In this document: in pieces, positions 1 to 41,372 of the stretch
How positions within the stretch are numbered: position 1 is the stretch's first letter
How the letters are laid out: the number at the start of each line of letters is the position of its first letter
Source of the DNA: a virus
Taxonomy: Duplodnaviria; Heunggongvirae; Uroviricota; Caudoviricetes
Reading direction: 5' to 3' (one strand)
DNA length: 41,372 nucleotides
IMG/VR virus record: IMGVR_UViG_2778261576_000004
Coordinates: 1 to 41,372 of that record
The notes under the pieces: model-generated
What the model was told of the DNA's origin: nothing
Seen by the model: the letters and a program-made list of their open reading frames with translations, nothing else
The model's database searches: none
Made by a program: the position numbers and the translations under genes

Positions 1-1251
1 GTGCTTACCGATACAAAATTAAAAAACCTCAAGCCGCAGGACAAACTGTACAAGGTCTCCGATCGTGACGGGCTGTATGTAGCTGTGCTTACGTCAGGCA
101 CGGTCTCATTTCGTTATGACTACCGTATCAACGGTCGCCGCGAAACACTGGTAATCGGGCAGTATGGGCGTGACGGTATCAGCCTGGCAGAAGCGCGGGA
201 AGAACTGATTGCTGCAAAGAAGCTGCTTAAAGCAGGCCAATCACCGGCTGCGGCTAAACGTGACGGTATCAAAAAGATTCGTGGTGCCGAAACGTTTGCG
301 GTACATACCGACAGTTATATGAAACACGTCATCCTGGCTGAAAGTACCCGCGCAATGAAGCAGGCAGTGATCGACCGTGACATACTTCCGGTTCTTGGCA
401 ACAAAATGATGGCTGAAATTACCACATCGATGGTTCGTGATTTGTGTGACCGGATTGTCGAACGCGGTGGCCGGGCAACAGCAGTGCAGGCCAGGGAGAT
501 CATCAGCAGCGTATACCGTCACGCCAATGACCGTGGTCATGGTTTGTTTAATCCTGCGGCTGACATTAAGCCTTCGTCTATCGCCATATTTAAACCACGA
601 GAGCGAACACTGACACCAGAAGAAATTGGCCTGTTCTTCCGCACGTTGGATGCCATTGGTGCTATGGGCACTATGAAAATGGCTTTAAAACTGGTGCTTA
701 TCACTATGGTTCGTAAGGGCGAATTCACCAATGCAACGTGGGATGAAATAGATTTTAAAAAATGGACATGGACAATTCCTTCAGACCGCATGAAGGGAAG
801 CCGGGCGCATGTTATTTACCTGCCTAAACAGGCTCAGGATATATTGGTCGGGTTGCAGATGTGCGCTGGTGGAAGTGAATATCTGGTTCCTGGTCGTTAC
901 AATTTCCGGAAGCCATTATCTAATGCCGCGCTGAACTCTCTGATCGACAGAACGGTGAAAATAATAAATGAAGATGGTGAGCATATTCAGGATTTCACCG
1001 TACACGATATGCGCCGTACAGCCAGTACGTTGTTGCATGAGGCTGGTTATCCTTCAGACTGGATTGAAAAGGCTCTGGCACATGAGCAGAAAGGTGTGCG
1101 CGCCGTATATAACAAAGCGGAATACGCCAGACAGCGCGCCTACATGTTGCAGCAGTGGGCCGATATGATTGATTCCTGGATTGACGGGGAGCATACGGAT
1201 CTGATTCCGTTCTCCCCGTCGAAGTTTGAGAAGTGGATGGCGGGGGAATAA
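1..1251 (+). CDS. int: Tyrosine site-specific recombinase (phage integrase, P4-like)
   Basis: 416-aa ORF from the window edge; C-terminal catalytic region with HDMRR (H-x-x-R), LAHE and a downstream Tyr (AVY). GTG at position 1, so the true start may be at or just upstream of the window. Confidence 0.9.
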   Translation: MLTDTKLKNLKPQDKLYKVSDRDGLYVAVLTSGTVSFRYDYRINGRRETLVIGQYGRDGISLAEAREELIAAKKLLKAGQSPAAAKRDGIKKIRGAETFAVHTDSYMKHVILAESTRAMKQAVIDRDILPVLGNKMMAEITTSMVRDLCDRIVERGGRATAVQAREIISSVYRHANDRGHGLFNPAADIKPSSIAIFKPRERTLTPEEIGLFFRTLDAIGAMGTMKMALKLVLITMVRKGEFTNATWDEIDFKKWTWTIPSDRMKGSRAHVIYLPKQAQDILVGLQMCAGGSEYLVPGRYNFRKPLSNAALNSLIDRTVKIINEDGEHIQDFTVHDMRRTASTLLHEAGYPSDWIEKALAHEQKGVRAVYNKAEYARQRAYMLQQWADMIDSWIDGEHTDLIPFSPSKFEKWMAGE

Positions 1252-1254
1252 CGT

Positions 1255-1449
1255 TTAATTATTCTGCTGATTTTCTTCCATCTCGGCTTCTGCTGCCAGT
1301 GATTCAATTTTATCTGTGAATATTGCTGACAGTGTTGCAAATTCAGCATCAGTGACAGCGGGAATTGGAACAAACCTGATCCCGCTGTGTGCAAGCATGT
1401 TTGCAGTTTCAAGGCATTTCCTTAAATCTGCTGGTGATGCCCTGTTCAT
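1255..1449 (-). CDS. Hypothetical small protein (64 aa)
   Basis: ATG at 1449 overlaps the methyltransferase stop codon in an ATGA arrangement (translational coupling); no recognisable domain. Confidence 0.3.
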   Translation of the reverse strand: MNRASPADLRKCLETANMLAHSGIRFVPIPAVTDAEFATLSAIFTDKIESLAAEAEMEENQQNN

Positions 1450-2096
1450 GCTGCACGCTCCCGCCCCTGGTTGTCTGTTGGTGACAGCGGAGCATTGCTG
1501 AATGCATTTGTTAATCTGGCAATATCCAACGCGTATCCAGGGTGTAGTTGCACTGCCGGGTCTTCGCACTGATTACCCCAAACATCGAAACCATGAGACG
1601 ACTGGCGGGCGAACAGTTCAATGCGAGAAACATCGCCTAACAATTGCACAAGTTTTTCACGAACGATATCTGGTTTTCTTGAATGCTCAAGCCGCGGTGC
1701 GGTAAATGACTGAACGATCCCTGCATTAATGCGCGTAGGTAGTTTTCCCTTTACTGCAAACAGGCAATCTTCACTATTGGCGCGAGTCATGTGACCCATA
1801 CCCATAACCAGTTTATCTGGTTGTCGACTACCACATTTTATCCACGTGAATCCCTTCATGGTCATCAGACGGAATCCCCAGGCCTCAACAACTTTTAGTG
1901 CTTCGAGTGGTTGTGTTGGCACCCACCACATGGCCAACAGACAGTTTTCATCGGCCAAATCCCACACAGGAAGGCGGCAGATATCCAGCACACTCATAAC
2001 CGGATATTTAAAACCGGCACCGCGATTACCATCTGCGGCTTTGTCCCGGTATACCCAGGGTGGATCTGCATAGATTAGTGTGTATTTCTTAGTCAT
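1446..2096 (-). CDS. MT-A70 family N6-adenine DNA methyltransferase
   Basis: N-terminal IYADPPW motif (DPPW catalytic signature) and overall MT-A70-like layout; start taken at the ATG giving MTKKY. No adjacent restriction gene. Confidence 0.85.
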   Translation of the reverse strand: MTKKYTLIYADPPWVYRDKAADGNRGAGFKYPVMSVLDICRLPVWDLADENCLLAMWWVPTQPLEALKVVEAWGFRLMTMKGFTWIKCGSRQPDKLVMGMGHMTRANSEDCLFAVKGKLPTRINAGIVQSFTAPRLEHSRKPDIVREKLVQLLGDVSRIELFARQSSHGFDVWGNQCEDPAVQLHPGYALDIARLTNAFSNAPLSPTDNQGRERAA

Positions 2097-2388
2097 AAAC
2101 CACCCCACAACATCCTATGCCGCTATAGTCGCCACGGCGAAGGCCGTTACCTTTTGTGATACATTGGTCCCTGCGAACCGCGATCCTTGCACGCTCAACA
2201 TCACCAGAAGCAACATCCATACACTGAAGCCAAAGGTGAGCGGCAATGCGGAACTGCCCTTTTTTCTCTCTTTCAATCGCGCGTTTTTCGATCTCTATCG
2301 CCGCAGGAGTAACGGCGACAATCTTTGACGGACTGCGCATTGAAACCTTGTTCATGTGATATTTTTCAAGTCGGCTTAACTTTCTCAC
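2089..2388 (-). CDS. Hypothetical protein
   Basis: ORF with GTG at 2388 and internal ATG at 2355; 3' end overlaps the methyltransferase start by 8 nt. No recognisable domain. Confidence 0.3.
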   Translation of the reverse strand: MRKLSRLEKYHMNKVSMRSPSKIVAVTPAAIEIEKRAIEREKKGQFRIAAHLWLQCMDVASGDVERARIAVRRDQCITKGNGLRRGDYSGIGCCGVVYD

Positions 2389-2497
2389 TTAATCCAACCC
2401 TCTCTGAAAATTAATGCCAGCAGATAAAGCCATGCTGAAACAGAGGCCAGGAATAAGTACCATCCTGACCATTTGCTCCAGTGCCTTAGCAGCACAC

Positions 2498-2746
2498 TCA
2501 TGCCGCGTTGCTCACGGGACGATATACACGTTGCTGAACAGGAGGTTTTTTACCCTGGAACTCTGCCGGGCTTGCTGCCTGACGTTCATCAAGCCAACGC
2601 TCAACTTCATCACGGTTCCATGCGCAGCGTTTATCGGTGATATACCAGCGTTTAGGAAATTCCCCTGCGCGCTCCATACGGTCGATAGTGCTCCATGACA
2701 GTGGAACCACCGCCAGGAGTTCCTTCTTACCTAATGCACCTTTCAT
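2498..2746 (-). CDS. AlpA/Xis-like small DNA-binding protein (putative excisionase or regulator)
   Basis: 82 aa; the segment LSWSTIDRMERAGEFPKRWYI...AWNRDEVERWL fits the AlpA-family HTH pattern; lies in the leftward early operon near int. Confidence 0.7.
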   Translation of the reverse strand: MKGALGKKELLAVVPLSWSTIDRMERAGEFPKRWYITDKRCAWNRDEVERWLDERQAASPAEFQGKKPPVQQRVYRPVSNAA

Positions 2747-2795
2747 AAATACCTCTCTTGGTTGCAGTGCGGCGCGCGTGGCGCCGCGGTGGTGG

Positions 2796-3737
2796 TTACA
2801 TAGATGTTTCGTTTAATTCTTCCCGACGAACGCTGTAAACGTCGGTGGCTTTTGCCAGCAGTTCGTCATCATCTGAAAGTTTTTGTGCAATGTATTTGTA
2901 AGCCTTATCCAGTTCGGAGACAGTGCTGTAATTCATCGCTGCGCTGGTAAAGGCCATCAGCATTTCTTCTGGATCACGGCTGTCCGATTTACGCGTTTGC
3001 TCATCAGGCTTTTTCGCTGGTTTAGCGTTGATCAGACTGTTCATTCCCGCAGCAGTGGTCGTTTGCGGAGTAATGTCTCGCTCAACGCGCGGTGCCGTTT
3101 CCTGTAATTCGTCTGGGGTGTAGACGCCCATGATTACGTCAGGACAGTGCAGGCGAGACCAGCGTTTTGTCGCAAGGTATGCGAGTTGTTGTTTCGGATC
3201 ACTGGCCCAAAGTGTGGAGTTTCTTACCTGTGCTTGAGACAGCATTAACTCAAGCACTCGAGGTTGATCCTCGCCCTTCATGGTTGCCCATACGCGAACA
3301 CCGCAGCCTTCTTCGTCTTTTAGAGTCCAGCCTGGTGCGATATATGGATTGCCGTTTTTGGATGTTTTCTCAACAAACTTACCGATCACGCGTTCCCACG
3401 GCCCGAACCACTCGTAGTTGATGCGATCTTTTGTTGGCGACATCGTTGAGATAACTGCGTTTACTAATTGGGCTTCATAACCTAGCGTGCCGTTCACAAC
3501 ATGGGTTTTCTGAGCCACGGCAAACGGGTTCATTCCCCACTGCGCAGCCTGCATTGCCACGGCCATGCAATCAGCTGGTTTCCCGGCGAGGTGCGCCGGT
3601 ACCGTTACGCGGCTTTGCGCCATTACCTCGGCGAATTTCATCAGTTGGTTCAAGCCGTCTGGGCTGAAAATAGTTGCAGCAGTTCCAGCGATTGCTGTGT
3701 CTACTGGTGCGTTGATGTTTGCGATGTCGTTGCTCAT
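2796..3737 (-). CDS. recT: RecT-family single-strand annealing recombinase
   Basis: About 313 aa with RecT-like sequence (NGTLGYEAQLVNAVI..., acidic C-terminus); start at the ATG giving MSNDIANI, overlapping the exonuclease stop (ATGA). Confidence 0.85.
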   Translation of the reverse strand: MSNDIANINAPVDTAIAGTAATIFSPDGLNQLMKFAEVMAQSRVTVPAHLAGKPADCMAVAMQAAQWGMNPFAVAQKTHVVNGTLGYEAQLVNAVISTMSPTKDRINYEWFGPWERVIGKFVEKTSKNGNPYIAPGWTLKDEEGCGVRVWATMKGEDQPRVLELMLSQAQVRNSTLWASDPKQQLAYLATKRWSRLHCPDVIMGVYTPDELQETAPRVERDITPQTTTAAGMNSLINAKPAKKPDEQTRKSDSRDPEEMLMAFTSAAMNYSTVSELDKAYKYIAQKLSDDDELLAKATDVYSVRREELNETSM

Positions 3738-4555
3738 ATGTACATATCCTGTTTGCGTGCCCACTCAGGGCGTTTAATGATTTCCACACCGCCCCATTCA
3801 TCATTGATGCGGCATTCGTGATAGGTATTCAGATCCCGGCGGAACAGAGCGTGCCCGGCATCGACATCCTGCGCATCCAGCTCGAACACGCGTACCGGAT
3901 ACCGACCACAATCAATGCTTTCGCTCACGGCAAGAAAGAAAAAACCATGCGGCTGACCAGTAACCCTCATTGCGCCTTCGCGGTACATTGCGTCCTGCAC
4001 GTGGTAGCGGAATTCCTCGATGTGGCGTGCAAAACGGTCCATATCTGCAACCTTTTTCACGTCGACGATCACGTTGTGCTCGTTCAGCCATTTGTCTGGA
4101 CGAATTCGGCACAACTCCCCCGTCTCTTCATCGTTCCAGTACATTGATGCTTCGCAGTAACCAGGTGCTTCCAGCATCCAGCGTGCCGCCGGGTGAGCCA
4201 TTGCGCTATCACGCATCAGCTCCAGTTTCCGCCACTGCTCGGCATCAAGTACCGTAATCCCCATATCCGCCACATCACGAAGAAATTCCTCTTCGTCAGC
4301 TTTACCTTGTTTCGTCCGACGATCGAATTTCGGTGAAACAATGAAGCGTTTGTCGAACTCTCCAGGCTCCAGAAGCAGACAGTGCAATGCGGTTCCCATA
4401 TCCAGTGCAGACTTTTTCTCTTCGTCTTCTGGTGCTGCCTGAACCCATTTAAGAAGCGCCGGATTCTTGGCAACCATGTCCAGTTGCGACTTACTCACGC
4501 CGTCACCGGCGTGGTAGTCTTCGTTGCTGATGTCGAAATAAATTCCCGGTTTCAT
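3734..4555 (-). CDS. PD-(D/E)XK exonuclease (RecE/exonuclease VIII-like partner of RecT)
   Basis: 273 aa directly upstream of and coupled to recT; D...D-V-K motif (IRPDKW...VIVDVKK) typical of PD-(D/E)XK nucleases. Confidence 0.7.
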   Translation of the reverse strand: MKPGIYFDISNEDYHAGDGVSKSQLDMVAKNPALLKWVQAAPEDEEKKSALDMGTALHCLLLEPGEFDKRFIVSPKFDRRTKQGKADEEEFLRDVADMGITVLDAEQWRKLELMRDSAMAHPAARWMLEAPGYCEASMYWNDEETGELCRIRPDKWLNEHNVIVDVKKVADMDRFARHIEEFRYHVQDAMYREGAMRVTGQPHGFFFLAVSESIDCGRYPVRVFELDAQDVDAGHALFRRDLNTYHECRINDEWGGVEIIKRPEWARKQDMYI

Positions 4556-4851
4556 GCCGCGTCCCTCTGCCCATCAAGCTGATCAGCCAGATCCCAGCGG
4601 GCGATAATTGCCATTGCCTCGCGCCGGTAGGCATCCATTAGTTCTTCGAACTCAGGGCTGTCTTTAGCGGCCTCCAGTACTTCCTGGCGAACGCCTTTAA
4701 CTGTTACAACGTCGAAAGTTGATGCCAGTTGATGAAGCCGGATACTCTCAATCAGTTCAACTTGTCGGTCATATAGCTGTTCTGACAGACGGTAGTTCTT
4801 GTCGAATGCCAGCATGATTTTTTGAAGATTTTTCTGCTGATTAACGTTCAT
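4552..4851 (-). CDS. Hypothetical early protein
   Basis: ORF in the leftward operon; start at 4851 (MNVNQQ) has an upstream GGGAGGG Shine-Dalgarno; ATG at 4866 is an alternative. Confidence 0.45.
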   Translation of the reverse strand: MNVNQQKNLQKIMLAFDKNYRLSEQLYDRQVELIESIRLHQLASTFDVVTVKGVRQEVLEAAKDSPEFEELMDAYRREAMAIIARWDLADQLDGQRDAA

Positions 4852-4854
4852 TAT

Positions 4855-5006
4855 CAGCCCTCCCATATCTCGTTATCGTTGGCCACATCGCGAGCTTCTT
4901 TGCTGACGAAAGCCCACTTAATGCCTTCCTGTAAGGTGCGGAACTTCCAGCTCATGAATCCGCATGCAGTAACGCAGTACCAACCGTTGATGATTTTCCA
5001 CTGCAT
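4855..5006 (-). CDS. Hypothetical small protein (about 50 aa)
   Basis: Short ORF (MQWKIINGWYCV...) between OL-like sites and the next early gene; below the ORF-track size cut-off; no known domain. Confidence 0.25.
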
Positions 5007-5025
5007 AACTTGTTACCTCGGTCTG

Positions 5026-5102
5026 TTACCGTTGAGGTAATAATTATGCGTATATGGTTTGATGTCAATAGATATGAGTTAAAAAAATTACCCGTTAGGT
5101 AA
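5026..5102. promoter_or_regulatory. OL-like operator region: two TTACC-N5-GGTAA palindromes (5026-5040, 5088-5102)
   Basis: Two perfect 15-bp palindromes in the intergenic region between the repressor gene and the first leftward early gene. Confidence 0.5.
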
Positions 5103-5113
5103 TCGAATAGGCA

Positions 5114-5138
5114 ATAAAAAAGCCGCCATAAGGCGGCT
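5114..5138 (-). terminator. Rho-independent terminator downstream of the repressor gene (hairpin usable on both strands)
   Basis: AGCCGCC-ATAA-GGCGGCT hairpin (5121-5138) with an A-run upstream on the plus strand, i.e. a U-tract after the hairpin on the minus strand. Confidence 0.6.
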
Positions 5139-5159
5139 TACTTACTGAAAAATATGGTT

Positions 5160-5744
5160 TTATTGTTTGTTTTTTTCGTTCTGGTTGATGACAAATTCAA
5201 TGTAACTTTCGATCTTTGCTTTCTCGGTTTCGGGTAACAATGCGTAGCGCGAGCGATCATAGTTGATGGTCGCAGGGTCGTGCGGGTGAATCAGTAATTC
5301 ATAGCCGTGACGCCCGAATGCGGATGCAACATTCTCCAGGGTGGAAATGGAAACGCTGACCTCATTGTTTAACAGGCGGCTGATTGTCACCTGGGCTACG
5401 CCGGATGCGCGGTGAAGTTTTCCCTGTGTTGAAAGGTCGCGGCTTTCGCTCATCCAGCGTTCCAGGTTGTGAGCCGCCAGCTGGCCAATGTCGCTTGGGC
5501 CGACAGGCTGAAAACCTTCCTGAGAAAGCGAGCGATCGATATCAAGCCAGTTACGGGGTTTATTGGCGGCAGCTTCAATTTTTCGCGCAACCTGATCGCC
5601 GATAACCTTCTTACCAAGAGCCCAGCGGTTTACCAGATTTGCCTGAGTTCCAAGTTTTTCAGCCATCCGCGTCTGAACACCATTGAATTCACGGTCGATC
5701 AAGTCGTTGAGATTTTGCCTGCGGACGTCCTGGATACTTTTCAT
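5160..5744 (-). CDS. Putative prophage repressor (CI-like, tandem HTH, no S24 peptidase domain recognisable)
   Basis: 194 aa; two HTH-like segments (GVQTRMAEKLGTQANLVNRW and GVAQVTISRLLNNE); sits between OL-like and OR-like palindrome pairs, divergent from a Cro-like gene. Confidence 0.55.
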   Translation of the reverse strand: MKSIQDVRRQNLNDLIDREFNGVQTRMAEKLGTQANLVNRWALGKKVIGDQVARKIEAAANKPRNWLDIDRSLSQEGFQPVGPSDIGQLAAHNLERWMSESRDLSTQGKLHRASGVAQVTISRLLNNEVSVSISTLENVASAFGRHGYELLIHPHDPATINYDRSRYALLPETEKAKIESYIEFVINQNEKNKQ

Positions 5745-5799
5745 TTTCTGGAAAATCGCCTCATATATGAATCAGTAGATGATTCAATTTAAAGCAATA

Positions 5800-5862
5800 T
5801 TACCCAACAGGTAAATGCACCTCATGGGTAACTATCCTTGATTTTTGTTACCTTATGGGTGA
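5800..5862. promoter_or_regulatory. OR-like operator region: palindrome 5800-5814 (perfect) and 5848-5862 (one mismatch)
   Basis: TTACCCAACAGGTAA and TTACCTTATGGGTGA in the 154-bp divergent intergenic region between repressor and Cro-like genes. Confidence 0.55.
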
Positions 5863-5898
5863 ATATTTATTATCTGAAATAAATATCAGGCAATAGCT

Positions 5899-6129
5899 AT
5901 GAGCGATAACGGACATTTCGATTTCAAAAAGCACTGGCTTGCACTTACTCCGGATGAGCGTGAAGCCTTCGCACAGGAAGCCGGAACGACGAGTCACTAT
6001 ATCCAGACTCACTTAACAGGTAAGCGCAAAATGCCAGGTAAAGTATTGATGAATGGGCTTTTTAAAGCCTGTAAAACAAGACAATGGCTGCGCTCAAAAG
6101 CAGAACTGGCATACTTCTTCTACTCATGA
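5899..6129 (+). CDS. Cro-like small HTH regulator
   Basis: 76 aa, divergent from the repressor across the operator region; HTH-like segment LTPDEREAFAQEAGTTSHYIQTHLTGKR. Confidence 0.45.
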   Translation: MSDNGHFDFKKHWLALTPDEREAFAQEAGTTSHYIQTHLTGKRKMPGKVLMNGLFKACKTRQWLRSKAELAYFFYS

Positions 6130-6150
6130 TATCCAGCTACAACCCTCTGT

Positions 6151-6175
6151 AGACCGCCACCCGGCGGTCTTTTCA
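6151..6175 (+). terminator. Rho-independent terminator after the Cro-like gene (tR1-like position)
   Basis: AGACCGCC-ACCC-GGCGGTCT hairpin followed by TTTCAT; immediately followed by a one-mismatch palindrome copy at 6185-6199. Confidence 0.5.
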
Positions 6176-6279
6176 TATCTATTCGTACCTCAAAGGTAAT
6201 AAAAAACCAAATATGGTTGATCTTTTTTTTGTGTCAGCACAAAATGACCGTAATCCCAATACTAATAACAGGGCTTACC

Positions 6280-6480
6280 ATGGAAATCATTACACGTATT
6301 GATGCCGCAAAGCGCGGACTTAAACGCTACTACACCGGAAAAACATGTAAGCACGGACATGACAGTGAACGCTGGGTTTACAACGGACACTGTGTTGAGT
6401 GCACCATGGAATCAAACCGTCGTATCAGGGCAGAGATTAAGCAGATCATGATTAATTCCTCCCCACAACATTCAAGCTGA
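6280..6480 (+). CDS. Hypothetical small Cys/His-rich protein (cII position)
   Basis: ORF between cro-like and O-like genes; CKHGH...HCVEC spacing suggests metal binding; start uncertain (ATG 6280 or upstream). Confidence 0.3.
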   Translation: MEIITRIDAAKRGLKRYYTGKTCKHGHDSERWVYNGHCVECTMESNRRIRAEIKQIMINSSPQHSS

Positions 6481-6495
6481 TAGCGGAGATTAATC

Positions 6496-7311
6496 ATGAG
6501 CAGACATGCAACAGATTGGGCCTGGGAGACAGATCCAGGTAGCTCATCATTAAAGCTCATACTGCTCTCGATGGCTGACAGAGCCGATGAATATAACCTC
6601 TGCTACCCCAGCATAGAACGCCTCGTTAAAGACACTTGCCTGAATAAAAAAACCGTGCAGGCCGGGCTTATATCGCTCATGAAAATGGGGCTTATTTCAG
6701 ATACCGGAGAGAGAAAGGGAGCGACAAAAAGAGTGCGGGTTTTCTCTCTTAATATAACCAAAAACGGGAACATTAAAGGCAACCGGGAGGGGGGCAATGA
6801 ACCCGAAAACGGTAATGTTACCGAAAACGGGAATATACCCAAAAACGGGATGTTGAATGATCCCAAAAACGGGATGTTGAATGATCCCAAAAACGGGATC
6901 CAGAACCAGTCATATAACCAGTCATTTAACCAAGAGAGGGAGAGCAGGACAAAAACCCGAGGTTCTGTGCCTCATGACCCCGGCGCAAACAACGCCGTGA
7001 TGAATAACTTTGTTCCTCCTGGTGGGCCAGGGCAATTAGGCAAATTTGTCATGCATGAACAATGGCAGCCATCAGATGACTTTCTTCGGAAAAGCTCATT
7101 GCAGGGGATCTACCTGGACAGTCTGCCAACGGCACAGGAACTTGCAGAGTTCAGAATTTACTGGATGGCTGAGGGTAAGGCATACCATCAGGCACAGTGG
7201 GAGCAGAAGCTGGCAAGGCGGCTGCAGATTAGCAGACAGAAGCAATCAACATTACCTGATAACAACGTTCCGCACTGGAACAGCCCTGAAGCATGGGAGG
7301 ATTTCTTGTGA
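6496..7311 (+). CDS. Replication initiator (lambda O-like HTH N-terminus, repeat-rich middle)
   Basis: N-terminal LKLILLSMADRADEYNLCYPSIERL-type winged-helix region common to phage replication initiators; internal DNA iterons; sits directly before the P-like gene. Confidence 0.75.
   Translation: MSRHATDWAWETDPGSSSLKLILLSMADRADEYNLCYPSIERLVKDTCLNKKTVQAGLISLMKMGLISDTGERKGATKRVRVFSLNITKNGNIKGNREGGNEPENGNVTENGNIPKNGMLNDPKNGMLNDPKNGIQNQSYNQSFNQERESRTKTRGSVPHDPGANNAVMNNFVPPGGPGQLGKFVMHEQWQPSDDFLRKSSLQGIYLDSLPTAQELAEFRIYWMAEGKAYHQAQWEQKLARRLQISRQKQSTLPDNNVPHWNSPEAWEDFL
6758..6901 (+). repeat. Iteron-like direct repeats inside the O-like gene (putative ori)
   Basis: About six spaced copies of CC(A/G)AAAACGG(G/T)A, including two identical 24-bp units CCCAAAAACGGGATGTTGAATGAT at 6838-6861 and 6862-6885. 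Confidence 0.55.
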
Positions 7312-8093
7312 ACAACGTTTTTACCGCGATACAAAACCGTGACGGAGAAGCCCTTTCTCGCATGTCAGGTTATGAGCATCAGTACGTCAACAATGACAAT
7401 GTGGTGAACATGTCAGCAGAGAGGCTTGTTGATGCCCTTTTCAAACAGCTGAAACAACTGTTTCCGGCGGCAGTGGTAACCAACCTGAAGACGCCAGAGC
7501 AGGAAGTCGCTGCAAAACAGCAGTGGATTGCTGCGTTTGCCGAAGGGGGGATCCGAACCCGTGAACAGGTTTCTGCTGGTATGCGCCACGCCCGCGCCAG
7601 TGAATCTCCGTTCTGGCCGTCGCCTGGGCAATTCATCAAGTGGTGTAAAGACAGCAAGATGGTTCTTGGCGTCACCATTGATGATGTGATGGCGGAGTTT
7701 AACCGGTACAGCAAGGAAAAAAGTTTATATCCTGGTGGTCCCGAAAGATTCCCGTGGCGACATCCGGTTATGTACTGGGTCGTATGTGATACCCGCCGTG
7801 CAATGTATCAGCGCCAGCTTAGCGAGATTGAGGTTGAGAAACACGCGCGCAGGCTGCTCGATGATTGGGCGAAAAAGGTGGCTTCCGGACAGCAGATACC
7901 CGATCCGGTGATCAGCATACAGGCAAAGCCAGAACCCATGAGTACACCTCCGGACACAGGGAGAGACGTTTACCATCCACCAGGGCGAAGTTTCGGGTGC
8001 ATGCCTAACGCCGCCACCCTTGGTGGAATAACACCGGCGCAGTGGCTGATGGAGGAATACAGGCGAGGAAAGGCGGCAGGATTTATCAAGTAA
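7293..8093 (+). CDS. Replication protein P-like (DnaB helicase loader)
   Basis: Colinear similarity to lambda P as recalled: ...FPAAVV...QQWIAAFAEGGIRTREQVSAGMRHARASESPFWPSPGQFIKWCK matches the P motif ...RQWVLAFRENGITTMEQVNAGMRVARRQNRPFLPSPGQFVAWCR. Confidence 0.8.
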   Translation: MGGFLVNNVFTAIQNRDGEALSRMSGYEHQYVNNDNVVNMSAERLVDALFKQLKQLFPAAVVTNLKTPEQEVAAKQQWIAAFAEGGIRTREQVSAGMRHARASESPFWPSPGQFIKWCKDSKMVLGVTIDDVMAEFNRYSKEKSLYPGGPERFPWRHPVMYWVVCDTRRAMYQRQLSEIEVEKHARRLLDDWAKKVASGQQIPDPVISIQAKPEPMSTPPDTGRDVYHPPGRSFGCMPNAATLGGITPAQWLMEEYRRGKAAGFIK

Positions 8094-8130
8094 TACCAGC
8101 GCGATAGCGCATTTTTTTACGCCTCGACAA

Positions 8131-8207
8131 TTACCTGTTAGGTAATAAAATATTCTAAAATCTATTGATTTCGTGTCTTATGTGGTTTTTAATTACCTCA
8201 GAGGTAA
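8131..8207. promoter_or_regulatory. Two palindrome copies (8131-8145, 8193-8207) plus a TATGTGGTT box (8179-8187) upstream of the 8211 gene
   Basis: Perfect TTACCTGTTAGGTAA and TTACCTCAGAGGTAA; the second ends 3 nt before ATG 8211 and overlaps the SD. Confidence 0.45.
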
Positions 8208-8210
8208 ATC

Positions 8211-8555
8211 ATGAGAAAACAGATACAGGCTCTTGGTCGACTCAAAACAGGTCAGATGAACAAAACAGAATCTGCGTATTGCCAGCACCTTGAGCTGCGT
8301 AAACGTGCAGGAGAAATCGTCTGGTATCGATTTGAGGGTATCAAGCTGCGGTTAGCTGACAACACGTTCTATACGCCCGATTTTGCTGTGATGCTCGCCA
8401 CCGGCGAGATGGAACTGCACGAAGTGAAAGGTTTCTGGACCGACGACGCCAGGGTGAAAACCAAAGTCGCCGCAGATCAGTATCCGTTCCGAATCATCGG
8501 GGTAACTGTTAAACCAAAGAAAGCAGGTGGTGGCTGGATCATCGAAGAGTTCTGA
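8211..8555 (+). CDS. PD-(D/E)XK-like nuclease (DUF1064-like phage protein)
   Basis: 114 aa with YTPDF...ELHEVKG (D...E-x-K) motif; family name from memory, not searched. Confidence 0.5.
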   Translation: MRKQIQALGRLKTGQMNKTESAYCQHLELRKRAGEIVWYRFEGIKLRLADNTFYTPDFAVMLATGEMELHEVKGFWTDDARVKTKVAADQYPFRIIGVTVKPKKAGGGWIIEEF

Positions 8556-8616
8556 ATCGACGATCTTTTTAGTTATCAATGTTATCAATAAGTTATGTGG
8601 ATAAGCGAGGGTAAAG

Positions 8617-9150
8617 ATGGAAAGTAATATCAAATGGTTAGTTGCCGCCGGGCATGAGATGGCTTCGGAACTGAAAGCAGAATGTGGTGCCGTTGATATG
8701 CGCAGTGTGGCAAAGCTGATCAGCGATTTGGCAACGCAACTGGAAGTGCAACTGGTGCGTGCTAATGCGCTGGCCGAAGACCAGCAGAAAGCGATTGAGT
8801 CAATTAAGCAGGCTGATGCAGCTGTTAAGTTGGCACACGAGAAGTTTTCGGCGCTGGCAGCGGAGAATGCGAGACTGAAATCTGCGCACCCTCAACCATT
8901 CGGACCTGAGATGATGAAGGCTATTGATGCGTATGAGAAGTATCAGGATGAAGTGCCGGAGACTGGGATGCTCAATGCATTTTTCATCTTGCGCGACAGT
9001 ATCCGTGTTGACACCACAGCCACCGATGCTTTCCTGGCTGAAGTGCGGGCGCAGGTGGTAGAGATGTTTGCGGAGTGTGCATACACGCTTGAACATCATG
9101 ATCACGCAGTAGCTTTTGCCGCCGAGCTACGTGAAGGAGGCAACCAGTGA
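8617..9150 (+). CDS. Ea22-like family protein (paralog 1)
   Basis: C-terminal 45 aa (ATDAFLAEVRAQ...HHDHAVAFAAELR.GGNQ) nearly identical to the end of the 10601-11248 product; shares the ALAAENA coiled-coil module with the other paralogs. Confidence 0.55.
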   Translation: MESNIKWLVAAGHEMASELKAECGAVDMRSVAKLISDLATQLEVQLVRANALAEDQQKAIESIKQADAAVKLAHEKFSALAAENARLKSAHPQPFGPEMMKAIDAYEKYQDEVPETGMLNAFFILRDSIRVDTTATDAFLAEVRAQVVEMFAECAYTLEHHDHAVAFAAELREGGNQ

Positions 9151-9446
9151 CTGTATGTCTTATTGATAAACGTCGACGTGGGCAACAAATACCATCTGTT
9201 GAAATGCCGAATCACACATGGTTTTGCGTACTTGATATCGATGGTATGGATACGTTGATCGACACTCGTCATTACTGCGATACCGCAACAGCTACTCCTG
9301 CAAAAGCAAAGAAAATGGCTGCTCTGATAGAAAACTGGACTCCACCTGATGGTTGGTGCAATGGGAATGATCGAGATTGGCACGAAAAAATGAAGGGCTA
9401 TATCTGCGATTTTTTACGTAAATGCAACGGATTCAGGGTGATGTGA
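9147..9446 (+). CDS. Hypothetical protein
   Basis: GTG start overlapping the upstream stop (CAGTGA junction); tightly packed within the Ea22-like array. Confidence 0.35.
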   Translation: MTVCLIDKRRRGQQIPSVEMPNHTWFCVLDIDGMDTLIDTRHYCDTATATPAKAKKMAALIENWTPPDGWCNGNDRDWHEKMKGYICDFLRKCNGFRVM

Positions 9447-9447
9447 T

Positions 9448-10317
9448 ATGACCAAAATTAACTATCAGGCACTGCGTGAAGCGGCAGAAAAGGCAACACC
9501 AGACGAATGGGTCGCATTTATTTCGACGGATACTGGTACTTATGCGGTGCACACGCCCGGTGATGAACGATGTGAAGACGTTATCAAATGGACCGGCTTT
9601 GATGGACAGAAAAATGCAGAGAACAACGCTCGTTATGTTGCCGCGTTCAACCCAAAGGTTGCACTGGAGCTGCTTGGTGAAATTAAGCGCCTGGAGGACA
9701 CAAATATTGATGCTATGTGTCGAATTGCAGAGCTTGAGACTAATCTCGCGGCGCTGGCAGCGGAGAATGCGGCGCTGAAGGCCGGGGCTATGTATTTCTC
9801 ATATGGCTCTGAATTTAGTTTCGAGTGTCACAAAACTGCTGAGGAGGCTATCGCTGCTGCTGAGGCTGCAATTGACGACTATAGAGGCGATGCTTGCGAT
9901 GGATGGAGCGAAGAGGTCGAAAGCATTTGCTGGGGGGTAATTATTCAGCAGGCAACCAAGGTCGGTGAACGCAAGAAGAGGAAATGCGACAGAGTATCAC
10001 CATGGATTGAAAGAGTTTGTGATTATGAGCTTCGACCTAATGTCGAAACCCCAGCCACCGATGCTTTCCTGTCTGAAATTCGTGCGGAAGCACGCAACGA
10101 GGGGATTAACTATACCGCCAGCCGTCTTGCTGCTGCGTTCAATCACGGATTTATCAATAAGTCTTTACGTGAAGTTTTCGACGTTACACGCATGATTTTG
10201 TCAGCGAAAGAAGAGTTGGCTAATGAAGCGCATCCGATTGATGGCCTGTCTGGTGAATATGCGGAGAAATCCCTTGAAGAATGGGCGGAACAGATTCGCA
10301 AAGGAAGCAGCCAGTGA
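9448..10317 (+). CDS. ead/Ea22-like family protein (paralog 2)
   Basis: N-terminus MTKINYQALREAAEKAT typical of ead/Ea22-like proteins; contains the ALAAENAALKA and ATDAFLSEIRA modules. Confidence 0.7.
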   Translation: MTKINYQALREAAEKATPDEWVAFISTDTGTYAVHTPGDERCEDVIKWTGFDGQKNAENNARYVAAFNPKVALELLGEIKRLEDTNIDAMCRIAELETNLAALAAENAALKAGAMYFSYGSEFSFECHKTAEEAIAAAEAAIDDYRGDACDGWSEEVESICWGVIIQQATKVGERKKRKCDRVSPWIERVCDYELRPNVETPATDAFLSEIRAEARNEGINYTASRLAAAFNHGFINKSLREVFDVTRMILSAKEELANEAHPIDGLSGEYAEKSLEEWAEQIRKGSSQ

Positions 10318-10604
10318 ATATCGACACGACAATAACGATCGATACGCTCCTAAATACCGGTCTGGCACTTCTCGGTTGGCTTTACATCATGTCCCGCACA
10401 TGGCGATGGCTGGGTTCCATTTTCCTAAAACAGTGGAAAAAACGGCGCAAACAGGAACTACGCCAGAAGGCATTAGAAGCGTTCTATGACGCATTTGAGC
10501 TTAGCCGCATTGAACCAGGTACAACAGCCAGGATAGCGACAAAAGGCGACCTGATGATAGTGATGTTCCGACAGGAGAGAGCAGAGAAAGGGGAATCAGC
10601 ATGA
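10314..10604 (+). CDS. Hypothetical small membrane protein
   Basis: GTG start overlapping the upstream stop (CAGTGA); hydrophobic segment LLNTGLALLGWLYIM followed by a basic stretch. Confidence 0.3.
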   Translation: MNIDTTITIDTLLNTGLALLGWLYIMSRTWRWLGSIFLKQWKKRRKQELRQKALEAFYDAFELSRIEPGTTARIATKGDLMIVMFRQERAEKGESA

Positions 10605-11248
10605 AATTTTCCAAATTTTCTGAGTTGGTGAATCGTATTTTGTCCAACAACCACAGCCATCGTCGCGATATGGATGTAACAATCGTTGTTCATTCGCCTG
10701 GCAGCATTGGTTCAACACCTTCAGTTGAGGTTCAGTCAATTCACGCTGGTTTTGATTGGGATTCCGGGAAAGTGCTTATTTTCCCATCACAGCCACTGAC
10801 CACGCTAACACCAGAACAGATTACTGATATCACTGATAGTGTGCGCAAAGGTCAGTCTTGGCACGCATATCAGGAATACAAGAAGCATCAAGAGCAGTTG
10901 GAAAAATTGTCGATTGAACTGGATGCCGCAAAACAGCGCATTGCAGAGCTGGAGGGTAATCGCACGGCGCTGGCAGTGGAGAATGAGCTGGCTCGTAAGG
11001 CAGTTCAGGCATTCTGCGATGTTGTTGGCGACAACACCGAGGTTATCGCTGAGGTGGTTGGGCGAGATGGCGTTCTGGTTATTTTGGAGGCCATGAAGGC
11101 AACAGGAAATATGCCAGCCACCGATGCTTTCCTGGCTGAAGTACGGGCGCAGGGCGTGGAGATGTTTGCGGAGTGTGCATACACGCTTGAACATCATGAT
11201 CACGCAGTAGCTTTCGCCGCTGAGCTTCGCAAAGGAGGCAACCAGTGA
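10601..11248 (+). CDS. Ea22-like family protein (paralog 3)
   Basis: Shares the roughly 130-bp 3' module with 8617-9150 and the coiled-coil module with the other paralogs. Confidence 0.55.
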   Translation: MKFSKFSELVNRILSNNHSHRRDMDVTIVVHSPGSIGSTPSVEVQSIHAGFDWDSGKVLIFPSQPLTTLTPEQITDITDSVRKGQSWHAYQEYKKHQEQLEKLSIELDAAKQRIAELEGNRTALAVENELARKAVQAFCDVVGDNTEVIAEVVGRDGVLVILEAMKATGNMPATDAFLAEVRAQGVEMFAECAYTLEHHDHAVAFAAELRKGGNQ

Positions 11249-12015
11249 GCAAGATTGACTATCAGGCACTGCGTGAAAAGGCAGAGAAAGCAACTAAAGG
11301 AAGCTACATCGTAGGGCATACATCTGTTAACCAGCACGGCAATTTAACAGGAGTTTTTGTTTGCCAAAAATGGAAAGGAGAACCCGGTGGTGTGATTGCG
11401 GAATGTCATGTTAACTGCCTAGTTGAAACAGATGTTCAGGCTTATGCAAACGCTGAATTTATTGCTGCTTTTAATCCAAATGTTGCGCTGGCCCTGCTGG
11501 ATGAACGGGAAAGAAACCAGCAATACATCAAACGCCGCGACCAGGAGAACGAGGAGATTGCGCTTACGGTTGGGAAGCTGCGTGTTGAGCTTGAAGCAGC
11601 AGAGAACAACCTTATTGATAGTGAATGCCATGTTGCTGAACTGGAAGAAGCGCTACGCGATAAGCAGGCGTTACTTGAAGCCTCAGAAAAGCGCAACGCA
11701 AAATTACAAAGCGAGAATGCATACATCCGCAACCGGTACAAAGAACTGGACCTATTAATCGGGAAAAACATTCTGGTCATGCAGGCTGCCATTATCGAAT
11801 GGCAGGCAACTGGCGACGCTAAGAGCGGACTAGCATGGATTTATAACACACTGTTTGGCCCTGGCGAATTACCGGACGAATCTGAGAAAGATGCTCAGGC
11901 CTACTTTAATCGCAAATATGCACCGATTGACGAAAAGCTTATGGCGCTTCACAAGTGGTTTTGGGAACAAAGTGAAGCCGAGCGCGCTACTGGCATTCGC
12001 ATCAAAGGAGAGTGA
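11245..12015 (+). CDS. ead/Ea22-like family protein (paralog 4)
   Basis: N-terminus MSKIDYQALREKAEKAT; GTG start overlapping the upstream stop (CAGTGA); central coiled-coil. Confidence 0.7.
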   Translation: MSKIDYQALREKAEKATKGSYIVGHTSVNQHGNLTGVFVCQKWKGEPGGVIAECHVNCLVETDVQAYANAEFIAAFNPNVALALLDERERNQQYIKRRDQENEEIALTVGKLRVELEAAENNLIDSECHVAELEEALRDKQALLEASEKRNAKLQSENAYIRNRYKELDLLIGKNILVMQAAIIEWQATGDAKSGLAWIYNTLFGPGELPDESEKDAQAYFNRKYAPIDEKLMALHKWFWEQSEAERATGIRIKGE

Positions 12016-12016
12016 G

Positions 12017-12208
12017 ATGGACGGACAAATATCAATTACTCGACCTAACACAGGTGATGATGACAAGATAAGAATGGCTATTCGTCTGGAGAGAGGAAAA
12101 ACAATAACTGTCCTTGTTACCCCAGAAAATCTTGCATTAGCACTGACCGGAAAGTCAGAACTCCCCGTAGAGCTAGATGTGAGAAATGTTGAGATTAAGG
12201 TGAAATAG
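12017..12208 (+). CDS. Hypothetical small protein (63 aa)
   Basis: ATG at 12017 directly after the upstream stop; in-frame part of ORF-track entry 11855-12208. Confidence 0.3.
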   Translation: MDGQISITRPNTGDDDKIRMAIRLERGKTITVLVTPENLALALTGKSELPVELDVRNVEIKVK

Positions 12209-12210
12209 GT

Positions 12211-12972
12211 ATGATCACTATTACCAAAGAACGTCTGCTGACAATCAAGCAATGGCGCGAAACATACGGACTAGGTAGCAACGTTGTACTGCCAGCAGAA
12301 GAAGCGCAAGAACTGGCTCGAATTGCTCTGGCATCGCTGGAAACAGAGCCTGTAGCATGGATGTGTGAGGACGCAGATGGTCGTGAGTATAACGCTCGCA
12401 ATGAATTTTCTGGTGGGAGGAAAGGAACCCCACTCTACACCTCTCCTAACGTGCAGGTAGTGCCGGAAGAAATGTATTGGCAGGATGCGCCAGTTGAAGT
12501 CAGCAGCAAAGCGGCTGCATACGCTACAGGCTGGAATGCCTGCCGCGCTGCCATGCTTCATAGTGCCGAACCTGCAAGTAATCATGAAGAGTTGCCGTTT
12601 GATTATCTCCAAGGTCAAAAAGATGGTCTTGAATGGGCTGCGCAGCTTGCAGAAGCAAATCACCCACAAACTGGCGACTGGCTTTACGATGACCCGCTGG
12701 AGCTGGCTAAAGCTATCAGAAAAGGTCCTGACATGCCCGAATTCGATGGACCAACTCCGGTAACTCCGGATGGTTGGATAAGCTGTAGTGAGCGAATGCC
12801 GGAAGAAACGGGTGACATTATTGTTGTTTCGGATGGCATTGTAATGTCCGGGATTTCTTATTCTCGTCGTGACGGGTTCTATATAGCCGCATTGGAGTAC
12901 GACGACGATGAACCAATTGGCGGTGTAACCCACTGGATGCAACTACCAGAACCGCCGCAGGAGGCGAAATGA
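12211..12972 (+). CDS. DUF551-like phage protein
   Basis: C-terminal GWISCSERMPEE...GVTHWMQLPEPP resembles the DUF551 signature as recalled. Confidence 0.6.
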   Translation: MITITKERLLTIKQWRETYGLGSNVVLPAEEAQELARIALASLETEPVAWMCEDADGREYNARNEFSGGRKGTPLYTSPNVQVVPEEMYWQDAPVEVSSKAAAYATGWNACRAAMLHSAEPASNHEELPFDYLQGQKDGLEWAAQLAEANHPQTGDWLYDDPLELAKAIRKGPDMPEFDGPTPVTPDGWISCSERMPEETGDIIVVSDGIVMSGISYSRRDGFYIAALEYDDDEPIGGVTHWMQLPEPPQEAK

Positions 12973-13322
12973 TGGACTATTCACAGTTAAGTGATTTTGA
13001 AATTAACAGAATGGTAGGAGACATAATTTTTAAAGGACTTTGGGCGTGTAAACCGGAAACATCAGGGAATAACACCAACAAATGGTATTACGGAAATACT
13101 GATACAACTTTTGAGCCATTAAACCCTTTACCTGACTACTGCAATAATCCATCGGATGCATGGCCTATTATTGTTGATAATAAAATCAGTCTAACCTGCC
13201 ACCACTCTCGCGGTGAGTGGTCAGCAGTTTTTAATGCCGACAACATTTGCTTTCATGCGAATAATCCACTCCGAGCCGCCATGATTGTATTTCTCATGAT
13301 GCAGGAAAATCAGAATGGCTAA
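12969..13322 (+). CDS. Hypothetical phage protein
   Basis: 117-aa ORF with overlapping stop/start on both sides; no confident domain call. Confidence 0.4.
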   Translation: MMDYSQLSDFEINRMVGDIIFKGLWACKPETSGNNTNKWYYGNTDTTFEPLNPLPDYCNNPSDAWPIIVDNKISLTCHHSRGEWSAVFNADNICFHANNPLRAAMIVFLMMQENQNG

Positions 13323-13653
13323 ATCAGCAGCAGAGCGCAAAGCCGCTCAGAGAGCCAGACAAGCTGCATCTGGCGTGCGTAAGCTGGAAATTGTGCTTGA
13401 TGCTCAGGAAATTGAAATGCTGGAGCGTAACTGTGCCACGCGTCGCCCCGGGCGTGCGCCTTACGAATTTGGTGAGTATATAGCGTTACTGATCCGCCAG
13501 GATGATGCACGCGTGCGCGGGCGTATAAAATCGATCAGCAGAAAACGTTGCGGTAAGTGCGGCGAGATAGTTCCTGTGAATTCATGCCCGTGTAATGGTG
13601 ACTCGCAATGCTGGGTGACCAAAGGCTGGCATGAAACGAAATTAATAGTGTGA
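13315..13653 (+). CDS. Hypothetical protein with basic N-terminus and C-terminal Cys cluster (candidate regulator)
   Basis: N-terminus MAKSAAERKAAQRARQAASG...; C-terminal CGKCGEIVPVNSCPCNGDSQC zinc-ribbon-like cluster; last gene before the terminase-proximal terminator. Confidence 0.4.
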   Translation: MAKSAAERKAAQRARQAASGVRKLEIVLDAQEIEMLERNCATRRPGRAPYEFGEYIALLIRQDDARVRGRIKSISRKRCGKCGEIVPVNSCPCNGDSQCWVTKGWHETKLIV

Positions 13654-13670
13654 CATGTCACGAAGGTGTT

Positions 13671-13883
13671 ATGCCAAAAATACGCTACGACCTTGAAGAT
13701 ATGAGAGATAACTCAGCAAATTTTCCGAAAGAGGTTAAATTTCTCATGCATAAGTATGGTTGCGCCAGGAGGGATATAGTTATCGACAGTCAGCACCCTT
13801 GCGGCGAGGATGTAATTTTCATTCGCGGTAAATGGGAAGGGTATCTTGACGAGAGTTTTTACGATGAATTTGATGGACTTTGA
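13671..13883 (+). CDS. Hypothetical small protein
   Basis: ATG at 13671 with GAAGGTG SD; the GTGACATGTCAC palindrome overlaps the upstream stop. Confidence 0.3.
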   Translation: MPKIRYDLEDMRDNSANFPKEVKFLMHKYGCARRDIVIDSQHPCGEDVIFIRGKWEGYLDESFYDEFDGL

Positions 13884-13888
13884 ATACT

Positions 13889-13914
13889 GCCGCCAACTAT
13901 GGCGGCTTTATTTT
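13889..13914 (+). terminator. Rho-independent terminator upstream of the terminase genes
   Basis: GCCGCC-AACTAT-GGCGGC hairpin followed by TTTATTTTG. Confidence 0.6.
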
Positions 13915-13925
13915 GCATGGTACTA

Positions 13926-13940
13926 TTACCACAACGGTAA
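13926..13940. promoter_or_regulatory. TTACC-N5-GGTAA palindrome upstream of the terminase small subunit gene
   Basis: Perfect TTACCACAACGGTAA between the terminator and ATG 13958 (17 nt upstream); a partial repeat (CTATTACCAC) follows. Confidence 0.45.
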
Positions 13941-13957
13941 CTATTACCACGGTGGTT

Positions 13958-14554
13958 ATGATGCCTGCTGAACCTAAAACCTATAAACGCAAATCAACGC
14001 AATTTAAGCCGCTCACAGCAATGCAGGAGGCTTATTGCCAGTCATACATCAAAACGCCTGAAAACCAGACTCAGGCAGCGATTAACGCAGGATTCTCCCC
14101 AAATACAGCGGCAGTTAAAGCCAGTGTCATGATGCGCGATGAACGCATTCAAAAACGGATTGCCGAGTTGATGGAGGAGCGCAACAAACGAATGCGCGTC
14201 AGTGCTGATTACGTTCTCATGCGCCTGGTGGAGATCGACCAGATGGACGTGATCGACATCCTCAACGACGATGGGAGCCTTAAGCCAATCCGCGAGTGGC
14301 CGAAAATCTGGCGCACTACGCTTAGTGGCTTTGATCTGTCATCGACCATCATGAACATGAACGAGGATTCGATAGAGACAATCCTCAAAAAAATTAAATG
14401 GCCTGACAAGGTGAAGAACCTCGAACTGATTGGTAAGCACGTCGACGTCAACGCGTTCAAAGAACGCCTGGATGTTAATGTGAATGTGACAATTGCTGAT
14501 CGCATAGCGGCAGCCAGGAAGCGACTCAAAGAACGTCAGGATGGTAATCAGTGA
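13958..14554 (+). CDS. Terminase small subunit
   Basis: Directly upstream of and coupled to the large subunit; HTH-like N-terminus (TAMQEAYCQSYIK...AAINAGFSPNTAAVKAS). ORF-track start 13880 rejected because it spans the terminator. Confidence 0.65.
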   Translation: MMPAEPKTYKRKSTQFKPLTAMQEAYCQSYIKTPENQTQAAINAGFSPNTAAVKASVMMRDERIQKRIAELMEERNKRMRVSADYVLMRLVEIDQMDVIDILNDDGSLKPIREWPKIWRTTLSGFDLSSTIMNMNEDSIETILKKIKWPDKVKNLELIGKHVDVNAFKERLDVNVNVTIADRIAAARKRLKERQDGNQ

Positions 14555-16026
14555 CAGATACAGCGTTATCTCCTGAAGAGCAGTTGATCGAGGATATTGC
14601 AGGGTTCACTCACGATCCGCTTGGCTATGCCCTCTATGCGTTCCCGTGGGGGGAAGAGGGTACTGAACTGGCACATGCCACCGGTCCACGTCAGTGGCAG
14701 GCCGATGCGTTCCGAGAGATACGTGATCACCTGCAGAATCCAGAGACGCGATATCAGCCGCTTATGCTGGCACGTGCTTCTGGTCACGGTATTGGTAAAT
14801 CCGCATTCATCTCAATGCTGATCAACTGGGGCATGTCCACTTGCGAGGATTGTAAGGTCGTGGTGACCGCCAACACCGACAACCAGCTACGAACGAAGAC
14901 CTGGCCGGAAATTATCAAGTGGTCGAACCTTGCTATCACGAAAGACTGGTTTACCTGTACCGCTACCGCGATGTACAGCAATGATCCTGGGCACGACAAG
15001 CGGTGGCGAGCTGACGCAATCCCCTGGTCTGAGCACAACACTGAGGCATTCGCCGGACTACACAACGAGCGCAAACGCATCATCGTGGTATTCGATGAAG
15101 CGTCGAACATTGCGGATCTGGTGTGGGAAGTTGCCGAAGGTGCGCTAACTGACGAAGACACTGAGATTATCTGGGTGGCGTTCGGAAACCCGACGCGTAA
15201 TACCGGGCGATTCCGTGAATGTTTCCGCAAATATAAACACCGCTGGAAAACTGCGCAGATTGACAGCCGGACGGTGGAAGGCACTAACAAACAGCAGTTG
15301 CAGAAATGGGTTGATGACTACGGGGAAGACAGCGACTTCGTTAAAATCCGTGTGCGCGGCATATTCCCTGATGCATCTGAATTGCAGTTTATCCCTACCG
15401 GTCTTACTGATGAGGCAATGAAACGGGTGGTAACCGCTGCGCAGGTGGCGCATGCTCCGGTGATAATCGGTGTTGACCCGGCATATTCAGGCGTTGATGA
15501 CGCGGTGATATACCTGCGGCAGGGGCTACACAGTAAGGTGCTGTGGACTGGCAACAAGACTACCGACGATCTGATTATGGCGAAGCGTATCGCTGACTTT
15601 GAAGACCTGTATCAGGCTGACGCAGTGTTCATCGACTTTGGTTACGGTACCGGTCTGAAGTCAATCGGTGATGGTTGGGGGCGCACATGGCAACTTGTTC
15701 CGTTCGGTGGCGCGTCTACTGACCAGCAGATGCTCAACAAGCGTGGGGAGATGTTCAACTCATGCAAGACATGGCTGAGGCTGGGCGGGATGCTGGATGA
15801 CCAGGAAACAGCGGACGATCTGTCGGCGGCAGAGTACAAAGTTCGAGTGGACGGTAAAATCGTTATCGAACCGAAGGAAGATATCAAGGAGCGGCTTGGG
15901 CGTTCGCCTGGTAAAGGCGATGCGCTACTGCTGACGTTTGCGTTCCCTGTGTCGAAGCGTCTGCGAATTCCCGGGCAGCAGAACCAGCAAGGCAAGGCCA
16001 TCACAGATTACGATCCCTATGCTTAA
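14551..16026 (+). CDS. Terminase large subunit
   Basis: 491 aa; Walker A-like ARASGHGIGKS, Walker B-like IIVVFDEAS and a C-terminal nuclease-type region; GTG start overlapping the small-subunit stop. Confidence 0.9.
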   Translation: MTDTALSPEEQLIEDIAGFTHDPLGYALYAFPWGEEGTELAHATGPRQWQADAFREIRDHLQNPETRYQPLMLARASGHGIGKSAFISMLINWGMSTCEDCKVVVTANTDNQLRTKTWPEIIKWSNLAITKDWFTCTATAMYSNDPGHDKRWRADAIPWSEHNTEAFAGLHNERKRIIVVFDEASNIADLVWEVAEGALTDEDTEIIWVAFGNPTRNTGRFRECFRKYKHRWKTAQIDSRTVEGTNKQQLQKWVDDYGEDSDFVKIRVRGIFPDASELQFIPTGLTDEAMKRVVTAAQVAHAPVIIGVDPAYSGVDDAVIYLRQGLHSKVLWTGNKTTDDLIMAKRIADFEDLYQADAVFIDFGYGTGLKSIGDGWGRTWQLVPFGGASTDQQMLNKRGEMFNSCKTWLRLGGMLDDQETADDLSAAEYKVRVDGKIVIEPKEDIKERLGRSPGKGDALLLTFAFPVSKRLRIPGQQNQQGKAITDYDPYA

Positions 16027-16116
16027 TCCGCTGGTGGGGATAATGTCGTTGATATCCTCTGATGAGGATAAAACAAAGCCAGCTCATCGGCTGGCTGTTT
16101 GTGACATGTCACGGTG

Positions 16117-16488
16117 TTATTGCTCGCTTAGCTTCTGCTTCAGCAAGTAACCTTCGAGCATCCAGATTTTGTTTACAGCATTCTGCCGGGCAATCTTCCG
16201 ACCAATTTCTGCATCAAAGTTTTCCGGGCTTGCACAGGCGCTCTCTCCGGTGACGGTGAAGCCGTTGCGCAGCACCAGGACGCAGAACGTCAGCAGAGAA
16301 AGTGATTCGTGCGGCTGGTAGTTTACCTCTCCGCCAGTATGTTTCGCTTTTATGGCTTTGCCAAAGGCACCATCTTCTGCTGTGAAATATGCCTCCTGAG
16401 CAATAATGCCTTCGATATGGTCTGGCGTAACGCGCGGTGCCGTTTTGCCTTTCTCAACGATTTCTTTTTCGATTTGCTTGTCGTTCAT
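16117..16488 (-). CDS. Hypothetical protein (possibly Gp49/Sf6 gp66-like family)
   Basis: 123-aa minus-strand ORF inserted between terminase and portal genes on the opposite strand; family name from memory only. Confidence 0.4.
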   Translation of the reverse strand: MNDKQIEKEIVEKGKTAPRVTPDHIEGIIAQEAYFTAEDGAFGKAIKAKHTGGEVNYQPHESLSLLTFCVLVLRNGFTVTGESACASPENFDAEIGRKIARQNAVNKIWMLEGYLLKQKLSEQ

Positions 16489-16499
16489 AATCTCACCTT

Positions 16500-16523
16500 A
16501 AAAAAATGCCCGGCGAACCGGGC
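16500..16523 (-). terminator. Rho-independent terminator downstream of the tRNA (minus strand)
   Basis: GCCCGG-CGAA-CCGGGC hairpin with an A-run on the plus-strand side (U-tract on the minus strand), ending just before the SD of the 16488 gene. Confidence 0.55.
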
Positions 16524-16686
16524 GAACTGGAAGCAATGAGTTATGCCTTCCGTGGCTGTACGGGTTTACAGCATGAAGTCATCGCAATGGCGTCCTGCTG
16601 TAAAAAGGGCGGTGATAGTCCTTCAAGGGAAACCATCACCGCCAAGCCCCTGGAACTTCTGGCATCACGGTCCTTAGGCGTGATTC

Positions 16687-16763
16687 TGGCGTGGCATGCA
16701 GGATTCGAACCTGCGACCAACCGCTTAGAAGGCGGTTGCTCTGTCCGACTGAGCTAATGCCAC
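16687..16763 (-). tRNA. tRNA-Arg (anticodon UCU)
   Basis: Minus strand folds by hand into a cloverleaf: acceptor GTGGCAT/ATGCCAC, D-arm GCTC/GAGC, anticodon stem ACCGC/GCGGT with loop CTTCTAA, T-arm GCAGG-TTCGAAT-CCTGC, encoded CCA. Confidence 0.85.
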
Positions 16764-17085
16764 AACGCTGAGAGCACTTAGCCTGTTAAGGCGCCACACT
16801 TTGTCGCGGCTCCATAAATGCTCTCATCGTTGTACCCTCGTCTCTTCCGAGGCGTCACACCGAATCGCCGGGATGGTGAATCCCCGTGCGCGGAATAAAA
16901 CCGCTCGACTTGCACATTCCGGCTACCTGGTTCGTTTGCCCGAGCAAGGGAGGGTGCCCCTTAAACGTATCCAGACCGCTATCGGCGCATGTGCCATACG
17001 CCGTACTGCTCAAAATAAAAGCTCACTCCACCTGTTTAATTTAACGACAAGCCAGTCAGGTTAGTAACCAGAATGAGCTCTTTAG

Positions 17086-17165
17086 TTACCTGAAAGGTAA
17101 TAATTCACGCGTTAAATGTCAACCTTCTACGATAAATAAATCATATGTGGTTAAATTGGTAATAA
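17086..17165. promoter_or_regulatory. Palindrome (17086-17100) plus TATGTGGTT box (17144-17152) and GGTAATA (17159-17165) upstream of the portal operon
   Basis: Same arrangement as upstream of the tailspike gene (35438-35502). Confidence 0.45.
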
Positions 17166-17190
17166 TTTAATTGCGTACGGAGTCATTGAT

Positions 17191-17397
17191 ATGTGCATGG
17201 GTAGCTCACCATCAGTGCCTGCAACACCAGAAGTTCAGGCAGCACCACAGGAGCAGGATGCCGCCGTTGTTGATGCCCGCGACGAAGAAACACGTCGCCG
17301 TCGCGCTGCTGCTGGTCGTAGTTCTACGCTGCTTACCGGTTCTCAGGGCGACACATCAACCGCTAATACCAGCGGTAAAACGCTACTTGGTCAGTAA
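17191..17397 (+). CDS. Hypothetical small protein (68 aa)
   Basis: First ORF after the putative late promoter; its translation initiation region ACGGAGTCATTGATATG is nearly identical to that of the portal gene. Confidence 0.35.
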   Translation: MCMGSSPSVPATPEVQAAPQEQDAAVVDARDEETRRRRAAAGRSSTLLTGSQGDTSTANTSGKTLLGQ

Positions 17398-17411
17398 CCG
17401 GAGTCATTGAA

Positions 17412-19082
17412 ATGGCGGAAACAACTAAAGAGCGATTGAACAAACAGTTCGCACAACTTGAAAGCGAGCGTCAGTCGTTCGAGCCGCACTGGCGCGAGTT
17501 GAGTGATTACATCAACCCGCGTGGTTCCCGCTTTCTGACTTCTGAGGTCAACCGTAACGATCGACGCAATACACGCATTATTGATTCGACCGGGACTATG
17601 GCGGCGCGCACTCTCGCCAGCGGCATGATGTCAGGCATCACAAGCCCCGCGCGTCCGTGGTTTCGCCTGGCTACGCCAGATCCTGAAATGATGGATTATG
17701 GCCCTGTTAAGTTGTGGCTTGAGGCGGTGCAGAACCGCATGAACGATATGTTCAATAAGTCGAATCTCTATCAGTCGCTGCCGCAGTTATACGGAAGCCT
17801 CGGCACATACAGCACTGGTGCAATGGCAGTGCTGGAGGATGACGAGGACATCATTCGCACAATGCCATTCCCGATAGGCAGTTACTACCTGGCTAACTCA
17901 CCTCGTGGCAGTGTGGACACTTGTTTTCGCAAGTTCTCTATGACTGTTCGTCAGCTTGTTCAGGAGTTCGGGCTAAATAACGTCAGCGAATCCGTAAAAA
18001 GCATGTGGGAAAGCGGCACCTACGAGAAGTGGATTGAAGTGATGCATTCGGTTTACCCGAACATTGACCGCGATACATCGAAGCTGGATAGCAAGAACAA
18101 GCCATTCAAATCAGTTTATTACGAGGTTGGTGGCGATAACGACAAGTTGTTGCGTGAGTCCGGATTCGATGAGTTTCCAATTATGGCTCCGCGCTGGGAA
18201 GTTAACGGCGAAGATGTTTATGGATCATCATGCCCGGGTATGCTGGCGCTTGGACCTGTTAAGGCATTGCAGCTTCTCCAGAAGCGCAAGTCGCAGTTGA
18301 TTGATAAAGCCACCAATCCGCCGATGGTTGCTCCGACTTCCCTCAAGAATCAGCGCGCCTCCCTTCTTCCTGGCGACATCACGTATATCGATCAGATTAC
18401 TGGTCAGGATGGTTTCAGGCCTGCTTATCTGGTTAACCCCAGTACAGCAGATCTGGTGGCAGACATTCAGGACACTCGCCAAATCATTAACAGCGCCTAC
18501 TTTGTCGATCTGTTCATGATGTTGCAGAACATCAATACCCGCTCGATGCCTGTTGAAGCGGTGATCGAAATGAAAGAAGAAAAACTTCTGATGTTGGGGC
18601 CGGTTCTGGAGCGTCTGAACGACGAATGTCTTAATCCTCTCATTGACCGCGCTTTCTCGATGATGGTGCGTAAAAACATGCTGCCGCCACCGCCTGACGC
18701 GATGGAAGGTATGCCCCTGAAGGTCGAATACATTTCCGTCATGGCTCAGGCGCAGAAGTCTATCGGCCTGTCCAGTCTGGCATCCACGGTCAACTTCATT
18801 GGTCAACTTGCGCAAGCGAAACCAGAAGCTCTCGACAAACTCAACGTTGATCAGGCGATCGATGCATTCGCTGATATGTCCGGAGTGTCTCCAACCGTCA
18901 TTGTTCCGCAGGAACAGGTTGAGCAGGCTCGCCAGCAACGGGCACAGCAGCAACAGCAGCAACAAATGATGGCGATGGGGATGGCGGCGGCACAGGGTGC
19001 CAAGACGCTAAGCGAAGCTAAAACTTCGGATCCGAGTGTTTTGTCAGCTATGGCGAATGCAGTTAGTGGTCAGGGTGGGTAA
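17412..19082 (+). CDS. Portal (head-to-tail connector) protein, T7 gp8-like
   Basis: 556 aa; Gln/Ala/Met-rich C-terminus (QQQQQQQMMAMGMAAAQGA) and overall layout resemble the T7-type connector as recalled. Confidence 0.8.
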   Translation: MAETTKERLNKQFAQLESERQSFEPHWRELSDYINPRGSRFLTSEVNRNDRRNTRIIDSTGTMAARTLASGMMSGITSPARPWFRLATPDPEMMDYGPVKLWLEAVQNRMNDMFNKSNLYQSLPQLYGSLGTYSTGAMAVLEDDEDIIRTMPFPIGSYYLANSPRGSVDTCFRKFSMTVRQLVQEFGLNNVSESVKSMWESGTYEKWIEVMHSVYPNIDRDTSKLDSKNKPFKSVYYEVGGDNDKLLRESGFDEFPIMAPRWEVNGEDVYGSSCPGMLALGPVKALQLLQKRKSQLIDKATNPPMVAPTSLKNQRASLLPGDITYIDQITGQDGFRPAYLVNPSTADLVADIQDTRQIINSAYFVDLFMMLQNINTRSMPVEAVIEMKEEKLLMLGPVLERLNDECLNPLIDRAFSMMVRKNMLPPPPDAMEGMPLKVEYISVMAQAQKSIGLSSLASTVNFIGQLAQAKPEALDKLNVDQAIDAFADMSGVSPTVIVPQEQVEQARQQRAQQQQQQQMMAMGMAAAQGAKTLSEAKTSDPSVLSAMANAVSGQGG

Positions 19083-19087
19083 TCACA

Positions 19088-19384
19088 ATGACAGATTACG
19101 AAGACGATCAACTGAAAGAAGAAAACGCCAGTAAGCAACGTGACATGGCACAGCGTGAAATTGATGACATTCGCTTTGTCATGAGCAGTGAACAGGGGCG
19201 TCGCGTTGTCTGGTCTGTGCTGGAGAAAGGCCGGGTGTTTTCCGCTATCTCACCGATGGATGCTATGGCAATGGCATTTAATGAGGGGCAACGCAATCTG
19301 GCGCTGGAACTGTTTCAGCGCGTTATGGCGCATTGCCCTGAACAGTATTTGAAGATGGCCAAAGAGGCCAGTGAACAGGAGTGA
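19088..19384 (+). CDS. Hypothetical protein
   Basis: 98-aa ORF between the portal and scaffold genes. Confidence 0.4.
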   Translation: MTDYEDDQLKEENASKQRDMAQREIDDIRFVMSSEQGRRVVWSVLEKGRVFSAISPMDAMAMAFNEGQRNLALELFQRVMAHCPEQYLKMAKEASEQE

Positions 19385-19386
19385 TC

Positions 19387-20082
19387 ATGAATTTATTTGA
19401 GCGTTTGCTGTATCGCCGTCTTTGCAATGAGCAACCAGTCGATGGTGGAGCAGCTCCGGCTGCGTCAGAACCGTCAGCGCCTGCAGGTGATAACCCTGCT
19501 CCAGTTGGTGATCCATCACAACCGGAAGGTGATAAGCCACAACCTGTTGCTGATGGCGATAAACCTGCTGATGACAAAAAGCCTGAAAACGATAAGCAGG
19601 ATGAAAAAAAGGACGGCGATAAACCAGAGGGTGCGCCTGAGAAGTACGAGTTTCAGGCTGCCGAAGGCGTAGAGCTGGATACAGAAGCGTTGAAGGAATT
19701 CGAGCCGGTGGCGCGAGAACTAAACCTGACCAACGAGCAAGCGCAAAAGCTGGTTGATGCTTATCCGAAGATTCTGGCAGGTGTTCAGCAGCGCCAGGCA
19801 GAAGCCTGGCAGAAAACAACCGAGCAGTGGGCTGCGGATGTAAAAGCTGACAAAGAAATCGGTGGCGACAAGTTGATTTCTAACCTTAGCGCCGCACAGC
19901 GTGCGCTTGACCAGTTCGGGACACCTGAACTCAAAGAATATCTGAACACCACCGGGCTGGGTAATCACCCTGATCTGGTCAAAACGTTCGTGAAAATTGG
20001 AAAGGCGATGTCTGAAGATGGCATGGTCACCGGTGGTAATGAAGGCCAGCGTAGTGCGGCCGAAGTGCTCTATGGCAAATAA
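19387..20082 (+). CDS. Putative scaffolding protein
   Basis: Position between portal and capsid genes; acidic, Pro/Lys-rich low-complexity N-terminal half and helical C-terminal half; ATG 19387 with AGGAG SD. Confidence 0.55.
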   Translation: MNLFERLLYRRLCNEQPVDGGAAPAASEPSAPAGDNPAPVGDPSQPEGDKPQPVADGDKPADDKKPENDKQDEKKDGDKPEGAPEKYEFQAAEGVELDTEALKEFEPVARELNLTNEQAQKLVDAYPKILAGVQQRQAEAWQKTTEQWAADVKADKEIGGDKLISNLSAAQRALDQFGTPELKEYLNTTGLGNHPDLVKTFVKIGKAMSEDGMVTGGNEGQRSAAEVLYGK

Positions 20083-20090
20083 GAGAGGAA

Positions 20091-21083
20091 ATGACAATGG
20101 CTGTTAAAGGCTTAACTGCGCTAACGCTGGCTGACTGGGGTAAGCGCGTCGATCCAAACGGGAAAGTCGATAAGATTATCGAGCTTCTCGGTCAAACTAA
20201 CCCGATCCTTCAGGATATGCCTTTTGTCGAAGGGAACCTTCCTACCGGACACCGAACCACCATTCGTTCTGGTTTACCTTCAGCTACCTGGCGTTTGCTG
20301 AACTATGGCGTACAGCCAAGCAAATCAACCACAGTGCAGGTAACCGATTCCGTTGGCATGCTGGAAACCTATGCTGAAGTCGATAAGTCACTGGCTGATC
20401 TGAACGGCAATACCGCCGAATTCCGCCTGTCTGAAGACCGCGCATTTATTGAAGCGATGAATCAGCAGATGGCGCAGACGCTGTTTTATGGTGATTCCAG
20501 CGTTAACCCTCAGCAGTTTATGGGACTGTCCTCCCGCTATTCCAGCCTGTCTGCAGGTAATGCTCAGAACATCATTGATGCTGGTGGCACGGGCACAGAT
20601 AACACCTCAATCTGGTTAGTGGTGTGGGGCGAAAACACCGTGCATGGCATCTTCCCGAAAGGGCAGAAGGCTGGCATTCAGATGGAAGATAAAGGCCAGG
20701 TGACACTGGAAGATGCTAATGGCGGCAAGTACGAAGGCTACCGTACCCATTACAAATGGGACAACGGACTTGCTCTGCGTGACTGGCGTTATGTTGTTCG
20801 CATTGCAAACATCGATGTCAGCAATCTTTCAGAACCTTCCTCTGCCGCAAATATTGCGAAGTTGATGGTTAAAGCACTGCATCGCATTCCAAACCGTGGC
20901 ATGGGTCGCCCGGTGTTCTACATGAACCGCACTGTAGGCCAGGCTCTTGATCTGCAGTCTCTGGAGAAAACATCTCTGGCGATTAGCGTAAAAGAGACTG
21001 AAGGCGAGTGGTGGACGTCATTCCGTGGTGTACCAATCCGTGAAACTGATGCGCTTCTGGAAACAGAAGCCCGCGTGGTGTAA
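20091..21083 (+). CDS. Major capsid protein
   Basis: 330-aa ORF after the scaffold gene and followed by a hairpin; start may be ATG 20097 (better SD spacing). Confidence 0.7.
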   Translation: MTMAVKGLTALTLADWGKRVDPNGKVDKIIELLGQTNPILQDMPFVEGNLPTGHRTTIRSGLPSATWRLLNYGVQPSKSTTVQVTDSVGMLETYAEVDKSLADLNGNTAEFRLSEDRAFIEAMNQQMAQTLFYGDSSVNPQQFMGLSSRYSSLSAGNAQNIIDAGGTGTDNTSIWLVVWGENTVHGIFPKGQKAGIQMEDKGQVTLEDANGGKYEGYRTHYKWDNGLALRDWRYVVRIANIDVSNLSEPSSAANIAKLMVKALHRIPNRGMGRPVFYMNRTVGQALDLQSLEKTSLAISVKETEGEWWTSFRGVPIRETDALLETEARVV

Positions 21084-21134
21084 CGCCTGTTATTAACCTG
21101 TGGGTCGTAACAGACCCACTAATGGAGAAAGAAG

Positions 21135-21572
21135 ATGATCACCGACAAACTGTTGATGTTCTCCGAAGCACAGGCGGTAACTGATACCGCGGCTTCTACT
21201 GACGTAATCGATCTCGGTCCAATTGATGGAAACCGTCGCGATATCGGTGTGGGTTACCCGCTTGAGTTTTGGGGGCTGGTTAACGAAGCCGCCACGGCAA
21301 GTGGTGAGGCAACTGTAAACATCCAGTTGCAGACGAGTGAGAATAACAGCTCATGGACCACTATTTATGATAGTGGCGCACTGGCAAAGGCCACCCTGAC
21401 AGCAGGTAAGCGAGTTGTTTCTGCAAAGGTGCCAGCCGGTGTTCAGCGATATCTGCGTGTTAACTACTCCGTCGCAACTGGCCCACTAACGGCTGGCAAA
21501 TTCACTGCGGGTATCAATCTTGATGTTGATGCCAATACGCCGTATCCGATCCGCTCAAAAGTAACTGGTTAA
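21135..21572 (+). CDS. Hypothetical virion protein (possible capsid-associated)
   Basis: 145-aa ORF directly after the capsid gene; no confident domain. Confidence 0.4.
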   Translation: MITDKLLMFSEAQAVTDTAASTDVIDLGPIDGNRRDIGVGYPLEFWGLVNEAATASGEATVNIQLQTSENNSSWTTIYDSGALAKATLTAGKRVVSAKVPAGVQRYLRVNYSVATGPLTAGKFTAGINLDVDANTPYPIRSKVTG

Positions 21573-21582
21573 GGTGATATCG

Positions 21583-21918
21583 ATGTCAGGTGAGAAACCA
21601 AGATACCGCGTTCTGCGCCTCTCTCATATCCATAACACACTGTGGCCGGAGGGGGCAGAAATCGAATACGAAGGTGAGCCTGGTAGCGCACTGGAACCTG
21701 TTAACGATGCAGCCAGACAGGCAAAAGCAAAGGTAGCAGGAAAGGTGTCTATGGCAGCAACCAGCACCAAAATCATCAACGATGTGTCAGATGATGGTGA
21801 ACTGGATAAGCTCCGTGAAGAGTACGAATTGCTCTTTAACGAGAAGCCACACCATAACGCCAAAGCCGAAACGCTCCGCGAGAAGATCGCAGATAAGCGT
21901 AAAGAACTGGGCGTGTAA
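21583..21918 (+). CDS. Hypothetical protein
   Basis: ATG 21583 with AAGGTGA SD; followed by a terminator. Confidence 0.35.
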   Translation: MSGEKPRYRVLRLSHIHNTLWPEGAEIEYEGEPGSALEPVNDAARQAKAKVAGKVSMAATSTKIINDVSDDGELDKLREEYELLFNEKPHHNAKAETLREKIADKRKELGV

Positions 21919-21934
21919 GCCTCGCGAATCAGAC

Positions 21935-21956
21935 AAGGGGCTTCGGCCCCTTTATT
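21935..21956 (+). terminator. Rho-independent terminator
   Basis: GGGGC-TTCG-GCCCC hairpin followed by TTTATT. Confidence 0.6.
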
Positions 21957-21974
21957 GCAGGAGTATAGAAACTT

Positions 21975-22580
21975 ATGGCCTCTGTAGTAGAGATCTGCAA
22001 TCGTGCGCTGTCCAATATTGGCAACAGCCGCAGCATTAACAGCCTGACGGAAGCCAGCAAGGAAGCGGGGGAATGTTCGCTGCACTTTGAGGCCTGCCGT
22101 GATGCTGTGCTTTCTGATTTTGACTGGAACTTTGCTACCAAACGCGTGGCGCTTGCAGATACGAGCAATCCACCGCCTGACTGGGAATATGCGTATCAGT
22201 ACCCGTCCGATTGTCTGCGCATTACTGAAATTATGCTTCCTGGTGTACGCAATCCAACAGCAGCAATGCGCGTTCAGTACGAAGTAGGTGTAGACACCAA
22301 CGGAACAGGAAAGTTGATCTACACAGACCAGCCTCAGGCATGGCTCAAGTATGTCTCTCGCGTTACAGATGTGAACATGTTTGATGCCATTTTTATGGAG
22401 GCGTTGGCCTGGCGTCTTGCGGCAGCTATTAACATGGCGCTGACTGGGAATGCAGACCTCGGTACGTTTGCCCTCAATATGTACAATCGCGTGATTCTTA
22501 GTGCTGGCTCGCATAGCCAGAATGAATCACAGGAACCACAGCCACCGGTTGACGAGTTTACCATTGCGAGGTTGTCCTGA
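21975..22580 (+). CDS. Tail tubular protein A-like (T7 gp11-like)
   Basis: 201 aa, size and position matching gp11 immediately before a gp12-like gene. Confidence 0.55.
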   Translation: MASVVEICNRALSNIGNSRSINSLTEASKEAGECSLHFEACRDAVLSDFDWNFATKRVALADTSNPPPDWEYAYQYPSDCLRITEIMLPGVRNPTAAMRVQYEVGVDTNGTGKLIYTDQPQAWLKYVSRVTDVNMFDAIFMEALAWRLAAAINMALTGNADLGTFALNMYNRVILSAGSHSQNESQEPQPPVDEFTIARLS

Positions 22581-25033
22581 TGGCTATCAGTTGGATCCAG
22601 CCCAGCTTTGCCGGTGGTGAGATTGGACCGTCGTTGTACGGTCGTATCGACATGGCGAAGTACCAGGTGGCATTGCGCAAGTGCGATAACTTTATCGTGC
22701 GGCAGTATGGCGGCGTTGAGAATCGACCTGGTACGCGTTTTGTCGGTGCCGCCAAATACCCAAATCGGAAATGCCGCCTGATCCCGTTCCAGTTCTCGAC
22801 GGTTCAGACTTATGCTCTGGAGTTCGGACACCAGTACATGCGCGTTATCAAAGATGGTGCGTTGGTGCTGAACAGCAGCAATGTTATTTATGAAATTGCC
22901 ACGCCATATACTGAAGCCGATCTGTTCAGAATTAAATTCACGCAAAGCGCAGACGTGCTTACGCTGGTTCATCCGGCATACCCGCCGAAAGAGTTGCGCC
23001 GCTATGCGCATGACAACTGGCAACTGGTTGATGTGGTAACGAAGAACGGGCCATTTGAAGATATCAATATTGACGAGTCAGTGACGGTTTATGCCAGCGC
23101 CAGCACCGGGACAATTACGTTAACGGCAAGCGCCTCTATTTTTGGCGCGGAGCAGGTAGGCAAATTGTTCTATCTGGAACAGCCAGCAGTGGATTCAGTA
23201 CCGGTATGGGAAACCAGTAAGAGTACGTCGATTGGCGATATTCGCCGTGCAGACAGTAACTACTATCGCGCCGTTACAGCAGGCAAAACAGGCACTTTGC
23301 GCCCTTCGCATACAGAAGGCACATCATGGGATGGCTGGGGAGGCTCCGGTGATGATGATACTGGCATTGAGTGGGAGTATCTGCACAGTGGTTTTGGCAT
23401 TGCCCGTATAACTGCTGTAAATGGCACTACTGCAACTGCTGAGGTGATTTCCTATATCCCTTCGCAGGTCGTTGGCGAGGATAATGCCAGCTATAAATGG
23501 GCTAAATATGCCTGGAACAGTGTTAATGGTTATCCTGGCACTGTTGTTTATTATCAACAGCGTCTTTACTTCGCCGCATCGACTGCGTTCCCTCAGACTA
23601 TCTGGGCCAGCCGTACTGGGGATTATAAGGATTTTGGCAAAAGCAATCCTACGCAGGATGACGATAGAATTATCTACACCTATGCCGGGCGTCAGGTTAA
23701 TGAGATCCGCCACCTGATTGATGTTGGTTCGCTGGTGGCGCTGACTTCCGGAGGTGAGTACGTCATCACCGGCGACCAGAACAAAGTGTTAACCCCATCA
23801 TCATTTGCATTCAGCTCTCAGGGATCAAATGGCTCAAGCAACGTCCCACCAATTGCCGTGGCGAATATTGCTCTGTTCGTCCAGGAGAAAGGCAGTGTTG
23901 TCCGTGATCTGGCCTATTCATTCGATGTTGACGGCTATCAGGGGAACGACCTTACTATCCTTGCCAATCATCTTTTTCAGAAGCACAGCATTGTTGACTG
24001 GTGCTTCTCTATTGTCCCTTACTCCAGCGCCTTCTGCATTCGTGATGACGGTAAATTACTGGTGATGACCTATCTGCGTGATCAACAGGTTTTTGCATGG
24101 GCACCACAGTCCAGTACCGGAAAATATGAAAGCACATGCAGTATCAGCGAAGGCAATGAAGATGCGGTGTATTTCGTCGTTAACCGAACCGTTAACGGGC
24201 AAACAGTGAGATACATCGAGCGACTGTCCAGCCGTTTATTTACCAGCGATGAAGATGCTTTCTTTGTTGATTCTGGCCTTAGCTATGATGGAAGAAATAC
24301 GTCTGACAGAACGATGACCATCACTGGTGGTTCTGGTGAATGGGATTACCGCGCGGAATATACAATCAGTGTTTCTGGTGGTGCGTACTTCACCAGTAGT
24401 GATGTCGGTGCGCAACTACAGTTCCCTTATACCGGCGATGAAGTGTCAAAAGAATTACGTTGCGACATTATTTCTGTAACCAGCAATACCGCAGTAGTGG
24501 TTCGTGCTAACAGGAACGTCCCGCCATCCCTCAGGAATGTGGCTACCACAAACTGGCAGATGGCGCGCCGGACATTTGGCGGCTTGTCTCATCTTGAAGG
24601 CCAGACCGTAAACATCCTCTCTGATGCGAACGTGGAACCACAAAAAGTGGTTTCCGGAGGTGCCGTCACGCTGGAATCACCGGGGGCTGTTGTGCACATC
24701 GGCCTGCCAATAACTGCTGAATTCGAAACACTGGATATCAACATTAACGGACAGGAAACGCTGCTGGACAAAAAACAGGTGATCCCGTCCGTTACTCTGG
24801 TTGTGAATGCCAGTCGCGGCATCTGGGCGACTACGCCCGGCGGTAAATGGTACGAATATCCACAGCGTGAATTCGAGTTCTACGATGATCCTGTTGATGA
24901 CGCTACCGGAAAAGTAGAAGTGAAACTGGACAGTAACTGGGGCAAAAACGGACGTGTAAAAATCCGTCAGCTTGACCCGTTGCCGCTGTCTGTTCTTGCC
25001 GTTATTCCTCGCCTTACTGTTGGGGGATTCTGA
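22580..25033 (+). CDS. Tail tubular protein B-like (T7 gp12-like)
   Basis: 817 aa; position and size as gp12; N-terminus MAISWIQPSFAGGEIGPSLYGRID resembles the gp12 N-terminus as recalled. Confidence 0.7.
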   Translation: MAISWIQPSFAGGEIGPSLYGRIDMAKYQVALRKCDNFIVRQYGGVENRPGTRFVGAAKYPNRKCRLIPFQFSTVQTYALEFGHQYMRVIKDGALVLNSSNVIYEIATPYTEADLFRIKFTQSADVLTLVHPAYPPKELRRYAHDNWQLVDVVTKNGPFEDINIDESVTVYASASTGTITLTASASIFGAEQVGKLFYLEQPAVDSVPVWETSKSTSIGDIRRADSNYYRAVTAGKTGTLRPSHTEGTSWDGWGGSGDDDTGIEWEYLHSGFGIARITAVNGTTATAEVISYIPSQVVGEDNASYKWAKYAWNSVNGYPGTVVYYQQRLYFAASTAFPQTIWASRTGDYKDFGKSNPTQDDDRIIYTYAGRQVNEIRHLIDVGSLVALTSGGEYVITGDQNKVLTPSSFAFSSQGSNGSSNVPPIAVANIALFVQEKGSVVRDLAYSFDVDGYQGNDLTILANHLFQKHSIVDWCFSIVPYSSAFCIRDDGKLLVMTYLRDQQVFAWAPQSSTGKYESTCSISEGNEDAVYFVVNRTVNGQTVRYIERLSSRLFTSDEDAFFVDSGLSYDGRNTSDRTMTITGGSGEWDYRAEYTISVSGGAYFTSSDVGAQLQFPYTGDEVSKELRCDIISVTSNTAVVVRANRNVPPSLRNVATTNWQMARRTFGGLSHLEGQTVNILSDANVEPQKVVSGGAVTLESPGAVVHIGLPITAEFETLDININGQETLLDKKQVIPSVTLVVNASRGIWATTPGGKWYEYPQREFEFYDDPVDDATGKVEVKLDSNWGKNGRVKIRQLDPLPLSVLAVIPRLTVGGF

Positions 25034-25497
25034 TGATCGACGTTCAAATTATTCCCGCTACCGAAGAGCATCTTCAGATGATTTTGCCGGATGTTCGTCA
25101 GGCTGATATTGACGAACTGTATGCGGTATCGCTGATGACTACCGAAGATGCGCTGCGTGTTGGTCTGCGTACTGCGACTATGGCCTGGTCAGGATTTGCG
25201 AACGGAGAACTGGTAACCATGTTTGGCGTATCTCCGGCGTCAATGATCGGTGGCAATGGTACGCCCTGGCTGGTCGGAACCAGCCGTATCGAAAAATATC
25301 AGAAGACATTTCTTCGCCACTGCCGCCCTGTATTGCAGCAGATGCTGGCAGTTTATCCGCGCCTGGAAAACTATGTCGACGAGCGAAACCATGTTGCCAA
25401 AGCATGGCTGCACTGGCTTGGATTCAGGCTTGAAGAAGCCGCGCCTTATGGTGCTCTTGGTCTTAATTTCCACAGATTTCACATGGAGAGAAAATAA
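25033..25497 (+). CDS. Putative internal virion protein (gp13 position)
   Basis: 154-aa ORF coupled to the flanking genes; assignment by synteny only. Confidence 0.4.
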   Translation: MIDVQIIPATEEHLQMILPDVRQADIDELYAVSLMTTEDALRVGLRTATMAWSGFANGELVTMFGVSPASMIGGNGTPWLVGTSRIEKYQKTFLRHCRPVLQQMLAVYPRLENYVDERNHVAKAWLHWLGFRLEEAAPYGALGLNFHRFHMERK

Positions 25498-26072
25498 TGT
25501 GCGATCCGGTTATTGCTGGTGGCGCAATGCTCGCCATGAGTGGCATTCAGGCATACACCCAGTACCAACAGGGAAAGTATGCCTCGAAGGTTGCAGAAGC
25601 GAACGCAGATATAGCCACAGCTCAGGCAAATGATGCAATAAACAGGGGTAACGCTGAAGCTGAGCAACGGCGCAGAGAGACCCGACAGCGGCTTGGTACA
25701 CAGGCGGCGACAATGGGGGCTACCGGCGCTGATTTATCTACCGGTAACGCGCTGGATATATTTGGTGACACTGCTCAGTTTGGCGCTCTTGATTCGCTGA
25801 CGACGGTGAATAACGCGCAACGCGAGGCTTACGGTTATCAGGTTCAGGCTGCCAACTATAAAGCAGAAGCCAGTTCAGCCCGTAAACAGGGGAATGTGGG
25901 AGCAGCAACAACATTGCTCACTGCGCCTCTGAAGGCATACGGTGCGTACCAGATGTTTGGTGGGACGTGGAGTCCGTTCTCTAAAGGAAGTACATCTGGT
26001 GGTGGGACGCCAATGTTATCTAACTCAGGTTTTATGAATTCTGACTCCCGATTCAAAATAGGAGGTTACTGA
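25497..26072 (+). CDS. Putative internal virion protein B-like (gp14 position)
   Basis: 191 aa, Ala/Gly/Gln-rich; synteny and size. Confidence 0.45.
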   Translation: MCDPVIAGGAMLAMSGIQAYTQYQQGKYASKVAEANADIATAQANDAINRGNAEAEQRRRETRQRLGTQAATMGATGADLSTGNALDIFGDTAQFGALDSLTTVNNAQREAYGYQVQAANYKAEASSARKQGNVGAATTLLTAPLKAYGAYQMFGGTWSPFSKGSTSGGGTPMLSNSGFMNSDSRFKIGGY

Positions 26073-28819
26073 TGCCTGTTGTTCCTACTACATCCGGACG
26101 CCAGGTGCAAAGTCGTGGTGTGCAAACCGGTGGTTTTCAGACCTTCGATGTTCCTCAAGCAGGTCAGGTGCTGGCGAATGTCGCAGATCAGTATGCGGTG
26201 GCATATGGTGAAGCCAGGCAGAAAGCGAATGTTGCTATGGCCCAGGAGGCGTTACTGCAATTTAACCAATTTGCAGATGACCAGATTAACAACCCTGAAA
26301 ATGGGCTGATTTCTAAACAGGGTAAAAACGCTCTTGGTCAGAGTGACGCTGTTATGAAAAATATGCAGGAAAGGGCTCAGGCATTATTAGGCTCAATCCC
26401 TGAAAGTGAGGAAAGGAATAAATTATCCTTTCAACTCCAGCAGTCTATGCAGTCTTATTACAATCAGGCACGTCGATATGAAGTTGGGCAGTTTCAGCAA
26501 TTCCAAGATCAAACGTATTTGTCAGGAAATGCATTGGCTGTCACTCAGTCTGCGGGGCTATATAGCGATAACCAAGCATTTGTCGATTTAGCCAAGCAGC
26601 GATTTGAATCTATTGATCAATACGCTGATGCGCATGGGCTTCCTGATGAGTGGCGTGTTCAGCAGAAAACTCAGCTCAAGGAAGAAATGGGGCAGCAAGC
26701 ATGGATAGGAAATATCGCTCAAAAATACAACGAGTTTCTTCAGGTTAATGGAGAGCCAGGGGATCTTGGTGGTGTGAGTCGTGCAATATCACATGGTAAT
26801 TCATTGGATGCTCGTGGTTTACGTAATAATAACCCTGGTAATATTGAAGCGAGCAAATCTAACCCGTGGGAAGGTCAGATCGGTAGCGATGGACGTTTTG
26901 CAACGTTTGCTACCCCTGAGCATGGAATCCGCGCGTTGGGTAAAAATATGTTGTCTTACCAGCGTCAAGGCTATGACACCGTTAGCGAGATTGTTAATCG
27001 CTATGCTCCGGCTAGTGATGGTAATAATACTGATGCTTATATTAGGGCATTGTGTGGTGAGCTTGGTGTTGGGGAGAATGATCAGCTTGATATCTCTAAC
27101 CCAAAGACACTAGCTGCTTTATGTGCTGGGATTATTAAACACGAAAATGGCAGTATGCCTTATAGCACCGAACAGCTTGAAACTGGTATCTCGGCAGCCC
27201 TTGGTCTAACTAACCTTGATTCACCTAAGCGTTATACGGGCAATGCGGCATTTGATGCTATGAGCCCTCAAATGCAAATACAGGCATTGAGGCAGGCTAA
27301 TGAGCTGAGAAATCAGTACCGCCAGCAGTATGCGGACCAGCTTAGCACCGTAGTTAAAGATGCATATTCAGCCCTTGATGAAGGATTGAAACCTGAGAAG
27401 TTACCTTCTGAGGACGATTTTATCCGGGCCAATGGTCCGCGCATTGGCGCTATGAAGTGGAAGGATATGCAGGCGCAGATACAATATGGAGGTGTCATTG
27501 GTGCCGCTAAAGACCTCACTCCAGAAGGACGACAAGACATTCTTGAACGTTTACGTCCACAGGATCCAAACGCTCCTGGATTTGCTGCTAACCAGCAACG
27601 CTGGGAGAAAATGCAGGCCAAATTTAAAGAGATGGATAGGGAGTGGGAGATTCAGCAGGGAAGAAACAGGTTCGTGTCTTCAATGCAAAATAACTTCCCG
27701 CTGGACCCGAACGACAAAAACAATCAGGCAGCGGTAGACCGTTATTTCGCGCAGGATATCGCGCCTTCGTTTTCCATATCTGATCCGCAGAGCATCAATA
27801 CACTGGTCACCGTCACAACTAAAAGCGGCATGATACCAACTCAGGTTAAAACAATGCTTAACAGTGGAGCAACATCAAGAGATCCTGCGCTGGTTGTCCC
27901 GATGGCAAAATTCTACGGTCAGTTATTCGATAATAATCCGGCGGCAGCGGCAACACTTGATAAAAGTACGATGGCATTTTACGGCAAGGTTTACGATTAT
28001 TCCCGCGCTGGCGTGCCGGAGGATAAGGCTGTTGATATGGCTTACAGCCAGGTGTTCCAACAGGATGACCGAATGAAACAGATGCTTTCCACTGCCATGC
28101 GAGACAAAAAATATGTCGCGGCGAGGGCAACTGCTGCACAAAATAACGCCAGCAGTCTGACTTCCTTTGGTTCGTGGTCTCCGGATATTACCGATCCAGG
28201 AAAATCAAATGCGGCCTATCAGCGAGATTACCAGACAATTTACGATGCTAACTTTGTACAGACAGGTGGCGATGCAGAACAGGCTGAGAAAATGACCAAT
28301 GCCATGATCAGAACCACCTGGGGAGTTTCTACGGTTAATGGCAAAGCAGAGGTTATGAAGTATGCACCTGAGGCATTGTACGGAGTAAATAATGGTGCTG
28401 GTAACTGGATACAGGGGCAGTGGGAGCAGGAAAAACGCGAGCTTAAATCAAAATCCTTTGGCGGTCCTCGCAGTGATACGGACTTAATACTTGTTTCTGA
28501 TGGCCTTACGGCAAGGGATAGGAGTTATGCTGTTATGGTTTTACAGCCTGACGCAAACGGAGCGATAGAACCGAGAAATTATATTGGAGAAAATGGTCTC
28601 CCTGTTCGTTTCAAGCCGGATCAGCTGACATCTCCAATGTACAGGCAAACCATTCAGTTACAGCAACAGCGTGTTGATGAGGCTAGAGTGCGGAGAGAAG
28701 GCAATCCGCTGCCGCAGTTCAGCAATAAAGATGGATATACTCCTCCAGATCTGACCAAACCATTCGGTTATGGTTCAGCCAATTACCTTCCGAGCAATAT
28801 ATACGCAGGGGGCAAATAA
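26072..28819 (+). CDS. Putative internal virion (ejection) protein C-like
   Basis: 915-aa ORF in the gp15 position; contains a visibly AT-richer internal segment (about 26.3-27.3 kb). Confidence 0.5.
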   Translation: MPVVPTTSGRQVQSRGVQTGGFQTFDVPQAGQVLANVADQYAVAYGEARQKANVAMAQEALLQFNQFADDQINNPENGLISKQGKNALGQSDAVMKNMQERAQALLGSIPESEERNKLSFQLQQSMQSYYNQARRYEVGQFQQFQDQTYLSGNALAVTQSAGLYSDNQAFVDLAKQRFESIDQYADAHGLPDEWRVQQKTQLKEEMGQQAWIGNIAQKYNEFLQVNGEPGDLGGVSRAISHGNSLDARGLRNNNPGNIEASKSNPWEGQIGSDGRFATFATPEHGIRALGKNMLSYQRQGYDTVSEIVNRYAPASDGNNTDAYIRALCGELGVGENDQLDISNPKTLAALCAGIIKHENGSMPYSTEQLETGISAALGLTNLDSPKRYTGNAAFDAMSPQMQIQALRQANELRNQYRQQYADQLSTVVKDAYSALDEGLKPEKLPSEDDFIRANGPRIGAMKWKDMQAQIQYGGVIGAAKDLTPEGRQDILERLRPQDPNAPGFAANQQRWEKMQAKFKEMDREWEIQQGRNRFVSSMQNNFPLDPNDKNNQAAVDRYFAQDIAPSFSISDPQSINTLVTVTTKSGMIPTQVKTMLNSGATSRDPALVVPMAKFYGQLFDNNPAAAATLDKSTMAFYGKVYDYSRAGVPEDKAVDMAYSQVFQQDDRMKQMLSTAMRDKKYVAARATAAQNNASSLTSFGSWSPDITDPGKSNAAYQRDYQTIYDANFVQTGGDAEQAEKMTNAMIRTTWGVSTVNGKAEVMKYAPEALYGVNNGAGNWIQGQWEQEKRELKSKSFGGPRSDTDLILVSDGLTARDRSYAVMVLQPDANGAIEPRNYIGENGLPVRFKPDQLTSPMYRQTIQLQQQRVDEARVRREGNPLPQFSNKDGYTPPDLTKPFGYGSANYLPSNIYAGGK

Positions 28820-31800
28820 TGCCGATATATGAACAGGATCCTAAAGAGTTGCTTGGCGAGGATATTCAGCAAATAGCAGCACCTGATGACAGTAATTTCT
28901 ATATGGAAACACCTTCTTTGCTTTCTGCTGTGAACCCATTTACCAGTGATCAACGCGTTCAAAGGTCTAGACAAGCAGCATTTCGTATAGATAACACGCT
29001 GGGTAGCTTTATTGCCAGTGCTCCTTTCAGTCAGTTTGACAGGGTTGAAGGATATAACCCATTTGATAACGATGCAGCAGATATTAAAGGCTATGAAGAT
29101 TTTGCAGATTCGTTTATCAACTCCGGTTCGCCTGAAGAAACAATGGCAATTAAACATCGAATCGATCAGCAGAGAGCTGACATGGAATACAATTCAGGCT
29201 TGGGATTTGCTGGTACAGTCTCTTCTGTAGCAATGAGATTAGCAGATCCATTCAATGCGATTTCTATGTTTATTCCGTTCGGCGCTGTTGTTCGTGGCGG
29301 TCGTATTGCAGAAACAGCCGGGCGTTTTGCCCTGGCGAATGCTGCTGGCAGTGTTGCTTCAGAGGCCGCATTACAGGCCACTCAGGAAGCTCGCTCACCG
29401 ATGGAGAGCGTATCGAACGTTGTTGTTGATGCTCTCGTTGGTGGGATCCTTGGTGCTGGTGCACAGCTACTTGCTGGACCTGGCGCGCGCGAGGCAGTGG
29501 TTAACTCAGTAGGTAATCATTTGCGAGGTATGGATTCTCCTCAAAGCATTGGTGCAGCTCAGGTTTTCAATACCACACTCGATCAGGAACAGCTCGCTGG
29601 ACTTGGACTTGCTAACAAAACGTTGAGTGTCACTCCTGCTGGCCGCTTGGCGCAATCACCATCTCTTGTCTCCCGTCAGATTAACCAGCAGCTTGCCGAA
29701 AATAACTATTTCTTCGCCAAAAATGATGAGGGGTTGGCTACGTTTACGGCAGTCGAGACTAAGATTAAGCAATACGACGCCATGCTTTATAAGCAGATGG
29801 AAGCCACTCGTGATGCTTACCAGCAGTACAGCAAATCTGTTAGCGCCCGCGGCGTGAAGAGGATGAACTTTATTGATTTCAATGAAGCTGTTGGCATGGC
29901 TATGCGCCGTGGTGATCAGAGTGATATTCCTGAGGTTTCACAAGCAGCCGCCAGAATCCGCCCCATTTTCGAGACCACAAAAGCCCGTATGCAGGAACTG
30001 GGGATCCTTCCTGAGGATATCGATGTCGTGACGGCGAAAAGTTATCTTCCCCGCATTTATAAGTTCGATAAGATACTTTCCGACCGCACTGAATTCAGAG
30101 GGCGAATTGCCAACTGGATACAAGGGATTAGTGCCAAAGGTGCTGACAAAGCAGGTCAGCGAATTGAAAGGATAAATTCATTGCTAAAAACTGCAGAGGA
30201 ATCGGCACCGCGCGCTGATGCTCTCGCTAGTGAAATCGCTGAAGCGGAGAAATGGTCTGGTAAAAAAATTCTACTCATGGAAGAACTGGATAAACGAAAT
30301 AAGCTTATATCTCAGGAGACTGACACACAGGCGCGTCTTACAAGAATAGAAAAAGAGTTGGCCGAGACTTCATCAGAAAAACTTCAGGCAAGAATGATGA
30401 AAGAAAGCTCTGACCTTAAAACACGCCTTGATGATATAGCGCAGGCAAAGAGTGAGCTTCCTGTCTATCAGCGCCATATGGAGTTGTTGGATAATCCACG
30501 GAAATATCGTTCTGAGCTTCGCCGACTGCAAAAACGGGCAAATTCAACCACAAGGCTGAATGCAAGCCGCGAACGAGCACTGAAGCAGATGGAGCCTCTA
30601 TCCCGAGAGGAAGCAGAGGACGCTGCTGACGAGATCGTGAATAAAATAATAGGCGCACCTTCCGGGCTTGTACCAGCCGATATTATCCCAGAGAGACTCG
30701 TTGGTCGGGCTGGTTTCACTAAAAGCAGAACGCTGCTTATTCCTGATGAGCGTATAGAAGATTTTCTTGAATCAGATGTTAACTACATCATGGAAAGTTA
30801 TCTCCGGCAGGTGGCACCAGAAATTGAGCTGACTGCGCAGTTTGGCCGTAAAGATATGGGGGAGCAAATCCGTCAGGTTAGTGAGGAATATACCCGGCTA
30901 ATAAAAGAGGCTAAAACACCTAAACGACGTGCAGTTCTTGAGAAGCAACGGGAGGCTGATATTAGGGATATTACGGCTATGCGTGATCGACTGCTTGGTA
31001 CTTACGGTGCACCTCAAGATCCACGCAGTTTCTTTGTTCGTGCCGGGCGAGTTGCTAGGAATATTAACTTCCTCCGTTTGCTTGGTGGAATGACCGTCTC
31101 CGCTGCAACTGATCTGATGCGACCGATGATGCAGCATGGCCTGAGAAAATCTCTCGGACCAATGGTAAGCATGCTTAAAAATATGGACTCAGTGAAGATT
31201 GCAACCAGGGATTTGCGAGAAATGGCCGTTGGGCTTGATTATGTCCTGTCTACGCGTACAAAGGCTATAGCGGATCTTACTGACCCATATAGCCGGAGAA
31301 GCGCCGCTGAGCGAGGCCTGAACTGGATGACGCAGAAATTCGGTAACTGGACGCTGATGAATCAGTGGAACAGCGCACTTAAATCATGGTCTGGGATGAT
31401 AGTGCAGTCGAGGATACTTGACGCGGCTCGCCAAGTTTCTGCTGGTGGCACGCTCTCCAAAAGTGAAATGCGGAAGATGGCACAGGTCGGCATCAATGAA
31501 GATGTTCTGCGTCGAATCGGGGAGCAATTCGGGAAGCACGGAGAGGATATGGACGGGCTGTTAACCGGGCATAGTCATCTGTGGGATGACCGTTTCGCTA
31601 GAGAGATTTTCCAGTCTGCAGTGCTGAAAGATGTAGACTCAGTGATTGTAACGCCTGGCGTAGGTGATACACCGCTGTTTTTTAGTAAAGAAGGCTGGAA
31701 GATGATCACGCAGTTCAAAACGTTTATCTTCGCACAGCATAACAGGGTGCTAGTATCTGGTATCCAGCAGGGCGATGCTGCATTCTATCTTGGTGCGCTT

Positions 31801-32208
31801 GGCACGATTGCGCTTGGCTCAATGGTCTATATGATGAAACAGAAGTTAAGCGGTCGCGATATCGACTACAGCTGGAATAACCTTGTGAAAGAGGGGATCG
31901 ACCGGGGCGGAATGCTTGGCTGGCTCTCTGAGCCGCTGAATACCGTTGAGAACATAAGCGGCGGTAGGTTTGGTCTTGGCGCGATGTTTGGTGCGCCTCC
32001 GGTATCAAGGTTTCAGAGTCGTAATGCTATTGGTGCTTTACTTGGTCCTACCTTTGATCTTGGCGGTGATGCCGCGACGGTTGCGAATGGTGTACTTAAC
32101 GGAGAATTTGACAGCCAGCAAACCCACGCGGTCCGTAAAATGCTACCTTTTCAGAACCTGTGGGCGATATCACCGTTACTAAATAAAGTTGAAGAGCAGA
32201 TGAAATAG
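28819..32208 (+). CDS. Putative internal virion (ejection) protein D-like
   Basis: 1129-aa ORF in the gp16 position; long coiled-coil regions and hydrophobic Gly/Ala-rich stretches. Confidence 0.55.
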   Translation: MPIYEQDPKELLGEDIQQIAAPDDSNFYMETPSLLSAVNPFTSDQRVQRSRQAAFRIDNTLGSFIASAPFSQFDRVEGYNPFDNDAADIKGYEDFADSFINSGSPEETMAIKHRIDQQRADMEYNSGLGFAGTVSSVAMRLADPFNAISMFIPFGAVVRGGRIAETAGRFALANAAGSVASEAALQATQEARSPMESVSNVVVDALVGGILGAGAQLLAGPGAREAVVNSVGNHLRGMDSPQSIGAAQVFNTTLDQEQLAGLGLANKTLSVTPAGRLAQSPSLVSRQINQQLAENNYFFAKNDEGLATFTAVETKIKQYDAMLYKQMEATRDAYQQYSKSVSARGVKRMNFIDFNEAVGMAMRRGDQSDIPEVSQAAARIRPIFETTKARMQELGILPEDIDVVTAKSYLPRIYKFDKILSDRTEFRGRIANWIQGISAKGADKAGQRIERINSLLKTAEESAPRADALASEIAEAEKWSGKKILLMEELDKRNKLISQETDTQARLTRIEKELAETSSEKLQARMMKESSDLKTRLDDIAQAKSELPVYQRHMELLDNPRKYRSELRRLQKRANSTTRLNASRERALKQMEPLSREEAEDAADEIVNKIIGAPSGLVPADIIPERLVGRAGFTKSRTLLIPDERIEDFLESDVNYIMESYLRQVAPEIELTAQFGRKDMGEQIRQVSEEYTRLIKEAKTPKRRAVLEKQREADIRDITAMRDRLLGTYGAPQDPRSFFVRAGRVARNINFLRLLGGMTVSAATDLMRPMMQHGLRKSLGPMVSMLKNMDSVKIATRDLREMAVGLDYVLSTRTKAIADLTDPYSRRSAAERGLNWMTQKFGNWTLMNQWNSALKSWSGMIVQSRILDAARQVSAGGTLSKSEMRKMAQVGINEDVLRRIGEQFGKHGEDMDGLLTGHSHLWDDRFAREIFQSAVLKDVDSVIVTPGVGDTPLFFSKEGWKMITQFKTFIFAQHNRVLVSGIQQGDAAFYLGALGTIALGSMVYMMKQKLSGRDIDYSWNNLVKEGIDRGGMLGWLSEPLNTVENISGGRFGLGAMFGAPPVSRFQSRNAIGALLGPTFDLGGDAATVANGVLNGEFDSQQTHAVRKMLPFQNLWAISPLLNKVEEQMK

Positions 32209-32649
32209 CTATTCACAATTAGTGATGGCGTATGTATCAAATATATTGCCATCACTAAATACATACCTATACTCAATCACTCCGCCAAGGTGAATAAATG
32301 CTTTCATTTGCCTGTTGGAGCAAATGCTCGATTTTGAATAATTTCGCATTACACTCTTTAATTTATTTTCTAAGGTTACATCACCATTATAAACTTTTGA
32401 TAAATAGCTGTTGTTGTAATTAAGATGCGCTACAACTAAAAGTTTGTTTAGTATTGCATTTATTGAAACAATAGACATATTATCATTCAATTTTATGGGA
32501 AGTGACTTTCCTGCTTCTGATGCAATTTTGTTTGCATGTGCACACATATCCTCATTTATTAAATTCTTAAAACATATGTCGTTTGCAAACGAAAAAATTG
32601 GTAGGATAAACAAAACGGTAGCTGTAATAGCGTGCATCGGCTTAATCAT
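32209..32649 (-). CDS. Hypothetical secreted protein (AT-rich accessory gene)
   Basis: N-terminal signal-peptide-like segment (AITATVLFILPIFSFA); strongly AT-rich coding sequence; convergent with the upstream virion gene. Confidence 0.4.
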   Translation of the reverse strand: MIKPMHAITATVLFILPIFSFANDICFKNLINEDMCAHANKIASEAGKSLPIKLNDNMSIVSINAILNKLLVVAHLNYNNSYLSKVYNGDVTLENKLKSVMRNYSKSSICSNRQMKAFIHLGGVIEYRYVFSDGNIFDTYAITNCE

Positions 32650-32661
32650 TAGGTGACCTTT

Positions 32662-33111
32662 ATGTTCAAGAAGATGATCAACAGATTAATCGGTGGTAAG
32701 GAGGTTAGCAATAAAATTCAACCTCTTATCTTTAAGGATAACTTTTCAGCTTTTGAGTATGCGTGTAAGTATCTTGACACAAGCCTTTCAGCCAATAAAC
32801 CAATGCCAGCCATCATCATACCTGGTCCCAGTGGGGAACAGCCAGTTTTGCTGGATTCTGGAAGACAAAGGGCAATGCTGAAGGTGTGCTCAGCTGATGG
32901 TGGATTTTTTGTTATTGCCGATTCATCTTACAGCAAAGGACCAAAGCTGAGGATTGGTGATCTTGTTGCTTGGTTGCCTGTGAGTTATGCCGAAGAATTA
33001 ACGGATAAAATAGAAGATCCTCGCTCCGCTATGGTTGGCTTTATATTGGGAACCATTCATCCTGAACTAACATCTACTGGCTGGAAGGGTAAAGAAAGAT
33101 TTCGCAAGTAG
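32662..33111 (+). CDS. Hypothetical protein (AT-rich accessory gene)
   Basis: ATG 32662 with AGGTGA SD; divergent from the 32209-32649 gene with almost no spacer; followed by a terminator. Confidence 0.4.
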   Translation: MFKKMINRLIGGKEVSNKIQPLIFKDNFSAFEYACKYLDTSLSANKPMPAIIIPGPSGEQPVLLDSGRQRAMLKVCSADGGFFVIADSSYSKGPKLRIGDLVAWLPVSYAEELTDKIEDPRSAMVGFILGTIHPELTSTGWKGKERFRK

Positions 33112-33125
33112 CGTGACATGTCACA

Positions 33126-33149
33126 GGCCGCTTTCGCGGCCTTGTTTTT
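33126..33149 (+). terminator. Rho-independent terminator
   Basis: GGCCGC-TTTC-GCGGCC hairpin followed by TTGTTTTT; directly preceded by the GTGACATGTCAC palindrome. Confidence 0.6.
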
Positions 33150-33309
33150 AACGAATGCCACCGCCGCCCGGACGGGAATCCGCAGAACGCCCACCGCAGC
33201 GGGAGCCGTCAGCAGCAGTGTCGCTGTCGTGCTGACAACGACCGGCAAAGGCCTGAGTTGAAGCTACCAGAGACAACAAAACGAACAGTGCAGCAAATGC
33301 TTTTTTCAT
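33148..33309 (-). CDS. Hypothetical small secreted peptide
   Basis: Predicted signal peptide MKKAFAALFVLLSLVASTQAFA followed by a 31-aa Gly/Arg-rich tail with two Cys; weak SD. Confidence 0.25.
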   Translation of the reverse strand: MKKAFAALFVLLSLVASTQAFAGRCQHDSDTAADGSRCGGRSADSRPGGGGIR

Positions 33310-33401
33310 TGTGAAATTTCCATCTATAAGCCACCTCAATGTGGCGTCAATGAGTGTAGCACTGACTTTTGTTTCGCCCACAAAAAAGCCCGCAGCGCGG
33401 G

Positions 33402-33842
33402 CTATTCTTCTTCATCATTAAAAAGCGGATTGTTGTTTCCATCTGATGAAAGGAAAGGTATGTGTTCTCTTGAAAATCCAACAATGACAATTTCATTATC
33501 ATTTTTTGCATAATGAATGCATTCATTAGAATGCCTTCCGCCAGGGTTGAAATTTAAGTTAATGGTATAATTCTTAAATGTGTTTGGATACCATGTTGGC
33601 CCACAATGATAATGCCAATAATTCTCTTGCTCATAATTGTCTGAGCCGGGAATTTTATCATGGTTATCATCAACCCACGAGGGCTTGTTTTTTCCAACAA
33701 GCGCCCTTCCATTGGCAACATCCTCTAAAAAACTTTGTATGATTTTTATTTCATCATCAGTAAGGAAAGGTCCGTCTACAGCGAAAGGGGTGTTGCTTTC
33801 CCCATGTAGAAAACTATTAGATATTCTAATGTTAAACTTCAA
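33402..33842 (-). CDS. Hypothetical protein (AT-rich, probable TTG start)
   Basis: TTG at 33842 preceded by CAGGAG SD; AT-rich; downstream partner of the 33863-34030 gene. The ORF-track N-terminal extension to 33983 overlaps the better-supported small gene. Confidence 0.4.
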   Translation of the reverse strand: MKFNIRISNSFLHGESNTPFAVDGPFLTDDEIKIIQSFLEDVANGRALVGKNKPSWVDDNHDKIPGSDNYEQENYWHYHCGPTWYPNTFKNYTINLNFNPGGRHSNECIHYAKNDNEIVIVGFSREHIPFLSSDGNNNPLFNDEEE

Positions 33843-33862
33843 GGAAAACTCCTGATGTGCTT

Positions 33863-34030
33863 CTATTTGGAGCGAAATGCCGCCTTGAAGTCGCTGAAAG
33901 ATGTTCCTGTCTGGTAAACCATATCCTTGTCGCGCTCTTTGCTTGCGCGGCCAAGCATAACTTTTCCAATGACATCCCAGCATTGCTTGGCTTGTTCATT
34001 GTGCTGAGTACGATTTTTCAACGCTGTCAT
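33863..34030 (-). CDS. Hypothetical small protein (55 aa)
   Basis: ATG 34030 with a strong AAGGAGG SD 6 nt upstream and a palindrome copy directly 5' of it; translation MTALKNRTQHNEQAKQCWDVIGKVMLGRASKERDKDMVYQTGTSFSDFKAAFRSK. Confidence 0.4.
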   Translation of the reverse strand: MTALKNRTQHNEQAKQCWDVIGKVMLGRASKERDKDMVYQTGTSFSDFKAAFRSK

Positions 34031-34042
34031 ATCGCGCCTCCT

Positions 34043-34057
34043 TTACCTTTAAGGTAA
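34043..34057. promoter_or_regulatory. TTACC-N5-GGTAA palindrome at the 5' end of the small-gene cassette
   Basis: Perfect TTACCTTTAAGGTAA abutting the SD; upstream on the minus strand are a TTGCAG -35-like and TACTAT -10-like hexamer with 17-bp spacing. Confidence 0.4.
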
Positions 34058-34129
34058 TAGTACGCTATTCACCCACAGTCTGCAATCTGTACAGAATTAT
34101 TTAAAGGCACATCCCTGTGCCGCCGCCCG

Positions 34130-34786
34130 TCAGAAGAACCCAGCCTTGTCGTTGATGTACTCCGCGTGGGTCTGGATATCACGCAGGCATTTGCTCACAC
34201 CAACAATGTAGCAGAACATGGTGGTCAGCTCCGCCGCCGCACCCGATACGTCGTGCCCGTCTTCCTGTAACTGGTTCAGCAGATTCATCAGCAGTGAGTT
34301 CTCCGTCAGGCCGAGAACACCAGACGGCGAATGAATCAGGCTACGGTAGCCGGGCTTCAGTGGGGCGCTGTATTCTTTTTTGTCTTCCAGCTTGATCGCC
34401 TCCATAATGGCGGGCATGAAGCCTGACAAGACCTTCTCCACTTTTGTTTCTTGTTGTCTTAAACGTTTCTCGCATTCAATGAAGTAGCGTCGCACCTGGC
34501 GACCTTTTTCGTTACGCTCGACCATCGCCAGCTCTTTGGCTGTATCAAGGGTGAGGTGGTACTCTTTGCGGTTGTGGCCGCCTCTACCAGATGTTTGCTT
34601 TCCCAAATTGGAAAGCAAAATATAGTCTTGATTTTCAATGAATTCGTATTCTGATATGCGATTTGTAATCCATGCTGCAAACACCTTTTTAACACCTAAA
34701 AAAGCGTGCAGATCGCGGGCATTACAAAGTAGGGCTGTTTCGTTAGATATAGTGCCGTTGAATACGGGGATGAGTTGAGCGTTCAT
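34130..34786 (-). CDS. Phage antirepressor (AntA/AntB-type N-terminal domain)
   Basis: N-terminus [38 protein letters not shown] matches the AntA pattern as recalled; C-terminal domain shared with the 35104-35361 product; GGAGA SD. Confidence 0.7.
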
Positions 34787-35103
34787 GATGGCGTCTCCAC
34801 TTAGCGAATTACATCACCACCGCTGAGACCAATCAGATGGTGGTGAACTGAACGGAGTTGGTCTTACCGGCCTAAGTGGTACCGGCGTCCTTTCGGACCC
34901 CCATTCAGCCCACCATAATTCTGGCATGACTGTGCTATACGCATAAAAAAACCACGTCTGGCGTGGTATGCGCCACTTAGTAATCCGGGAGACCAATCCC
35001 GGCACTGGATTTTGCCAGTGCCCGATTACTATGGCACAAGAGGAGTGCGATGTAAATTTACCGCAAAGGTAAATATAAGCACTCCTTTTGGTAATTGCAA
35101 ACC
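34787..35103 (-). other. Structured non-coding leader/spacer with intrinsic terminator
   Basis: Several perfect hairpins (e.g. CCGGGA-GACCAA-TCCCGG, CACTGG-ATTTTG-CCAGTG), a minus-strand terminator (CCACG-CCAGA-CGTGG then T7) near 34943-34964, and a palindrome copy (35058-35072) nested in an 8-bp stem (AGGAGTGC/GCACTCCT). Confidence 0.4.
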
Positions 35104-35361
35104 TTATCTGGTTTGTTTACGTAATTGTTCGGCACAATAGTCGAGATGTGTTTGCAGATCCCGCATAGACATCTGTGAGCTGGTGACGTAGTTAATCAGT
35201 GCAGTCAGTTCGGCAAGTGGGCCATCGACATTAAATCCATCCTTATCGAGCTCCCGGAGTAATTTCATCAAGTGCGATCCCTCCACCAGTGATCTGACGC
35301 CTCCCGGCGTGTGAATCCTTTCGGTAAATCCGTCTTCCAGTGGATAGTGATACTGCTGCAT
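35104..35361 (-). CDS. Small protein homologous to the antirepressor C-terminal domain
   Basis: ...TPGGVRSLVEGSHLMKLLRELDKDGFNVDGPLAELTALINYV... aligns by eye with ...[42 protein letters not shown]... of the antirepressor; ATG 35361 with GGAGAA SD (ORF-track TTG at 35379). Confidence 0.45.
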   Translation of the reverse strand: MQQYHYPLEDGFTERIHTPGGVRSLVEGSHLMKLLRELDKDGFNVDGPLAELTALINYVTSSQMSMRDLQTHLDYCAEQLRKQTR

Positions 35362-35437
35362 CTTATCTTCTCCATGCAATAACTGTATATTTATACAGTA
35401 TCAAATAATTTGTTTGCTATCCAGCACGTTTTGAAAA

Positions 35438-35502
35438 TTACCTGAAAGGTAATATATATTCGTATTTACAGCCTTTCTATCCATATGTGGTTTTACAGGT
35501 AA
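35438..35502. promoter_or_regulatory. Palindrome (35438-35452) plus TATGTGGTT box (35484-35492) and GGTAATA in the divergent region upstream of the tailspike gene
   Basis: TTACCTGAAAGGTAA is identical to the copy upstream of the portal operon. Confidence 0.45.
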
Positions 35503-35556
35503 TAGAATAACCAGATATGCGGCGCAACGGGTGCTGCGACTATCTGGAGATTTAAC

Positions 35557-37686
35557 ATGACGGTCTCAACCGAAGTTGACCACAACGAATACACAGGTAA
35601 CGGCGTTACGACATCGTTTCCGTATACTTTTCGAATTTTCAGAAAATCAGACCTGGTTGTTCAGGTGTCTGACCTGAACGGGAACGTAACAGAATTGGTC
35701 CTGGATACCGGTTATACGGTAACTGGGGCGGGCACTTATAGTGGCGGTTCTGTGGTTCTTCCGTCTCCTCTTGCTGCTGGCTGGCGAATTACGATAGATC
35801 GTGTGCTTGATGTAGTGCAGGAGACAGACCTTCGCAATCAGGGAAAATTTTTCCCCGAAGTGCATGAAGATGCTTTTGACTACCTGACGATGCTGATCCA
35901 GCAATGTTTTGGGTGGTTCAGACGTGCATTGATGAAACCATCTTTGCTTGCAAAATATTACGATGCAAAGCAAAACAGAATTTCTAACCTTGCAGATCCA
36001 TCACTTGAGCTTGACGCTGTAAATAATCGCTCAATGCGTAATTATGTCGATGCTGCAATCGCCGGGGTTGTTGGTGGTTTTGGTTGGTTTATTCAGTATG
36101 GTTCTGGGGCAGTATACCGAACGTTCCAGGATAAGATGAGAGACACCATTAGTGTTCGTGATTTTGGTGCAAAAGGAGACGGCATAACAGATGATACTGT
36201 AGCAATTCAAAATGCTATTAATGCAGTACCAGAAGGGGCTATACTTGGATTTTATGGTGGTGAATTTGTTTTTGATAAGGTTGAATTGTTTAAGCCAATA
36301 ACATTAGTTGGTGATGCAACGTTAATTCACAACGGATTTAGAATAAAATCTAGCAGAATCCGATCGCTTTTATCTGGCGTTCAGAAATGCAAGGATTACT
36401 CCGAGTCTTCAAGAGCATTTTATTGCTATGCAAATGAAGACCAAAGAGATTATGACGATATTCAGATTTTATTTAATAGATTTGAAGGTTTCTTTTACTC
36501 TACGGCATTTGTTGCAAAAAACTATTATTTGGAGAATGACCCTAATTCAAGAACTGTCAAAAACACAAAAGTAATAGGGTGTACATCAGTTGCTCCTGAT
36601 TCTGTAAATGCCGGTCATTTTCAACATATAGGCGTTACAAATGCTGAAACATCACATAACTCAACTTATGGCGGACAAAATGCAACATCATACAACTTCA
36701 TTAACCAGAATGGATTTGTAAGGATTATAGGAAATTATGACCATAACAATAGCTATGGTTCATGTGAGCTTGAGAACTCAATGGTGAGCAACTCAGTTAT
36801 ATCAGGTAATACGTTTTCGTCATATTTATGGGTGGATGATACAAGTAATGTTACTATTTCTGGAAATACCGTTTCATCAAGGATCAAAGTAACATCGCAA
36901 ACTGACGATGTTCATAATATAACCATATCAGCAAATACCACAAAACGGATTACTATAGAGCAATTTGGAGAATCTCCGACAGGTCTGGTATATGGTGCAT
37001 TAATTTCCTGTAACACTATTACTGGCGACAGTGATGGAAGTTCAGACATTTTATGTACGTCACTTGTTACAGGTGAGATTTCATCAAATTATTGTCATGG
37101 ATCAGAAAAAAATATATCAATTGTCCGCCTGGATTCTTCTGATATAACTGTTAGAAACAATAAAGGAAACAAAGGATTACTTACAATAAGTAACGATGGT
37201 GGAAGGATAATTGAATATGGCAATGATTCTATGGTTCTGTCTGGAAGCATAGATAGCAGACATATACATAATTTATTACATCCAGACACATCGTATTTAG
37301 ATCTACCGGGGAAATATCTGCACGGAACTAAATATACTGGCAGTATCCCCCCCGGTTCCACAGGAACTGTATCACTTCAAATACCATCAGGGGCAAGCCT
37401 TGTTTTCAGGGGTGTTTCTATATGGGTTCTAATTAGAGATGTTAGCAATAACAATATATCGTCATTCAGAATTGATGGTTCATATAGAGTTGTTGGTGGA
37501 AGTGTTGGTCTTAGTTTTGCTGATGCTTATTCGAAACTCGGGGTGGATGCAAACTCTATAACAGTGTCAAACAATAACAGCACTTCTGACAATATCAGCA
37601 TAGCAATTAAAAACACAGATTCATCAAAAACCCTTCAGGTTACTGTTATGCCGGAGGTTTCAAGCAGGTTAGGTATTGAGGAATAG
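35557..37686 (+). CDS. Tailspike/tail fiber with T7 gp17-like N-terminal adaptor and pectate-lyase-like beta-helix domain
   Basis: N-terminal 130 aa resembles the gp17 tail-attachment domain as recalled; VRDFGAKGDGITDDTVAIQNAI is the signature start of right-handed beta-helix depolymerases; C-terminal two-thirds are AT-rich. Confidence 0.8.
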   Translation: MTVSTEVDHNEYTGNGVTTSFPYTFRIFRKSDLVVQVSDLNGNVTELVLDTGYTVTGAGTYSGGSVVLPSPLAAGWRITIDRVLDVVQETDLRNQGKFFPEVHEDAFDYLTMLIQQCFGWFRRALMKPSLLAKYYDAKQNRISNLADPSLELDAVNNRSMRNYVDAAIAGVVGGFGWFIQYGSGAVYRTFQDKMRDTISVRDFGAKGDGITDDTVAIQNAINAVPEGAILGFYGGEFVFDKVELFKPITLVGDATLIHNGFRIKSSRIRSLLSGVQKCKDYSESSRAFYCYANEDQRDYDDIQILFNRFEGFFYSTAFVAKNYYLENDPNSRTVKNTKVIGCTSVAPDSVNAGHFQHIGVTNAETSHNSTYGGQNATSYNFINQNGFVRIIGNYDHNNSYGSCELENSMVSNSVISGNTFSSYLWVDDTSNVTISGNTVSSRIKVTSQTDDVHNITISANTTKRITIEQFGESPTGLVYGALISCNTITGDSDGSSDILCTSLVTGEISSNYCHGSEKNISIVRLDSSDITVRNNKGNKGLLTISNDGGRIIEYGNDSMVLSGSIDSRHIHNLLHPDTSYLDLPGKYLHGTKYTGSIPPGSTGTVSLQIPSGASLVFRGVSIWVLIRDVSNNNISSFRIDGSYRVVGGSVGLSFADAYSKLGVDANSITVSNNNSTSDNISIAIKNTDSSKTLQVTVMPEVSSRLGIEE

Positions 37687-37762
37687 CATCATATATAATT
37701 ATTTTAATGTTAATGCCGTCTTCTTGTTGGCGGCTTATTTGTGAAAATGGAATGAGTTATTT

Positions 37763-38062
37763 ATGATGAATATAGAAGTTGATATAACACCAATTCTTCA
37801 CGCACTTTGCGCTGTTGTCGCACAAGTTCTGGTTGGTCTTTTTACCGGAAACTGGGTTTACGGTGCGATAGCTGGTTGTACGTTCTTCATTGCGCGTGAA
37901 CACGCCCAGGCAGAATATCGCTGGATAGAAAAGTTTGGGAAAGGGAAACGTATCAACATGCCGTGGTGGGGAGGTTTTGATCCGCGCGCATGGGATGTTG
38001 GAAGCCTGTTTGACTTTGTTGTTCCTGTTACTGTTTGTTTTTGTGTTTATTTCTCTATTTGA
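37763..38062 (+). CDS. Hypothetical membrane protein
   Basis: 99 aa with hydrophobic segments at both ends; between tailspike and lysis genes. Confidence 0.35.
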   Translation: MMNIEVDITPILHALCAVVAQVLVGLFTGNWVYGAIAGCTFFIAREHAQAEYRWIEKFGKGKRINMPWWGGFDPRAWDVGSLFDFVVPVTVCFCVYFSI

Positions 38063-38284
38063 CTGCTACCGCGCCATTTGATGGTGCGGAATTCAACTAA
38101 TCCTCTATATTTTGAATCATTTCTGTACTGCAATCTCTTCAGAGTTATGTAAAAGGCAAGCCTTATTATCGACATGAAAGGAAGGGGATTGACAATGCAT
38201 GGGTAACAAAAAACCATAAATGGTTTATCATGCGTAATGCCTTTACTATTCAGGAGGTAGTTATGCATATAAACGGTGGAAAAC

Positions 38285-38689
38285 ATGTCAGCTCAACTAA
38301 CCAGTGAAACTTTAAATCAGTGGCTTAGCATGAGTTCTCTGGCGGCGGTGATAGCAGGAGTTCCTCCTGAGGTTGCTTTGGGGGCTTTGGCTGGGGCGGT
38401 AATTTTTGTTACCTCTGCGGTAGAGTATCCTATTCGTCGTCGTGTACTCTTGTCGATGCTTAGCTTTCTCTGCGGCCTTCTTTTTTATAAACCAGCAGCA
38501 TCAATTCTTATCGGCATAGCCAGCCTGATCCCTACCATCACGCAGGACTCTTTTGAAAAAGGGATTGTTTTCTCAGCTGGCGCATTCGTGTCAGCAATTG
38601 TTGCTGTGCGTATTGGTATATGGCTCTATCACCGTTCCGATAATCCACGCGAGTTAATTCCGGGGAGAAAAGACGATGGTAACGCATGA
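38285..38689 (+). CDS. Putative holin or holin-associated membrane protein
   Basis: Multiple predicted transmembrane segments; immediately upstream of the second membrane protein and endolysin. Start ambiguous (GTG 38276 or ATG 38285); a 14-codon uORF with strong AGGAGG SD starts at 38263. Confidence 0.4.
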   Translation: MSAQLTSETLNQWLSMSSLAAVIAGVPPEVALGALAGAVIFVTSAVEYPIRRRVLLSMLSFLCGLLFYKPAASILIGIASLIPTITQDSFEKGIVFSAGAFVSAIVAVRIGIWLYHRSDNPRELIPGRKDDGNA

Positions 38690-38984
38690 GTTTTTTTTGC
38701 TTATCACCAATGCAGTTATTTGTACTGGCATAGCAATTCGCGTTGTCACATTCCGGCGTAACGGCTCTCAACATCGAAGATGGGGAGGGTGGCTTGCTTA
38801 TTTCCTTATTGTTGCTGCGGCCAGTATTCCTGTTCGTGTCGTCTATGCAATCTGGTTACGCACGCCAATGGCTGTGGATTTATCTGAGGTCATTATCAAC
38901 GCTGTCATGCTTGCCGCGGTTATTAAAACACGCGGTAACGTTGTTCAGATTTTCAAAATATCGAGGTCTAAACATGGAGATTAA
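38676..38984 (+). CDS. Putative holin (three hydrophobic segments)
   Basis: 102 aa, start overlaps the upstream gene and end overlaps the endolysin start. Confidence 0.4.
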
Positions 38985-39603
38985 ACAATTCCAGCGAGCT
39001 GCTGGTATTAGCGAGTCGCTGGCCGCACGCTGGTTCTCGCATATAACTTCTGCGATGAAAGAGTTTGGTATCAGCAAAGCAGAAGATCAGGCAATGTTTA
39101 TTGCTCAGGTCGGGCATGAGTCTGGGGGCTTCACCCGGTTGCAGGAGAATTTCAACTACAGCGTCAGCGGACTGGCTAACTTTGTTCGGGCTGGGCGTCT
39201 CACTCAGGGACAGGCCAACGCATTGGGGCGACGCGCAGGCGAACCACCATTGCCACTTGAGCGCCAGAGAGCGATTGCCAATCTGGTGTACAGCAAACGC
39301 ATGGGGAACAATGCCCCCGGCGATGGCTGGAATTACCGTGGCCGCGGACTTATCCAGATTACCGGTTTGAATAACTATCGTGATTGCGGAAACGGCCTGA
39401 AAGTGGACCTGCTGGAGAATCCTGAACTGTTGGCGCAGGACGAATACGCGGCTCGTAGCGCGGCGTGGTTTTTTGCCAGCAAAGGCTGCATGAAGTATAC
39501 CGGTGATATTGCACGTGTAACTCTGATTATCAATGGTGGCAGGAATGGCATCGACGACCGGCGCGCGCGGTACGTCACTGCCAGTAAGGTGCTGGCTGTA
39601 TGA
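38974..39603 (+). CDS. Endolysin, glycoside hydrolase family 19 (chitinase-like)
   Basis: [12 protein letters not shown]...[15 protein letters not shown]...INGG motifs characteristic of GH19 phage endolysins; no signal peptide; ATG 38974 with GAGG SD. Confidence 0.85.
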
Positions 39604-40082
39604 TCTGGTCATTCGTAAAAGCATACCGTAAACAGTTGATTATCATGGCGGTGCTTGCTGTTCTGGTCATATCAGGAGTTGTTGCCTGGAATGTGCACGG
39701 CAGTCGTCAGTACGACGCTGGGTATGCACAGGCGAAAGAAGACCGCAAAACCGAAGATGAGAGAGTTCGTCAGCACTACGAACAGGAGAAATCGATCAAT
39801 GAACGTGAAGCGCAGCAGAGGATCGACCAGGCGCGCAATGATGCTCTTGATGCTGCCGCTCGCGCTGGCCGGTTGCAGCAACAGCTCGTTGCCATCCGTG
39901 AGCAGCTCAGGCAGTATAACGCCATTGTCGGCGCTGGGACGTCAGCCGCAGACACCGGAGTTTTGCTTGCCGACGTGCTCAGTAAATCTCTCGAGAGAAA
40001 CAGACAACTGGCAGAGTATGCTGACCGGGCAGCCGAAGCCGGAAGAGTCTGTGAAAAACAGTACGACACCCTGACCAGATAG
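39600..40082 (+). CDS. Rz: Rz-like inner-membrane spanin (i-spanin)
   Basis: N-terminal transmembrane segment [18 protein letters not shown] followed by a Gln/Arg/Ala-rich coiled coil; start overlaps the endolysin stop; contains an embedded +1-frame lipoprotein ORF. Confidence 0.75.
39838..40074 (+). CDS. Rz1: Rz1-like outer-membrane lipoprotein spanin (o-spanin), embedded in Rz
   Basis: +1-frame ORF wholly inside Rz: [13 protein letters not shown] with an L-A-G-C lipobox, then a Pro/Ser-rich periplasmic segment. Confidence 0.6.
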   Translation: MMLLMLPLALAGCSNSSLPSVSSSGSITPLSALGRQPQTPEFCLPTCSVNLSRETDNWQSMLTGQPKPEESVKNSTTP

Positions 40083-40237
40083 CATGGCATTTTTCATGGT
40101 ACTGATTTCCGGTGACGGTATATAAAACGGTACGAGGAAAATTGAGCTTTGGAAAAACGTTATCACTCAATTGGTTATGGTGCCAGTAAATAATTGAGTG
40201 GGAATGATTTTGATCCCTGCACTATGAATGAACAAAA

Positions 40238-40264
40238 CCCTCTGTTACTACAGAGGGTTTTTTA
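40238..40264 (+). terminator. Rho-independent terminator after the lysis cassette
   Basis: CCCTCTGT-TACT-ACAGAGGG hairpin flanked by an A-run upstream and T7 downstream (usable on both strands). Confidence 0.6.
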
Positions 40265-40301
40265 TCTTCAAGAATTATAGGCTTGAAGTTACTTACATCG
40301 A

Positions 40302-40841
40302 TTAATTAAACCAGCTGTCCGATTTGTTCTCTTCTGCTTTGCCCACGCTTTTCATCAGATCGCGACCGCCTTCAGTCATATTTCTGTTTGCGTCAGCTTC
40401 AGATTGCACCACATCGGTTTGCGCAGCTTTGTGCTTCAGTTCCTGATCGATAAATTCGTTTTCGCGCTTAACGCGGGCTTCTTCTTTCGCCAGTGCCAGT
40501 TTTTGTTTCTGAATCTCTAAGCTGCGTAGCTCATCTTCATAACTTTGATCGCGTTTTTTGTCCGCAGTGGCTTCGGCGTCCAGTTTATCCTGACGAGCTT
40601 TCTTATTTGCCGCTGCCGTTGCCGCTCTTTTATTAGCCGCGGCCTGGGCGTTTGCGCGACGTTGCTTCTCTTGCTGGATTTCCCTGTTGCGCTCCGCGAC
40701 CCATTCGTCATGCTGCCTTTGCTCTTCATTTTTACCTTGCTGTTCCGCTTCTGCGACAGCCGAGAGTTGATCCTGCAATGATGAGGCGATAGCCGGATAG
40801 CTAAAGGAGGCTAAGATGGCGCAAAGAAAAACTTTCTTCAT
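40302..40841 (-). CDS. Secreted periplasmic coiled-coil protein
   Basis: Signal-peptide-like N-terminus MKKVFLCAILASFSYPAIA; Lys/Glu/Ala/Gln-rich helical body; family not confidently recognised. Confidence 0.45.
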   Translation of the reverse strand: MKKVFLCAILASFSYPAIASSLQDQLSAVAEAEQQGKNEEQRQHDEWVAERNREIQQEKQRRANAQAAANKRAATAAANKKARQDKLDAEATADKKRDQSYEDELRSLEIQKQKLALAKEEARVKRENEFIDQELKHKAAQTDVVQSEADANRNMTEGGRDLMKSVGKAEENKSDSWFN

Positions 40842-40856
40842 GACTCCTCCTGATTA

Positions 40857-41372
40857 TTAGCTCTTTTCAGGACATTTGGTATTTGGCTGAATACGCGTTT
40901 CGTTATACGTCGTGGTAATAACAACGGCTAAACCTGTCGTAAACTGGCACTCTTTACCCACCTGGGTGGAGGTATACACTTTGGTGCCTTCCTTATACGT
41001 TAGAGAAACACCTTCCACTAAGGTTTTATCATTCACCATAGAACCCGCTGCCGCGCCAACAGCTCCGCCGCCAACTGCACCTGCCGTCGTTCCGGAATTG
41101 CTGCCAGACCCCACGTTGTGGCCGATTACACCGCCAGCGACTGCACCAATAAGCGCGCCGAAGGCTTGTGCGTTTCGTTTATTTTGGGAGTTGTCTACGG
41201 CAACTTTTGCGGGAAGAATGGAAATAATATTAACGGTTTTAGTTTCTTGTTTGGTATTCAGTTGATCGGTTTGATAAACATCGGCGGCATGATCATCAGC
41301 ATTTGACTGGCATCCTGCCAGAGTGAATGACGCTAACATTGCCACAGGCAGAAGACATTTTTTAAATTTCAT
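40857..41372 (-). CDS. Glycine-zipper lipoprotein (SlyB/17-kDa-antigen-like)
   Basis: Lipobox LAGC after a signal peptide; Gly/Ala-rich glycine-zipper segment (GALIGAVAGGVIGHNVGSG...AVGGGAVGAAAG); start codon is the last triplet of the window. Confidence 0.55.
   Translation of the reverse strand: MKFKKCLLPVAMLASFTLAGCQSNADDHAADVYQTDQLNTKQETKTVNIISILPAKVAVDNSQNKRNAQAFGALIGAVAGGVIGHNVGSGSNSGTTAGAVGGGAVGAAAGSMVNDKTLVEGVSLTYKEGTKVYTSTQVGKECQFTTGLAVVITTTYNETRIQPNTKCPEKS

Follow-up and report, generated by a model that had tools for sequence, protein, structure and literature searches.

A small and a large antirepressor with homologous domains, and an isrK-C4 RNA cassette between their genes, in a Uetakevirus

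Introduction

The Ant-Rep antirepression system of the Salmonella phage SPC32H (PDB 5D50 and 5D4Z) was reportedly described by Kim & Ryu in 2013 and by Kim et al. in 2016. Later publications that cite this work describe Ant as a tetramer engaging two Rep dimers (PMC9638917) and have Ant of the SPC32H type made after cleavage of LexA (PMC7380047). In two further systems an antirepressor is governed by RNA: in phage P1, C4 prevents the secondary antirepressor from being expressed (PMC8198154), and at the isrK locus of Gifsy-1, described by Hershko-Shalev et al. in 2016, IsrK acting in trans switches translation on (PMC4825925). A longer type of antirepressor, the one to which the large protein discussed below belongs, has had its only experimental test in ORF4 of E. 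coli phage vB_EcoP_ZX5 (ZX5), where strong overexpression of ORF4 as a GST fusion brought the lysogen titre down from 1e9 to 1e6 and reduced the rep transcript by 75% (PMC9782041). The authors of that study gave ORF4 an overall identity of 39% to ORF8 of phage phiv142-3, and the small gene of the same region was not recognised as an antirepressor (PMC9782041).

Here we relate these systems to the antirepressor region of a 41,372-nucleotide phage sequence (IMG/VR record IMGVR_UViG_2778261576_000004), the whole of which we refer to as the window. The window is a Uetakevirus, a temperate podophage of the epsilon15/phiV10 type, and across the antirepressor region it is 98.9% identical to phiv142-3.

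The two genes and their common domain

Both genes lie on the minus strand, the large antirepressor gene at 34130-34786 (218 aa, ATG start) and the small antirepressor gene, ant, at 35104-35361 (85 aa, with an ATG behind GGAG), in the shared orientation that the initial annotation had given them. The list of open reading frames also contains a 91-aa version of small ant that begins at a TTG. That annotation had aligned the small product by eye with the C-terminus of the large one, and BLASTP bears this out at a level far removed from chance: residues 2-75 of the small protein pair with residues 137-210 of the large protein at 32 of 74 positions (43% identity, 61% positives, zero gaps, E 3e-21). 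It was equally right that the small product lacks an AntA domain. Pfam places AntA (PF08346) at residues 22-92 of the large protein (about 34511-34723, minus strand) with 91.8 bits, for a curated cut-off of 27 bits, and finds no AntA in the small protein at E values up to 1, which leaves the large protein inside the AntA/AntB family and the small one outside it. Close homologues of the large protein carry the name antA/AntB antirepressor family protein. Neither the small protein nor either of the two open reading frames downstream of the large gene had a match in Pfam or NCBIfam.

The part of the large protein that resembles the small one is an Ant-like C-terminal domain (about 34148-34378, minus strand), recognised by the match of residues 137-213 to chain E of PDB entry 5D50 (E 4.6e-14). 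A helical linker joins it to AntA. Domain annotation with PHROG families gives the same picture, as PHROG 450 takes in the entire small protein (E 6e-48) and, in the large one, residues 135-216 (E 4e-36), and PHROG 377 spans the large protein end to end. In AlphaFold models a four-helix pattern is common to both proteins at an offset of 135 residues. Foldseek against the PDB gave no significant match for the large model, and gave none either for the small model, which served as a control with 88% identity to 5D50_E, so that the lack of a match carries no weight. Judged by alignment and profile, the similarity of the two proteins is real homology, far beyond chance.

The small gene

Residues 2-84 of the small protein match residues 3-85 of PDB 5D50 chain E with an E value of 5.5e-47. 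This chain of 86 aa is named 'Anti-repressor protein' and was deposited in complex with a 'Repressor'; it is Ant of Salmonella phage SPC32H. The SPC32H gene annotated 'ant' encodes a protein 88% identical to small Ant (tblastn) and occupies the same genomic place, divergent from the tailspike gene and by the virion genes. In SPC32H, epsilon15 and SPN1S small ant is the only antirepressor gene at the locus, without a large partner, and the partner is missing from most Salmonella, Klebsiella and Enterobacter relatives too. The gene is intact in 35 phage records and has a dN/dS of 0.05-0.08, indicating stronger purifying selection than acts on the corresponding domain of the large protein. These 35 intact records and the dN/dS values, together with the existence of a sole copy in SPC32H, rule out a decaying fragment. 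Because small ant stands alone in SPC32H, epsilon15 and SPN1S and is under the stronger purifying selection, comparative evidence identifies it as a core, self-sufficient antirepressor gene of the lineage and not as a truncated derivative. The description of the small gene as a truncated paralog, put forward in the initial annotation, does not survive the 88% identity to an Ant whose gene is the sole antirepressor gene at this position in its phage, nor the stronger constraint on the small gene than on the C-domain of the large one. Annotations of phiV10, phiv142-3, ZX5 and TL-2011b give the name antirepressor to the large gene alone and list the small one as 'hypothetical'.

A predicted LexA (SOS) box, TACTGTATAAATATACAGT, lies at 35382-35400 and ends 22 nt upstream of the small ant start codon. 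The pattern CTGT-N8-ACAG has three matches in the window, of which this is the only AT-rich, consensus-like one, and in an alignment the near-consensus box is also conserved ahead of ant in SPC32H, phiV10 and Tyrion. Homology marks the small gene as the SOS-linked switch for induction of the E. coli Uetakevirus prophages. A scan for terminators and promoters found no terminator between small ant and isrK, the RNA gene that follows it.

The large gene and its interchangeable N-terminal domains

A profile search for the Ant domain through 1.84 billion representative proteins yielded a small family of 60 clusters. Some members are free-standing proteins of about 81-96 aa; in the others the domain closes a longer protein at its C-terminus, behind AntA, Bro-N, Phage_pRha or ORF6N. 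In TL-2011b a P22_AR_N protein, encoded behind an Arc-like gene, ends in the same Ant domain, and this phage and HEMP4 have three Ant-domain proteins each. Over its first 90 residues the window's large protein shares 94% identity with antirepressors of Stx phages, the ends of which differ. Among E. coli phages with a Rep 98.5-100% identical to the window's, the C-domain is 91-100% identical whether it stands behind AntA, Bro-N or P22_AR_N; its core is 100% identical at the amino-acid level in three N-domain contexts at a dS of 0.1-0.4, and the dN/dS of the C-domain is 0.03-0.29. ORF4 of ZX5 consists of Bro-N and a C-domain 94% identical to that of the window, in a phage whose Rep is identical to the window's.

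The identity of the C-domain falls with that of the resident Rep, from 91-100% where Rep is 98.5-100% identical to 74% with 78% in Tyrion and 53% with 45% in the Klebsiella phages. All 34 phage records that carry the large C-domain fall among the 37 with a Rep homologue, a co-occurrence confounded by common ancestry in that every carrier is a Uetakevirus. In many E. coli prophages the same kind of protein, of 216 aa and composed of AntA and the C-domain, is instead encoded beside the integrase, about 4 kb from the same 194-aa Rep gene. The N-domain swaps, the Rep-tracking identity, the confinement to Rep-bearing phages and the behaviour of ZX5 ORF4, taken together, point to the C-domain as most likely the seat of Rep-specific activity in the large protein, with interchangeable N-domains, and it is most likely through this domain that the large protein would bind Rep. 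The Ant domains of the small and large proteins, at only 43% identity, could differ in the surfaces or partners that they recognise.

In phiV10 the large gene carries a frameshift, and PAS61, BUCT554, BUCT711 and all Salmonella members lack it, from which we conclude on comparative grounds that it is accessory, mosaic and dispensable, the small gene being core. Small and large Ant form clades that are 36-45% apart in every genome.

The isrK-C4 RNA cassette between the genes

The interval between the two genes holds two predicted RNAs, and all features in it are given for the minus strand. A promoter-like site, PisrK (35028-35056; TTTACA, 17 nt, TG-CATAGT), has a predicted transcription start at about 35021, which coincides with position 1 of the Rfam model of the isrK sRNA (RF01394) found at 34945-35021 (67.7 bits, gathering score 50). 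This RNA has an intrinsic terminator of its own at 34951-34967, seen as a stem and U-run. It is the equivalent of the a1/b1 target element of C4, with b1 (UUGGUCU) at 34990-34996 and a1 (CUAAGUGG) at 34973-34980; the region scores 39.9 bits with the corresponding family, RF03163 (c4-a1b1), below the gathering score of 46.7. A C4-type antisense RNA follows at 34836-34920 (RF01695, 61.2 bits, gathering score 45), in which element a' (CCACUUAG) at 34872-34879 falls in a loop of the predicted fold and element b' (AGACCAA) at 34858-34864 is placed by the fold and by covariation. The leader of large ant (34795-34833) holds the C4 target sites b2 (UUGGUCU, 34826-34832) and a2 (CUAAGUGG, 34797-34804), the latter overlapping the Shine-Dalgarno sequence GGAG at 34795-34798. 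Element a' is complementary to the identical a1 and a2 of isrK and the leader, and b' to the identical b1 and b2.

These elements co-vary three ways, a1 with a' and a2 and b1 with b' and b2, through four a types and three b types at six loci. For the b element, the window and Tyrion have UUGGUCU in the targets and AGACCAA in C4, phiV10, Gifsy-1 and Phi05 have UUGGCGU and ACGCCAA, and Kp4865-1 has UUGAGAC and GUCUCAA. For the a element, the pair of target and C4 sequence is CUAAGUGG and CCACUUAG in the window, CUAAAAGG and CCUUUUAG in phiV10, CUACAAAGG and CCUUUGUAG in Tyrion, Kp4865-1 and Phi05 (with isrK a1 of Tyrion and Phi05 reading CUACAGAGG, which makes one G-U pair), and AUCACCG and CGGUGAU in Gifsy-1. 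Such covariation argues strongly, on comparative grounds, for a functioning antisense gate like that of P1 immI.

A conserved coupling frame of the orf45 or icd type was considered and rejected, the frames differing between loci in the six-locus alignment and the Gifsy-type frame being closed in the window, where the ATG equivalent to that of orf45 (34916) meets a stop after three codons. Another open reading frame of 37 codons (34814-34927) stops 28 nt short of large ant and shows no conservation at the amino-acid level. Since orf45 is not kept in frame here, activation by IsrK may differ in detail from that in Gifsy-1.

Rep and its candidate operators

The phage repressor Rep, the presumed common target of both antirepressors, is encoded at 5160-5744 on the minus strand. 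Its match to chain A of PDB 5D50, named 'Repressor', is full-length (E 4e-42), and the SPC32H product annotated 'rep: repressor' is 41.8% identical to it.

The window contains 14 copies of the palindrome TTACC-N5-GGTAA, for 0.66 expected, with copies clustered around rep and flanking that gene. One copy, TTACCTGAAAGGTAA at 35438-35452, falls in the divergent promoter region of small ant and the tailspike gene and is a probable Rep operator; a second, at 35058-35072, abuts the -35 hexamer of the isrK promoter. A further copy is found at 34043-34057. At the small ant copy the half-sites are invariant and the spacer variable among SPC32H, phiV10, Tyrion and Kp4865-1, and at the isrK copy alignment shows GGTAAAT-TTACA to be kept across the Uetakevirus loci. 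Every Uetakevirus locus has the palindrome in corresponding positions, and Gifsy-1 lacks it. The palindromes are probably Rep operators, and because such sites stand at both antirepressor promoters, Rep probably represses its own antagonists there, by analogy with C1 at P1 immI.

A proposed pair of channels to one repressor, and the alternatives

We consider it likely that the window carries two antirepressors that act on one repressor through homologous domains but answer to separate gates, the small one to LexA and DNA damage and the large one to an isrK/C4 RNA switch. The locus would then be a two-channel antirepressor, or secondary immunity, region of a Uetakevirus. Through the first channel, DNA damage would release a LexA-controlled promoter and the 85-aa Ant would be made, its tetramer binding Rep and freeing it from DNA as SPC32H Ant does. 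Through the second, the 218-aa protein would inactivate the same Rep by way of its diverged Ant domain (43% identity), under a gate made of RNA and not of LexA. The promoter downstream of the small gene would give isrK, ending at its own terminator, and read-through past isrK would give the C4-type antisense RNA together with the large ant mRNA. Pairing of C4 a' and b' with a2 and b2 of the leader would cover the Shine-Dalgarno sequence and block translation, and the decoy copies a1 and b1 in IsrK would switch translation of large ant on in trans, as in Gifsy-1. Rep, seated on the palindromes at both promoters, would repress its own antagonists. To this scheme our analysis contributes homology, domain architecture, the LexA box, the RNA families, covariation, confinement to Rep-bearing phages and purifying selection; the literature contributes Ant-Rep binding and LexA control in SPC32H, activation by IsrK, repression by C4 in P1 and the phenotype of ZX5 ORF4; and we infer the binding of Rep by the large protein through its C-domain and the role of the palindromes as Rep operators.

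Three other explanations are each disfavoured by distribution, covariation and the ZX5 data. Closest to the initial annotation, which had suggested that the small product could modulate or antagonise the full-length protein, is the possibility that it acts mainly on the large one, co-assembling with it through a shared tetrameric domain and modulating it, poisoning it or being modulated in turn. The homotetramer described for SPC32H Ant (PMC9638917), the 43% identity and common predicted helix pattern of the domains, the adjacency and co-orientation of the genes, the absence of a terminator from the stretch that separates small ant from isrK, and the three Ant-domain proteins of TL-2011b and HEMP4 would all suit such an arrangement. 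We nevertheless find it quite unlikely: small Ant works alone in SPC32H, most relatives from Salmonella, Klebsiella and Enterobacter are without a large partner, the small protein is more conserved than the large, the large type antirepresses when expressed alone in ZX5 (PMC9782041), and the 36-45% distance between the clades in every genome carries no sign of heteromer co-evolution. The suggestion of modulation or antagonism thus goes unsupported, small ant being present without a large partner in SPC32H, epsilon15 and SPN1S. If, on the other hand, the large protein were aimed at a different repressor, that of a heteroimmune Uetakevirus or of another resident prophage, it would serve anti-immunity or cross-talk between prophages. 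Trans-acting antirepressors that cross-induce are known in Salmonella (PMC3121763, PMC7380047), the large domain is only 43% identical to small Ant, and the gene is accessory and mosaic, with 90 N-terminal residues 94% identical to Stx-phage antirepressors; yet in the E. coli, Enterobacter and Klebsiella lineages alike C-domain identity goes with that of the resident Rep, the domain never occurs in phage records without this Rep family, and ORF4 lowered lysogeny of ZX5 itself, the Rep of which is identical to the window's (PMC9782041), which leaves a different target unlikely.

Very unlikely, in our estimation, is a large protein in which the shared domain is an oligomerisation module only and the N-domain does the regulating, by binding DNA or another target. 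With the same Rep, the C-domain stays 91-100% identical despite swaps of the N-domain; the same classes of N-domain bear other C-domains alongside other repressors, as in Gifsy-1 AnrP and the Stx phages; and a generic module would not be restricted to Rep-bearing phages. What speaks for it is the fusion of five unrelated N-domains to the shared domain and the nature of the N-domains, those of the Bro-N and KilA-N types being generally regarded as DNA-binding. The ZX5 paper likewise treats such N-domains as DNA-binding (PMC9782041), and in SPC32H Ant the shared domain forms a tetramer core (PMC9638917). A further variant, to which we give little credence, has the small and large proteins (three in TL-2011b and HEMP4) co-assembling into mixed tetramers that integrate two or three signals in one repressor-stripping complex. 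If it were true, the AntA, Bro-N and P22_AR_N heads would add DNA tethering or altered reversibility, and antirepressor paralogs would form a combinatorial decision device instead of redundant switches.

The preferred reading, two separately gated antirepressors for one Rep, leaves current concepts unchanged. Both genes are of known kinds, the locus is already present in published phage genomes, and a modular antirepressor arrangement is ordinary within this phage group. As far as we found, the literature holds no earlier description of the relationship between the small and large domains. The analysis mends an annotation gap, in that the small 'hypothetical' gene of E. coli Uetakeviruses is an antirepressor by homology, and it offers a function for the uncharacterised C-terminal part of the common E. 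coli 'AntA/AntB family' proteins, which is probably a repressor-specific domain. The isrK-C4 cassette appears as a portable gate ahead of unrelated antirepressors, and the findings should be useful for predicting inducers of these serotype-converting and O157-associated prophages.

Comparison with described systems

P22 immI (arc-ant-mnt, with sar RNA) resembles the window in having a secondary immunity region by the tailspike gene and an antirepressor under extra control; the window differs in having no arc, mnt or sar, its control RNAs being isrK and C4. The isrK-orf45-anrP region of Gifsy-1 has in common with the window a promoter, isrK with its terminator, a C4-like RNA (STnc1160) and an antirepressor gene, and there too both RNAs score above their Rfam thresholds and the a/b complementarity is present. 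BLASTP finds no similarity between Gifsy-1 AnrP and large Ant; at profile level AnrP has an N-domain of the same class as large Ant, while its C-domain and the repressor of its phage are different. AnrP was therefore rejected as a protein homologue of large Ant, and the likeness resides in the RNA cassette. Gifsy-1 also departs from the window in the frame of orf45, which reaches anrP through an ATGA overlap, and in having no LexA-controlled small ant ahead of its cassette, whereas the window has no isrJ and no antQ context.

P1 and P7 immI (c4-icd-ant1/2) parallel the window in C4 a'/b', in a1/b1 upstream and a2/b2 downstream of it, in an antirepressor gene further downstream, in an operator for the primary repressor (a probable one here) and in the pairing of a small antirepressor (Coi, the C1 inactivator) with a large one. 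The window has no icd, and its a2 lies over the ribosome-binding site of large ant. The two antirepressors of the window share a domain, whereas Coi and Ant of P1 are not known to be homologous, and outside the general domain class the window proteins are unrelated to P1 Ant.

The SPC32H Ant-Rep system agrees with the window in a small Ant 88% identical and of similar length, in the LexA box, in the divergence of ant from the tailspike gene and in a Rep homologue; it differs in a Rep only 42% identical and in the lack of isrK, C4 and a second Ant-domain protein. ZX5 differs from the window in the N-terminus of ORF4, which is Bro-N and not AntA, and has in common with it the genus, an identical Rep, a C-domain 94% identical and the position of the large gene downstream of small ant and the isrK-C4 cassette.

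Candidate Rep operators

The palindrome TTACC-N5-GGTAA occurs 14 times in the window when up to one mismatch is allowed, against an expectation of 0.66. The copies lie at 5026-5040, 5088-5102, 5800-5814, 5848-5862, 6185-6199, 8131-8145, 8193-8207, 13926-13940, 13944-13958, 17086-17100, 34043-34057, 35058-35072, 35438-35452 and 38409-38423, are frequently paired at distances of 48-62 bp, and occupy both sides of the repressor gene rep as well as several promoter regions. Across the Uetakevirus loci the TTACC and GGTAA half-sites are invariant and the spacers between them variable, and this includes loci in which the Rep protein is just 42-45% identical. These sites are probably the operators of Rep. 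The same palindrome was looked for in the prophage Gifsy-1 and was not found there.

Reading frames flanking the large antirepressor gene

A 37-codon open reading frame on the minus strand (34814-34927) overlaps the C4 antisense RNA and ends 28 nt ahead of the gene for the large antirepressor. The ATG at 34916, equivalent to the start of Gifsy-1 orf45, opens a frame that closes after three codons in the window, and the reading frames at this position are not alike in phiV10, Gifsy-1 and the window. The conserved entity here appears to be the RNA and not a peptide.

Downstream of the large antirepressor gene are two further minus-strand open reading frames (33402-34030), one of 55 aa belonging to PHROG 8607 and one of up to 193 aa belonging to PHROG 5954, both of them families with no assigned function; searches of the two products against Pfam and NCBIfam returned no match. 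The pair has its own upstream copy of the operator-like palindrome (34043-34057), and a bidirectional terminator is located at 33387-33403. In phage TL-2011b the matching position is occupied by gp44, which carries the annotation YafO-family toxin.

A tRNA-Arg gene (anticodon TCT) is carried within the phage genome at 16687-16763 on the minus strand, and Gifsy-1 likewise has a tRNA-Arg close to its isrK locus.

Fold searches

Foldseek searches of the PDB with the AlphaFold models of the large and small antirepressors did not return 5D50, even for the model that is 88% identical in sequence to its chain E. Either the monomer model is unlike the oligomer-bound chain, or the chain was unreachable in that PDB library, and null fold searches on small helical oligomeric proteins should be read with corresponding caution.

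Ant-domain proteins in related phages and prophages

Three Ant-domain proteins are encoded by each of the phages TL-2011b (31060-32244, 33423-34115 and 35263-35520) and HEMP4 (1603-2256, about 33806-34069 and 34832-35086). In TL-2011b these are the small Ant and two fusion proteins, one with Bro-N and one with P22_AR_N, and a gene for an Arc-like repressor precedes the P22_AR_N fusion; about 1.1 kb separates the small ant from the Bro-N gene, with 'similar to hypothetical protein' as the sole annotation. Because the Ant-like C-terminal domain of the phiV10 Bro-N protein is split across two frames (PhiV10p23 and p22; 3500-3747 of locus L003), the large antirepressor of that reference phage is probably a pseudogene.

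Many E. coli genomes contain a gene for a 216-aa AntA-plus-Ant-domain protein flanked by an MT-A70 methylase gene and an integrase. In prophages integrated next to guaA (L011, at 9870-9959, and also L012-L014), the element upstream of this gene is not isrK and C4 but a match to sRNA-Xcc1 (RF02221, 62.9 bits), with which the same protein would have a third type of leader.

Follow-up and report, generated by a model that had tools for sequence, protein, structure and literature searches.

A putative P1 c4/Gifsy-1 IsrK-type RNA control module ahead of the antirepressor gene of an epsilon15/phiV10-like prophage

Flanking genes and promoter region

The window (the whole stretch of DNA analyzed, 41,372 nt) contains a 317-nt spacer on the minus strand (34787–35103) between two genes. 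The downstream gene, ant (34130–34786, minus strand), encodes a 218-aa antirepressor with an AntA N-terminal domain (Pfam PF08346, 4e-26) and was matched by phrog_377 'anti-repressor Ant' (3e-66). The upstream gene is a small ORF of 85 aa (35104–35361, minus strand) that starts at ATG 35361 behind the Shine-Dalgarno (SD) sequence GGAGAAG (35373–35367); with the alternative start of the ORF listing, TTG 35379, its product has 91 aa. The small ORF reproduces the C-terminal domain of Ant as a separate protein, with 45% identity to the C-terminal 78 residues (Ant 134–210, E = 2e-17), and was matched by phrog_450 (3e-48) and phrog_1760 'anti-repressor' (4e-7). Its homologue in phiV10 is p24, of 85 aa. 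NCBIfam gave no name for either flanking protein. An earlier note, made from the sequence without database searches, had described both as antirepressor-family genes, which is reasonable given these matches. In phage ZX5, an unrelated antirepressor is encoded at the same position and its overexpression promotes lytic growth (PMC9782041).

A LexA (SOS) box, CTGTATAAATATACAG, was predicted by consensus upstream of the small ORF and outside the spacer (35383–35398, minus strand), and CTGT-N8-ACAG is present at the equivalent place in phiV10, ZX5 and Tyrion. LexA may bind at this site, and the small ORF may be under SOS control.

At the end of the spacer nearest the small ORF, an 8-bp stem (35041–35086, minus strand) is formed by AGGAGTGC (35086–35079) and GCACTCCT (35048–35041) and encloses the palindrome ATTTACC-TTTGC-GGTAAAT (35074–35056, no strand assigned), as the earlier note had reported. 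The stem was considered as a terminator for the small ORF and was rejected, since it is not followed by a U-run; no minus-strand terminator-like site was found between 35104 and 35021. The palindrome is 1 of 13 TTACC-N5-GGTAA sites in the window (20 strand matches with ≤2 mismatches, 0.66 expected), and two of the others lie between the divergently oriented repressor and cro-like genes. Its distance to isrK is constant in 7/7 epsilon15-type loci, with invariant arms and a variable centre. It is a candidate operator for the prophage repressor, a 194-aa HTH protein encoded at 5160–5744.

A predicted isrK promoter (35028–35056, minus strand) consists of a −35 element (TTTACA, 35056–35051) abutting the palindrome, a 17-nt spacer and an extended −10 element (TG-C-CATAGT, 35036–35028). 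The promoter probably carries a prophage-repressor operator, to which the repressor would bind. The −10 ends 7 nt before position 1 of the Rfam isrK model, with a predicted start at G35021, and a −10-like hexamer is present at the same distance before isrK in 17/17 loci examined, with differing sequences. Upstream of it, a second promoter-like site (TTGCAA-17-TATATT, 35072–35100, minus strand) was called by consensus scan only; its −10 overlaps the palindrome, and its sequence is kept in phiV10 and ZX5.

RNA genes and the ant leader

The minus strand of the spacer is non-coding and strongly structured. Its minimum free energy was −131.8 kcal/mol, compared with −95.5 ± 4.8 kcal/mol for 100 dinucleotide shuffles (z = −7.55; 0/100 as good), in keeping with the strong structure noticed earlier. 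Because the plus strand folds almost equally well (z = −7.0), the strand was set by the terminator U-run and the Rfam matches. In the Rfam search, which the earlier note had suggested, two families were found above gathering score, isrK (RF01394) and C4 antisense RNA (RF01695); besides these and c4-a1b1, no further family, sar included, was matched on either strand at E ≤ 1. The earlier proposal of a regulatory leader or attenuator, or else a small RNA gene, was broadly right on both counts, as there are two RNA genes and ant lies behind the IsrK terminator; the leader is of a known kind. A tRNA or tmRNA in the spacer was rejected, the sole call by ARAGORN being a tRNA-Arg at 16687–16763. The only ORF longer than 60 aa across the spacer (34814–35005, GTG start, 63 aa) overlaps both RNA genes. 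Homologous loci are separated by 1- and 2-nt indels within this region (alignment A1), and the ORF was rejected as coding on account of these frame-breaking indels, which bears out the earlier view that the spacer has no convincing ORF.

The IsrK sRNA, or c4-a1b1 element (34945–35021, minus strand, 77 nt), scored 67.7 bits against a gathering score of 50, with model positions 1–77 covered and the terminator included. The c4-a1b1 family itself (RF03163) scored 39.9 bits at 35034–34982, below its gathering score of 46.7 (E = 1.8e-8). IsrK is composed of hairpin 1 (35021–35002), in which compensatory changes were seen at 4/5 predicted pairs, hairpin 2 (35001–34986), a single-stranded stretch and the terminator (34967–34945). 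The terminator has a 6-bp stem (34967–34951, 4 G-C, loop of 5) followed by U7 ending at 34945, and was found independently of Rfam by a terminator scan. It lies 159–181 nt from ATG 34786, where a minus-strand intrinsic terminator about 160 nt before the ant start had been noted. As it stands between the promoter and C4/ant, ant would be reachable by read-through only. Two sites were mapped within IsrK: a1 (UUGGUCU, 34990–34996) in the loop of hairpin 2, and b1 (CUAAGUGG, 34973–34980) in the single-stranded stretch. In 16/17 fetched phage loci, isrK is located 19–28 nt upstream of C4.

The C4 antisense RNA (34836–34920, minus strand, Rfam extent) scored 61.2 bits against a gathering score of 45, with model positions 1–87 fully covered. 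Its single-sequence fold (−41.2 kcal/mol) has a long closing stem around two hairpins. Two-sided changes were seen in the first inner hairpin and in the upper closing stem, in up to 10/18 loci; no covariation was found in the basal 7 bp or the second inner hairpin (18 loci). Segment b' (CCACUUAG, 34872–34879) forms the loop of the second internal hairpin, and segment a' (AGACCAA, 34858–34864) is the unpaired junction 3' of it. By alignment with the 77-nt P1 c4, both placed on the RF01695 model, mature C4 is predicted to extend from 34914 to 34839 (76 nt). RNase P would cleave after AU in AU/GGUGGG, leaving a 3' ...CACCACC tail. An acceptor-like stem followed by CCA (...CACCA/CCAUC) is kept in 16/18 loci of the alignment.

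The ant leader contains a second pair of sites, a2 (UUGGUCU, 34826–34832, minus strand) and b2 (CUAAGUGG, 34797–34804, minus strand), of which b2 overlaps the ant SD (GGAG, 34798–34795). Between a2 and b2 lies a conserved box, GGUGGUGA (34814–34821, minus strand), complementary in sequence to UCACCACC (34846–34839), which forms the 3' arm of the basal stem of C4. Pairing of the box with the 3' arm gives an alternative hairpin that places a2 in its loop and is predicted in 18/18 loci (−12.9 to −20.0 kcal/mol). The P1 box is out of register in the column alignment, so its helix was judged by single-sequence folds; on this weaker evidence, P1 has a different but complementary pair, CUGCC with GGUAG. 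The primary transcript may adopt states that a simple model ignores.

Complementarity and covariation across phages

In the window, b' is exactly complementary to b1 and to b2 (8/8 each) and a' to a1 and to a2 (7/7 each); multiplying the four single-site shuffle frequencies gives ~3e-10. The b 8-mer, CUAAGUGG, occurs in the 41-kb window only as b1, as b2 and as the complement of b'.

The a and b sites covary three ways across phages. Among 19 loci including P1, 6 a-type and 13 b-type specificities were distinguished, each changing jointly at all three positions; in phiV10, the a/b specificity is UUGGCGU/CUAAAAGG. Across 18 loci, a1-a' was 99.2% paired and a'-a2 was 97.6% paired, with changes on both sides at 5/7 pairs for each. 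The covariation score for a1-a' and a'-a2 was reached by 0/500 shuffles, and slid controls were 25–51% paired. For the b sites, loops were out of register in the MAFFT alignment, which was therefore unusable for pair counts, and a gapless search was made locus by locus. With the exception of IdasGreatGrand, whose best match falls just within the CDS, all loci have b2 at or next to the ribosome-binding site (RBS) or start codon. Structure is thus clearly conserved in homologues: folding with covariation analysis, another of the earlier suggestions, showed both structure and intermolecular pairing to covary in 18 other loci. Related phages display numerous different a/b combinations, as would fit immunity specificity classes.

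Comparison with known systems and proposed mechanism

The P1/P7 immI c4 RNA (RF01695, RF03163), which controls icd-ant, has the same RNA family and fold, with a' and b' at equal model positions. The order of elements in P1 immI (operator at −35, a1, b1, c4, a2, b2, start codon) is that of the window. The spacing from a2 to b2 is 28 nt in the window and 29 nt in P1, and the gap from b2 to the first start codon after it is 10 nt in both. Further shared features are co-transcription of RNA and target (predicted in the window), an operator at the promoter −35 (a candidate in the window) and an antirepressor as the regulated gene; in P1, the a1b1 region is itself similar to isrK (35 bits), down to a terminator-like hairpin. 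Unlike P1, the window has no icd, and b2 covers the RBS of ant itself. The a and b sequences differ from those of P1, giving a new specificity, and Ant is of a different family (AntA domain). The window phage is an integrated podovirus whereas P1 is a plasmid myovirus, and a LexA-box gene for a copy of the Ant C-terminal domain directly upstream sets the window apart. In P1, c4 RNA represses Ant synthesis (PMC8546580; also annotated in the P1 record).

The Salmonella Gifsy-1 isrK-orf45-anrP locus (IsrK, STnc1160) has an IsrK promoter, a leaky terminator, a processed C4-like RNA and an antirepressor (PMC4825925), the arrangement predicted for the window. There, the ant equivalent is reached by read-through of the IsrK terminator in a subset of transcripts, and IsrK supplied in trans raises anrP translation >100-fold (PMC4825925). 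IsrK of Gifsy-1 pairs with the C4 region through the segments mapped here as a1 and a': in our mapping, the published point mutations G28A and G31A (PMC4825925) fall in a1, and C159U and C162U in a'. Hfq binding by IsrK and trans activation of antirepressor translation are known from Salmonella only (PMC4825925). The published Gifsy-1 model is without the a2/b2 logic of P1, which is supported here by covariation. Gifsy-1 depends on orf45 for translational coupling, the part played in P1 by icd, and only 3 codons of this frame remain in the window: the ORF from the conserved AUG of the C4 5' arm reads AUG GUG GGC UGA, so the Gifsy-1 coupling step cannot operate, and the next in-frame AUG gives 11 codons. 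Rfam gave no isrJ match downstream in the window, and there was no sign of an AntQ-type effector. The record of the APSE phages of Hamiltonella (LR794147) already carries annotations for isrK, C4 and putative a' and b', with a BRO-family gene downstream. APSE fits the same covariation pattern and differs from the window in phage lineage and specificity. A distant DNA polymerase gene was proposed by the APSE authors as an extra C4 target, whereas no second a+b target was found in the 41-kb window.

Taken with the family matches, the P1-like layout and the covariation, these likenesses make it highly probable that the spacer is a P1 c4/Gifsy-1 IsrK-type (immI-type) RNA control module in an epsilon15/phiV10-like (Uetakevirus) prophage. 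A module of this kind is already known, and its mechanism is not new; in epsilon15/phiV10-like prophages it is unannotated.

A purely cis-acting transcription attenuator, in which the terminator at 34967–34945 gates ant through alternative leader folds with no trans-acting RNA, was the main idea of the earlier note and was also considered. The terminator does lie between the promoter and ant, RNAalifold gave mutually exclusive leader helices, and only a subset of Gifsy-1 transcripts reads through (PMC4825925). An attenuator of this type would, however, leave unexplained why two C4 segments covary with paired sites flanking C4, one of which falls on the RBS, and why the segment matches C4, a family with a trans-acting member in P1. 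We consider it unlikely as a full account, and attenuation fits better as one part of the module than as a competing explanation.

In P4, a processed RNA (CI) lies between flanking complementary sites (seqA/seqC), as C4 is predicted to do here, and transcription of replication genes is terminated prematurely; the effect proposed here is RBS occlusion of an antirepressor gene. A mainly terminating action of C4 and its flanking sites, in place of a translational block, would have a parallel in P1, where Rho-dependent polarity on ant follows from the block on icd translation. The authors of the Gifsy-1 study regard IsrK as structurally homologous to P4 seqA and raised the possibility of termination for STnc1160 (PMC4825925). 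Against this, b2 overlaps the ant SD and is at or beside the RBS or start codon in all but one sampled locus, which fits a translational block; moreover, constitutive STnc1160 in Gifsy-1 failed to lessen IsrK-mediated growth arrest, which became more pronounced (PMC4825925). Premature termination as the main outcome is therefore quite improbable, and the two modes are not mutually exclusive.

The earlier note had compared the spacer to the P22 immI region with its sar RNA, and the two are alike, on the proposed reading, in that a temperate podovirus uses a small RNA to limit expression of an antirepressor gene located close to its tailspike gene. P22 sar is an opposite-strand transcript across the arc-ant junction, and ant is also under the control of the Mnt and Arc proteins. 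In the window, both RNAs are on the strand of ant and act, if at all, through short dispersed complementary segments, so that the analogy fails; the Rfam search (E ≤ 1) showed no sequence or structural relationship between sar and the window RNAs. A sar-like antisense RNA from the plus strand across the ant RBS would find support in the good folding of that strand, a property that the complement of any structured RNA shares. The terminator U-run and both family matches are nevertheless on the minus strand, a scan of 34000–35700 gave no plus-strand promoter-like site in the spacer, and the sole plus-strand terminator-like site is at its very edge (35128–35145), continuing into the small ORF. 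With the wrong strand and no family match, this candidate was rejected as having almost no likelihood.

Equally, it is hardly credible that the segment encodes small proteins (orf45/Icd-like or an 'Ash family' peptide): 'Ash family protein' CDSs are called over the region in ZX5 and Hafnia phage yong2, and orf45 is translated in Gifsy-1 (PMC4825925), but the early stop of the orf45 equivalent and the frame-breaking 1–2-nt indels among homologues led to its rejection as coding, and the variation is compensatory at the RNA level. The 'Ash family protein' calls in some phage records may accordingly be translations of an RNA gene.

Under the immI-type reading, transcription would begin at the extended −10 promoter whose −35 abuts the candidate repressor operator. 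Most transcripts would stop at the intrinsic terminator to give the 77-nt IsrK, and read-through would yield RNAs that span C4 and the ant mRNA. If P1 is a guide, RNase P would excise C4 (~76 nt) from the read-through transcript, after which its exposed segments would bind the ant leader, b' at b2 and a' at a2. Pairing at b2 would cover part of the ant SD, so that ribosomes would be excluded and the antirepressor not made. The block would operate in cis in the lysogen and, as the P1 experiments suggest, in trans against an incoming phage that shares its specificity. IsrK, with a1 and b1 as identical copies of the target sites, could pair with C4 as a decoy; in Gifsy-1 the block is thereby relieved. 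The role of a1/b1 is incompletely understood even in the Gifsy-1 model system. There, basal anrP translation increases when a1 is mutated in cis, an effect not expected if the sites served purely as a decoy.

A wider scheme, in which the classical C4 lock has been simplified in this phage lineage and receives two extra inputs, can be put forward only tentatively. First, the prophage repressor would shut the isrK-C4-ant promoter through 1 of its 13 dispersed operators, resembling C1 of P1. Second, the upstream gene, under LexA control and with no terminator before isrK, would send transcripts carrying a1/b1 into the module upon DNA damage, and these would titrate C4. If true, this would join the SOS response to antirepressor translation via an RNA decoy. 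Third, C4 would act directly on the ant RBS without an icd/orf45 relay. Fourth, the box GGUGGUGA, by competing for the C4 3' arm, may serve as a folding switch between the precursor and processed states; no prior description of the box was found in the literature examined.

An unannotated 317-nt gap can thereby be assigned to two named RNA genes whose function can be tested, and a P1-type RNA lock on antirepressor synthesis, its function argued from P1 and Gifsy-1, would extend to epsilon15/phiV10-like podoviruses. From the a/b site sequences one could also guess which prophages repress one another's antirepressors. Within the epsilon15/phiV10-like group, O157 typing phages matched the segment. 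The same spacer is present in 467 of 5,426 complete E. coli genomes, and the RefSeq annotation there shows the flanking CDSs only; in E. coli IAI39 the segment is 99.4% identical.

RNA families in the spacer upstream of ant

The window is an epsilon15/phiV10-like (Uetakevirus) prophage, and its locus was 99% identical to that of Escherichia phage phiv142-3. The 317-nt spacer (34787-35103) separates two minus-strand genes: ant (34786-34130; 218 aa; Pfam AntA domain, 4e-26; phrog_377 'anti-repressor Ant', 3e-66) and a small upstream ORF (35361-35104), for which ATG 35361 was the most likely predicted start, giving 85 aa as in its phiV10 homologue. The small-ORF protein shared 45% identity with residues 134-210 of Ant (E = 2e-17) and was therefore taken to be a stand-alone version of its C-terminal domain.

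The minus-strand spacer folded at -131.8 kcal/mol, whereas shuffled sequences gave -95.5 +/- 4.8 (z = -7.55). The earlier note had described the spacer as highly structured, and every feature it listed was present, including the minus-strand intrinsic terminator (stem 34967-34951, then U7), which precedes the ant ATG by ~160 nt, and the 8-bp stem (35086-35079 with 35048-35041, minus strand) enclosing the palindrome ATTTACC-TTTGC-GGTAAAT. Its view that no convincing ORF is present also held: a 63-aa ORF across the spacer was rejected as not credible, because 1-2-nt indels disrupt its frame in homologues. The plus strand gave a nearly equal fold, as is expected for the complement of a structured RNA; strand was therefore set from the terminator U-run and the Rfam matches.

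The window was scanned against Rfam, as the earlier note had proposed, and rescanned permissively. Within the spacer, two minus-strand families exceeded their gathering scores: isrK (RF01394; 35021-34945; 67.7 bits, gathering score 50), with the terminator inside the match, and C4 antisense RNA (RF01695; 34920-34836; 61.2 bits, gathering score 45). The permissive scan added only c4-a1b1 (RF03163, 'a1, b1 targets of C4 antisense RNA'), overlapping isrK at 39.9 bits, below its gathering score of 46.7 (E = 1.8e-8); no other family was matched. The spacer is a regulatory leader holding small RNA genes, as had been suspected, of the P1 c4/IsrK type; the suggested likeness to P22 sar was not borne out, sar being absent from both scans. 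Alignment of the window and P1 C4 sequences to one model predicted a mature C4 of 76 nt (34914-34839).

Both 'c4 antisense RNA' and 'c4-a1b1' are among the motifs listed by Weinberg et al. (PMC2864571), and existing records of APSE phages carry annotations for isrK, C4, a' and b' beside a BRO-family gene. No mention of these RNAs in epsilon15/phiV10-like phages was found in the phage records or literature examined: the phiV10 record marks only a 'terminator' here, and the ZX5 paper treats the repressor and antirepressor and discusses no RNA. A matching segment was present in 467 of 5,426 complete E. coli genomes, where the RefSeq features under it were the flanking CDSs only. 'Ash family protein' CDSs overlie the C4 gene in ZX5 (L002 1704-1817) and yong2 (L006 988-1671), and probably represent the RNA gene translated by annotation pipelines.

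C4 pairing sites and their conservation

C4 was folded as a long closing stem around two hairpins, with b' (CCACUUAG, 34879-34872) in the loop of the second hairpin and a' (AGACCAA, 34864-34858) in the unpaired junction after it (all sites on the minus strand). Exact complements of both segments were found twice. Upstream, in IsrK, a1 (UUGGUCU, 34996-34990) occupies the loop of hairpin 2 and b1 (CUAAGUGG, 34980-34973) a single-stranded stretch; downstream, in the ant leader, are a2 (UUGGUCU, 34832-34826) and b2 (CUAAGUGG, 34804-34797). Part of b2 coincides with the ant Shine-Dalgarno (GGAG, 34798-34795), and 10 nt separate its end from the ATG. Multiplying the individual shuffle frequencies of the four sites gave ~3e-10, and the b 8-mer did not recur in the 41-kb window outside this locus. 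When transcription starts farther upstream than the isrK promoter, the transcript includes the sequence of the -10 region, CCAUAGUAAUC (35024-35038), for which pairing with GAUUACUAAGUGG in the b1 region (34973-34987) was predicted; by this model b1 may be hidden in long transcripts and exposed in IsrK proper.

The locus was compared with those of 17 other phages: phiV10, ZX5, Tyrion, three Klebsiella phages, APSE-7, Hafnia yong2, a Yersinia phage, CP-1639, IdasGreatGrand, phiP27, SW-37, 2H10, Ayreon, 118970_sal3 and an Stx2a phage. C4 was present in 17/17, with isrK 19-28 nt upstream of it in 16/17. With P1 included (19 loci), there were six kinds of a sequence and 13 of b, and a' matched a1 and a2, and b' matched b1 and b2, in every locus; the a/b combination of the window was a specificity absent from the other 18. 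The b2 site lay at or beside the ribosome-binding site or start codon of the next gene (AntA, Bro-N or others), except in IdasGreatGrand, where the best match fell just within the coding sequence. On the alignment, a1-a' was paired at 99.2% and a'-a2 at 97.6% (slid controls, 25-51%), five of seven pairs in each had changed on both sides, and their covariation score was equalled by 0/500 shuffles. Intramolecular covariation was detected in hairpin 1 of IsrK and, within C4, in the first inner hairpin and the upper part of the closing stem. Structure was thus conserved in homologues, RNA stems and a-site pairings both covarying across loci. Both b1 and b2 pair perfectly with b' in the window. In several compared loci (L003, L006, L010, L012-L014, L017 and L018) b1-b' pairing was poorer than b2-b' pairing, with a G-U pair or mismatch, which suggests that C4 pairs preferentially with its mRNA target and less with the decoy.

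Between a2 and b2 is an invariant box (GGUGGUGA, 34821-34814, minus strand) whose sequence complements the 3' arm of the closing stem of C4 (34839-34846), at the same positions in L001-L018. The resulting hairpin, mutually exclusive with the C4 basal stem, would show a2 in its loop; it was predicted in 18/18 loci (-12.9 to -20.0 kcal/mol), with many compensatory changes in the upper stem. P1 has a different complementary pair, CUGCC with GGUAG (single-sequence folds). These predictions suggest alternative folds of the primary transcript, beyond the simple model; no description of this hairpin was found in the literature examined. The start-codon context CA-YY-AUG (34784-34792; columns ~143-152 of alignment A2) was also conserved ahead of genes that are not related to one another. 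RNAalifold pairs it with its complement, the invariant AUGGUGG in the 5' arm of C4; no both-sided change in the alignment supported this pairing.

Comparison with P1 and Gifsy-1

In P1, c4 is reportedly processed from the same transcript that carries its target, and is said by the Schuster laboratory to pair with a2/b2, stopping translation of the first ORF and thus preventing Ant synthesis. The P1 GenBank order begins with Oc4, the operator for C1, which overlaps a -35 element; then come two promoters, a1 (7 nt), b1 (8 nt), the 77-nt c4 RNA, a2 (7 nt), b2 (8 nt) and the icd start codon 10 nt past b2. The window has the same order of elements, an a2-to-b2 spacing of 28 nt (29 in P1) and the same 10-nt gap from b2 to the start codon. 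The P1 a1b1 region matched c4-a1b1 at 51 bits and, below threshold, isrK at 35 bits, terminator-like hairpin included; IsrK was therefore taken as the counterpart of the P1 a1b1 leader. The P1 c4 work is cited in PMC8546580, and the arrangement is also encoded in the P1 record.

In Gifsy-1, transcripts from the isrK promoter mostly stop at the IsrK terminator, a subset reads through into a translationally silent RNA, anrP translation rises >100-fold when IsrK is provided in trans, and STnc1160, a stable RNA produced by processing, is made downstream of IsrK (PMC4825925). The mutations used there were mapped here to a1 (G28A and G31A, in UUGGCGU at IsrK positions 26-32) and to a' (C159U and C162U), so that study had shown a1-a' pairing without naming it. 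By analogy, C4 in the window would block the ant ribosome-binding site, and IsrK, with identical target sites, would compete for C4. P1 and Gifsy-1 have a relay ORF, whereas the window has none: the frame from the conserved AUG in the C4 5' arm reads AUG GUG GGC UGA, and b2 would therefore act on ant directly. In Salmonella phage SW-37 an isrJ sRNA (L011 2017-2091; 101.7 bits) follows the gene under C4 control, as in Gifsy-1; isrJ had no match in the window.

Predicted promoter, candidate operator palindromes and putative LexA box

An extended -10 promoter (TTTACA-17-TG-C-CATAGT, minus strand) was predicted from sequence only, ending 7 nt before IsrK position 1; a -10-like hexamer stood at that same distance from isrK in 17/17 loci examined. 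Directly upstream of the -35 element in seven epsilon15-type loci is the palindrome ATTACC-N5-GGTAAAT, with invariant arms and a variable centre. Its core, TTACC-N5-GGTAA, has 13 dispersed copies in the window (20 strand matches; 0.66 expected), as 15-nt sites at 5026, 5088, 5800, 5848, 6185, 8131, 8193, 13926, 17086, 34043, 35058, 35438 and 38409. Two fall where an HTH repressor gene (5160-5744, minus strand) and a cro-like ORF diverge; others were found at the promoter of isrK, where the small ORF and the tailspike gene diverge, and immediately past the 3' end of ant. The set looks like dispersed operators, as in P1, and the candidate operator at the isrK promoter mirrors the position of Oc4. 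Given the 13 copies, the two between the repressor and cro-like genes and the conservation at the isrK promoter, the palindrome is most simply read as a putative prophage-repressor operator. The likely prophage repressor, encoded at 5160-5744 (194 aa; HTH_3 at residues 106-147), lacks a peptidase S24 domain, and induction would therefore depend on an antirepressor, not self-cleavage. A tRNA-Arg gene (anticodon TCT; 16687-16763, minus strand) also lies within the prophage, ~320 nt from the copy at 17086. The operator region of phiV10 (L001 ~1520-1560, compared with window 35086-35041) forms a perfect palindrome whose arms are 18 bp long; its central 5-mer has the opposite orientation to that in the window, and phiV10 lacks the TTTACA -35 element there.

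Ahead of the small ORF is a near-consensus LexA box (CTGTATAAATATACAG, 35383-35398, minus strand), predicted by its sequence, with conserved counterparts in phiV10, ZX5 and Tyrion; the 85-aa product of the ORF may be a small antirepressor of the Tum type, induced by SOS. No minus-strand terminator was found between the small ORF and isrK, so SOS-induced transcripts would probably enter the module.

Follow-up and report, generated by a model that had tools for sequence, protein, structure and literature searches.

The right end of the window, which is the whole stretch of 41,372 nucleotides analyzed here, is almost certainly chromosomal DNA of Escherichia coli. Positions 40302–41372 carry the yfgH-yfgI operon, directly outside the attR site of a phiV10/epsilon15-like (Uetakevirus) prophage. 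The two genes are yfgI and yfgH, they originate from the host, and the prophage, which is of the Uetakevirus (phiV10/epsilon15) type, is delimited exactly by a 17-bp attR core. The first-pass annotation had recognized two minus-strand genes for envelope proteins here, and had described them as either lysogenic-conversion cargo or host flank. The two open reading frames are present with these coordinates and encode proteins of 179 and 171 residues. The pair is conserved beside guaA in strains without the prophage and is absent from free phages, and it is therefore host flank and not cargo. The features of this region are listed in Table 1.

Table 1. Features of the right end of the prophage and of the adjacent host DNA, with the integrase gene at the opposite end of the window.
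Feature	Position	Strand	Basis or remark
Tyrosine integrase (P4-type)	1..1251	+	Translation; starts at GTG, window base 1; attL-proximal end
Rz-like i-spanin, last phage gene	39600..40082	+	Pfam DUF2514, E-value 1.8e-41
Embedded Rz1 lipoprotein ORF	~39799-40074	+1 frame	Homology to the phiV10 Rz/Rz1 annotation
Phage-derived P arm of attR	40083..40192	.	Not present in empty-site strains
GTGACGGTAT, probable arm-type integrase-binding site (predicted)	40112..40121	+	Motif count, epsilon15 annotation
Imperfect inverted repeat of attP/attR	40153..40211	.	Right arm holds the recombination core
attR core ATTGAGTGGGAATGATT, 17 bp	40193..40209	+	Prophage right boundary
Host bidirectional intrinsic terminator (from sequence)	40234..40261	.	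Common to convergent guaA and yfgI
yfgI, secreted DUF5384 protein, 179 aa	40302..40841	-	Host core gene
yfgH-yfgI spacer, 15 nt	40842..40856	-	AGGAGG Shine-Dalgarno 4 nt before yfgI ATG
yfgH, outer-membrane glycine-zipper (SlyB-like) lipoprotein, 171 aa	40857..41372	-	Host core gene

The attachment site at the 3′ end of guaA

The core ATTGAGTGGGAATGATT is identical in five sequences: the attR of the window, the attL of two lysogens, the attB of a K-12-type strain, and the attP of phiV10. When the two attL sequences, attB, attP, and the window junction are aligned, the homology changes partner exactly at both edges of the core. Bases 40193–40207 correspond to the last four codons of guaA and its stop codon (I-E-W-E-*), and two further bases complete the 17 bp. 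The right boundary had been expected within 40.08–40.30 kb, where a repeat of the attL core was to be sought, and the core does lie in this interval.

The boundary was approached from both sides. Among the free phage genomes listed at an identity of at least 92%, which include phiV10, phiv142-3, EC.W1-9, HEMP4, ZX5, and the O157 typing phages 9 and 10, the match ends at position 40209. In the epsilon15/Salmonella group it ends at 40208–40210, within two bases of that position. From the host side, a comparison proposed in the first-pass annotation, the match with empty-site strains begins at 40193 and guaA lies immediately to the left. In some lineages it begins at 40183 because of a chance match of GCCAG. 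From 40193 to 41372, the window shows 100% identity with the strain 806883-9-2019 at its empty site, and approximately 98% identity with K-12-type empty sites. The same 17-mer was published as the attP/attB core for vB_EcoP_ZX5, phiV10, and epsilon15; integration at this core was shown for the sister phage ZX5, for which it was confirmed by sequencing the PCR products of attB, attL, and attR (PMC9782041).

The attL sequence was taken from related lysogens and lies outside the window. In these lysogens the core of attL ends 190 bp upstream of the GTG start codon of int. This codon is base 1 of the window, and attL is therefore located just off the window, on the left side, as had been supposed. 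This position explains why the window includes only a single exact copy of ATTGAGTGGGAATGATT, with no second copy elsewhere in it, and why no direct repeats were found in 40000–40320.

Downstream of the Rz gene, phiV10 and epsilon15 both have attP first and int next. The attR of Uetakevirus prophages at guaA (phiV10, epsilon15, and ZX5) shares with the window the 17-bp core, the Rz-attP-int order, and guaA and yfgI as flanks on opposite sides, and no difference is seen at the junction. The body of the prophage, on the other hand, is a mosaic when compared with any of its sequenced relatives, the tailspike and the 33–38 kb region being examples. The right-hand 8.4 kb has no full-length match in any complete E. 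coli genome, and no match covers the whole right end at 100%. The junction is a textbook case of a published attachment site and yfgH and yfgI are named core genes, so that both are already known.

The left arm and core of the phiV10 attP are identical to the window at 117 of 127 positions. Upstream on the plus strand is a lysis block composed of two holin-family genes, a GH19 endolysin gene, and the DUF2514 Rz gene with the embedded Rz1, in agreement with the Rz/Rz1 pair described earlier at this place. The integrase at the other end of the window is annotated as such in near-identical lysogens. The 10-mer GTGACGGTAT occurs four times in the window (at 170, 260, 513 on the minus strand, and 40112), while 0.07 occurrences are expected; the three copies other than that at 40112 sit within the int gene. 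The epsilon15 record annotates the same 10-mer four times as an integrase binding site, and the copies in the window are probably arm-type sites, to judge from the motif.

The inverted repeat noticed earlier near 40168 and 40192 is real, and its right arm overlaps the core. It includes the perfect 9-mers CACTCAATT at 40164–40172 and AATTGAGTG at 40192–40200, and extends to 25-nt arms (40153–40177 and 40187–40211) with 76% complementarity, by which a segment of the P arm is paired with the core itself. Folded as RNA, it reaches −15.8 kcal/mol (z −3.0). The repeat is kept in phiV10 and TL-2011b, while its left arm is retained only at about 6 of 9 positions in epsilon15. In the epsilon15 record, the left-arm stretch is annotated as IHF sites, which are predictions by the depositors. 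The strict IHF consensus WATCARNNNNTTR has no exact match in 40001–40300, and IHF sites at this junction are regarded here as putative. A further reading, in which the inverted repeat would supply two core-type integrase sites that flank the crossover, was unsupported and was rejected, because the midpoint of the arms, near 40182, falls outside the 17-bp identity of attP and attB, and attB shares only an out-of-register GCCAG there.

The bidirectional terminator that had been placed behind the lysis genes is a real structure, but it does not belong to the phage. The stem-loop at 40234–40261 has a folding energy of −20.1 kcal/mol on one strand and −20.5 kcal/mol on the other (z about −5.7), and none of 200 shuffled sequences equalled it. 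Its sequence is identical at the empty site of the K-12-type and 806883-9-2019 strains. Judged from the sequence, it is the guaA/yfgI terminator on the host side of the junction, and not a part of the phage or its lysis cassette. In the lysogen it stands behind the phage lysis operon and before the convergent yfgI. At attL, guaA is supplied with a terminator from the phage, which consists of CCCTCTGTTTTTGCAGAGGG and a subsequent T run. Because integration duplicates the core, the coding sequence of guaA is preserved at attL; the accession of the GuaA protein is the same in lysogens and non-lysogens.

These elements can be arranged into a simple scheme of integration. The P4-type tyrosine integrase would catalyse recombination between the 17-bp core of attP and its exact counterpart at the 3′ end of guaA. 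At attL, the coding end of guaA would remain unchanged and would gain the terminator supplied by the phage. At attR, the core, which repeats the final four codons of guaA and its stop codon, would be followed by the native guaA/yfgI terminator. Beyond this terminator, yfgI and yfgH would be transcribed towards the prophage.

The yfgH-yfgI pair as a host operon

The region 40080–41372 of the window was matched in 5422 of the 5426 complete E. coli genomes, where the genes are annotated as yfgI and yfgH. In about 90% of those genomes (~4850), the pair is located directly beside guaA and the site is empty of prophage. The occupied attR junction was found in 552 of the 5426 genomes, and the integrase in 554. 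The order yfgG-yfgH-yfgI-guaA is kept in E. coli, Shigella, E. ruysiae, and E. albertii, and in E. whittamii approximately 0.7 kb of extra DNA is present between yfgI and guaA. The E. coli K-12 operon, which we take to be b2505-b2506, has the same neighbours, yfgG and guaA, and the same terminator as the window; the guaA-yfgI spacers of the two differ by a few SNPs and an indel of 2 nt.

The two genes constitute an operon, as indicated by the short spacer between them, by their adjacency, and by a published study in which yfgHI was regarded as an operon and the orthologues of both genes in Salmonella Typhi were SdiA-regulated (PMC11619404). In all 24 full-length loci recovered from other genomes (Escherichia, Citrobacter, Pantoea, Xenorhabdus, Pseudomonas duriflava, Haemophilus haemolyticus, and metagenome-assembled genomes), yfgH is immediately upstream of yfgI. 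Among the recovered loci, guaA neighbours the pair only in Escherichia and close relatives. The invariable pairing suggests that the two proteins are functionally paired in the periplasm, and the adjacency of the genes suggests that YfgI acts there with YfgH.

YfgI matches the Pfam family DUF5384 (PF17358) with an E-value of 4e-62 and a score of 209 bits against a cut-off of 25, and is identical to the K-12-type YfgI at 177 of 179 residues (99%). It has a Sec-type signal peptide, MKKVFLCAILASFSYPAIA/SS, where the slash marks the cleavage site; the cleavage motif A-I-A/S is a putative one, read by eye. The first-pass annotation had called this protein a secreted coiled coil. The signal peptide bears out the first part of the description. 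For the second part, the hydrophobicity of heptad positions a and d was, in a crude test, no better than that of shuffled sequences (p = 0.68); the analysis shows a long charged helix, and a coiled coil is at most putative. AlphaFold2, run with an alignment of 20 sequences, predicted one continuous helix from residue 17 to 178 with a mean pLDDT of 85, and the mature protein is 40% charged and contains no proline. The model portrays YfgI as a secreted, very long, charged helix of approximately 160 residues. At 0.15 nm per residue, such a helix would be about 24 nm long by our estimate and could span much of the periplasm. The sole reported phenotype of YfgI is the sensitivity of a yfgI mutant to nalidixic acid (PMC3536626).

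YfgH is a glycine-zipper lipoprotein, as had been proposed. It has the lipobox L-A-G/C21 and matches the glycine-zipper 2TM family PF05433 with 33.2 bits, above the cut-off of 24.2, and its residues 69–114 include 14 glycines and 10 alanines. The yfgH start in RefSeq is a GTG one codon (3 nt) past the end of the window, and is cut off by it. The yfgH DNA is 100% identical to that of the strain PD23, whose YfgH (WP_001295476.1) has the same accession as that of the K-12-type strain.

The lipobox and the Gly/Ala-rich zipper (PF05433) of YfgH are shared with SlyB and other glycine-zipper 2TM lipoproteins. In a recent preprint (bioRxiv 10.64898/2025.12.22.696046), YfgH was reported to stabilize the outer membrane under envelope stress; deletion of yfgH led to SDS/EDTA sensitivity, higher permeability of the outer membrane, and loss of outer-membrane proteins. 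SlyB-like rings of YfgH were predicted with AlphaFold, and clsA mutations suppressed the defect. The genetics of the two lipoproteins are distinct according to the same preprint, with Mla suppressors for slyB and clsA suppressors for yfgH. In the text of this study yfgH occurs 198 times and yfgI does not occur.

Mobile copies and alternative interpretations

Phage P7 encodes the same two genes in the same order. Its upf50.5 protein is 69% identical to YfgH and its upf50.0 protein 48% identical to YfgI, both over the full length and with annotated signal peptides. The P7 pair belongs to the phage genome itself, where the tail-tube genes and immI flank it, whereas the pair in the window is chromosomal and approximately 98–100% identical to the core copy. 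The P7-type copy is also seen on about 186 plasmids of the size of P1/P7. In addition, a 7.5-kb ColRNAI plasmid encodes a glycine-zipper protein 76% identical to YfgH and a DUF5384 ORF 61% identical to YfgI. A phosphoethanolamine transferase encoded beside the plasmid-borne yfgHI-like pair was considered as a candidate MCR enzyme, but it resembles CptA and scores far short of every MCR cut-off, and the assignment was rejected.

It is tentatively proposed, as a possibility rather than an expectation, that YfgH and YfgI make up a portable two-protein module for hardening the outer membrane, in which the YfgI helix would partner the YfgH ring, and that the diverged copies on P7-type phage-plasmids and on small ColE1-type plasmids would be real conversion cargo.

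A different proposal concerns the history of the chromosomal genes. The Escherichia yfgHI may be the former cargo of a mobile element, acquired horizontally in ancient times and fixed beside the guaA integration hotspot. The two genes are always together, but Pantoea, Xenorhabdus, Pseudomonas duriflava, and Haemophilus each place them beside different neighbours; S. Typhi is reported to possess the pair and S. Typhimurium to lack it (PMC11619404); and homologous pairs are carried by P7-type phage-plasmids and by the ColRNAI plasmid. Such an origin is nevertheless unlikely, since the synteny is kept across Escherichia species, the pair is found in 99.9% of E. coli genomes, and neither att-like repeats nor mobility genes flank it in the window. 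This proposal is compatible with the explanation of the window as host flank.

The genes could also be host genes whose expression is altered by the prophage, if late transcription proceeding from Rz caused antisense interference on yfgI, a kind of regulatory conversion. The lysis operon of the phage and yfgHI are transcribed towards each other across a gap of only about 220 bp, and the stretch from Rz to the core revealed no strong phage terminator. However, the bidirectional terminator of the host, with −20 kcal/mol on each strand, is intact between them, and late genes are silent in a lysogen, which also counts against interference. Lysogeny of ZX5 at the same site did not significantly change growth, stress response, antibiotic sensitivity, or virulence (PMC9782041). 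An effect of this kind is considered very improbable.

The least tenable interpretation is that the genes are lysogenic-conversion cargo, a bor-like moron within a prophage whose attR would lie to the right of the window. The bor gene of phage lambda encodes a lipoprotein and is cargo placed beyond the lysis genes, and the position and orientation of the pair after Rz/Rz1 resemble it. The likeness to bor/lom-type morons of lambda, with a lipoprotein gene on the opposite strand beyond Rz/Rz1 and then a terminator, is one of position only; unlike these morons, the pair in the window is outside the att core, is present in non-lysogens, and is absent from virion genomes. A moron is enclosed by the att sites and moves with the phage genome, while this pair is to the right of the attR core, and moron status was rejected. 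Three further observations had seemed to speak for cargo. The record of the "phage" TL-2011b in GenBank/RefSeq lists both genes as phage genes (gp54 and gp55), but this record overruns its own attR core (at 41251) by approximately 3.5 kb into yfgI, yfgH, yfgG, and pdeF. Both genes match PHROG families at full length. The diverged pair in P7 is real cargo, but its proteins are only 48% and 69% identical to those of the window. The pair stands beside guaA in the ~4850 complete E. coli genomes that have no prophage at the site, no free Uetakevirus genome carries yfgI or yfgH, and phage homology ends at 40209, so that there is next to no chance that the genes are cargo. The proposal of bor-type cargo falls with the conservation of both genes in strains lacking the prophage, and the pair is taken as host flank below.

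Consequences for annotation

Reference resources propagate the assignment of these genes to phages. The RefSeq entry of TL-2011b (NC_019445/JQ011317) wrongly includes about 3.5 kb of host DNA, at 41268–44784 of the record, with yfgI and yfgH in it. The PHROG families 1094 and 1277 contain the yfgI/yfgH genes, and family 1277, which consists of YfgH-like lipoproteins, is labelled "DNA methyltransferase". Due to the host DNA in TL-2011b and these PHROG entries, homology-based prophage finders and annotators will tend to assign yfgI and yfgH to phages and to set the limits of prophages at guaA too far out.

The locus itself reveals nothing biologically new. The right boundary of this prophage is now settled to the base, at 40209, and the two genes beyond it are struck from the list of candidate phage cargo.

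Host genes in a phage record and their labels

The record 'Escherichia phage TL-2011b' (NC_019445.1/JQ011317.1), deposited in GenBank/RefSeq as a complete phage genome, was found to include about 3.5 kb of host DNA beyond its own attR core (see the table). The host genes are entered there as phage features, namely gp54-gp57 and one misc_feature, and yfgH carries the name 'DNA methyltransferase'.

The PHROGs search matched YfgH of the window (40857-41372) over its full length to phrog_1277, with the e-value 5e-111, and YfgI (40302-40841) to phrog_1094, a group of unknown function. The 'DNA methyltransferase' label of phrog_1277 is evidently wrong for a lipoprotein with a glycine zipper, and RefSeq also uses it in the annotations of P7 upf50.5, RCS47, and SJ46. 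Residues 61-157 of YfgH showed similarity to Pfam TraT below the threshold (28.1 bits, with the cut-off at 31; e-value 2e-6). TraT is the F-plasmid lipoprotein for surface exclusion and complement resistance.

YfgI varies in length from 165 to 179 aa in E. coli (database proteins P0002-P0056), and the entries P0039 and P0066 look frameshifted. In E. coli G3/10, the match covers no more than 72 bp, made up of the guaA end and the spacer, and yfgHI seem to be missing from this genome.

YfgHI-like genes on phage P7 and plasmids

In phage P7, upf50.5 is a lipoprotein gene resembling yfgH (69% aa identity), and the yfgI-like upf50.0 (48% aa identity) follows it directly. Here, a copy of the yfgH-yfgI two-gene module is truly carried by a phage, and the P7-type pair was also found in about 186 P1/P7-sized plasmids in PLSDB.

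A row of three genes was recognized in the plasmid pNT1W25-7k: a divergent CptA-like phosphoethanolamine transferase, a YfgH-like protein (76% aa identity), and a YfgI-like ORF (61% identity) that is absent from the PLSDB gene table. Together, they look like a possible envelope-modifying cargo cluster. Membership of the transferase in the MCR family was considered and rejected, as it is CptA-like and scores far below every MCR cut-off.

Coordinates of the features on the window and on related records
Feature	Record	Position	Strand	Content or context
GTGACGGTAT copy	window	170-179		
GTGACGGTAT copy	window	260-269		
GTGACGGTAT copy	window	513-522	minus	
GTGACGGTAT copy	window	40112-40121		
yfgHI-like pair	P7, AF503408.1	1959-3023	minus	between tail-tube genes and immI region
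Three-gene row	pNT1W25-7k, NZ_CP075476.1	3693-6788	minus	7.5-kb mobilizable ColRNAI plasmid
attR core	TL-2011b	41251-41267		
Host stretch	TL-2011b	41268-44784		yfgI, yfgH, yfgG, small ORF, start of pdeF

The guaA-yfgI gap and the attachment region

The gap between guaA and yfgI is occupied by different inserts in other genomes. In Citrobacter sp. ANG330, an epsilon15-type integrase survives as a 50-aa remnant next to guaA (6949-7098 of its yfgHI locus, L019), and the gap includes about 2.4 kb of other DNA. IS200C was found in the gap of one strain, E. coli CNREC_004-43, and E. whittamii has about 0.7 kb of extra DNA there. At the yfgHI locus of Escherichia sp. E1V33, guaA was not found within 4 kb.

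The 10-mer GTGACGGTAT is present in four copies in the window, against 0.07 expected, and three of them fall within int, in its 5' part. The epsilon15 annotation gives this motif as an integrase-binding site, with two of the copies inside int.

In lysogens, guaA is closed by a phage-supplied terminator, AACCCTCTGTTTTTGCAGAGGGTTTTT, located in the P' arm of attL (2311-2400 in the attL-containing loci of two related lysogens, L003 and L004). It is close in sequence to the host guaA terminator AACCCTCTGTTACTACAGAGGGTTTTTT (window 40234-40261). Because the phage and host terminators are so alike, the attP region of the phage may be a descendant of a captured guaA 3' region.
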